Source: Deltaproteobacteria bacterium TL4 (lineage in GTDB: Bacteria > SAR324 > NAC60-12). Taken from it: DNA of 38,179 nt. The notes beneath the pieces were generated by a model. That model made no database searches. It was not told the DNA's origin and saw nothing but the letters and a program-made list of their open reading frames with translations. The first letter of the stretch is position 1; each line of letters starts with the position of its first letter. This document shows, in pieces, positions 1-38,179 of this stretch. A program made the position numbers and the translations under genes. The stretch spans positions 1-38,179 of the forward strand of contig JBBCAX010000184.1 of the NCBI GenBank assembly GCA_051382335.1. Direction: 5' to 3'.

Positions 1-744
1 AAGGACTTCTTCTAAAGTGGGTTTTTGATGGGATTGCATGATGACTCCTTTCCTTTGATGTGTTCAAAAGAACATCATACATAAAAAAAGGAGGATTGTT
101 ACCCAGTCTCACCGGAAGGTCACGATTGATGAGGGGGTCTGTAATTTGGGCAATGGGATTAAAAGGTGTATTTTCATCATCCCAGCCATCCACCTTAATA
201 TTGAGAAGATTTTTTGCTTTTAAGAAGAAGCTGTAAACTTTAGCTATTTTTTGTATTTTTGTATTTGAAGTCTTCTGTCGTGGATTTGGGACTATTTGTT
301 TTTGTTGAGTAATTATCGTTTCTTGTTTTGAGGTTGAGGGCGATTGTTCTGAGGTTTCGCTATGCTTTCGATACAGATCTGAAAGCATTTTTCTTTACGA
401 ATGGGTGGATTGTCCTAGGTTTGTCTGACCCCATTAGAGGCGATAAACAAAATGCTGCCTTTCCGATCGCCACTCCGAACATCCTTTCCAGATATGGTTC
501 TTTAATGAAAAATGGCGATAGGGACGATAAGCCAGAACTTATCATCCAGTGGAGGGGGAGAAGCGTCAGTTGTACGAAATAATGTTTTTAAAAAATCTAT
601 TTCCGATTCAATACAAAATCCGATAAAGAATACTCAGAAGCTATTGTATGTGGATTTTTGGGATATTAGTTCATGGATAAGAGTATACCCAATTCAGTAC
701 AACTTTTATGACCTGAGTTTAGGAATCAGTATAAAGAGAAATCT

Positions 745-3700
745 ATGGATGTTTTTCACTTTAGAGATAAGTTAGTCCAAGATTATGCGGATTATATCAA
801 AAGTTTTATTGTCATAAAGGACAACCGTATTAATCATCACGTTGATAAAGCATTGGAAGAAGGAGCTTTGTGGCCTCAGCCCTTGATTCAACTCAATCCT
901 GCATTTTCCAAAGGTGAAAGCATTGACGCCTTAGTAGCGAAGGGCATCCTCCATCCTCAGTGTAAGTATATTTTTCAAAGAGACAAAGAGGTTCAAGGAG
1001 TTGGAAAACCTTTGATTCTGCACAAACACCAAGCCGATGCCATTAGAATTGCCCAAAAACATGTCAATTATGTTCTGACAACAGGGACAGGTTCAGGAAA
1101 AAGTATGACCTACATTGTTCCGATTGTTGATCATATCCTTAAAAACGGTTCTGGAAAGGGAATTCAAGCGATTATTGTTTATCCAATGAACGCTTTAGCA
1201 AATAGCCAGCATGGAGAATTGGCAAAATTTATTCAAGCCGATCCTGACTCGGAAAAATCCCTGATTACATTTAAGCGATATACTGGACAAGAAACTGAGC
1301 AACAAAAAAGGGGTATTCAAAACTCCCCTCCAGATATACTGCTGACAAACTATGTCATGCTTGAATTAATCTTAACGAGACCTGAAGAAGATCGGCTAAT
1401 TGATTCTGCAATGAACATGAGATTTCTGGTTCTTGATGAGCTGCACACCTATCGGGGGCGACAGGGAGCCGATGTTGCTATTCTGGTAAGACGATTAAAA
1501 AATAGAACGAATGCCAATATTCAATGTGTTGGAACTTCTGCGACATTGGCCAGTTCCGGCACATTTAAAGAACAGTGCGAGGAAGTCTCGAAAATTGCCT
1601 CTCAATTATTTGGAGGAAAAGTTGAGTGGGAGCATGTGATTGGGGAAACATTAACCAGAACCACTAAAAATTTTGATAAAGATGATCGTGAGTTTATAGA
1701 TAAACTGAAACGAGAGATCAACAACCCAAGCTACCCTACACCGCTTACCAGCAATTATTTTCTGAACACAGCTTTATCATCGTGGATTGAAAGCACTTTT
1801 GGAACTCGCTTTGATGGGCGTGACCAGAGATGGGTTCGCTGTATTCCACAAAGTATTTCTGGAGAAAACGGCGCCGCAGTTCAGCTCCATGAAATAACCA
1901 ACATCGATCGAAACAAGTGTGAAAAAGCAATGGAACAGCATTTGTTAGCCGCATATCTTTGTGAATTTCCCGAGGGTACCCGACATCCATTCGCATTTAG
2001 GCTTCATCAATTTATTAGCAAAGGAGATACTGTTTATGCTTCTATAGAAGCTGAAGAAGAAAGGTATATTACCCTATTAGGACAAAAATATGTTCCAGGG
2101 AAACGAGACACCCATGTTTTGCTACCATTAGTTTTTTGTAGAGAGTGCGGACAAGAATACTATAATGTCCGAGTTCATACAGATCTGCGTACTGGTATAA
2201 AAACATTTTTCCCCAGAGAACTCAATGATCAGGATAATAATGAAATTGGAGATGCAGGCTTTCTTTATATCAGCAAGGAAAATCCATGGCCCAGTAATGA
2301 GAATGAAATATTAACGAGGGTTCCTGATGATTGGTTGGAATGGCATAGGGGAAAACAAAGAATTCGTAAAAATTATCTCAAATATTGTCCACAGCCAATT
2401 TTAGTTAAAACAAACGGATGCAGTGGTGATGAAGGAATCCTCAGCCATATAATTGCAGTACCGTTTCAATTTTGCTTATCCTGTGGAACTACTTACGGAA
2501 TACGGCAGAAATCAGACTATTCTAAACTAAGCTCATTAGGCGCTGGAGGGCGCAGTTCATCAACCACCATACTGAGTTTGTCATCTATCCAACACCTCAG
2601 AGAATCAGGGCTGAAATCAGAGGCGCAAAAACTACTGAGCTTCACGGATAATCGCCAGGATGCCTCTCTTCAGGCAGGACATTTTAACGACTTTATTGAA
2701 ATTAGTATCTTGCGTTCTGGTTTGTATAACGCTGTTCAAAATGCGGGACCGAGTGGGATTAAATATTATGACCTTCCTCATGAAGTATTTAAGGCTCTAT
2801 CTCTTCCCTTTGAACTCTATAGTGAAACTCCAAATCCTAATCGCATTGTCAGGAGCAACATCAATACAGCCCTCAGAGAAGTGATTGGCTATCGTTTGTA
2901 TCGTGATTTAAGAAGAGGCTGGCGAATCATATCTCCAAATTTGGAGCAATGCGGATTATTGCGAATTGAGTATGAATCGCTGAAAGAAACATGTGAGGAT
3001 GACTCTGTATGGAAGAATCTTCATCCTGCACTGGTTACGGCATCCAGCGATACTAAATACAGAATTTGCCTAACTTTGCTGGATTTTTTAAGAAGAGAAC
3101 TGGCCATCGATGTCGAGTCTCTCGACTTGGATCATCAAGAAAAACTCAAACGTCAAAGCGAACAATTAATTCCTCCGTGGTCACTGGATGAGAATGAAAG
3201 GATGTATCATTCGTCCATAGTATACCCTAGATCGAAAGGAAAAAAAGAAACTCAGGACAATGTGTTTCTCTCTCCAATGGGAGGGTTTGGACAATTCCTT
3301 AAACGCAATAGCACTTTGCTCGAATGGCAGGGAGAGCCGCTCAAGCAGCAAGACATTGAAATTATTATTAAGGAGATACTTGCAGCGCTTTCAAACGAAG
3401 GTCTTCTCAAGGAAGTCGAGACACCCAAGAATTCAGATGAGGTTCCCGGTTATCAAATATCAGCTTCCATCTTAATTTGGAAAGCTGGTGACGGAAGTAT
3501 CTCCTATCATGATCCAATCAGAATTCCTAATGCACCAGAAACGGGAGGTAGAACAAATCCCTATTTTATTAATTTGTATAAAAATATTGCAAATAAATTT
3601 AAGAATTTGGAAGCGAGAGAACATACCGCTCAAGTTAAGAACGAGCAAAGACGCATCCGTGAAGACCGTTTTAAAGATGGTGATTTGCCAATACTGTATT

Positions 3701-5913
3701 GCTCGCCAACAATGGAACTTGGGGTAGATATATCTGATCTGAATGCGGTCAATATGCGAAATGTACCTCCAAGCCCAGCCAACTATGCGCAAAGAAGCGG
3801 ACGTGCAGGACGGAGTGGTCAGCCTGCGTTAGTGTTTACTTATTGTGCTGCTGGTAACTCTCATGATCAGTATTTTTTCAAGAAACCCCAAAGAATGGTT
3901 GCTGGACAAGTCCTGCCGCCCCGACTCGATCTTACCAATGAAGATTTAATCCGATCGCATATTCAGGCCATTTGGTTAGCAGAAACAGGCATTAGTCTAA
4001 AAACATCATTAAAAGAATTATTGGATTTATCCGATATCCAAAATGCGTTTCCTGTTTTTCCTGAAATTGCTGCACACTTTCAGCAGAAAGGATATCAGGA
4101 AAGAGCAAAGTCCAGAGCAAAGGAGGTATTACAAAGTTTAGGTTCAGATTTAGACACTGCCAGTTGGTATGATGAGGAATGGCTTGATCAGGTGTTTACA
4201 CAAATATTTCGCAGGTTTGATGATGCTTGTAGCCGTTGGAGAAACTTATATCAAGCGGCTTTAAATCAACAGCATTCGCAAAATAAAATTGTCCTTGATC
4301 CAACAAGAAGTTTTGAGGATAAACAAAGGGCAGAAAGACTCAGAAACGAAGCTGAAGCACAGTTAAAGCTCTTAACAGATTCCCAAAATGTCATTCAATC
4401 TGATTTCTATAGTTATCGTTATTTCGCGAGTGAAGGTTTTTTACCAGGTTATAACTTCCCCAGATTACCGCTTTCCGCCTTTATTCCAGGAAGAAAACGG
4501 AATCGTAAAAATGATGAGTATCTGTCTCGCCCAAGATTTCTCGCGATTTCTGAGTTTGGTCCAAGAGCAATTGTTTATCATGAGGGATCTCAATACATCA
4601 TTGATAAAGCGATCCTCCCTGCTGGAGATGAAGGCCTAACAACTCGTAGGATAAAATTATGTGAAACTTGTGGTTATGTCCATTACCTAATTCAAAATGA
4701 GGCAATAGACCGTTGTGTGCGTTGTCACGCGCTCTTGGGAAATGCGATGAGCAATTTGTTTCATTTACAGAATGTTTCAACTCGCAGAAGGGAGAGAATC
4801 ACTTGCGATGAAGAAGAACGAATGCGGATGGGATATGAAATTATCTCAGGATTTTCGTTTAATCAAGCTGGCAATGTGTCCACTCGATCTGCGCAAATAC
4901 TGTCAAAAGAGCAAAAAGAATTGGTCAGCCTAACCTATAATCAATCAGCAACCTTGTGTAGAATCAACGTTGGTTGGCGGCGAAGAAAACAAAAAGAGAA
5001 CAAAGGGTATATCCTTGATTTGGAGCGTGGAACCTGGGCAAGAAAAGATAAAATAGAAGAAGGTGAAGACGCTCTCTCAAATCGGACAATGAAAGTAATT
5101 CCTTATGTTGAAGATCGACGAAACTGTATGTTGCTTGAATTTTCAGAACCCTGGGAATTAGAGCAAATTGCGACAATCCAATATGCGCTTAAAAACGCAA
5201 TCCTGTTCCTGTACCAGTTAGAGGACAATGAACTTGCGACGGAACCACTACCTGATCGGGAAAATAGAAATCTCATTCTCTTTTACGAATCATCTGAAGG
5301 AGGGGCCGGGGTTCTCAGAAGAATCGTAGAAGAACCCAATGCGTTTGCGGAAATAGCGAAAGAAGCCCTGGAATTATGTCATTTTGATCCAGAGACAGGA
5401 GCGGATCGCCATCGTTCTGAAAAGGCCAAAGAAGATTGTGAATCCGCATGTTATGACTGCCTGATGAGTTACAGCAATCAGTTTGATCATGGGTTGCTGG
5501 ACCGTTATTTGATCCGTGATTTTTTATTGGAACTTACTTCCTCTACAACGGTTTCCTCCTCCACTGAACTTCCTCGTGGACAACAGTTAGATTTTCTTAT
5601 GAAGCAGACAGAGTCCTCACTGGAAAAAAAGTGGCTGAAATTTCTTGAAGATCAGGGCTGCACTCTTCCAACCCATGCGCAATATGAGGTAGCCACTTGT
5701 CAAACCAAGCCAGACTTCTATTATCAAAATCATCACACTGCCATCTATGTGGATGGCCCTCCTCATGATTATCCTGATCGTCAGAAACGGGATGCTGAAC
5801 AAGATGATTGCATGTTGGATTATGGATTCATCGTCATTCGCTTTCACCATGAAGATAACTGGAGTGAAATTATCAAAAAATATCCCTCCATATTTGGAAA
5901 TCAGGGAAATTGA
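745..5913 (+). CDS. Large SF2 DEAD/DEAH (YprA/DrmA-like) helicase with DUF1998 (MrfA-type Zn-binding) domain and C-terminal DUF559/Vsr-like endonuclease domain
   Basis: 1722 aa. Q motif LHKHQ, Walker A TGTGSGKS, YPMNALANSQ, DELH, TSAT, TMELGVDI, QRSGRAGR; CxxC pairs (CREC, CLSC, CETC, CVRC); DUF1998-like C..CESACYDCL; terminal ESSLEKK..PDF..IYVDG..H..RD..G..VIRF. Confidence 0.9.
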   Translation: MDVFHFRDKLVQDYADYIKSFIVIKDNRINHHVDKALEEGALWPQPLIQLNPAFSKGESIDALVAKGILHPQCKYIFQRDKEVQGVGKPLILHKHQADAIRIAQKHVNYVLTTGTGSGKSMTYIVPIVDHILKNGSGKGIQAIIVYPMNALANSQHGELAKFIQADPDSEKSLITFKRYTGQETEQQKRGIQNSPPDILLTNYVMLELILTRPEEDRLIDSAMNMRFLVLDELHTYRGRQGADVAILVRRLKNRTNANIQCVGTSATLASSGTFKEQCEEVSKIASQLFGGKVEWEHVIGETLTRTTKNFDKDDREFIDKLKREINNPSYPTPLTSNYFLNTALSSWIESTFGTRFDGRDQRWVRCIPQSISGENGAAVQLHEITNIDRNKCEKAMEQHLLAAYLCEFPEGTRHPFAFRLHQFISKGDTVYASIEAEEERYITLLGQKYVPGKRDTHVLLPLVFCRECGQEYYNVRVHTDLRTGIKTFFPRELNDQDNNEIGDAGFLYISKENPWPSNENEILTRVPDDWLEWHRGKQRIRKNYLKYCPQPILVKTNGCSGDEGILSHIIAVPFQFCLSCGTTYGIRQKSDYSKLSSLGAGGRSSSTTILSLSSIQHLRESGLKSEAQKLLSFTDNRQDASLQAGHFNDFIEISILRSGLYNAVQNAGPSGIKYYDLPHEVFKALSLPFELYSETPNPNRIVRSNINTALREVIGYRLYRDLRRGWRIISPNLEQCGLLRIEYESLKETCEDDSVWKNLHPALVTASSDTKYRICLTLLDFLRRELAIDVESLDLDHQEKLKRQSEQLIPPWSLDENERMYHSSIVYPRSKGKKETQDNVFLSPMGGFGQFLKRNSTLLEWQGEPLKQQDIEIIIKEILAALSNEGLLKEVETPKNSDEVPGYQISASILIWKAGDGSISYHDPIRIPNAPETGGRTNPYFINLYKNIANKFKNLEAREHTAQVKNEQRRIREDRFKDGDLPILYCSPTMELGVDISDLNAVNMRNVPPSPANYAQRSGRAGRSGQPALVFTYCAAGNSHDQYFFKKPQRMVAGQVLPPRLDLTNEDLIRSHIQAIWLAETGISLKTSLKELLDLSDIQNAFPVFPEIAAHFQQKGYQERAKSRAKEVLQSLGSDLDTASWYDEEWLDQVFTQIFRRFDDACSRWRNLYQAALNQQHSQNKIVLDPTRSFEDKQRAERLRNEAEAQLKLLTDSQNVIQSDFYSYRYFASEGFLPGYNFPRLPLSAFIPGRKRNRKNDEYLSRPRFLAISEFGPRAIVYHEGSQYIIDKAILPAGDEGLTTRRIKLCETCGYVHYLIQNEAIDRCVRCHALLGNAMSNLFHLQNVSTRRRERITCDEEERMRMGYEIISGFSFNQAGNVSTRSAQILSKEQKELVSLTYNQSATLCRINVGWRRRKQKENKGYILDLERGTWARKDKIEEGEDALSNRTMKVIPYVEDRRNCMLLEFSEPWELEQIATIQYALKNAILFLYQLEDNELATEPLPDRENRNLILFYESSEGGAGVLRRIVEEPNAFAEIAKEALELCHFDPETGADRHRSEKAKEDCESACYDCLMSYSNQFDHGLLDRYLIRDFLLELTSSTTVSSSTELPRGQQLDFLMKQTESSLEKKWLKFLEDQGCTLPTHAQYEVATCQTKPDFYYQNHHTAIYVDGPPHDYPDRQKRDAEQDDCMLDYGFIVIRFHHEDNWSEIIKKYPSIFGNQGN

Positions 5914-5930
5914 GCAAACAGGGATAAATT

Positions 5931-8783
5931 ATGGAATATGCAATTGGATCGTTAGTCAAGGTCCGTGGACGAGAATGGGTTATCCTCGAAAAGAATCCTC
6001 CTTGGCTAAAGTTGAGACCGCTCGGAGGTGGTGACGAAGAAACCACAGCCATCCACACGAATTTGGAAACGATTCAGTCGGCTCAGTTTGCTCCTCCTAA
6101 TCCTGATGCCTCAGGGGATTATACTTCTTGTCGTTTGTTACGGGATGCCGTGCGCTTGGGCTTTCGTTCCAGTGCTGGTCCCTTTCGTGCGATTGCCAGC
6201 ATAGCGGTTCAGCCACGGTCATACCAACTGGTTCCATTGTTAATGGCACTTAAACAGGATCCTGTCCGTTTACTGATTGCGGATGATGTCGGCATAGGAA
6301 AAACCATTGAGGCCTGTTTGATTGCCAAAGAATTATTGGAAAGGGGTGAGGTAAAAAGGCTGGCTGTGCTCTGTCCTCCTCATTTGGCGGAACAATGGCA
6401 TACAGAATTAAAAGAAAAATTCCATATTGACGCGGCTTTGGTTTTGCGCGGCACCGCCACTAAATTGGAAAGAAACTTGCGGCTAGGGGAGTCCTTGTTT
6501 GACAGACATCCGTTCGTGATTGTGTCCATGGATTTTATCAAATCAGACCGCAGAAGGGATGATTTTTTAAGAACCTGCCCTGAGTTGGTGATTGTTGATG
6601 AAGCGCATACCTGTTCCTGGGGAGGTGAAGGAAAAAGGCATCAACGTCATCAGTTAGTTTCTGAGCTAAGTCAGGATGTAACTCGTCATATGCTTTTGGT
6701 AACTGCAACCCCTCATAGCGGTAAGGAAGATGCTTTTCATTCACTACTGGGTTTATTAAACTCACGGTTTGTCAACTTTCCTACTGATCTCGCCGGTGCT
6801 GAAAATCAAACTTATCGCAGAGAAATTGCCAATCATTTTGTCCAGAGAAGACGAGGAGACATTCGCAGCTATATTGGTGAAGATACCCCTTTTCCTGACA
6901 GGGAGAGCACTGAGGTGACGTACTCCCTCAATCCAGACTATAAAAATTTTTTTGCGCAGGTCTTTCGTTATGCAAGAGAAACTGTCTTGGAAGAAAAATC
7001 AGGAACCTATCAGTTCAGAATTCGCTGGTGGTCAGTGCTGGCACTTCTTAGAGCTTTAGCCTCAAGTCCTGCGGCTGCGGCTTCAACACTAAGGAACCGT
7101 GCGTCCACTCTTGACCAGGAATCTGGTGAAAGTATTGAGGAGTTAGGACGCCGCAACGTGATGGACTTAACCGATGATGACTCTGTTGAGGGCAGCGATG
7201 TCGCTCCAGGCAGTGACATTGGCGAGCTGTTTAAAGATGCCGAAGCTCACAAGAGAAAACTGCGTGCAATGGCCAAGACAGCGGATTCCTTATTGGGAAA
7301 CAGTGATGAAAAACTGAATAAATCCGCAGACATTATAAGTTCACTGCTTAAAGATGGCTTTCGACCTATCGTCTTTTGCCGTTTTATTCCTACAGTGGAC
7401 TATTTGGTTGAGATGTTTCGTAACCATAATAGTTTGAATAAAAAATTTAAAGGAGTGGAAATCATCGGCGTCACCGGGCAATTTCCGCCTTTAGAACGGA
7501 AAGAACTGATTCAGAAATTAGCACAATACGAAAAGCGTCTGCTCATCTGTACAGATTGCCTGAGTGAAGGAATCAACCTGCAGGAGCATTTTGACGCGGT
7601 AGTTCATTATGACCTTTCCTGGAATCCAGCCCGGCATGAACAACGAGAAGGACGAGTTGATCGTTTTGGGCAGCCACGCAAGGTTGTCAAAGTGGTGACC
7701 TATTATGGAACAGACAATCAAATCGATGGCATTGTCTTGGATGTTCTCTTACGCAAGCACAAAAACATTAAAAGTTCATTAGGGATTTCGGTTCCTGTCC
7801 CTGTCAACTCTGAAGCCTTAATGGAAGCCGTCTTTGAAGGCTTACTGCTGCGAGAAGAAACAGGAACCAGCTCTGAAATGCTGCTCCCGGGGTTTGAGGA
7901 ATATTTCAAACCCCAGCGGGAAGAATTGTTCAAGCAATGGGAATTCGCCAAAGAAAAAGAAAAACGCTCACAAACTATGTTTGCCCAACACGCCATTAAG
8001 CCTGAAGAAGTTGTTCCTGAAATTCAGGCGATCCGCATGGCTATTGGCTATGAAACCGATGTTTCTGGTTTTACCAGGAATGCGTTAACTGCTTTTCACG
8101 CGCTCATCTCTGGTCAAGATCACATCAAGGTGGATTTGTTTGAAACACCGCAGGAAATTAAAGATATGATCAACCAGCAAAAAGAATTCAAAGCCTGTTT
8201 TACAATGCCCGCAGAAGAAGGGGAACTCTACTTGAACCGGACGCATCCAATAGTTGAGGCATTGGCCAGTCATGTGCTCAACTCGACATTAGACTATTCA
8301 GCACAGAGCATTGCCAGGCGCTGTGGAGTGATTCGCACGAACTCCGTGGAAAAGCGAACAACTTTGCTGTTGACTCGTTTTCGCTATCAATTAATTACCC
8401 GAAAAGAAGAGGAACAGCATTCTTTACTTTCAGAAGAGTGTTTATTGCTCGCCTTTGAAGGGGCTCCAGATAAGGCTGTTTGGTTGGATGAAGACCAAGC
8501 TGAAGCTCTCCTGAACTCAACTCCTGATGCGAATGTATTATCGCAACAAGCTCTTGAACAATTGCAAAAAATCATCATTGAGGAAAATGGAGTCTACAGG
8601 ATCCATCAATCATTGTTAGGCCATTTAAATGATGTTGCTCTGAACAAAGGCAAACAACTCCTGGAAAGCCACAAGAAGGTGCGTCAGGCGAGTGGACACA
8701 AAGGAATCCGTCAAACAATTGAGCCGCAACTGCCGCCGGATATTCTTGGGGTGTATATTTATTTACCAATTCCTAAAGTTTAA
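5931..8783 (+). CDS. SNF2-family helicase/ATPase (DrmD/RapA-like)
   Basis: 950 aa. PRSYQL, LIADDVGIGKT, DEAH, LVTATP, SEGINLQ, WNPARHEQREGRVDRFGQ. Confidence 0.92.
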   Translation: MEYAIGSLVKVRGREWVILEKNPPWLKLRPLGGGDEETTAIHTNLETIQSAQFAPPNPDASGDYTSCRLLRDAVRLGFRSSAGPFRAIASIAVQPRSYQLVPLLMALKQDPVRLLIADDVGIGKTIEACLIAKELLERGEVKRLAVLCPPHLAEQWHTELKEKFHIDAALVLRGTATKLERNLRLGESLFDRHPFVIVSMDFIKSDRRRDDFLRTCPELVIVDEAHTCSWGGEGKRHQRHQLVSELSQDVTRHMLLVTATPHSGKEDAFHSLLGLLNSRFVNFPTDLAGAENQTYRREIANHFVQRRRGDIRSYIGEDTPFPDRESTEVTYSLNPDYKNFFAQVFRYARETVLEEKSGTYQFRIRWWSVLALLRALASSPAAAASTLRNRASTLDQESGESIEELGRRNVMDLTDDDSVEGSDVAPGSDIGELFKDAEAHKRKLRAMAKTADSLLGNSDEKLNKSADIISSLLKDGFRPIVFCRFIPTVDYLVEMFRNHNSLNKKFKGVEIIGVTGQFPPLERKELIQKLAQYEKRLLICTDCLSEGINLQEHFDAVVHYDLSWNPARHEQREGRVDRFGQPRKVVKVVTYYGTDNQIDGIVLDVLLRKHKNIKSSLGISVPVPVNSEALMEAVFEGLLLREETGTSSEMLLPGFEEYFKPQREELFKQWEFAKEKEKRSQTMFAQHAIKPEEVVPEIQAIRMAIGYETDVSGFTRNALTAFHALISGQDHIKVDLFETPQEIKDMINQQKEFKACFTMPAEEGELYLNRTHPIVEALASHVLNSTLDYSAQSIARRCGVIRTNSVEKRTTLLLTRFRYQLITRKEEEQHSLLSEECLLLAFEGAPDKAVWLDEDQAEALLNSTPDANVLSQQALEQLQKIIIEENGVYRIHQSLLGHLNDVALNKGKQLLESHKKVRQASGHKGIRQTIEPQLPPDILGVYIYLPIPKV

Positions 8784-8808
8784 TCCTTTATAGCTGGTCA
8801 GGAAAAGT

Positions 8809-11800
8809 ATGCAAACCAAACATCAAGCCGCGTTTATCACGATACGGACCGAAGGCGCCATTTTGCCTCCCGACCTGCTTCAAAGGGTGGCTGATGGTGA
8901 TGCCAGCTTAGACGGTATGACTTCGGATTCATATCACCTTGCCTCTGGAATCAAACTCAATGAAGCCATTAACCGTTCCTGGACCTGGATGCTCGGACGT
9001 TGGCAATCTTTTAAGGAATCAAAAGCCAAACTGCCTGAAGGGGATCGAGGAACCACGGTAACCAGAGAGCGCTTGCTGCTCCCCTTATTTCAGGAATTGG
9101 GCTACGGGAGATTAACGGTATCAAAAGCCTTTGAAATCGAAGGAAAAACCTATCCAATTTCGCACCTCTGGCAAAATAATCCGATTCATCTCATCGGTTA
9201 TGGCGTAGACATTGATAAAATGAACAAGGGCGTTGCGGGTTCAGCAAAAATTAATCCTCATGGAATGGTTCAGGAATTTTTGAATCGCTCAGAAGCTCAC
9301 CTTTGGGCCTTTGTCTCTAATGGCAAAACCCTGCGCATCCTCAGAGATAATCTGCGTTTAACCCGTCAAGCCTATGTTGAGTTTGATCTGGAAAGCATGT
9401 TTGAGGGCGAGATTTACGCAGACTTTGTTTTGCTCTGGCTCCTCTGTCACCAATCACGTGTGGAAGCGGAAAAACCTGAGGAATGCTGGCTGGAAAAATG
9501 GTCAAAGGTTGCGCAAGACCAAGGAACACGAGCTTTGGATCACTTAAGAGAAGGGGTCGAATCTGCTATTCGTTCATTGGGAAGCGGTTTTCTCAAACAT
9601 CCGGCCAATGGCGAGTTAAGGGAAAAGCTGAGATCCGGCACCTTGAACAAACAGGATTACTACCGCCAGTTGCTCCGCATGGTCTATCGCCTGATTTTGT
9701 TGTTTGTAGCGGAGGATCGAGAACTGTTGTTTGATCCCCACTCAGCCGCTGAAGCTCGCAAAGCGTACCTGGAACATTATTCTTTAACTCGTCTCCGTAC
9801 CATGGCTGGACGGATCAGGGGCGGACGGCATCATGATTTATATCAAATGCTGAAACTCATCACGCAAAAACTCGGAGGAGATCATGGCTGTCCTGAGTTG
9901 GGCTTACCTGCTTTGAATGGTTTCCTTTTTTCCGCTGAAGCGCTACCTGATCTGGAACTTGCTGAACTTGCCAATGCGGATTTGCTGGAGGCCATTCGCT
10001 GCTTGTCAACCATCAACGATGGGGTTGCTTTACGTTCTGTGGATTATCGGAACTTAGGCGCGGAAGAACTTGGAAGCATTTACGAATCGCTTTTGGAACT
10101 GCATCCTGACTTAAATCTGGATGCCGGAACTTTTGAACTCAAAACCGCCGGAGGCAATGAACGCAAAACCACCGGAAGTTATTATACCCCATCCAGTCTG
10201 ATCCAATGTTTGTTGGATTCTGCCTTAGAGCCTGTGCTAGTCGAAGCACTGAAGCAACCAAATCCTGAAGACGCACTTCTCAGCCTCAAGGTTTGCGATC
10301 CGGCTTGCGGCAGCGGACATTTCCTCATCGCGGCGGCGCATCGTATTGCCCGCAAACTGGCCATAGTGAGAACTGGCGATGATGAACCGGCTCCGCCTGA
10401 AATTCGACATGCGCTGCGTGATGTCATCAGCCATTGTATTTATGGTGTGGATATCAATCCCATGTCGGTCGAACTTTGCAAGGTCAGTCTCTGGATGGAA
10501 GCCCTGGAGCCAGGGAAACCCCTCTCTTTTTTAGATCACAAAATTCAATGCGGAAACAGCTTGCTGGGTGTAACTCCACGATTGCTTAAAAATGGGATTC
10601 CTGATGATGCGTTCCACCCCATTGAAGGCGATGATAGGGCAGTTTGCTCAGGTTATAAAAAGGAAAACTCAATTGAAAAAAAGCAGAGAAGCTTTCTGAT
10701 GTCTACAGCAGATTTTCAATTGGATTTAGGTAATTTAGCAACCACTTTGATGAAACTGGAATCTATTGAAGGAAACTCTGTCGATGAAATTCGCAAAAAG
10801 CACCAACTGTATCATGAGTATATTGATTCCAGTGATTATCGCTTTGGTCACCTGCTTGCTGATGCCTGGTGTGCTGCTTTTGTCTGGGAAAAGACAGAAG
10901 ACAATCCCAACCCGCCCATTACTGAAGATATATTTCGTAGAATCGAAAAGAATCCCTGGGATCTTCATCTTGGAACAAAAAACGAAATCGAACGTCTGTC
11001 CCAACTATACCAGTTTTTTCATTGGCAATTGACTTTTCCCGATATTTTCCGGATTCCCTTCAAAGATGAAAAACCCGACAATGAGCAAACGGGATGGTGT
11101 GGAGGATTTGATGTCGTCCTGGGGAATCCGCCGTGGGAACGGATCAAACTCCAGGAAAAGGAATGGTTTGCTGAAAGAAATACGGATATCGCCAACGCCC
11201 CTAATGCTTCCAGGCGCAGGAAAATGATTGATTCCCTGAGTGAAACTGATCCAACTTTGTATCAGGCATTTTTGGAAGACTGCAGAAAAGCGGAAGGGGA
11301 AAGTCATTTCATTCGTGACTCGAACACCTATCCTCTCTGCGGTAGAGGTGATGTCAATACCTACACCATCTTTGCGGAAATGAATCGCAACCTGCTTTCT
11401 CCGATGGGACGGTTTGGATGTATCGTTCCTTCCGGAATTGCCACGGATGACACCACCAAGTTTTTCTTTCAGGATCTGATGGAAAAACATTCGCTCAGTA
11501 GTTTGTATGATTTTGAAAATCGAGAGAAGTTATTTCCCGATGTTGATAGTCGTATGAAGTTCTGTCTCCTCACTCTGACAGGCTTGAAACGTCCAGCAAC
11601 TCAGGGAGCGGACTTTGTTTTCTTTGCTCAGAAGGTGGAAGACCTGCATGAAGACAACAGGCATTTTTCCTTGACTGCTGAAGAGATTGCTCTGCTCAAT
11701 CCCAATACCCGAACCTGTCCCATCTTCCGCAGTAAACGGGACGCGGAACTCACGAAAGGTATCTATCGGAGGGTTCCAGTGCTCATCAAGGAGACGTATA

Positions 11801-12846
11801 ATTCAAAGGGGCAGGTGACACACACTGAAAATCCTTGGGGAGTGAAATTTTCAACTATGTTCCATATGACCAATGACTCTGGCTTGTTCCGTACAAAGGA
11901 ACAACTAGAAAGTGATGGTTGGATTTTGAAAGGGAATGTATTTGAGAAAAGAGAGCATAAATATTTGCCGTTGTATGAAGGAAGGATGATACACCACTTT
12001 GACCACCGAGTGGCATCGATGGGGACAAATGAATGTAATACCTTTCGTAGTGGTGTGACTTTGGAGACATCTAGCGAAAATCATATGGATTCTGAATATG
12101 CTGTGATGCCAAGATATTGGGTATTTCATGGTGATGTATACCAAAAACTTCATCAAGAATTTAATCAGAATGCGCTTATAGTCTTCAAAGATGTCACAAG
12201 TTCAACTAATGAGAGAACATTCATTGGTGGTATAATTCCCTTTAGCGCTATCGGAAATACACTACCAATTATGTTAGTTCCAAAGACCAATTATTCTATG
12301 AGTGCTTTGTTAATTAGCAATCTAACAGCTTTTTCCTTTGATTCTATTGCAAAGTTTAAAATCGGTGGGAATCATACGAATTTTTTCCTCATTAATCAAT
12401 TACCTGTCATAATGTATTCTGTTTATAGCCAGAACACTCTTTGGAGCCATCCCTCACAATTATCCCAATGGATAAGTAGCAGAGCAATCGAACTTATTTT
12501 CACGGCTTGGGATTTAGAACCTTTTGCCAAAGATTGCGGCTACACTTACCCACCCTTCAAATGGAACGAAGAGCGTCGTCACTTAATCCGGTGTGAACTG
12601 GATGCCGCCTATTTCCATTTGTACAGCATTGAGCGGGATGATGTGGATTACATCATGGGAACCTTTCCGATTGTGAAGCGCAAGGATGAGCAAAAATATG
12701 GGGAGTATCGTACCAAAGCCATCATTCTGCACTGCTATGACAAAATGGCAGAAGCCATCAAAACCGGAGAGCCTTATCAAACGATTCTGGATCCGCCTCC
12801 TGCTGATCCAAGTTTGTGTCATCCTCCAAGAGAGGAGGTCAGATGA
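8809..12846 (+). CDS. Type IIG/Eco57I-like N6-adenine DNA methyltransferase (DrmMI-like) with C-terminal target recognition region
   Basis: 1345 aa. Motif X GSYYTP, motif I DPACGSGHFL, YGVDINP, motif IV GNPPW in gamma-class order; N-terminal WAFVSNGK segment resembles IIG/HsdR-N-type domains. Confidence 0.92.
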   Translation: MQTKHQAAFITIRTEGAILPPDLLQRVADGDASLDGMTSDSYHLASGIKLNEAINRSWTWMLGRWQSFKESKAKLPEGDRGTTVTRERLLLPLFQELGYGRLTVSKAFEIEGKTYPISHLWQNNPIHLIGYGVDIDKMNKGVAGSAKINPHGMVQEFLNRSEAHLWAFVSNGKTLRILRDNLRLTRQAYVEFDLESMFEGEIYADFVLLWLLCHQSRVEAEKPEECWLEKWSKVAQDQGTRALDHLREGVESAIRSLGSGFLKHPANGELREKLRSGTLNKQDYYRQLLRMVYRLILLFVAEDRELLFDPHSAAEARKAYLEHYSLTRLRTMAGRIRGGRHHDLYQMLKLITQKLGGDHGCPELGLPALNGFLFSAEALPDLELAELANADLLEAIRCLSTINDGVALRSVDYRNLGAEELGSIYESLLELHPDLNLDAGTFELKTAGGNERKTTGSYYTPSSLIQCLLDSALEPVLVEALKQPNPEDALLSLKVCDPACGSGHFLIAAAHRIARKLAIVRTGDDEPAPPEIRHALRDVISHCIYGVDINPMSVELCKVSLWMEALEPGKPLSFLDHKIQCGNSLLGVTPRLLKNGIPDDAFHPIEGDDRAVCSGYKKENSIEKKQRSFLMSTADFQLDLGNLATTLMKLESIEGNSVDEIRKKHQLYHEYIDSSDYRFGHLLADAWCAAFVWEKTEDNPNPPITEDIFRRIEKNPWDLHLGTKNEIERLSQLYQFFHWQLTFPDIFRIPFKDEKPDNEQTGWCGGFDVVLGNPPWERIKLQEKEWFAERNTDIANAPNASRRRKMIDSLSETDPTLYQAFLEDCRKAEGESHFIRDSNTYPLCGRGDVNTYTIFAEMNRNLLSPMGRFGCIVPSGIATDDTTKFFFQDLMEKHSLSSLYDFENREKLFPDVDSRMKFCLLTLTGLKRPATQGADFVFFAQKVEDLHEDNRHFSLTAEEIALLNPNTRTCPIFRSKRDAELTKGIYRRVPVLIKETYNSKGQVTHTENPWGVKFSTMFHMTNDSGLFRTKEQLESDGWILKGNVFEKREHKYLPLYEGRMIHHFDHRVASMGTNECNTFRSGVTLETSSENHMDSEYAVMPRYWVFHGDVYQKLHQEFNQNALIVFKDVTSSTNERTFIGGIIPFSAIGNTLPIMLVPKTNYSMSALLISNLTAFSFDSIAKFKIGGNHTNFFLINQLPVIMYSVYSQNTLWSHPSQLSQWISSRAIELIFTAWDLEPFAKDCGYTYPPFKWNEERRHLIRCELDAAYFHLYSIERDDVDYIMGTFPIVKRKDEQKYGEYRTKAIILHCYDKMAEAIKTGEPYQTILDPPPADPSLCHPPREEVR

Positions 12847-13130
12847 TTATCAAAGAGTTAAAATTCAGCGGGCATGCGATACAGAGAATGTTTGAAAGAA
12901 AAATCACCAAAGACTCTGTTAAAAAGGTGATTATCTCAGGTGAGATTATTAAAGATTATCCGAATGACCAACCCTATCCCAGTATGTTGTTATTGGGATT
13001 TGAAGAAGATCGTCCGCTGCATGTGGTGCTGGGTATTGACCCGCATGACCAAACAGGATACGTTGTTACCGTGTATGAACCTGATTCAAAACTTTGGAGT
13101 ACTAACTTTAAAACAAGGAGAAAGCCATGA
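12843..13130 (+). CDS. DUF4258 family protein (putative RelE-like toxin)
   Basis: FSGHAIQRMFER..GEIIKDYP.D.PYPS.L.LG..PLHVV..VVTVYEPD..W pattern; ATG at 12843 after GAGGAGG, overlapping the methyltransferase stop (ATGA). Confidence 0.85.
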   Translation: MIIKELKFSGHAIQRMFERKITKDSVKKVIISGEIIKDYPNDQPYPSMLLLGFEEDRPLHVVLGIDPHDQTGYVVTVYEPDSKLWSTNFKTRRKP

Positions 13131-13351
13131 AATGTATGATTTGCAAACAGGGAAACACCGTGCAGGGAGTCACTGTGGTGACTTTGACAAGGGCTGAATC
13201 CATTGTGTTACTCAAGAATGTCCCGGCTGATATTTGTGAAAACTGCGGTGAATATTACCTTTCAGAAGACATTACTGAACAAGTGCTGTTAAAAGGAGAA
13301 AGTGCCTTGAAAAAAGGTGTTGAAATTGAAGTTCTGAGTTATGTCGCCTGA
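13127..13351 (+). CDS. YgiT/MqsA-type zinc-finger protein (putative antitoxin)
   Basis: MKCMIC...NVPADICENCGEYY; 74 aa, no HTH; ATGA overlap with the DUF4258 gene. Confidence 0.85.
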   Translation: MKCMICKQGNTVQGVTVVTLTRAESIVLLKNVPADICENCGEYYLSEDITEQVLLKGESALKKGVEIEVLSYVA

Positions 13352-13428
13352 GTGATGAAGGTCTATGGAAAAAGAAGTGAAAGTCTGGCAAATAGGAGTC
13401 AAACCCCTTTCAGTGTATCTTCATCAGC

Positions 13429-14658
13429 ATGTGGCTTGATCTCCGAACAGATAAAGGCAATATGGCATCTCTTCAATTACCTCACCCTTGTTCAGCAAAA
13501 GATTTAATTCAATCCTTGATTGAAAATGACATGATCACAGGAGAGTGGGAGAAACTGGTAATCCAGATCCCATCCCCTTGTTTTATCACGACAGGAGCCT
13601 TGGCATTTCTTTGTTCATGGGGATTGCTGCAGCGTAATCAGAATAAGACATTCACCGCCGTTGGTGATCCAAATTCCCTTCGTTATTGCTCCCGCATTGA
13701 CCTGTTGAAGCATTTGAACATTCCCTTTGAAGAGACCTTTGAGCGGCATGAGGAGAGAGGCCGTTTTATCCCGCTTAAACTCATTGAAACGCAAGAAGAC
13801 GTTTGTCGCGTCGTGAATCAAATATGTGAATTGGTCATTTCCCAATTTGAAAATGGACGCACTTTTTTACCAGCAATGGAATGGGCTGTGAACGAGGTGA
13901 TTGACAACATCAGCATTCACTCCCAATCAAAAACTCCGGGGGCTGTGTGTGCCCAGTATTTCACGGAACGGCAAAGACTGGATATTGGTATTTGTGATAT
14001 GGGCATTGGCATTAAGGCATCTCTCAGTGAGTCTCCTCATGTTCAGCCTTGGGACAGCCATGGAAGTGCTATTTCAAAAGCACTGTGTAGAGGCATAACT
14101 CGCAATAAAGCAGTGGGACAAGGCAATGGACTTGCGGGAACGAGAGAAATCACGGTAGCCAATGGAGGGAATTTTGATCTATGGACTGGAAATGCTTTGA
14201 ATCGTATTCAACTGGGGAAAGACAAAGGGTTTTCAGTCTTTGCTCAAGAAATTCAAGGGACCGGAATTCAGTTGCAGATGTTCACCAATCGCCCGGTGAA
14301 CCTGAAGGACACGTTTATTGAAGACAGTGGTGTAAATTATCTGGAAAACATAGCATGGAAAATCGAAGAAGGTGGGCTGAAAATCAAGGAAGAATGTATA
14401 CACACTGGAGGACGAGAACCAGCAAAACGATTACGATTAAAAATTCTCAATCTATTACCAGACATGGAAGAAGTGTTACGCTTGGATTTTACCGGCATTG
14501 AAAGCACATCCAGCAGTTTTCTTGATGAATTACTGAGTCGTTTGATCATGGAAATTGGTCATAAGGTGTTTCTGAAAAAAATTCAAATCATCCATGCGTC
14601 TCAACCAATCATTGACATGGCCAATGTGGTCATCCATCAACGTGTTGAAGATCATTAA
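13429..14658 (+). CDS. STAS-like + GHKL (HATPase) + DUF4325/STAS-like protein
   Basis: N-box EVIDNISIH, G1 DMGIGI, G2 GQGNGL, GT; C-terminal LDFTGIESTSSSFLDELL STAS-type motif. Confidence 0.75.
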   Translation: MWLDLRTDKGNMASLQLPHPCSAKDLIQSLIENDMITGEWEKLVIQIPSPCFITTGALAFLCSWGLLQRNQNKTFTAVGDPNSLRYCSRIDLLKHLNIPFEETFERHEERGRFIPLKLIETQEDVCRVVNQICELVISQFENGRTFLPAMEWAVNEVIDNISIHSQSKTPGAVCAQYFTERQRLDIGICDMGIGIKASLSESPHVQPWDSHGSAISKALCRGITRNKAVGQGNGLAGTREITVANGGNFDLWTGNALNRIQLGKDKGFSVFAQEIQGTGIQLQMFTNRPVNLKDTFIEDSGVNYLENIAWKIEEGGLKIKEECIHTGGREPAKRLRLKILNLLPDMEEVLRLDFTGIESTSSSFLDELLSRLIMEIGHKVFLKKIQIIHASQPIIDMANVVIHQRVEDH

Positions 14659-14661
14659 ACG

Positions 14662-14816
14662 TAGGTCGTCCAAAACATGCCTTTTTGATGTGATTTTTTT
14701 GCCCACTTTTTGGCCCTCTGAAAAATTGGAGGAAACCCACAGAAAATAAGGGGCCGTGAGACATTCTTGCAGGTCCATTTTTTGAGCAAGCTATTTTGGT
14801 CAATTTAGACGACCTA
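14662..14816. mobile_element. MITE (155 bp, non-autonomous)
   Basis: Terminal IRs TAGGTCGTCCAAA / TTTAGACGACCTA (12/13 match), flanked by a perfect direct repeat CATTAAACG at 14653-14661 and 14817-14825. Confidence 0.85.
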
Positions 14817-15012
14817 CATTAAACGCTACTGCCGTCAGATGCTCGTCTCATATCGCCACTATTGCCACTTATGCCTGAATTCCTAGCTGCGACAAGTGTT
14901 TTTTCAGGGGCGATATGATGTACTGAAGTGGCAATATTTATAACGCAGCAAACTAATCGCCCTACCAAAATCCTTTTCGCCCCTCATTTTTCTGATGGTA
15001 GGGGGGACAATA

Positions 15013-15731
15013 CATAGGTGTTCGTGGTTTTAAATCATAATAAATTCAATTGGCTTCTTGTTGAAAAGATGACATTCTGGATATTTTGCTAACACAACCC
15101 CAGGAGGCCTGGTATGAACAAAGAAGAGAGTCATCTCAAACAAATCAAGCAAGAGATTGCCGCAATTATCCCGGCCAAAGATGGACGAAGTCCAGGTTCT
15201 AACTAAAAAAAATTGGTGATCAACTCCTATGTTGTCGGGCCATCGGATTTTGGCATCCTACTGAATATCAGTACCATTGGTATCTTACCAATTTGACAGC
15301 TCTTGCGAAAATTATGTATCCACTCTACCGTTTGAGATGGCAAATTGAATTGATTTTTAAAGGGATACAGCAATCACTTAAGGCCAACCGACTCACCTCT
15401 AACAATTCCAACATCATTGAATCTTTATTGCTCGCTTCTATGGCTGCTCAGCTCATTTCCATGGTTATTTTAAGAGTGGGTTCGGCGAAGCTAAACAAAG
15501 AGCAACAATTGGCCTTCTCCTTTCAACGAATCTCAAAAATTGCTGTTGTACTGGCAAATGATTTTGTGAACTTTTTTTTACAGTCCACTAAACGAGCTTT
15601 TGACGAGCTTGTTGAAAAAATCAGGCTCTTTGCAAAAGAACTGTTTGATCCAAACTATCATCATCGGGAAACTTCACTGATGCGCATAAATAGAGAACTC
15701 GCTGGAGGAACATAAATCCCGAACACCTATG
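15013..15731 (+). mobile_element. Internally deleted IS4-family element
   Basis: Perfect 12-bp terminal IRs CATAGGTGTTCG (15013-15024) / CGAACACCTATG (15720-15731), 16/18 when extended; 719 bp total; encloses transposase fragments. Confidence 0.85.
15114..15715 (+). pseudogene. IS4-family transposase remnant
   Basis: GGAGG + ATG at 15114 giving a short N-terminal stub, then C-terminal part WYLTNL..YRLRWQIELIFK (YREK motif); most of the DDE core is missing. Confidence 0.85.
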
Positions 15732-15748
15732 CTGTCCGTGTATATCCG

Positions 15749-15868
15749 GGAGATCATGAAAATCCAACAAAACGACTCGCTGAAGAACTGGGAATAACTC
15801 ATTATTTTGCGGAGATTTTGCCTGAGGACAAAGCCAAACTTATCTGCCTTTTGATAAAGCATCGATAA
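15749..15868 (+). pseudogene. Fragment of heavy-metal P1B-type ATPase
   Basis: Manual translation GDHENPTKRLAEELGITHYFAEILPEDKAKLI matches the (T/S)GD...LGI...AE.LPEDK P-domain segment. Confidence 0.7.
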
Positions 15869-16011
15869 TTGATTAGACGGGGTCTTGACACACTGACCTT
15901 AAAAAGGGTACAGCCGATAAGACCTTACTTCCCGCATCGCTTCCGATAAAAGACACCATAGCAAAATAACCAGACGGACAGGATGGAGATCAACACGGAC
16001 AAGGGGAGATT

Positions 16012-16042
16012 ATTGTTGCGGAGAAAAATACTCCGCAACAAT
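16012..16042 (-). terminator. Stem-loop downstream of rplL (probable terminator)
   Basis: ATTGTTGCGGAG-7 nt-CTCCGCAACAAT perfect 12-bp stem; no strong U tract. Confidence 0.65.
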
Positions 16043-16109
16043 GAACTTTGGTGATTTGAGGGCATCAAGGACACACCCCAAATTGAAGAGGAATAAAGGT
16101 AAGAAAAAA

Positions 16110-16496
16110 CTATTTAATTTCAACACCTGCGCCAGCTTCTTCAAGCTTCTTTTTGATTTCTTCAGCTTCCGCTCTGGGGATGCCTTCTTTTACCGCTTTA
16201 GGTGCCGCCTCAACGAAATCTTTCGCTTCTTTTAAACCCAAACCCGTGATTGCGCGAACTTCTTTAATCACATTGATTTTCTTCTCTCCAATTGTCGCGA
16301 GAATGACGTCAAATTCGGTTTGTTCCACAGCAGCTTCAGACTCTCCACCGCCTCCGGCAGCAGGAGCAACAGCGACGGTAGCCGCAGCAGCACTAACACC
16401 AAATTTTGCTTCGAGTTCTTTTACCATTTCAGAGAGTTCGAGTACTGACATGCTTGAGATAAACTCAATCACTTGCTCTTTTGTGATCTCAGCCAT
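16110..16496 (-). CDS. rplL: 50S ribosomal protein L7/L12
   Basis: [33 protein letters not shown]. Confidence 0.99.
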
Positions 16497-16519
16497 GATC
16501 TTTCCTTAATATTTAGAGG

Positions 16520-17044
16520 TTAATTTTTAGATTCTGCAATTGCAGACAATACACGTAGAAATTTAGCAGGCACTTCGCTAAGCGTTCTAACAAACTGGGC
16601 CGCAGGAGCTTGCAATAGAAATAAGAATTTAACAAGAAGCTCGTCCCTGGAAGGAAGTTTTGCTAAGGCTTGAACTTCACTCTCTGTTAATAGGGAAGTT
16701 CGTCCCTGAGTTGATAGTATTCCTCCCTGTATGACTAAGGAGGTCTTTTTCTTGGCAAAATCCGTCAGTACTTTCGCTTGCCCTACCGGATCCTGACTTG
16801 CCACAATTGCACGTGTGTTCACTAATTGATCGTTTAAGCCTTCAAACGGTGTACCTTTTGAAGCAATTTTAGCTAAGGTGTTTTTGATCACCTTCATCTT
16901 GGATGATGACTCGCTGAGTTTTTTGCGTAACTCAACAATGTCATTTGCCGTTAATCCTCGATAATCCACTAAAATCGCCGCAGAAGCGGAAGTGAAAAGT
17001 TCCTTTAATTCACCAATAAGGGCTTCTTTTGCCGTTTTATCCAC
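16520..17044 (-). CDS. rplJ: 50S ribosomal protein L10
   Basis: DYRGLT..LRKKL..KVIKNTLA..LAKLPSRDELL; GTG start after AGGATGAG. Confidence 0.98.
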   Translation of the reverse strand: MDKTAKEALIGELKELFTSASAAILVDYRGLTANDIVELRKKLSESSSKMKVIKNTLAKIASKGTPFEGLNDQLVNTRAIVASQDPVGQAKVLTDFAKKKTSLVIQGGILSTQGRTSLLTESEVQALAKLPSRDELLVKFLFLLQAPAAQFVRTLSEVPAKFLRVLSAIAESKN

Positions 17045-17624
17045 AACTCATCCTAATATGAATTAATGTGTGAAATTAAGCTCTGATTACGGTAGAGCCT
17101 ACGTTATGAATTAAAAGTAAAAAGAAGTTTACTCCCGAAACTCAACCAGTCACCCGTCACGAAATGAATATCAGCCTTCAGACATAAGGTATTAGTTTTT
17201 GATAAAACCTGTGATATCAGCATTTTTTTCAAACTAACCCACCGCTATAAGCTAAAGATCCATTAAGCGATAGTGACTAATTAAAGAATCTAGGAAGCAG
17301 AACCTCCTTCTTTCAAGCGTAAAGCTTCCGAGCGTTCTTTAAAAAATCATGCGTTGCACAATCTCAGAACTCCTTTAGGCTAAAGCTTTCTGGTTTGAAA
17401 CAGAACCCCATTTCCCCACAGAAACGCGGAATTCCGTGTCTACTCGAAACGGGTAAACCCCACTCTTTAGGTGTTTTCTCCAAGGCACACCCTGACCATA
17501 CACTGAATCCCTGAACGATGTTCTTAATGATTCATGGCTAAAAAGTGAAAAAACCTGTTTAAAGTCCTGACAGATTGAGGAAGGAAGAAGACAGCATACA
17601 CGATGGGAAAAAACGTGCGGAGAT

Positions 17625-17671
17625 GTCTCGGCAGGATGATTAAGCCCCAAGGGGCCCCTACTGTCTTCGAC
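17625..17671 (-). promoter_or_regulatory. Ribosomal protein L10 leader core (autoregulatory RNA element)
   Basis: Minus strand GTCGAAGACAGTAGG-GGCCCCTTGGGGC-TTAA-TCATCCTGCCGAGAC fits the L10-leader pattern (GAAGAC.G.AGG...TTAA...CCTGC.GAG). Confidence 0.8.
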
Positions 17672-17707
17672 AATCTTCAGTTTTGAAAATTCAGAAACAG
17701 TACTTTT

Positions 17708-18403
17708 CTAGCCTCTGATACTCTGGATATCGACTTTTAATCCAGGTCCCATGGAGGAGGTGATCGTACATTGTCTCATATAAATGCCTTTTGACGCGGG
17801 AGGCTTCAGGCGATTAATGGTCTCAACGAAAGCCCTGATATTTTCAACCAACTTAACAGGCTCAAAAGAAACTTTTCCGACAGGTGCTTGTAATATTCCG
17901 TTTTTGTCTGCACGAAACTCCACCTGCCCCGCTTTAATCATTCCAACCGTTTGCCCAATATTGGTAGTCACTGTTCCCAGTTTGGGGTTTGGCATGAGAC
18001 CTCTCGGTCCCAAAAGCCGACCAATTCGACCAACCAAGCTCATCATATCGGGACTTGCGACAACTCTGTCAAATTCAAACCATCCCCCCTGGATTTTCGT
18101 GACCAAATCTTCCGCCCCAACATAATCGGCTCCAGCTTCCCGGGCCTCCGCTTCTTTATCACCTTTAGTAAAAACCAGAACTCGAACTTCTTTCCCCAAA
18201 CCATTAGGAAGAGAGCAGGTTCCTCTAACCGTCTGATCGGCTTTTCGAGGATCAACCCCCAAGTTCAACGCAATTTCAATCGTCTCGTCAAACTTGGTAA
18301 CCTTCACATCTTTTAATAAATTGACCGCATCTGTCAAAAGATAGACTCGCGCTCTGTCAACTTTTTCATCAATTAATTTTTCTCGCTTTGTTTTCTTTTT
18401 CAT
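17708..18403 (-). CDS. rplA: 50S ribosomal protein L1
   Basis: [38 protein letters not shown]; start reassigned to ATG 18403 (MKKKTKR). Confidence 0.98.
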
Positions 18404-18471
18404 AACGTCACTGTAGAATATAATGATCGGAATCTCATCTTGCTTTTTGAAAGGGGAAACCCCTATCAAAA

Positions 18472-18897
18472 TCAACTCTCAACGATCTCAACACCCATAC
18501 TTTGTGCTGTTCCCGCAACAATACGTTTTGCCGTTGCAAGATCATAACAATTCAAATCGGGCAATTTGATTTTAGCAATTTCCTCAAGCTGAGCATCTGT
18601 CAAGGACCCAACCTTTCTTGTGTTTGGCGTCGCTGAACCTGACTTCAGGTTCAGTGCACTTTTGATTAATACAGCAGCTGGAGGCGTCTTCATAATGAAG
18701 GTGAAAGAACGATCAGAATAGACCGAAATCACAACAGGGATAATCGTATCCAGCCCCTGCGTTTTTGCATTAAAACTTTTACAAAATTCCATGATGTTCA
18801 CTCCACGCTGACCTAATGCTGGGCCAATGGGGGGAGACGGATTTGCTTTTCCGGCAGGAACTTGGAGTTTAATATAGGCAACGACTACTTTAGCCAT
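18472..18897 (-). CDS. rplK: 50S ribosomal protein L11
   Basis: [31 protein letters not shown]. Confidence 0.99.
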
Positions 18898-18921
18898 AGG
18901 ACCCCTTAATTTATAACAAGG

Positions 18922-19476
18922 TTAAGCACTTTTTACTTTATCAAATTCAACTTCAACGGGAGTGGGACGGCCAAAAATACTCACCAAGACCTTCAGCTTG
19001 CTTTTTTCTCGATTGATTTCGTCAATGGTTCCGTTAAAATTACTGAAAGGTCCCTCGGTAATCATCACTTTTTGACCAATGATGTACTCTTCTTGAATTG
19101 CTGCTTGTTGAGCGCCTGTATCAATTTGCTCGTAGATGGCTTGAAGCTCTTTATCATCCAAGGGGAGTGGATCTTTTTTGGTACCTCCCACAAACCCTGA
19201 CACCCGATGAATCCCCATAAGAAGATGCCATAAATCAGGAGTAAGATTCATACGGATTAGAATATATCCGGGAAAATACTTCTGATTGACGGTTCTCTTC
19301 TTTCCACCTTTTGTTTTTACAACGTTTTCCGAAGGGATGAAGATTTTTTCCACCAACCCCTCAAGCTTTTTGATCTGCAACTGTTCACGAATCAAGCTTT
19401 CCACTCGTGTTTCATATCCAGCATACGCTTGAAGAATGTACCATTTGTATGCAGAGTTCGCCTCGGACATAGACAC
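18922..19476 (-). CDS. nusG: Transcription termination/antitermination factor NusG
   Basis: [41 protein letters not shown]. Confidence 0.98.
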
Positions 19477-19489
19477 ACTACCTTACCTT

Positions 19490-19678
19490 TTAACCAGAGA
19501 TAATAAATTTCATCGCATTGGATAACCCAAGATCCGCAATCCCCAGGAAAATCGCAATAATCATGGATAAAGCAAGAACCACGGAGGTTGACCTCAGTGT
19601 TTCTTCACGACTCGGCCAATGAACTCGTTTGAATTCGGAACGAACATCTTCTAGAAATTGTTTAAAACGATTAAACAT
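19490..19678 (-). CDS. secE: Preprotein translocase subunit SecE
   Basis: EFKRVHWPSREE plus a single TM helix; between tRNA-Trp and nusG; start reassigned to ATG 19678. Confidence 0.95.
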   Translation of the reverse strand: MFNRFKQFLEDVRSEFKRVHWPSREETLRSTSVVLALSMIIAIFLGIADLGLSNAMKFIISG

Positions 19679-19790
19679 GCTGTTCTCTATCAATAAGTTG
19701 TAAAGACGTTTTCGGTCATTAATCATAGGAGACAGGTTATTCCGAATGCAAGCAAAACGAAACAACTAATCTGCGGACTTGAGCCTGACA

Positions 19791-19867
19791 TGGCAGGCCA
19801 GACAGGGCTCGAACCCGTAACACTCGGATTTGGAATCCGACGCTCTACCAATTGGAGCTACTGGCCT
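19791..19867 (-). tRNA. tRNA-Trp (CCA)
   Basis: AGGCCAGTAGCTCCAATTGGTAGAGCGTCGGATT-CCA-AATCCGAGTGTTACGGGTTCGAGCCCTGTCTGGCCTGCCA. Confidence 0.97.
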
Positions 19868-19959
19868 AAACCATGTTAACCGTTGAAATCTATCCCTAGA
19901 CGCCAACCGTAACCAGGTATCCTGAGTCATCCTTGACTCAGAGTTCAGGGAAGGATCCC

Positions 19960-20109
19960 TTATTTCGTTTCTTTATGCAGAGTATGTTGACGTTCCCATT
20001 TACAATATTTACGAATTTCCATACGATTCGGTTTTAGCCGTTTATTGCGGGAAGCAAAATAATTACGCCGTTTGCACTCTGTACATTCCAACAGTATAAA
20101 ATCTCTCAT
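19960..20109 (-). CDS. rpmG: 50S ribosomal protein L33 (not in ORF track)
   Basis: Manual translation MRDFILLECTECKRRNYFASRNKRLKPNRMEIRKYCKWERQHTLHKETK (49 aa). Confidence 0.97.
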   Translation of the reverse strand: MRDFILLECTECKRRNYFASRNKRLKPNRMEIRKYCKWERQHTLHKETK

Positions 20110-20138
20110 GTTACCAAGTATCTGCTAAAATAAAAAAC

Positions 20139-20213
20139 TGGAGCCTAGGAGCAGGATTGAACTGCCGACCTCTTCCTTACCAAGGAAACGCTCTACCACT
20201 GAGCTACCTAGGC
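20139..20213 (-). tRNA. tRNA-Thr (GGT)
   Basis: GCCTAGGTAGCTCAGTGGTAGAGCGTTTCCTT-GGT-AAGGAAGAGGTCGGCAGTTCAATCCTGCTCCTAGGCTCCA. Confidence 0.97.
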
Positions 20214-20226
20214 ACAGGCGGAATCG

Positions 20227-20311
20227 TGGTGGGGAGAGAAGGAGTCGAACCTTCGAAGGCATTGCCGTCAGATTTACAGTCTGATCCCTTTGACCACTTG
20301 GGAATCTCCCC
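20227..20311 (-). tRNA. tRNA-Tyr (GTA)
   Basis: GGGGAGATTCCCAAGTGGTCAAAGGGATCAGACT-GTA-AATCTGAC..GGTTCGACTCCTTCTCTCCCCACCA, long variable arm. Confidence 0.97.
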
Positions 20312-20333
20312 ATGCTAGTAGGCTATCTCCAAA

Positions 20334-20409
20334 TGGAGCTGGCAATGGGACTTGAACCCGCAACCTGCTGATTACAAATCAGCTGCTCTACCAATTGAGC
20401 TATACCAGC
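20334..20409 (-). tRNA. tRNA-Thr (TGT)
   Basis: GCTGGTATAGCTCAATTGGTAGAGCAGCTGATT-TGT-AATCAGCAGGTTGCGGGTTCAAGTCCCATTGCCAGCTCCA. Confidence 0.97.
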
Positions 20410-20429
20410 ACCTAAAAGTGAAAAGAGAA

Positions 20430-20458
20430 TAACTATTGATTTTCTGCTCATTTGTCAA
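20430..20458 (-). promoter_or_regulatory. Putative sigma70 promoter of the tRNA operon
   Basis: Perfect TTGACA (20453-20458) with an AT-rich upstream tract; the -10 at 17 bp spacing (TAGTTA) is weak. Confidence 0.5.
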
Positions 20459-20488
20459 TACAAAATTAAATAATTATGTTTTTAGGTA

Positions 20489-20776
20489 TTACGGATGGCA
20501 GATTAAGACATGATAACGTTTACGCAGACAAACTCGAAGGTAACGATACCCCTTTAATGCCTGGAATCGTATCAAAAGTGATCTTTTTCCCGGATATTCA
20601 AGGCTCAACAAACTTGCGGCAAGCAAAAGTACGCCTGGGCCTGGAACTCCTGGAATAACGAGCAAAAGCCCCAATATCAACAGACCCAGGCCGAAGATTT
20701 GCCTCAATACATAGGTTTTCATATTTTTAGGTCGTACACCCATGTGAATACGAATCAACGCCTTGTTTTTTCCCAT
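20489..20776 (-). CDS. Small membrane protein, PGPGW-like
   Basis: Hydrophobic GLGLLILGLLLVIPGVPGPGVLLL..LSLEY; true start may be ATG 20722. Confidence 0.6.
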   Translation of the reverse strand: MGKNKALIRIHMGVRPKNMKTYVLRQIFGLGLLILGLLLVIPGVPGPGVLLLAASLLSLEYPGKRSLLIRFQALKGYRYLRVCLRKRYHVLICHP

Positions 20777-20806
20777 TTTTTATCAATTGACCCATGGCCC
20801 ATTGCT

Positions 20807-22213
20807 TTAGAAGAACCCGACTTGCCTCAGAATATACGCCATTCCGTAGGACAGAATAAGACCAATCACACTAACCAGACTTCCGGTTTTTAATAAGTCT
20901 TTGTTACTCACCAAACCTGTCGCATAGGCCATCGCGTTGGGAGGTGTGCTGATGGGCAGAGCCATCGCAAAAGAGCAGGATAAGGTGACTAAGATCACGA
21001 GCATCTTTCCTCCGCCCAATGTGCTTAGTGACGATAAACTGGTTCCCAGCGCGGCCATTAAGGGCAGAAGTAAGTTTGCGGTGGCGGTGTGAGAAATCAA
21101 AGAAGACATGATTAAGGCCAAGATCGTCGCACTAATGACAATGATCGCAGGAGAAAAGGTATCAAAGGGAATGCTTGCAATCATGTGTTTGCTCAGACCT
21201 GTATTTTCCAACCCCAAACCTAAGGCAATTCCACCGGCGATCAGCCACAAAACGTCCCAACTCACTTTCTTTAAATCTTCTTTGTTGATTATTTTTGTTA
21301 CCACAAAAATGACAACAGGAATCATGGCGACAACGTAAGAGTTCATCCCATGAAGGTTTTCTGTGAGCCACAAAACCAGCGTAATTCCAAAAGTGATATA
21401 CACGATTATGGCTTTGAGGCTTTTGTCAAATTTGGCTTTAATCATCAGTTCAATATGCTGTTCACGGGGGGGGCTGAACAAAACCAGAAGCTGCCAGGTC
21501 AGCAGAAGCATGATTAAGGCAAAAGGAACGCCAAAAGCCATCCAGTCGCTAAAACTCACGGCATTGGCACCTGTGAGGTACTTCATGGCGACGGCATTCG
21601 GAGGAGTTCCGATCGGAGTGCCAATGCCACCGATGTTTGCGGCAAAAGGAATACTTAAAACGAAGGCAATGCGCCCAGGGTCATCGTCTTTAAAAAGCTT
21701 TAAGACAGGGGTTAAGATGGCAAGCATTAAGGCCGTGGTTGCCGTGTTACTCATAAACATGGAAAACACCGCTGTAATGAGCATCAAGCCCAGCATCACA
21801 AACTTGGGATTGGTGCCAAAGGGTTTTAAACAGACACTGGCCAGGTTCACATCCAAGCGATACTTTGTTGCCGCCATCGCAAGAAAAAATCCACCCAAAA
21901 AAAGCATGATGATGGGAGAAGAAAAAGTTTGCAGCAGCGTTTGATAATCAATCAGCGTACCAAAATTTACTACATTTTCACTGGAACGAAACCAAATCGG
22001 TCCTTTGTTTGAAATTAACAGCAGTTGAGCTCCCACGACCAAGACGGATGTCGCAAAATTGGGAATCGGCTCTAAAACCCAAAACATCACCGCCATCACG
22101 AAGATCGCAAGCATCCGATGCTCCACCAGGCTCATGTCAACAATGGGGATCCATGTTTGAGGTAAGAACAGTATAACCAGAGGGATGATGATTGAAATTA
22201 ATAATTTTTTCAT
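20807..22213 (-). CDS. SLC13/DASS family sodium:anion symporter
   Basis: SMFMSNTAT, ANIGGIGTPIGTPPN, ALPISTPPNA motifs; many TM helices. Confidence 0.93.
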   Translation of the reverse strand: MKKLLISIIIPLVILFLPQTWIPIVDMSLVEHRMLAIFVMAVMFWVLEPIPNFATSVLVVGAQLLLISNKGPIWFRSSENVVNFGTLIDYQTLLQTFSSPIIMLFLGGFFLAMAATKYRLDVNLASVCLKPFGTNPKFVMLGLMLITAVFSMFMSNTATTALMLAILTPVLKLFKDDDPGRIAFVLSIPFAANIGGIGTPIGTPPNAVAMKYLTGANAVSFSDWMAFGVPFALIMLLLTWQLLVLFSPPREQHIELMIKAKFDKSLKAIIVYITFGITLVLWLTENLHGMNSYVVAMIPVVIFVVTKIINKEDLKKVSWDVLWLIAGGIALGLGLENTGLSKHMIASIPFDTFSPAIIVISATILALIMSSLISHTATANLLLPLMAALGTSLSSLSTLGGGKMLVILVTLSCSFAMALPISTPPNAMAYATGLVSNKDLLKTGSLVSVIGLILSYGMAYILRQVGFF

Positions 22214-22417
22214 AGTATCCTTTTGTTGATATGCTATAAGTTGTTTTTAATGAGAACACCACATCGCTATTAAGGGTCCTGTTTTGTTAACTAGCAGAGT
22301 TAGCGGGAATTGGAAATCATTTATTAAGACTTTTCCAATTATTTGGATGAAGGGTAAAAACAGTACGGATGCTAAGGCCTCCATGGTGTTTAAAGAGTTG
22401 CTATTATTTTAGGAAAG

Positions 22418-24598
22418 ATGCCTCAGCTTAGACTTTTTTATTTTTTGAAAAGAATTGGTGTTTTTTGGGGGCTTGTGGGAAGTCTGATTATTGGTTGTGA
22501 TTTTTCACATTCCGCTAAACAGCAAACGACAAATTCAGCCTTACAGACACCTGTTATTTCTGGCTCTGCCTATAAGGATTTTTCCACCAAATCGATCGCT
22601 CTGTCCTGGACTGGAGATTTTGTCGATTCAGCAGGCAACCTTCATCAAATCACTGCCACTCAGTGGCAAACTCATTTTTCCGAAGGAAATCAATGGTATG
22701 TTGACGCTTCAATCATTTTGAGTTTTGAGGAGGAACAGACCGCATTGATTACCCAAAATAGTGATCCGTGGCAAAAGTATAACAGGGTCGAGCTGACCGT
22801 TCGTGGAAATACCCTATTTTATTGTTTGAGTGTTGAGGACCAGGAAACACCGCCGTTTTCTTTAGAATTTTCGATTCCTGTCGATGCCCGCAATCCTGCT
22901 GTTTCGGGTTGTGGCAATGAGAATCGACCGTGGATAGCCTTACGCCCTGTCTCACTGGAAATCAAAGGGAACTATCTTGGCACCAGTCAAACACCACACT
23001 CCATCACGCACCTCCTATGGCAGCAGGGTCGTTTAAAATATCACTTGCTCCGTTTCAATAACGCGCAAAACTATGCGATTGCCCAGAATGCTGTGGAAAA
23101 TTCTGTATTTCCCGGAAAATTCAGTCGTTTTGACTGGATGTATTTTGAGGCGCAGTTGTATGTCTGCCACACGATTCAAAATGCCGATACGCTCCTTCAG
23201 GCGGACGACTATCAAAAAGCGGAATCTTCAGACCCCAAAGCCCATGGCTGTCAAGGTCAGGCTTGGGAACGCTTAAACGAATATACCGCTTTCGTTGGTA
23301 ATTACATGGATGCGGCAGGGACACTTTATGCCTTGACCGCAACGCAATGGAACTTTAGCGGATTTGTTTACACGGAAAAGAATGACGCTACCACCCCTCA
23401 AATTAATGAACAAACCGTCATCGCAATCAACCTGATACAATCCTACCTCATTACCCAAGACGCTGACGGTCGTGCTTTTCAGCGCTATGATTGGGCTGAT
23501 TTTCAAGGTGTCCGGTACTTATGTCAGAGGGGTGTGTCTCAAAAAACTCAAGCTATCGCGGAATCGTTATCTCCTCCTGAGCCAAGTGCACCGAACCAGT
23601 CAGGATGTGATGATCATGCCTGGATTTCGTTCTTTGCAATACCCCTCCCTGTTTTTGATCAGTATGTGGATGAGTTCGGATTGACTCACTCCATTTCCTC
23701 TTTGTCGTGGCAGATTGCCGCGCTTAGGTACCATCTGATTCAACTTAATACGAAGGAGCACTATGCTATTGCGTTCAATGATCTCAGTCATCCTGTTTAT
23801 CCAGGAAGCTTCAGTCGCTTAGATTGGACAACCTACGAAAGTCAAAAATACTTTTGTCATACCACGGCCAATGCCTTGAATACTAAAAAAATAGAAGAGG
23901 TTTTAGCGCCTGATACTTCAAATCCTGAATATCAGGGATGCGGAAATCAACCTTGGCGATTGCTAAAACCGCCTCTTTGGGCATTGGACTTTTCCTTGGA
24001 AGAGAAAGTGTTTGCCAATAGAGTTATCCGTTTTGCCCCAATTTCTGGGACACTCCCCAAAAATGCGCTCCAAAATCCCCAGGTTGTTTTGGGTTCTCTG
24101 GAAAATAAAACAAAGGGGGTTGCGTTAGGTTACGACAAAACGGCGAGCTTGACAACAGGTGGCAGTTTGACGGTTGGCATGGGAACCGAAAATCAGAATT
24201 ACTGCATTTCGGATGGTTTGGGCGATGATCTGATTGTTTATTCCCATTTTGAGGCGCCTGAAGCGGTTCCTGGAAAACAGGAGGTTGGTGAAGTCGCTTA
24301 TCTCGAGGTTTCTGAAGATGGAAAGCAATTTTATCGTTTTCCTTTTCAGTTATATCCCGCTATGGAGAAAGGAGAGAAAGGACACTATGAGGGACTGATA
24401 GGGATAGAGCCAGAGGGCGATTGGTTTGACCTAAGGCGAATAATCGAGGAATATGCTCTTTTAGACCAATTTCGAGCTTGTTCTATTCACCTCATTGATA
24501 CAGGAACTCAAATTGAAGATATCTCAACGGACGGGATGTATGGGGACAGTGTTCAAATCAAAGCAATTCAAGCCTTACACTTTGAAGAAATGAAATAA
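22418..24598 (+). CDS. Putative lipoprotein with four tandem Cys-pair repeats and a C-terminal beta-rich domain
   Basis: Lipobox-like LIIGC (Cys27); four ~105-120 aa repeats each ending YxC...P...GC...W. Confidence 0.75.
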   Translation: MPQLRLFYFLKRIGVFWGLVGSLIIGCDFSHSAKQQTTNSALQTPVISGSAYKDFSTKSIALSWTGDFVDSAGNLHQITATQWQTHFSEGNQWYVDASIILSFEEEQTALITQNSDPWQKYNRVELTVRGNTLFYCLSVEDQETPPFSLEFSIPVDARNPAVSGCGNENRPWIALRPVSLEIKGNYLGTSQTPHSITHLLWQQGRLKYHLLRFNNAQNYAIAQNAVENSVFPGKFSRFDWMYFEAQLYVCHTIQNADTLLQADDYQKAESSDPKAHGCQGQAWERLNEYTAFVGNYMDAAGTLYALTATQWNFSGFVYTEKNDATTPQINEQTVIAINLIQSYLITQDADGRAFQRYDWADFQGVRYLCQRGVSQKTQAIAESLSPPEPSAPNQSGCDDHAWISFFAIPLPVFDQYVDEFGLTHSISSLSWQIAALRYHLIQLNTKEHYAIAFNDLSHPVYPGSFSRLDWTTYESQKYFCHTTANALNTKKIEEVLAPDTSNPEYQGCGNQPWRLLKPPLWALDFSLEEKVFANRVIRFAPISGTLPKNALQNPQVVLGSLENKTKGVALGYDKTASLTTGGSLTVGMGTENQNYCISDGLGDDLIVYSHFEAPEAVPGKQEVGEVAYLEVSEDGKQFYRFPFQLYPAMEKGEKGHYEGLIGIEPEGDWFDLRRIIEEYALLDQFRACSIHLIDTGTQIEDISTDGMYGDSVQIKAIQALHFEEMK

Positions 24599-24619
24599 AC
24601 CGATTTTAGGATATCTGTC

Positions 24620-25525
24620 ATGAAACGAGAATTATTTGAAAACCGAAAAGGAGAAAATTTTTCTTTTCTGGTTCACGCTTCGTCCAATAAAAAAGTACCA
24701 ACGCTGCACTTTGCTCATGCCACGGGGATGAACGCAAATACCTACACTGAGTTGCTTCAGCGACTCAGTTCCTTCTGTTCTGTCTATGCGCTGGACTTTA
24801 GAGGACATGGCTTGACTACCGCAAGAGCCGTTCCTGAAAAACTCATCTCCTGGGACCAGTATTGTGATGATCTGATCCCTTTTTTAGAACAATTAGAGAC
24901 TCCAGTTTATTTAGCAGGTCATTCGATGGGGGGCACGATCAGTATGGTGACTGCAGCCTTAAGGCCTGATCTGGTTAAGGGGCTGATCCTTATAGAACCT
25001 GTGCTTCCAAGTCGTCTTAGCTCCTTCATCTTAACGTTTTATCACAAGCTGGGATTGATGAAACGTTCTCCGATCGCGTACATCGCGAAATCCGCGGAAA
25101 AACGGCGACCGATTTTTCCTTCAAGGGAAGCTGCCATTGACAACTACCTGGGCAAGGGGGCTTTTAAGACATGGGATCGTCAGTGGATTGAACACTATGT
25201 CAACGGGGGAACCCGGAAAAAGGAAGATGGCAAGGTTGAGTTGACCTGTTCGCCAGCATGGGAGTGTCAAACTTTTTTATCAGGTTTCCTGAATTTATGG
25301 GAGTATATTCCAAAAATTAAATGCCCCATTCTTGCCTTATATGGAAACCAAAACTCAACTTTTGAAGTCCGTGATCGGAAGATTTTTAGACAACTGCATG
25401 ATTCCGCAAAAATGGTGTTGTTTGAAGAAGCGACGCATTTTTTACCCATGGAGTACACGAAAATGGTGACAACACACCTCGAAGACTTTATTATGGCTCA
25501 GGAAACCAGATATTTTAACCCCTGA
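24620..25525 (+). CDS. Alpha/beta fold hydrolase
   Basis: HATG, DFRGHG, nucleophile elbow GHSMGG, C-terminal THFLPME. Confidence 0.92.
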   Translation: MKRELFENRKGENFSFLVHASSNKKVPTLHFAHATGMNANTYTELLQRLSSFCSVYALDFRGHGLTTARAVPEKLISWDQYCDDLIPFLEQLETPVYLAGHSMGGTISMVTAALRPDLVKGLILIEPVLPSRLSSFILTFYHKLGLMKRSPIAYIAKSAEKRRPIFPSREAAIDNYLGKGAFKTWDRQWIEHYVNGGTRKKEDGKVELTCSPAWECQTFLSGFLNLWEYIPKIKCPILALYGNQNSTFEVRDRKIFRQLHDSAKMVLFEEATHFLPMEYTKMVTTHLEDFIMAQETRYFNP

Positions 25526-25823
25526 GAGGGGTGTTCCTTTGGAGAGCAGGGCAAACTTAAAGACAGTCCCTTGAAACAACAAGACAAGCTTGACGCGGGT
25601 TGAGCATGCATCATCTTCGTTAGATTCACATGGACAATAAAGATAGAATTCGTTATCTTATCTATGAGGAGGATCCTGCGGTTCGGGCAAGACTCCATTG
25701 GAACAGGTTATAATCTATTTAAAGAGGTTTTCTTCATCAGAACCTGAAAATTCGCCACGTTTTAGTGTCTATTTTTTTCAGGGAACGTTTAAATACATCA
25801 AACAGGAATAAGGAGAACAGCAG

Positions 25824-26258
25824 ATGGCCAAAAATGTTAGCGATTACATGACGAAAAAAGTAGTATCTATCCAACAAAACGTAGGAATCCGAGACGCCTT
25901 TTTTATCATGAAAAATAAATCTATCAGGCACTTACCCATCGTAGAAAATGGCAAATTGATTGGAATTATTAGTGACAGGGAACTAAGGAGACCTAATTGG
26001 GTTGATGAGTCCCAGGACATCACCCATGTTTACTACCTGGATAATACCATGACTGTGAGTGATATCATGGTGACTAAAGTTCATGTCCTCCACACTCAGG
26101 ATACCTTACACACAGCGGTGCGGTTATTACTAGACCGGCATATCGGGGCAGCACCTGTACTCGATGAGAACGAAAACCTGGTCGGAATATTGTCCATGGT
26201 TGATTTATTGCGAGCAATGGCAGAAATGATTGAGCTGCAGCCGGGAAAAAACAAATAA
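25824..26258 (+). CDS. CBS-pair domain protein (AcuB-like)
   Basis: VSDYMT..IRHLPIV..GIISDRE; VSDIMV..APVLD..VGILS..D. Confidence 0.93.
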   Translation: MAKNVSDYMTKKVVSIQQNVGIRDAFFIMKNKSIRHLPIVENGKLIGIISDRELRRPNWVDESQDITHVYYLDNTMTVSDIMVTKVHVLHTQDTLHTAVRLLLDRHIGAAPVLDENENLVGILSMVDLLRAMAEMIELQPGKNK

Positions 26259-26281
26259 AATGGTGAATTAAGCCTAATATT

Positions 26282-26314
26282 TGAGGTGTGCTCGAAACAA
26301 TGGAGCACACCTCA
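26282..26314. terminator. Hairpin between convergent CBS gene and gap
   Basis: TGAGGTGTGCTC-9 nt-GAGCACACCTCA perfect 12-bp stem. Confidence 0.7.
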
Positions 26315-26372
26315 TCTTCGTTCCAAACTTGAAAATAATCAAGTTCAGCACCTTACCCACTCAAGGGGATCC

Positions 26373-27422
<1,050 letters not shown>

Positions 27423-28121
27423 TCATACAAATTCTCTTCGATCTACCAACCCCTTTTCTGCTTCCTTAAGAAGAGCCTCAAGGTTCTGTTTATATTCTAC
27501 AGCGCTTGACGCTTTGCCGAAAACCGCATTCCCCGCGACAAAATTAATCGCGCCGGAAGCGACCACAGCTCTTACCGTATTCATATTTACCCCACCATCC
27601 ACTTGAATAGGAATTTCCAGTTGACGTTCATGGAGCCTTCGTTTTAAGTCAGCAATTTTTTGATAAATCGAAGGAATATATTTCTGCCCTCCCCAACCCG
27701 GGTTAACGGACATTAATAAAATCATATCCAGCTCATCATAAATATGATCCAAAATTTCCAGTGATGTTGCAGGATTAAGAGCAACAGCCGCTTTGACTCC
27801 TGCGCCTTTAATGCTTTGAAGTACGTAATGAAGATGATGAGTTGCTTCCGCATGCACTGAAATCCAATCTGCACCTGCTTCCACAAAAGCGTGAATATGC
27901 TTTTCAGGAGAGCTGATCATCAAGTGGGCATCAAATGCCACCTTTTGAGGTTTTTTGAGACACTTGATGACATTGGGACCAAACGTTATATTGGGGACAA
28001 AAACCCCATCCATCACATCGAGATGAATCCAGGAAGCACCTGCTTCGCAAACGCGATTGATTTCTTCTTGAAGTATGCCTAAATTGGCTGACAACACGGA
28101 AGGAGCGATTGTTAATTCCAT
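27423..28121 (-). CDS. rpe: Ribulose-phosphate 3-epimerase
   Basis: IAPSVL, HLDVMDGVFVPN, DAHLM, MSVNPG, VDGG. Confidence 0.98.
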   Translation of the reverse strand: MELTIAPSVLSANLGILQEEINRVCEAGASWIHLDVMDGVFVPNITFGPNVIKCLKKPQKVAFDAHLMISSPEKHIHAFVEAGADWISVHAEATHHLHYVLQSIKGAGVKAAVALNPATSLEILDHIYDELDMILLMSVNPGWGGQKYIPSIYQKIADLKRRLHERQLEIPIQVDGGVNMNTVRAVVASGAINFVAGNAVFGKASSAVEYKQNLEALLKEAEKGLVDRREFV

Positions 28122-28127
28122 AACTGC

Positions 28128-28802
28128 CTAGCTCCTCTCTCGTATAATTACTTCAGAACCTTTTCCCATGACCAAACGCGTTGCCAAGCCAATGAACAAG
28201 CCATTGACCATCACGCCTGGAATTTGATTAAGCTGAGACTCAAGTGCTTTCGCGTCTTCAAGGGGATTAAAACGAGCATCCAGAATGTAATTTCCATTAT
28301 CTGTGATGAAGGGAATCGTTCCCTGCTTCCTGAGAGTGACTTGAGCGCCTAACGATTCGATTTTGGCTTTAACCACTTGCCACCCAAAGGGAATGGCTTC
28401 CACAGGTAAAGCAAACCTGCCCAAACACTTCACCAATTTAGTGGAATCGATAATCGTAATGACTTGTCTCGAAGCAAAAGCAACCACTTTTTCTCGTAAT
28501 AAGGCACCACCACCGCCTTTGATCATGTTGAACTGCTCATCAATCTCATCAGCGCCATCAATCGTCAGATCTATAGACGTGGTCTGAGAAAAGTCGATCA
28601 TGGGAATTTGTTCCTCAACCGCCAACTCCCGCGTTGCTTCGGAGGTGGCAATCGCTCGAACTGAAAGCCCTGCTTTAACACGAGCCCCGAGGGCCTTAAC
28701 GGCATACGCCGCGGTTGAGCCTGTACCCAAACCTACAATCATCCCCTCTTGAACATACGCCACAGCCGCTTCAGCCGCTATTTTTTTTTCATTTTGTTCC
28801 AT
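28128..28802 (-). CDS. rpiA: Ribose-5-phosphate isomerase A
   Basis: [24 protein letters not shown]. Confidence 0.98.
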
Positions 28803-30828
28803 TCGTTTCTAACCATGCTTTGATGTTGTCGGTTAAGGGTTCCGCGGTAAATCCAAATTTTTCAGCCAGCAGTTTCCCCGGAGCAGAAAGCCCAAAATCA
28901 TCCCGCCCTATCACATAATCGGCGAACTGATACCAGGGACCGCTAACACCGGCTTCCACCGCAATCACGACGGCAGACTTCGGAAGAAGTTGTCTTTGAT
29001 AGTCCTGAGGCTGAGCCAAAAATCGTTCGAGGCAAGGCATTGAAACATGACGTGTAGGAATCCCACTTTGTTGAAGCTTTTCCCGAACCGTTTGTAAAAC
29101 CCCATTTTCAGAGCCTGTGCCTAACAAGACGACTTTGGGCGCCGCGCCTTCAGCCTCAGCAACCAGATAGCCCCCTTTCCAAATTTCCTCTGGTTTGAAA
29201 TCCGCCGCCCGTTTCAACGTGGTAATGTTCTGACGGGTCAACAGCAGCGCCTGTGGTGTTTTTTTAGCCAGATCGGATAAACCATAAGCCCAGGCCGCAG
29301 CGGTTTCAATCGCATCCGCAGGTCTCCAAACATCGAGGTTTGGAATGATTCTGAGAGCCCAGGCCTGTTCGATGGGCTGATGAGTCGGACCATCTTCACC
29401 AACCCAGAAAGAATCATGAGTGAAGATAAAAATCGTAGGAATGTGAGATAATGCCGCCAAACGCAAAGTCGGACGCATATAGTCGGAAAACACGGCAAAA
29501 GTACTACAGTAGGAACGGAAACTACCAAAAAGATTCAACCCATTACAGATAGCCCCCATCGCGTGTTCCCGGATGCCGAAGTGAATATTCCTGCCCTTGA
29601 AGGAAGGATCCGGTTGCTGCGGGGAGGAGACCGACGCGGGAACAATACTGCTCTCGCCCTTGATCAAAGTCAAAGTGCTGGGTTCCAAATCCGCGGACCC
29701 GCCAATGAGCGAAGGCACCAACTTTGCCGCTGTTTGAAGCACCTGCCCTGATAACACCCGGGTTGCGTCCTCTTTTCCGGCAACAGCGGCAACCAACTCC
29801 TTCAGCAGATTTTCTGGCACAAGCCCATTCCAATGAGCATCCCATAACTTGGCTTTTTCAGGGGCCTCCTGACGCCATTTTTGATAAACATCGTGCCATG
29901 CCTTATAAAGCTTTAAGTTTTCCGCATTCCTTTCATTGAAAACGTCACGAACCTCTTGAGGAACGAAAAAGGCTCGTTCCGGATCCCACCCCGCTGCTTT
30001 TTTGGCGGCGGCAAGTTCGTCAACACCTAAAGGAGAACCATGAATTGAGGACGTTCCCGCTTTAGTCGGAGCCCCCTTACCAATGATCGTTTTGGCAATA
30101 ATCAAGGAAGGCTTCAGCGTCGTTTGATTCGCTCGAGTCAAACAGGCTGCTATTTCTTCGTGATTGTGTCCATCACAGTGCTGAACATGCCAGCCATAAG
30201 CTTCAAAACGTTTTCCGACGTCTTCACTCATGGAGAGCTTAAGTCCACCAGCGATGGTGATGTCATTACTGTCATAAATCAGCGTCAAATTACCTAACTT
30301 CAAATGTCCCGCAAAGGAAGCGGCTTCTGCGGAAACACCTTCCTGCAAATCACCATCGCCACATAAAGCGTAAATCGTCGCATCCACCAAAGATACGGAT
30401 TCGGTGTTAAAACGAGCACCCATCATTTTACCGGCAAGCGCCATTCCCACCGCATTGCCAATCCCCGTTCCCAAAGGTCCGGTCGTACACTCCACACCTG
30501 GGGTCATGCCATACTCAGGGTGTCCGGGCGTGATGCTGCCCCATTGTCGAAACTCCTTAAGCTCTTCAAGACCCAGCGCATAACCGGATAAGTGCAGCAA
30601 AGAATACAACAGCATCGAACCATGTCCTCCTGAGAGGACAAAGCGATCCCGATTTGGCCAAGCGGGGCCCTGTGGATTAAACCGCAAAAAACGGTTCCAA
30701 AGCACAAAGGCGATATCAGCGGTCCCCATCGGGGCACCAGGATGCCCGCTATTAGCTTTTTGAATGGCATCGGCGGCTAAGAACCGAATCGTATTAACAC
30801 ATTTTTCTCTTAACTCTGAGGTAATCAT
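28789..30828 (-). CDS. tkt: Transketolase
   Basis: [43 protein letters not shown]. Confidence 0.99.
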
Positions 30829-31257
30829 GGTGGTTGCTCTTTCTATGGATAAGACGGGCTCATGACAGGTGTCATGGAAGTCTTTGACGTCGACTCAATT
30901 CCCTGATTTTTTAAAATTCAAACTCTACCAATTACGATCTCCCAAACAGGGTTGCCTGGGACATCAAATTTTTAGTTTTTTCTGTCCAAACAACTTAAGT
31001 CTCTCTACCGTAATTTTCATTCTCACAGGAAAGTGAAGTTAACTATCCCAAACAGCCAAAAACACAAGTTTTTGTTATACGATCCTCAGCATTTCGATGT
31101 CTTCTCTTTACATAAAAGTTTTTTATGCCACTGACAATAGAAAAGTAATAACTCTTGGGAAAGACCCATATTTTCTGCTGTTAAAACATAGTGTGACGCG
31201 AATAAGGTTGCGGCGCGGGGAGGCCTGCCCCCCAAATTCAACAGGCACCAGAATCAT

Positions 31258-31803
31258 TCAGGAAATTAAAGAAAGACGAGCAATGTAAGGGAGTTCGCGG
31301 TAACGTTCCGCATAATCCAGCCCATAGCCGACAACAAAGTCATCTGGAATGGTAAATCCATTAAAACGGATGTGGACTGGGGACTTTTGATATTTTTCTT
31401 TTCGCAGTAAAGTGCATATTTCCAGGGACTTCGGTTTTTGTTTGCCCAGAGCAATTAAAAGCTGCTCTAAAGTCAGTCCACTATCGTGAATGTCGTCAAC
31501 AATCAGAACCTGCTTGTTTTCCAATTGCGGTAGATTTGAAATGTTAACATTTCCCGAAGACTGTGTTTGATTTCCATAACTGGAAGTTTGCACAAAATGG
31601 ACATAGCATGGAATGCTTAGTGCCCTGATGAGATCCGCGACAAAAACGAACGCCCCCTTAAGCACACCGACAATATGCAATTCGTCTTGCTCATAGTGCT
31701 TAGAAATAGAATGCGCCAGTTCATGAATCCGGGACTGGATGGCTTCTGCGCTAATTATAGGTTCAAGTAAATTCAAGGTTTCCATGCGAGAGAGGGAGTC
31801 CAT
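31258..31803 (-). CDS. hpt: Hypoxanthine phosphoribosyltransferase
   Basis: GVLKGAFVF, SSYG, VLIVDDIHDSGLT, FVVGYGLDY..YRELPYI. Confidence 0.95.
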   Translation of the reverse strand: MDSLSRMETLNLLEPIISAEAIQSRIHELAHSISKHYEQDELHIVGVLKGAFVFVADLIRALSIPCYVHFVQTSSYGNQTQSSGNVNISNLPQLENKQVLIVDDIHDSGLTLEQLLIALGKQKPKSLEICTLLRKEKYQKSPVHIRFNGFTIPDDFVVGYGLDYAERYRELPYIARLSLIS

Positions 31804-31807
31804 AACG

Positions 31808-33940
31808 TCAGGTTTTCTTTATGACACTGCCAATCTTCGCTGCTTTTCCAAGCTGAGATAGACGTAAATAATCTTCAAGAATCAGCATTCCTTCTTGTAA
31901 GTAGTCATCTCGATAAATTCCAGCATCCTCCTCTTTTGGGGCTTCGTCGTTTTTAGAAACAGCCTCCTCTTTATTTCCGCTCTTCTTATCCTCAGCCTCT
32001 TGCTGTTTGTAATCTTCTTGTACTTGCAAAATAGAGGTATGGGTTCTGGACTTAATCTCGGTTAAATACTTGTGTATATTTTTTTCAACCTTCTGGAAAT
32101 ACTCACTCTTTTCAAGACGCTTTGCGGAATTTGCCTGAAGTTCCGGTAAATAGGTTTTGAGGTCCCCCAGTGGACGGTAATTCGCCGGGGAAATGGCTTT
32201 CCAGGGAAGTGCGTTAGGAAGGGTGGATTCTCCCACTTCCCGCTCATTCATGATGGATTTGAGCACAATATCGGACTCGACTCCTTTATTTTGAGTCGAC
32301 CAACCATTAACCCTGTAAAATTGGGCAATCGTTACTTTTAAGGCACCAAACCCGGTAGGGAGCTGCGCGATATTCTGTACCGTCCCTTTGCCAAACGTCG
32401 TTTTATCCCCTACCAAAATCGCACGATGGTAATCTCTTAAGGCGCCAGCGAGAATTTCGGAAGCGGACGCGCTATAGCTATCAAGCATCACCAATAACGG
32501 GCCCTCATAAACACTGGGTTGGCGACTTCTGTGTATGAACCGGCGAGAACCTCCCGACTGACGAACGATGACCACGGGTTGTTTCCCAATGAACAAGCCT
32601 GCCATAGAAATCGCCTCATCCAGTCCACCGCCACCATTACCACGCAAATCGAGAATCACCCCGTCCACTTTATCCTGATTAAACTGCAATAAATGATTCT
32701 TTACGTCACGTGAAGAACTCTTATAGTTTTGCGGATTCTCTCGTCTGCCATTAAAGTCTACATAAAATGAGGGAAGGCGAATCACTCCCAGCTTGTATTG
32801 TGCCGGTGCATAAAACACCTCGTTTTCCGGAGTTGTCGCGGCTTTTTCCTTAGCCCCAGCGACTTCTTTGCTTACAGGAATCTCTTTTTCATTTTTTGAG
32901 GTCAGCGGAGGAACCGGATCAAACAATTTGGATTGGGCTTCTCCGTCTTTTAAAACAATCTGGTCCCTGGTAATATCAATCACAAGCGTGGCGTCACCTT
33001 TTTCCGTTTTACGTAACAACTGCAAACGAACCTTCGTTCCCCGTTTTCCCCGGATGAGATTGACGACATTAGCCAGACGTACATCGACAACATTCTCAAA
33101 AACATTATCTCCTTGAGAAACAGCGATCACACGATCATTCACCTTCAACCGTCCATCACGATAAGCCGCACCCCCCGGCACTATGGAATTAACAACGGTG
33201 TAGCCATCCTCCCATCTCAAAACCGCGCCAATTCCCTCCAGAGACAGTTTAATGGAAATATCAAAGTTTTTTAACTCCTGTGCGGAAAGGTAAGAGGAGT
33301 GAGGATCGTAAGCACTGGTCAAGGCATTAAGATACATCGAGATGGTGTCATTATCCGTGTATTTGCTATAATCTTTCCAGACACTCCGTACCCTTTTCAG
33401 TAATCGATCCTTTGACTCTTCCAGGGTACTTCCTGTCCGAACCATGTGCAACAGATCAAACTTAATTTTGAGACGCCAAATTTCCCGGGCTTCCTCTGTG
33501 GTTTTAGGGTAAGGGGCATTTTTTCTATCAATCAGCCAAACCCCATCTTTGTTAAAATCAAAATTTTCTTTGACAAATTCTTCCATCATTTGGAGACGCT
33601 CAGACAAACGGGTCTTGAACCGGGTAAATATTTTTAAAGCTATCTCAACATTTCCCTGCTTTATGAGGTCATCCAACTGGTCCTTGTATTTTTTATATTC
33701 CTGAATATCTGAATCCAGAAAGTAGTAATGTCCCGGGTCGAAGGAGTTCAAAAAAGAATCTAGCGTTTTTTCAGAAATACTGTCATCCACCTGGCTTTGA
33801 GAATAATGCATATCCACAAACTGTTCGACAATGCGTTTAACAATCGAACCCGATAAAGGCGGTTCTTCGGCTTGACTGGTCAGAGGGAGAACACTCATCC
33901 CTAAAAACAAAACGGCTACAAAAAATGATCGATATTTCAT
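31808..33940 (-). CDS. prc: Carboxy-terminal processing protease (S41A, Prc/Tsp-like)
   Basis: Signal peptide, DPHSSY, PDZ LEGIGA, DLRGNGGG, SASASEI, FGKGTVQ. Confidence 0.93.
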   Translation of the reverse strand: MKYRSFFVAVLFLGMSVLPLTSQAEEPPLSGSIVKRIVEQFVDMHYSQSQVDDSISEKTLDSFLNSFDPGHYYFLDSDIQEYKKYKDQLDDLIKQGNVEIALKIFTRFKTRLSERLQMMEEFVKENFDFNKDGVWLIDRKNAPYPKTTEEAREIWRLKIKFDLLHMVRTGSTLEESKDRLLKRVRSVWKDYSKYTDNDTISMYLNALTSAYDPHSSYLSAQELKNFDISIKLSLEGIGAVLRWEDGYTVVNSIVPGGAAYRDGRLKVNDRVIAVSQGDNVFENVVDVRLANVVNLIRGKRGTKVRLQLLRKTEKGDATLVIDITRDQIVLKDGEAQSKLFDPVPPLTSKNEKEIPVSKEVAGAKEKAATTPENEVFYAPAQYKLGVIRLPSFYVDFNGRRENPQNYKSSSRDVKNHLLQFNQDKVDGVILDLRGNGGGGLDEAISMAGLFIGKQPVVIVRQSGGSRRFIHRSRQPSVYEGPLLVMLDSYSASASEILAGALRDYHRAILVGDKTTFGKGTVQNIAQLPTGFGALKVTIAQFYRVNGWSTQNKGVESDIVLKSIMNEREVGESTLPNALPWKAISPANYRPLGDLKTYLPELQANSAKRLEKSEYFQKVEKNIHKYLTEIKSRTHTSILQVQEDYKQQEAEDKKSGNKEEAVSKNDEAPKEEDAGIYRDDYLQEGMLILEDYLRLSQLGKAAKIGSVIKKT

Positions 33941-34495
33941 AATGCTTGTCTCAAATAATAATCTACAGGAACGATAGCTTTTTTTTCAAATTCTATACGG
34001 AAAAATAAATGATGGTTTCATATCTATGTACGAAAACGCCCACTCTATATGATGGTATTCCATGAAACTGTGAAAACCTCAAATATTATCTGAGGATAAT
34101 GCGTTTTTATTTGTTCTTTGATTTTCACCGTCCTTGAAGAATCCTGCGTGAAACAATAGGTTTTCGCAAGGGGTGAGCCCTCTCCACACAATAATTTTAA
34201 TTGTTTTTCCAGGGGATACATCACAGTAACCTCTTGATTTAACTATATTTAACAACCTATTGTCTTTTAAAAGATTAATTTTCTTACAAAATGAAAGAAA
34301 TATTTGCTATTTCGTTTTTTATTTATTAAGGAGTAGACAGAATGTATACCTTTGTTGAGCAAGATCCAGCCGAGTTGCTGTAACGACGTTGGATAAAGAG
34401 CAAAGAAATTTGAGGTGGGCAGATATTAGTTTTTCGCTCTTTTTGAGAGGACGTTTTCGTTAAAGAGACGTTTAACTTTAGATGAGGAGGTGAAT

Positions 34496-35659
34496 ATGAA
34501 AGGTTTTGTTCATCCAAAGTTTTGGAGAGTGGGGAGATCATTTGAAACACAGTTGAAGTTAATCAAGGGGGGAGCGGCAGTCTGTGTTTATCACAAGGGA
34601 GAGCCTGTCGTTGATATCTGGGGAGGTGTTAAAGACAAGGAGGGTAATCCTTGGGAGGAAGACACTTTGGCTATGTGCTATTCAACCACTAAAGGGGTCA
34701 CCTCGACGCTCATGCATATCTTGGTTGGAAAAGGACTTATCGATTATGAGGCTCCCGTCTCAAAATATTGGCCAGAGTTTGGACAAAAAGGGAAGGAAGC
34801 CATCACCATCAGACATCTCATGTGTCACGAAGCGGGGTTGTATAACATAAGAAACGTGATCGATGACTTTGACGCGACTCAGGATTGGAAATACATGGCC
34901 CATCGGTTGACTGAGTGTGAACCCTCGCATCGCCCTGGTCAGGCCAATGGTTATCATGCCTTAACGTATGGTTGGTTATTAGGTGAAATCATCGAAAGAG
35001 TCACCCGAAAGCAGTTCTCGGAAATTGTTTATGATGAGATTGTCAAACCCTTGGAATTGGACGGTTTCTATGTAGGGCTTCCGCCAGAGCAGATGCATCG
35101 AGTTGCCGATGTCACCAGTGATACCTGTGTCAGGCTGGTGCAGTTAGCAGAAAAATATACAAAACTTCAGATTCCGATTCTGCCTAAAAACTTTCCAGTC
35201 AGTTTGAGGCGTCTCGCCAGTGCGCTGTTGACGAAAAACGTGGATCGTTTGGTTTCTCATGATCCCGATATGCTCGCGGTTTCCATGCCCGCCGCGAATG
35301 GAGTCTTTACGGCAAGATCCTTAGCCAAAATGTATGCGGCCCTGGCAGGTGGTGGCCATTTGAATGGCGTTCATTTGATTTCTCCTGAGCAATTACGTCA
35401 AGCGACTCGGGTTCAAAATCGTCGTGTCGATCGGGTTGTCGCGCTGCCATTGTTCTGGAGAATGGGATTTCACAGTATTCCTTCCGCCAAAGGGATGCTT
35501 CCGAAAGCTTTTGGACATTTTGGGCTGGGAGGATCCGCCGCGTGGGCCGACCCTGAACATGAGATATCAGTCGCCATGACATTGGCTGATGATATTGTCA
35601 ATCCTATCGCCTATCTCCATTCCATGATTTTGGGTGATGCGGTACTGCGTTCCGCGTAA
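34496..35659 (+). CDS. Serine hydrolase, beta-lactamase/EstA family esterase
   Basis: SxxK YSTTKG, YWPEF, LMCHEAG, YHALTYG, FGHFG; GAGGAGG RBS before ATG 34496. Confidence 0.92.
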   Translation: MKGFVHPKFWRVGRSFETQLKLIKGGAAVCVYHKGEPVVDIWGGVKDKEGNPWEEDTLAMCYSTTKGVTSTLMHILVGKGLIDYEAPVSKYWPEFGQKGKEAITIRHLMCHEAGLYNIRNVIDDFDATQDWKYMAHRLTECEPSHRPGQANGYHALTYGWLLGEIIERVTRKQFSEIVYDEIVKPLELDGFYVGLPPEQMHRVADVTSDTCVRLVQLAEKYTKLQIPILPKNFPVSLRRLASALLTKNVDRLVSHDPDMLAVSMPAANGVFTARSLAKMYAALAGGGHLNGVHLISPEQLRQATRVQNRRVDRVVALPLFWRMGFHSIPSAKGMLPKAFGHFGLGGSAAWADPEHEISVAMTLADDIVNPIAYLHSMILGDAVLRSA

Positions 35660-35674
35660 TTGTTTTTCATAACG

Positions 35675-35716
35675 ATGTTTTGGTGCGGAAGGTTCACCTT
35701 GACCGCACCAAAACAT
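35675..35716. terminator. Bidirectional terminator-like hairpin
   Basis: ATGTTTTGGTGCGG...CCGCACCAAAACAT 14-bp stem between convergent genes. Confidence 0.75.
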
Positions 35717-35731
35717 AGTCCCGTGATATCT

Positions 35732-36421
35732 TCATTTTTTTTCGAGTTCAGGTAGAGGAGGCACCTCTTCAATCGAGAGAGCGGCGGCTCTCGCTGTGAT
35801 AGCGACCAGTGCGGTTTTTGCCCGTTCGACTTCTTTCTCGGTCATGCCTGTTTCCTGATATAAATGAAGTGCTGCTCCCACAACAGCAAAGATAAAAATT
35901 TGAAGAACAATGGGATCCAGGGATCGATGTTGCTCTTCAATGACATTTTCCTGCATGAATTCTACGATTTTGGCATAGAGTGCGACTCTTTTTTTGCACA
36001 AGGGAGATTCGGGACGCATCGACTCACTCAATAAAAAATTCCCCAAAGGTCCCGTGGTTAAAAGTAAGTCAAAAAATGAATTAATCCCCGCCTCCAGTTT
36101 TTCAGTGATGGTTCTTTTTTCCGAAACGGCGTCCTTTACCATTTGCAGGAGAATGGTTGCGGAAATATCAAACAATTCCGCCAATACATCTTCTTTATTT
36201 TTAAAAGCTTGGTAAAAGGTTCGACGCGAGATATTCGCGTTTTTCAAGATATCTTGAACCGTTGTAAGATTTAAGCCCTGCTGGCTGAACACCCGCGCGG
36301 AGCCCCACAAAATTTTATTTTTGGTAGAGTCTCTATCAAAAAAAGGGGAAAAATTCACATTCCAGGTTTTTAAAAATTCTTCGACCAGATCCAAATTGAA
36401 TGTTTTTCTTGGAAATAACAT
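35732..36421 (-). CDS. TetR/AcrR family transcriptional regulator
   Basis: F.QQG..TTVQDI..ANISRRTFY..FKNKEDV HTH. Confidence 0.92.
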   Translation of the reverse strand: MLFPRKTFNLDLVEEFLKTWNVNFSPFFDRDSTKNKILWGSARVFSQQGLNLTTVQDILKNANISRRTFYQAFKNKEDVLAELFDISATILLQMVKDAVSEKRTITEKLEAGINSFFDLLLTTGPLGNFLLSESMRPESPLCKKRVALYAKIVEFMQENVIEEQHRSLDPIVLQIFIFAVVGAALHLYQETGMTEKEVERAKTALVAITARAAALSIEEVPPLPELEKK

Positions 36422-36439
36422 TAGGGTCCCTTGCTTTTG

Positions 36440-36730
36440 TTATGGTATCAGATTATTGCTCTTATCTCGTGTCTTCTTCAACGGGATCTCTTTACGTAAA
36501 ATATAAACCACTTCGAGTTCCCGCAATTTGGATTCAGGGTGGAAGTTGTATCCGATCGTAAACCCGTAATCGCTATCCGTATAGTAATAGCGGGTATTTG
36601 GGGCATATTGTCCCAACGATGGTTTGTTCTCCAATCGTTTCACTGAGGCAAAGATTATCTTTGCCAATTGGTGGTCTTCTTTTTCCAATTGCTGAAGAAA
36701 CTCAACGGCAACTTTACTCCACAGAGCCAT
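36440..36730 (-). CDS. Small protein, RelE/ParE-like
   Basis: 96 aa; WS..A..FL..L....I...V..L..P..G...Y.....IGY......V..I pattern; GGGGGA RBS. Confidence 0.5.
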   Translation of the reverse strand: MALWSKVAVEFLQQLEKEDHQLAKIIFASVKRLENKPSLGQYAPNTRYYYTDSDYGFTIGYNFHPESKLRELEVVYILRKEIPLKKTRDKSNNLIP

Positions 36731-36745
36731 CAATTCCCCCGAATA

Positions 36746-38179
36746 CTAGTACCCTGTCCCATAAGTTTCGCTAGTAAAAACGGCAATTCATGATTTTTTG
36801 ATTGGCTGTGGGAGTTTATCAACCAGAGCCTTTTTTAATTCATCTAATGCTGACTGCGCGTTCTCTTTACGTTTTGGTCCTTCTTCCACATTTACTTTTT
36901 GCTGAAACTCTTCTTCCTTCGATAAAAACTCCATTTTAAACATTTCCCAGTTTTGTTCGGAAATTTTTTCGTTATAATTGTGAAGAATGTTTTTTGCCAG
37001 AACAAACTGCTTTGTCATTATTCGTAGTTCGACTGTATTAGCCTCCGTCCCTTTGATCTGTTGAGTAAGCCTCTTAATGGCTTTTTCATGTAAGCCCTCT
37101 CCATCGTATTTCCAGTTGAAAGGAGACGCCATATTTCTATTTCTAAAATCAATGTATTTCATGATAGCATCATACAATCCATCGGCGGAAGAGTACGATT
37201 CTTTGAAACATTTTGCGGAAACCACACCAATTCCAATCTCTGCAGGATTCAGCCAGGAACCGTGAAATGGTGTGTAATGAAAAATGATACGTTTTTCATT
37301 ACACTTCAGCCAATTTCTGCGTTTTTCCATGGTGCTCAATTCTATTTCTGAGGGGCAGGCAACCCTGCTAAACCTTGCGACCAACTCGCAGATCGCATAA
37401 CTGCAATGGGTATTAAGGTTGTCAAGAACATAGTGCAATGGCTCCGAAGGCGAGACGCTTTTAAAGTGGTTCTCCATAAATAAAACAAATTTTTCAGTAC
37501 TATGATTTGAATGAACCTCGCAATTTATCTTTCCACTATTTACATCAAGACAAAGGAACAAATCCAACGTCCCATTTCTGATATATTCGAACTCCTCAAG
37601 ACGTTTTTTCGTTTCTTCTGTTCGTAAATCAGGAACAAGCCTCTGTAATATCTGGATACCCGGGGATTCATCAAAAGCATACAGATTTTTCGGACGGTTT
37701 AGAAACAGTTCGATCAACGACTCCATTTTTTGGAAAAAATCGGGGTCAGTAATATTGAGAAAATACCTCGACCTGTGCGGTTTAAGTTTATGGCTCGACA
37801 ATGTCCGGGCAATCGTCGATTTTGGAATTGGTCCAATATCATTCGGTTCACTCGCAAGTTGTTTTTCAGCGGTTCTAAGACTCCACCTTCCTCCCCATTC
37901 AGGAAGTACCTGACAGTAAAAACCAATCAATCTAAGTCGTTGTTCTTCTCCGTGTATTGGCGGTCGACCACTCCTGGGTAGGTCAGTGATTTCGTCCCTG
38001 TTTTTCCATCGCACAACGGTTGTATAAGGATATCCTGTATAGGCGCAAATCTCTTTTGTTGGAATTTCCTCTTTGATAAGATTGACGATTTCAATGCGCC
38101 GTTCCATGCGGATTGTTTTGTGAAAACAGCTCTTTCCGGATTGAATCACTGTTGTTTCAGTGACGATTTCATGCAGCTT
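36746..38179 (-). mobile_element. IS630-family insertion sequence (partial)
   Basis: Transposase plus a probable downstream end ...AACTTATGGGACAGGGTACTAG ending at a CTAG/TA site; the other end is not in the window. Confidence 0.75.
36788..38149 (-). CDS. IS630-family transposase (5' end may lie outside the window)
   Basis: D.PRSGRP, WSLR, FDE, EYIRNGT, VLDNLNTH, TPFHGSWLN.AE; frame stays open to 38179. Confidence 0.93.
   Translation of the reverse strand: MIQSGKSCFHKTIRMERRIEIVNLIKEEIPTKEICAYTGYPYTTVVRWKNRDEITDLPRSGRPPIHGEEQRLRLIGFYCQVLPEWGGRWSLRTAEKQLASEPNDIGPIPKSTIARTLSSHKLKPHRSRYFLNITDPDFFQKMESLIELFLNRPKNLYAFDESPGIQILQRLVPDLRTEETKKRLEEFEYIRNGTLDLFLCLDVNSGKINCEVHSNHSTEKFVLFMENHFKSVSPSEPLHYVLDNLNTHCSYAICELVARFSRVACPSEIELSTMEKRRNWLKCNEKRIIFHYTPFHGSWLNPAEIGIGVVSAKCFKESYSSADGLYDAIMKYIDFRNRNMASPFNWKYDGEGLHEKAIKRLTQQIKGTEANTVELRIMTKQFVLAKNILHNYNEKISEQNWEMFKMEFLSKEEEFQQKVNVEEGPKRKENAQSALDELKKALVDKLPQPIKKS

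Follow-up and report, generated by a model that had tools for sequence, protein, structure and literature searches.

An ARMADA type I operon and a downstream gene for a predicted single-chain STAS kinase in Deltaproteobacteria bacterium TL4

YprA-helicase defence systems and STAS-kinase switches

The type I form of ARMADA, according to the accessible parts of its defining paper (Bell et al., bioRxiv 10.1101/2025.09.15.676423), is characterised by a YprA-first gene order (armC-armA-armB), fusion of the helicase to DUF1998 and a C-terminal Vsr nuclease, accompanied by a BrxHII-like SNF2 protein and a PglX-like methylase. Type II (E. coli O-island 172) combines the same three protein types in the order armA-armB-armC-armD and needs the GajB-like ArmD; the same parts of the paper describe its defence as experimentally direct and non-abortive, with Walker A/B and NPPW being required (bioRxiv 10.1101/2025.09.15.676423). 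Within the accessible portions of the ARMADA papers, anti-phage activity is demonstrated for type II only, and the corresponding portion of the EDL933 paper expects recognition to be structural and not sequence-specific. DISARM class I also unites an SNF2 protein, an adenine methylase and a YprA-family helicase, with DrmA and DrmB split and a PLD protein (DrmC), while Druantia III is marked by DruE with PLD domains and by DruH.

CapK-CapS and VapKSC, reported in 2026, employ a STAS-GHKL serine kinase and a separate gene for its STAS substrate; once activated by ssDNA, CapK phosphorylates a serine in a STAS domain, and VapS regulates the RNase toxin VapC (Chambers et al., PMC13373217). These switches reside in defence islands, often after R-M genes. 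Our literature searches found no publication joining YprA-helicase defence with ssDNA-activated STAS kinases, two topics of 2025-26 that are connected by the sixth gene of the locus analysed here.

The armC-armA-armB core

The window (the whole stretch of DNA analysed; 38,179 nucleotides of contig JBBCAX010000184.1, assembly GCA_051382335.1) harbours six co-directional plus-strand open reading frames, whose coordinates agree with the gaps of 17, 25, -4, -4 and 77 bp given by the initial annotation. Three of these, at 950-1722 aa and with full-length homologues, are far beyond chance. Based on Pfam, identity and motifs, gene 1 (armC; 745-5913, plus strand, 1722 aa) encodes in one chain a YprA-family SF2 helicase (DEAD and Helicase_C), zinc modules, DUF1998 (MZB) and a C-terminal Vsr-type PD-(D/E)xK nuclease, of which the DUF559 Pfam match is weak and below the cut-off. 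Domain models and identity to the type I proteins assign gene 2 (armA; 5931-8783, plus strand, 950 aa) to BrxHII/RapA-like SNF2 ATPases and gene 3 (armB; 8809-12846, plus strand, 1345 aa) to PglX/Eco57I-like adenine (N6) methyltransferases, in agreement with the domains read earlier.

Across 51 aligned ArmC homologues, K119, D231/E232, the CxxC motifs at 465, 577, 1306 and 1324, and C1565/C1569/C1572 are invariant, as are the nuclease residues P1656-D1657, D1670-G1671 and H1674. At sequence level, the presence and invariance of the CxxC motifs and the collinearity of the chain with labelled type I members also bear on the BrxA-like, zinc beta-barrel, MarR-like and coiled-coil inserts. ArmA carries GIGKT at 121 and DEAH at 223, and ArmB carries GSGHF at 501 and NPPW at 773. 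The catalytic motifs of genes 1-3 read as intact, and the Vsr nuclease of ArmC is predicted to be active, as is characteristic of type I.

As type I references, we took four loci on plasmids that Table S1 of bioRxiv 10.1101/2025.09.15.676423 lists under the label ‘ARMADA Type I helicase’. Gene 1 aligns with all four labelled ArmC proteins over residues 1-1718 at 41.9-44.5% identity, as against 25.6% in pieces for type II ArmC and 25.7% over a partial alignment for DruE III, and gave no match to DrmA or DrmB. Identity to type I ArmA is 43.0-47.6% over the full length of gene 2 (26% over part for type II ArmA), and gene 3 shows 38.2-42.9% identity to type I ArmB; overall, the core shares 38-48% with the labelled loci over nearly full length and about 26% in pieces with type II. 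In both the ArmC and ArmA trees the window copy falls among the type I references. The ArmC phylogeny (FastTree) takes type II as outgroup, with DruE and DrmA left out.

On these comparisons, genes 1-3 are identified as an ordinary ARMADA type I operon (armC-armA-armB), a kind already known. The initial annotation had read the core as an antiphage system with the hedge ‘ARMADA-like’, which gene order, domains and identity bear out, but had also called it non-canonical; this description is not supported, since type I is defined by just these features, the fused helicase-DUF1998, the C-terminal Vsr nuclease and the YprA-first order. The absence of a PLD gene, borne out by a search for the HKD (PLD) motif that found none in genes 1, 2, 3 and 6, fits as well. 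In contrast to type II, the helicase comes first, ArmD is absent and genes 4-6 are not UvrD, so the locus does not belong there. It likewise falls outside DISARM class I, having one fused chain and no HKD motif (the DrmD NCBIfam model scores 316 against a cut-off of 610), and outside Druantia III, lacking the HKD motif and a DruH-sized partner gene; the PADLOC DruE models match the window helicase in pieces. In PADLOC, gene 2 scores highest against a DpdE model (827 bits), which counts against the assignment. Dpd was rejected, as NCBIfam DpdE (180 against 500) and DpdJ are far under cut-off and no dpd genes occur among the window ORFs scanned.

The spread of full-length armC is patchy, as among 41 genomes from the family and order only two carry it, that of TL4 being one of them; ArmC has at least 8000 relatives, and a metagenome scan with it recovered two loci, neither extending beyond armB. 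Phage defence by this type I copy is likely. ArmB would methylate host DNA as a self mark, and the ArmA SNF2 motor together with the ArmC helicase-Vsr nuclease would unwind and cut invader DNA that is unmarked or exposes ssDNA. The methyl-mark step remains a proposal, because the tests described in the accessible parts of the ARMADA papers concern type II and the EDL933 paper, to the same extent, expects structural recognition.

Gene 6 and the toxin-antitoxin pair

The three downstream genes had been read as a DUF4258 protein, a YgiT finger and a DUF4325 STAS protein with a weak HATPase match, and the domain models agree. Gene 4 (12843-13130, plus strand, 95 aa; Pfam E 1.4e-24) encodes a DUF4258 toxin, a family placed, in the accessible part of PMC11980606, in the RelE/BECR superfamily and described there as uncharacterised. 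Gene 5 (13127-13351, plus strand, 74 aa; TIGR03831 E 1.8e-13) encodes a YgiT/MqsA-type zinc-finger antitoxin without HTH, which covers only positions 1-67 of the 131 of the MqsA model. Gene 6 was called at 13429-14658 (409 aa). Alignment of its closest homologues begins at Met 13462, 5' of which an RBS-like AAAGG occurs, and a start at 13462 is the likelier one, giving 398 aa (13462-14658, plus strand); hence the last gap becomes 110 bp instead of 77, the one change to the gene structure.

Model and motifs describe gene 6 as a single chain of STAS, GHKL kinase (SpoIIAB/CapK-like) and STAS (VapS/CapS-like, DUF4325). The AlphaFold2 model has a pLDDT of 93.7 and a pTM of 0.92; a structure search with residues 103-278 only returned SpoIIAB 1l0o on top (Z 15.2, rmsd 2.6, 136 aligned), and Foldseek with the model returned generic GHKL matches only. 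N149 and the N/G1/G2-box residues occur in 49/49 family rows, N149 (13906-13908) being the predicted catalytic residue. S352 (14515-14517; 49/49 rows) or S351 (44/49) is the predicted phospho-acceptor: S48 of VapS 9z7o (E 1e-5) aligns to S351, and S352 matches CapS S54 by eye. Among positions matched by eye to the ssDNA contacts of CapK/VapK, F41 (VapK F54) is kept in 33/49 rows (F or Y in 36/49) and R172 in 37/49. Neither F41 nor R78 is present in the copies from picocyanobacteria, and the sensing of ssDNA may therefore not extend to the whole family.

Gene 6 thus shares with CapK-CapS a STAS-GHKL kinase with a catalytic Asn (the likeness to CapK itself being by eye only) and a STAS substrate with a conserved Ser (S352; VapS alignment), and may represent a fused, one-chain version of that ssDNA switch. 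A looser plasmid search for its relatives gave no recognisable CapK among the matches. While CapK-CapS has a separate CapS gene with a wHTH repressor, a position upstream of the immune operon and an HTH on CapK, gene 6 is a single chain that ends at the STAS domain; with no HTH, wHTH or toxin partner, the known outputs of CapS and VapS are missing. SpoIIAB/RsbW anti-sigma kinases with SpoIIAA/RsbV share the kinase fold and the STAS serine position, but gene 6 differs in being one chain, in its extra N-terminal STAS and in its defence context.

The adjacency of genes 4-6, together with the regulation of an RNase toxin by VapS, could suggest that gene 6 controls the neighbouring DUF4258 toxin and that the three genes form a VapKSC-like abortive arm behind ARMADA. 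We regard this as very improbable: no other gene 6 or ARMADA locus fetched contained the pair, the toxin has its own antitoxin, and a second pair of this type lies on another contig (C220) of the same genome. The toxin adjacent in VapKSC is the PIN protein VapC, and no PIN partner accompanies gene 6. The pair is likely a passenger that was acquired between armB and gene 6. The ‘accessory arms’ of the initial annotation stand in part; the toxin-antitoxin arm was not encountered in any other locus examined, while gene 6 does recur, in unrelated bacteria, with ARMADA, DISARM and Druantia helicases, and looks regulator-like, not like an attack arm. In the accessible parts of the paper defining type I, no mention was found of either this pair or the fused kinase-STAS gene.

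Distribution of gene 6 and its possible role

A survey of neighbourhoods, as had been advised, linked gene 6 to YprA-helicase systems, a difference from CapK-CapS and VapKSC, with which it shares a place in defence islands, often behind R-M genes. In 28 related loci, gene 6 lies directly downstream of armB (8), converges on an armB-like gene (2), is fused to DrmA (4) or to a DruE-like helicase (1), or has type I/IV restriction genes alongside (3); in nine, no known system could be recognised nearby. DrmA fusions account for 26 of 35 longer homologues and carry the module at the DrmA N-terminus; the DruE-like fusion, seen once, carries it at the helicase C-terminus. As the PADLOC DrmA model PDLC02567 includes this kinase-STAS module, stand-alone copies are falsely labelled DrmA.

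The explanation preferred here, to which we assign a probability of roughly 0.6, is an ARMADA I phage-defence core with gene 6 as an optional switch and the toxin-antitoxin pair as cargo. Gene 6 would sense ssDNA and phosphorylate its own STAS domain; as such it would be a mobile and optional switch by which defence islands that target DNA respond to damage. Nothing in the core is new, and gene 6 represents an apparently undescribed putative accessory switch on a known system. ARMADA I loci can do without gene 6, which is absent from 21 of 29 picocyanobacterial armC genomes, an observation that counts against this explanation.

A serious contender, held somewhat short of even odds, is that gene 6 works by itself, as a one-gene module for defence or stress that only hitchhikes in defence islands without effect on ARMADA, its fusions arising by read-through into the next gene. 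The very wide variety of fusion partners (DrmA, MrfA-like helicase, PbeA, PprRE, HNH and an HsdS-like lead), the copies standing alone in housekeeping or IS contexts, the absence of full armC from 9 of the 15 gene 6 genomes checked and the lack of gene 6 in most armC genomes agree with it. Against it, all eight intact picocyanobacterial copies (from kin genomes) lie 6.9-11.2 kb downstream of armC although the cargo between turns over, and both fragmentary copies occur in genomes without armC. The corresponding Fisher test (p=3e-9) is given no weight, as these are related genomes, one of which supplied the armC query. Furthermore, a single clade of ARMADA-linked copies is rejected (AU p=0.0055), and, according to the AU test, both armB linkage and DrmA fusion have more than one origin, which also speaks against mere hitchhiking. 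Counting against the optional-switch explanation, none of five distant acidobacterial copies is near ARMADA. Plasmid tblastn with gene 6 gave three distant records, which do not overlap with the armC records that were listed (40 of 73).

The close coupling between the armB stop and the start of gene 6 seen in two lineages (start within 5 bp in loci L058 and L017), the VapKSC precedent and the fusions that put STAS directly before helicases or nucleases, or after a DruE-like helicase, would suit a dedicated regulator of an ARMADA I subtype, in which unphosphorylated STAS would keep an Arm nuclease or motor inactive until phosphorylation triggered by ssDNA freed it, like VapS-VapC. The fusions have no common partner domain and most type I loci lack gene 6, and we consider this reading unlikely. 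The gene 6 profile gave no match to type II ArmC, and a model of gene 6 in complex with ArmC 1255-1722 and ATP/Mg (score 0.01, mark 0.32) is uninformative either way.

It is tentatively proposed, with considerable doubt, that a one-piece ssDNA sensor was recruited several times by YprA-helicase defence and gates it post-translationally via self-phosphorylation, with either infection or the action of the helicase supplying the ssDNA. Such gating, if it holds, would place direct, non-abortive DNA defence under the control of phosphorylation as a checkpoint, and would give the CapK switch a third output. The natural DrmA-kinase fusion bears on how DISARM and ARMADA helicase-nucleases spare host repair intermediates.

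Promoter and terminator scans of the locus gave no matches above chance level, and the GC content of the island (43.1%) is close to that of the genome (43.4%). An insertion splitting rplL from rpoB was considered and rejected, as rpoB is also absent within 1.5 kb of rplL in 11/11 relatives' loci. The only co-directional features 3' of gene 6 are an IS4-family transposase remnant (15293-15715, plus strand; domain models), which forms the right edge of the island, and a 155-bp MITE (14662-14816, no strand assigned) outside the system. The latter, with terminal inverted repeats and a 9-bp target duplication, is inserted 3 bp past the gene 6 stop and has 18 matches in the genome, 13 of them across the whole element.

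The ARMADA core and its probable cargo

Six co-directional open reading frames, with gaps of 17, 25, -4, -4 and 77 bp, were re-derived on the forward strand of the window (745..14658), in agreement with the initial annotation. The first three, armC (745..5913), armA (5931..8783) and armB (8809..12846), constitute an already known system, ARMADA type I, defined by a leading YprA helicase that carries a fused DUF1998 and a C-terminal Vsr nuclease, with genes for a BrxHII-like SNF2 protein and a PglX-like methylase after it (10.1101/2025.09.15.676423). A tblastn search of plasmids with gene 1 matched 73 records (65 covering at least 80% of the query), and four plasmid loci whose helicases are labelled ARMADA type I in Table S1 of that work served as references, together with DISARM from one of these plasmids; EDL933 supplied ARMADA II and Druantia III. 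Gene 1 aligns with all four labelled ArmC proteins across residues 1-1718 (41.9-44.5% identity), as against matches in pieces to ArmC II (25.6%) and DruE (25.7%) and none to DrmA or DrmB of the reference-plasmid DISARM. Identity to the type I references is 43-48% for gene 2 and 38-43% for gene 3, versus about 26% to type II in both cases. In FastTree phylogenies of ArmC and ArmA, the window copies sit among the type I references, and the Walker, zinc and Vsr residues of ArmC are unchanged in 51 homologues. The earlier proposal of a novel, non-canonical DISARM-related operon is thus not sustained for the core, since it matches both the published definition and the four labelled loci.

One result points away from ARMADA: PADLOC ranks a model named DpdE first for gene 2. 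The curated DpdE and DrmD models, however, both score far under their cut-offs. A PADLOC DpdE model (PDLC02853) matches ArmA across its full length.

ArmC has at least 8000 relatives, and the system is common; its distribution is patchy: of 41 genomes from the family and order, two, one of them the window's own, have full-length armC. ARMADA type II confers direct, non-abortive protection dependent on Walker motifs and NPPW (10.1101/2025.09.15.676423), and DNA structure and unmodified DNA are both expected to be recognised (PMC13463889). By analogy with type II and given the intact motifs, ArmB would methylate DNA as a self mark and ArmC would cut DNA. Further methylase, SNF2 and helicase genes, possibly other defence loci, occur on contigs C158 and C347 of the same genome.

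Genes 4 and 5 encode a DUF4258 toxin (12843..13130) and a YgiT-type antitoxin (13127..13351), the latter a YgiT zinc finger lacking an HTH. DUF4258 is an uncharacterised family of the RelE superfamily, known as a fusion to MqsA (PMC11980606). Contig C220 carries a second such pair, and no match to either gene came up in the ORFs of the other ARMADA and gene 6 loci retrieved; genes 4 and 5 are most plausibly cargo.

Gene 6 as a predicted single-chain switch

As the closest homologues align from the second Met, at 13462, which is preceded by an RBS-like sequence, gene 6 (13462..14658) was taken as a 398-aa protein. Its AlphaFold2 model is one confident three-domain unit (pLDDT 93.7, pTM 0.92), the middle domain of which best matches SpoIIAB (Z 15.2, rmsd 2.6, 136 aligned residues). 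[quoted passage not shown] The gene 6 family profile matches VapS (9z7o; E 1e-5), the phosphorylated S48 of which lies opposite S351, a residue kept in 44 of 49 family rows. W141, E145, N149, H153, D179, G181, G183, G221, G223, F343, S352 and R394 are invariant in these rows. Alignment by eye with the appendix of PMC13373217 equates S352 with CapS S54 (the serine preceding phenylalanine) and F41 (33/49 rows) with VapK F54, and places R170/R172 inside the basic loop assigned to ssDNA. Together, the kinase fold and motifs and the VapS/CapS-like STAS serine suggest that gene 6 combines a predicted kinase and its predicted substrate within one chain. Unlike CapS, it has no wHTH, and unlike VapKSC, no PIN toxin.

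ARMADA, helicases and natural fusions are absent from the main text of PMC13373217. A literature search, thin on subscription papers and covering neither datasets EV1-EV3 of the CapK paper nor the ARMADA supplementary figures, returned no description of the fused kinase-STAS form or its tie to ARMADA/DISARM-type systems. The locus is an ARMADA type I variant with an apparently undescribed single-chain, CapK-type predicted switch.

Distribution, partners and role of gene 6

This predicted switch recurs with YprA-helicase and restriction loci. Among 28 gene 6 loci, eight lie downstream of armB and co-directional with it (six picocyanobacterial kin, L034 and L017), two are convergent on an armB-like gene, four are fused to DrmA and closely follow drmMI (two genes intervene in one of them), one is a DruE fusion, three adjoin type I restriction genes and one adjoins PDC-M27; around the other nine, no recognised system is visible. 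DrmA is the fusion partner in 26 of 35 longer homologues, and MrfA-like YprA helicases are in two; PbeA, PprRE and an HNH protein account for one apiece, and the remaining four have a tail of unknown identity that gives a weak restriction/HsdS-like lead. In P0145, P0150, P0151, P0155 and P0174 the tail joined to the module is unannotated and about 760 aa long (nearest Atlas clusters restriction/HsdS-like, 0.89-0.91), and one further homologue has a C-terminal fusion to a DruE-like helicase. The PADLOC DrmA model PDLC02567 itself contains the kinase-STAS module, so stand-alone copies get called DrmA.

That gene 6 regulates ARMADA is a tentative reading, to which we give roughly one chance in four; it may instead only travel alongside the system. 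Across the picocyanobacterial family (301 genomes), intact gene 6 occurs in 8 genomes and armC in 29. Each of the eight intact copies (six already within the 28-locus count) shares its contig and strand with armC and sits 6.9-11.2 kb downstream of it, the intervening cargo varying from copy to copy; the two fragmentary copies come from genomes that have no armC. Several findings argue against a dedicated role. Gene 6 is missing from 21 of the 29 armC genomes, and armC is present in 6 of 15 gene 6 genomes checked, five of the 15 having been chosen for armB proximity. None of five distant acidobacterial copies is near ARMADA: two have Mrr-type nucleases as neighbours, and the other three are surrounded by IS or housekeeping genes. 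Further, picocyanobacterial copies lack F41 and R78, and the fusion partners have no domain common to all. AU tests rejected a single clade for five ARMADA-linked rows (p=0.0055) and for six DrmA fusions (p=0.0002), with groups named post hoc and a simple model applied to a 32-row tree that leaves aside 22 of 54 rows (near-duplicates, the outgroup of five rows and a handful without labels). Gene 6 is rare (1/88 in the phylum of the window; 1/401 and 6/401 in two others).

At the picocyanobacterial ARMADA locus L025, a PsyrTA-like RecQ and DprA pair (11110-14570) follows the gene 6 homologue, and similar genes lie downstream of the homologues in L029 and L032. Degraded partial kinase-STAS duplicates adjoin the intact copy in loci L054 (12520-13245, 15730-16302) and L055 (10655-11266).

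Surroundings of the operon

The window is an entire contig whose left end lies inside a repeat (1-127) common to several other contigs, mostly close to contig ends; positions ~209-427 have an 82% copy on contig C33. Gene 6 is followed on the right by a MITE, the remnant of an IS4 element and an rplL operon in convergent orientation. The 155-bp MITE (14662-14816), with terminal inverted repeats and 9-bp target duplications, has 18 matches across its own genome (13 whole, 89-100% identical). A 726-aa ORF (22418-24598) has no Pfam match at E 1e-5. The rplL gene (16110-16496) is not followed by rpoB, which is on contig C129, and rpoB was absent within 1.5 kb of rplL in 11 of 11 relatives' loci; this separation is a split of the usual operon across the whole lineage.

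Follow-up and report, generated by a model that had tools for sequence, protein, structure and literature searches.

A putative MITE copy beyond the L10 leader in the rplA-rplJ spacer of a SAR324 bacterium

Introduction

The L10 leader (Rfam RF00557) lies between rplA and rplJ, and the motif described for the binding of L10(L12)4 in mRNA consists of a kink-turn, a bulged C, and an AA loop (accessible part of PMC3616713). The bacterial MITEs Correia/NEMIS, ERIC, RUP, Nezha, and IMU are, in the accessible parts of their descriptions (PMC3184786, PMC3733652, PMC10969869), intergenic elements of approximately 110-150 nt without a coding frame that share their ends with autonomous IS elements, carry a target duplication, and form a long RNA hairpin; co-transcribed hairpins belong to the description of MITEs in the first two of these sources. 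The BrickBuilt MITE of Porphyromonas gingivalis, as far as the accessible part of its report goes (PMC4596501), is also intergenic, with approximately 20 copies per genome and internal short repeats.

We analyzed a stretch of 38,179 nt, referred to here as the window, from Deltaproteobacteria bacterium TL4 (SAR324; assembly GCA_051382335.1, contig JBBCAX010000184.1, positions 1 to 38,179). Our data indicate that its rplA-rplJ spacer is a known leader together with a new mobile element of a known type, a MITE. As an L10 leader, the spacer scores above the gathering threshold, contains the kink-turn strands, bulged C, and AA loop, and has the expected position between rplA and rplJ. It differs in a terminator-like end that is very weak (-3.9 kcal/mol), in having no predicted link to the ribosome-binding site, and in the distance from the core to the start codon, which is 580 nt (core end at 17624) as compared with 82-369 nt in 28 of 29 relatives, no core being found in the 29th. 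This distance, which a preliminary description of the DNA made from the letters alone had already called unusual, is the longest among the 29 spacers with a core, while 220-370 nt is common in the order.

The repeat in the spacer shares with the MITEs named above their approximate length, ends common to autonomous IS elements, target duplication, lack of a coding frame, intergenic position, and long RNA hairpin. It differs from Correia/NEMIS, ERIC, RUP, Nezha, and IMU in its terminal repeat, in a 6-bp TANNTA-type duplication, and in arms that consist partly of short TTAG-containing repeats; furthermore, the copies of its family are old (57% identity), and the window copy is nested in a predicted host stem inside a ribosomal-protein leader. 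BrickBuilt contains a 23-nt tandem minisatellite whereas the internal repeats of the window family are short, few, and inverted, a comparison made by description rather than by sequence. In openly accessible literature on the terminal motif, SAR324 repeats, IS5-type MITEs, and rplA-rplJ repeats, which we covered by title or by the start of the abstract, no description was found.

Results

The locus and its leader

The minus strand of the window contains tRNAs, rpmG, secE, nusG, rplK, rplA, rplJ, and rplL (names read from translations). The rplA-rplJ spacer measures 663 nt, as had been reported, and the earlier view that it holds no credible ORF stands. The sole sizeable ORF on the same strand (91 aa, 17375-17650) matches no Pfam family, and we rejected it as a hidden gene. 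In a search of the spacer against Rfam, L10_leader was the only credible match (three others had E values of 2.6-9.9); besides it, no family of known large ncRNAs, introns, or riboswitches was found, in line with the preliminary description, which had recognized none of several familiar large RNAs. The 5'-most 85 nt or so of 17045-17624, the region proposed there as a large non-coding RNA, fall within this match. The features of the spacer are collected in Table 1.

Table 1. Features of the rplA-rplJ spacer and its flanking genes, by position in the window
Feature	Position	Strand	Remarks
rplA (L1)	17708..18400	-	Stop codon ends at 17708; start set at an internal ATG near 18400; longest ORF reaches 18475
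L10 leader, Rfam RF00557	17539..17688	-	45.9 bits against a gathering score of 44
L10-binding core	17624..17672	-	Kink-turn strands, bulged C, internal loop with AA; read from sequence
Pyrimidine tract	17572..17594	-	Predicted pairing with the leader's 5' purine strand (17658-17679)
Weak 7-bp hairpin and U-tract	17545..17576	-	Aligned to the terminator end of the Rfam model
Extension without conservation or further copies; contains several short hairpins	17312..17540	-	Folding at chance level
Host stem, 5' arm	17286..17311	-	Predicted 24-bp stem enclosing the MITE
Left hexamer TAATTA	17278..17283	-	Fits the family target duplication
Putative MITE copy	17149..17277		129 nt across both terminal repeats; predicted long minus-strand hairpin
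Right hexamer TGGTTG	17143..17148	-	3/6 identical to the left hexamer
Host stem, 3' arm (17143-17119), leading into a U-rich tract	17108..17143	-	Predicted from folding
Two short hairpins and rplJ ribosome-binding region	17045..17107	-	z -2.0 for 17045-17140
rplJ (L10)	16520..17044	-	174 aa; GTG start at 17044

The kink-turn, the bulged C, and the unpaired AA loop are present upstream of rplJ, and their stems can be enforced in folding. Pairing of the pyrimidine tract with the 5' purine strand constitutes a predicted alternative fold that is incompatible with the kink-turn stem, and the terminator-like hairpin at 17545-17576 is predicted to form with a probability of 0.06 or less. Forcing the L10 kink-turn left both the long hairpin described below (0.84 to 0.85) and the accessibility of the Shine-Dalgarno sequence (0.52 to 0.53) unchanged, and a relay by which the kink-turn would act on the long hairpin was rejected, constrained folding giving no response. 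Anti-Shine-Dalgarno pairing by the pyrimidine tract of the window, with pairing of this kind scored for 26 of the 29 rows, was rejected as well (-6.3 kcal/mol, p 0.78, long-range pairing probability 0.00). In these equilibrium predictions, which miss co-transcriptional effects, neither the kink-turn state nor the alternative fold could be tied to output at the terminator-like hairpin, the Shine-Dalgarno sequence, or the start region. In eight relatives (L003, L008, L010, L011, L017, L021, L022, and L027, out of the same 26 scored rows), removal of the 5' strand leaves the segment after the core with a predicted pairing to the rplJ Shine-Dalgarno region (probability 0.42-0.73), and such pairing may represent a translational switch in the phylum.

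The surroundings of the spacer gave several separate observations. Downstream of rplL there is no rpoB but an IS fragment with a stop (15030-16110, with a DDE_Tnp_1 match at 15122-15448); rpoB lies on a separate contig of the same genome (C129:35951-37414). No rpoB-like frame was recognized by eye within approximately 1 kb of rplL at the loci of the 29 relatives, and the linkage of rplJL to rpoBC looks broken across the order. On the other side, a tRNA cluster leads into rpmG and secE without an intervening tuf (19794-20409).

Conservation among relatives

We located the corresponding loci of relatives by tblastn with rplA as the query. At the orthologous site, sequence matches to the spacer were confined to the L10 core. 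The region 17045-17540 had no match at E ≤ 0.01 in 63 other genomes of the order, and the tails of 28 relatives, that is, their sequences after the core, failed to align to it. The closest L10 homologs in a protein search share 68-69% identity, those labelled SAR324 cluster bacterium share 57-61%, and the best L10 in a metagenome scan shares 56%; no relative is closer than 68-69%, and this genome is the sole one of its genus in the genome collection, so that the comparison covers longer evolutionary ranges only. Four of the 28 tails folded with a z-score of -3 or lower. Three tails (L009, L010, and L026) were tested as repeats and each proved to be single-copy in its own genome, which indicates that structured tails also arise without a repeat. 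A hairpin followed by a U-tract was scored in 8 of the 28 relatives' tails, the window's own tail lying outside that scoring.

Location of the folding signal

All 18 stem strings listed in the preliminary description are in the sequence, and its choice of strand was correct: the minus (mRNA) strand of 17045-17624 folds at -167.1 kcal/mol with a z-score of -4.05 (0 of 100 shuffles as good), and the plus strand has a z-score of -0.31. The claim that all 580 nt are densely structured fared less well. Although the region as a whole carries that signal, most of it comes from one repeat (z -6.5 alone), and once the repeat is removed the z-score is near chance (z -1.4 for the remainder, 5 of 60 shuffles as good). 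The segment 17290-17540, home of most of the listed stems, has a z-score of -0.6 (23 of 100 shuffles as good). The proposed multibranch closed by TTAAAGAA/TTCTTTAA is not the favored fold, its bases pairing instead in a long outer stem with a mean probability of 0.84. The excess of G-U pairs said to favor the mRNA strand does hold for the hairpin formed by 17311-17119.

There is no sign of anything beyond chance structure in the 230 nt of 17312-17540. A search for plasmid and phage homologs of 17290-17545 returned only chance matches of 27-28 nt, and when 24 de novo repeat-family profiles were run against the spacer at E < 0.05, the MITE family alone matched. An undescribed structured RNA or an expanded leader had been proposed for the whole region; the leader is expanded in the plain sense, and the large structured RNA finds no support, given the match to a mobile repeat, the lack of conservation in relatives, and the near-chance z-score without the repeat. 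Homologs with covariation, the mark of a novel conserved structured RNA, were found neither in the 63 genomes nor among the repeat copies.

The repeat family and its parent elements

A search of the bacterium's own genome returned weak matches to one part of the spacer. When the spacer was cut into 17 overlapping 100-nt pieces, only three matched elsewhere in this genome, all over 17125-17304. Iterated profiles gave 69 merged loci in this genome, 41 of them at E < 1e-3, and 22 near-full-length copies with a mean identity of 57%. The window copy is 53-64% identical to the 21 others, and the genes flanking the copies are unrelated (ilvBN, argB/metF, dnaB, glgC, tilS, and kinases; 40 ORFs). No covariation was detected among 17 of the 22 copies, aligned on a hand-set terminal stem, with 167 of 500 shuffles reaching the count of doubly changed pairs, and RNAalifold found no consensus fold for the copies. 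Of 15 co-oriented copies, 10 fold better on the sense strand and 6 have the element itself in sense orientation, neither bias being significant. The copies behave like a decaying palindrome.

The 16-nt terminal motif of the repeat, which the window copy retains with several substitutions, occurs in 6 of the 45 genomes of the family, the reversed control giving no match, and is present in no fewer than 117 stretches across the genome collection, many of them at contig ends. In three of these (L167, L172, and L173), the motif bounds both ends of elements of 1.6-2.1 kb with one transposase of 457-471 aa. Set against IS5-family and ISNCY transposases (NCBIfam NF033578 and NF033593; Pfam DUF772 and DDE_Tnp_1), all three contain DUF772 and score best on NF033578 (155-174 bits, E ≤ 3e-45), yet they fall under its curated cut-off of 275 bits, for which reason we call them IS5-like and do not file them as IS5. 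A search of the 445-contig assembly with a parent transposase as the query found no cognate transposase (best match 27% identity). The terminal motif was absent beside 36 of 37 transposase-like matches, the single match sitting inside a Y1 gene.

Identical 6-bp flanks (6/6) were found at L172, L151, L139, L160, and L202 and at own-genome copies on contigs C167 and C187, with L139, L160, and L202 being short elements (139-180 nt) in other taxa. The remaining listed flank pairs agree at 0-5 of 6 positions, and several of these are chance pairings. TANNTA precedes 54 of 118 distinct ends, its last A being fixed by the search pattern. The agreement of the two window hexamers equals the family mean (3.0 of 6 in 18 scored copies), and each of the three mismatched positions is an A-to-G change on the mRNA strand, with pairing kept as U-G. 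With terminal inverted repeats around a short non-coding core, dispersed copies, ends in common with autonomous IS elements, and a target duplication in the family, the 129-nt repeat is, as judged from sequence, a MITE.

Host stem and G-U asymmetry

Pairing extends approximately 24 bp past the target hexamers (17311-17286 with 17143-17119). This flank duplex has a z-score of -3.2 on the mRNA strand (2 of 200 shuffles) and 0.0 on the other strand, complementary flanks occur in only 2 of 18 copies, and the site folded without the element still has a z-score of -3.0 to -3.6; the host-stem and selection tests were chosen after the fold was seen and rest on one sequence. Because the flanks pair on the mRNA strand only, few copies have complementary flanks, and the site folds without the element, we infer from the modeled folds that the MITE inserted into the loop of an older hairpin. 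The accessibility of the ribosome-binding site is the same in folding with or without the element.

On the mRNA strand, the complete hairpin (17110-17315) reaches -69.1 kcal/mol (z -6.81), versus -30.1 kcal/mol (z -1.02) on the other. Opposed bases in the arms of the window copy comprise 13 G-U to 1 A-C on the mRNA strand, as against 78:83 in the 14 other co-oriented copies, and none of the other 21 copies has as wide a gap in folding energy between its strands (22 kcal/mol for the window copy; others: mean -1, sd 6.8). The long inverted repeats of 149 co-oriented spacers have 1184 G-U to 1146 A-C and no overall sense-strand bias. The ratio is overdispersed across spacers: the window spacer, at 19:1, is more lopsided than any other extreme listed for 121 spacers, and the opposite extremes are 2:15 and 2:11. 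The sole spacer above the window by G-U excess (C95, 28:8) contains a triplicated repeat, so its count is not independent. The G-U excess of the window copy fits either selection that keeps the hairpin folded or strand-biased mutation.

Discussion

On balance, we favor the reading that the spacer consists of the known L10 feedback leader followed by unconserved sequence with one decayed MITE copy, likely inserted in the loop of an older mRNA hairpin and probably tolerated as a self-folding sequence whose pairing is weakly selected. It starts from the observed Rfam match, dispersed copies, ends common to intact IS5-like elements, target duplications in the family, and absence of homologs. An IS5-like DDE transposase acting in trans would have inserted the element at TAATTA, approximately 100 nt upstream of rplJ, and the element would be transcribed with rplKAJL. 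Its arms would pair with each other, and the host stem and ribosome-binding site are predicted to stay as before. Under weak purifying selection, mutations that disrupt the hairpin on the mRNA strand would then be lost while G-U changes pass, and the element would gain no job of its own in this way. Feedback by L10(L12)4 would be exerted at the core, 580 nt upstream of rplJ. Several observations sit uneasily with this reading. The two hexamers of the putative target duplication at the window copy agree at only half of their positions, no better than the family mean, the assembly yielded no cognate transposase, and no empty site was seen, the nearest L10 homolog being at 68-69% identity. Furthermore, the MITE covers only approximately 135 of some 430 extra nt, and does not extend to 17312-17540, structured tails occur in relatives without a repeat, and the selection step rests on a single sequence with stem boundaries set after the fold was seen.

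We rank next, as unlikely, a fully neutral history with the same anatomy, in which C-to-T and A-to-G mutation, biased by strand in an operon under heavy transcription, would account for the G-U excess and the outer stem would be an old palindrome decaying likewise. Asymmetric deamination in transcription is established (accessible part of PMC2031905), C-to-T or A-to-G changes on the mRNA strand make up 14 of the 24 differences that separate the window copy from the family consensus, and there is an excess of G on that strand in the unique middle segment too (GC skew +0.22; 9% of 825 co-oriented spacers reach +0.2). In simulations of decay from the family consensus, used in place of the true ancestor, the observed strand difference arises in 4-12% of copies under a 3- to 5-fold transition bias, but only 1.7-4.7% of the biased simulations match both asymmetry and stability. 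Such a bias is also visible neither genome-wide nor in the other copies, as the counts above indicate, the skew at four-fold sites in the operon is mild (+0.05), and transversions are few in the window copy (5 of 24, versus 179 of 341, the latter figure being inflated by subfamily differences). Ranked closely after mutational bias, and likewise unlikely, is domestication of the MITE, a member of an undescribed IS5-like family, in the loop of the rplJ-leader hairpin: the stem of approximately 190 nt (193 nt) with its U-rich tail, paired on the mRNA strand only, would set rplJL output as a terminator-like attenuator or as a stem processed by RNase III, through which rplJL would be uncoupled from rplKA. 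The stability of the hairpin on one strand and the lopsided spacer ratio speak for a function of this kind, as does the strand gap, which 0 of 300 strand-symmetric simulations reached in each of two settings, and RNase III is reported to cut MITE-containing mRNA in the case of Correia elements (accessible part of PMC10969869). Against it, forcing the kink-turn changes neither the hairpin nor Shine-Dalgarno accessibility, the stem base is rich in A-U and G-U pairs, unlike a strong terminator, and is missing from a terminator scan, hairpins with a U-tract are confined to the minority of scored relatives' tails given above, and the opposite extremes of the G-U to A-C ratio show how overdispersed it is.

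The remaining two readings are far less probable than a weakly selected self-folding passenger. The spacer is probably not a new large RNA, and we regard a single discrete ncRNA or cis-regulatory RNA across 17045-17624 as very improbable. What recommends it is the z-score of the whole region on the mRNA strand only, the record core-to-start distance, the lack of an Rfam match past the L10 leader, and the circumstance that short-range conservation has no close relative to be judged by; the folding signal, however, is limited to the repeat and its flanks, neither the order's genomes nor the relatives' tails match the region, and promoter-like sites occur at chance (2 found versus 1.7 expected). 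Least credible of all is an origin of the hairpin as a REP/REPIN doublet, with a RAYT transposase having spread it, in place of a DDE-type MITE. The genome does contain 12 Y1_Tnp matches and many REP-like families, and some elements bounded by this terminal motif hold GTAG-type REP doublets inside (C10, C140, C25, and C107), while one adjoins a RAYT-like fragment (C315). Yet the window copy has no GTAG- or CGTC-tagged unit of 20-40 bp, its termini match DDE elements with direct target duplications, and profiles of the REP-like families gave no match to the spacer at E < 0.05.

These data suggest an IS5-like/MITE family, defined by the terminal repeat and represented in several phyla, that makes a 6-bp target duplication. 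They also remove a false lead, in that a strong folding z-score in a long leader can stem from a decayed palindromic transposon, and for long leaders a comparison with the repeats of the same organism should come first. The window copy is a clean candidate case in which to ask whether a MITE hairpin on an essential mRNA is kept folded by selection, with the 21 sister copies as a built-in control. Co-option, if true, would put a domesticated MITE in control of rplJL within one of the most constrained operons of the cell.

Additional observations

Crudely called intergenic regions of the genome are rich in repeats, 607 of 2622 holding a segment with four or more partners. A second dispersed palindromic family of approximately 200 nt has different ends (C354:9882-10143, C382:6145-6970, C285:30592-30974, and C25:20109-20873). 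The center of the window MITE (17195-17225) resembles two overlapping putative IHF-site-like motifs. A gene of the four-helix-bundle family (23S rRNA IVP) has heptamer repeats on either side (C281:22200-23200); an origin of the repeat with such genes was rejected, the single IVP gene having different heptamers at its flanks.

Elements in which MITE-type ends enclose GTAG-type REP doublets in place of the usual core, that is, a MITE shell with REP cargo, lie at C10:46907-47151, C140:23106-23290, C25:20785-20801, and C107:5215, and at L202:2187-2325 in a gammaproteobacterial genome. At C315:7940-8250 (L266), one terminal repeat directly precedes a fragment, followed by a REP-like palindrome, whose motifs suggest the C-terminal half of a RAYT-like transposase. 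In two relatives (G006 and G015), many large genes that are paralogs of one another and have a repeated N-terminal segment are preceded by the terminal motif and part of the core (L060, L065, L066, L069, L070, L072, L073, L076, and L078), and these motif sites adjoin heptamer tandem repeats and toxin-antitoxin-like small genes.
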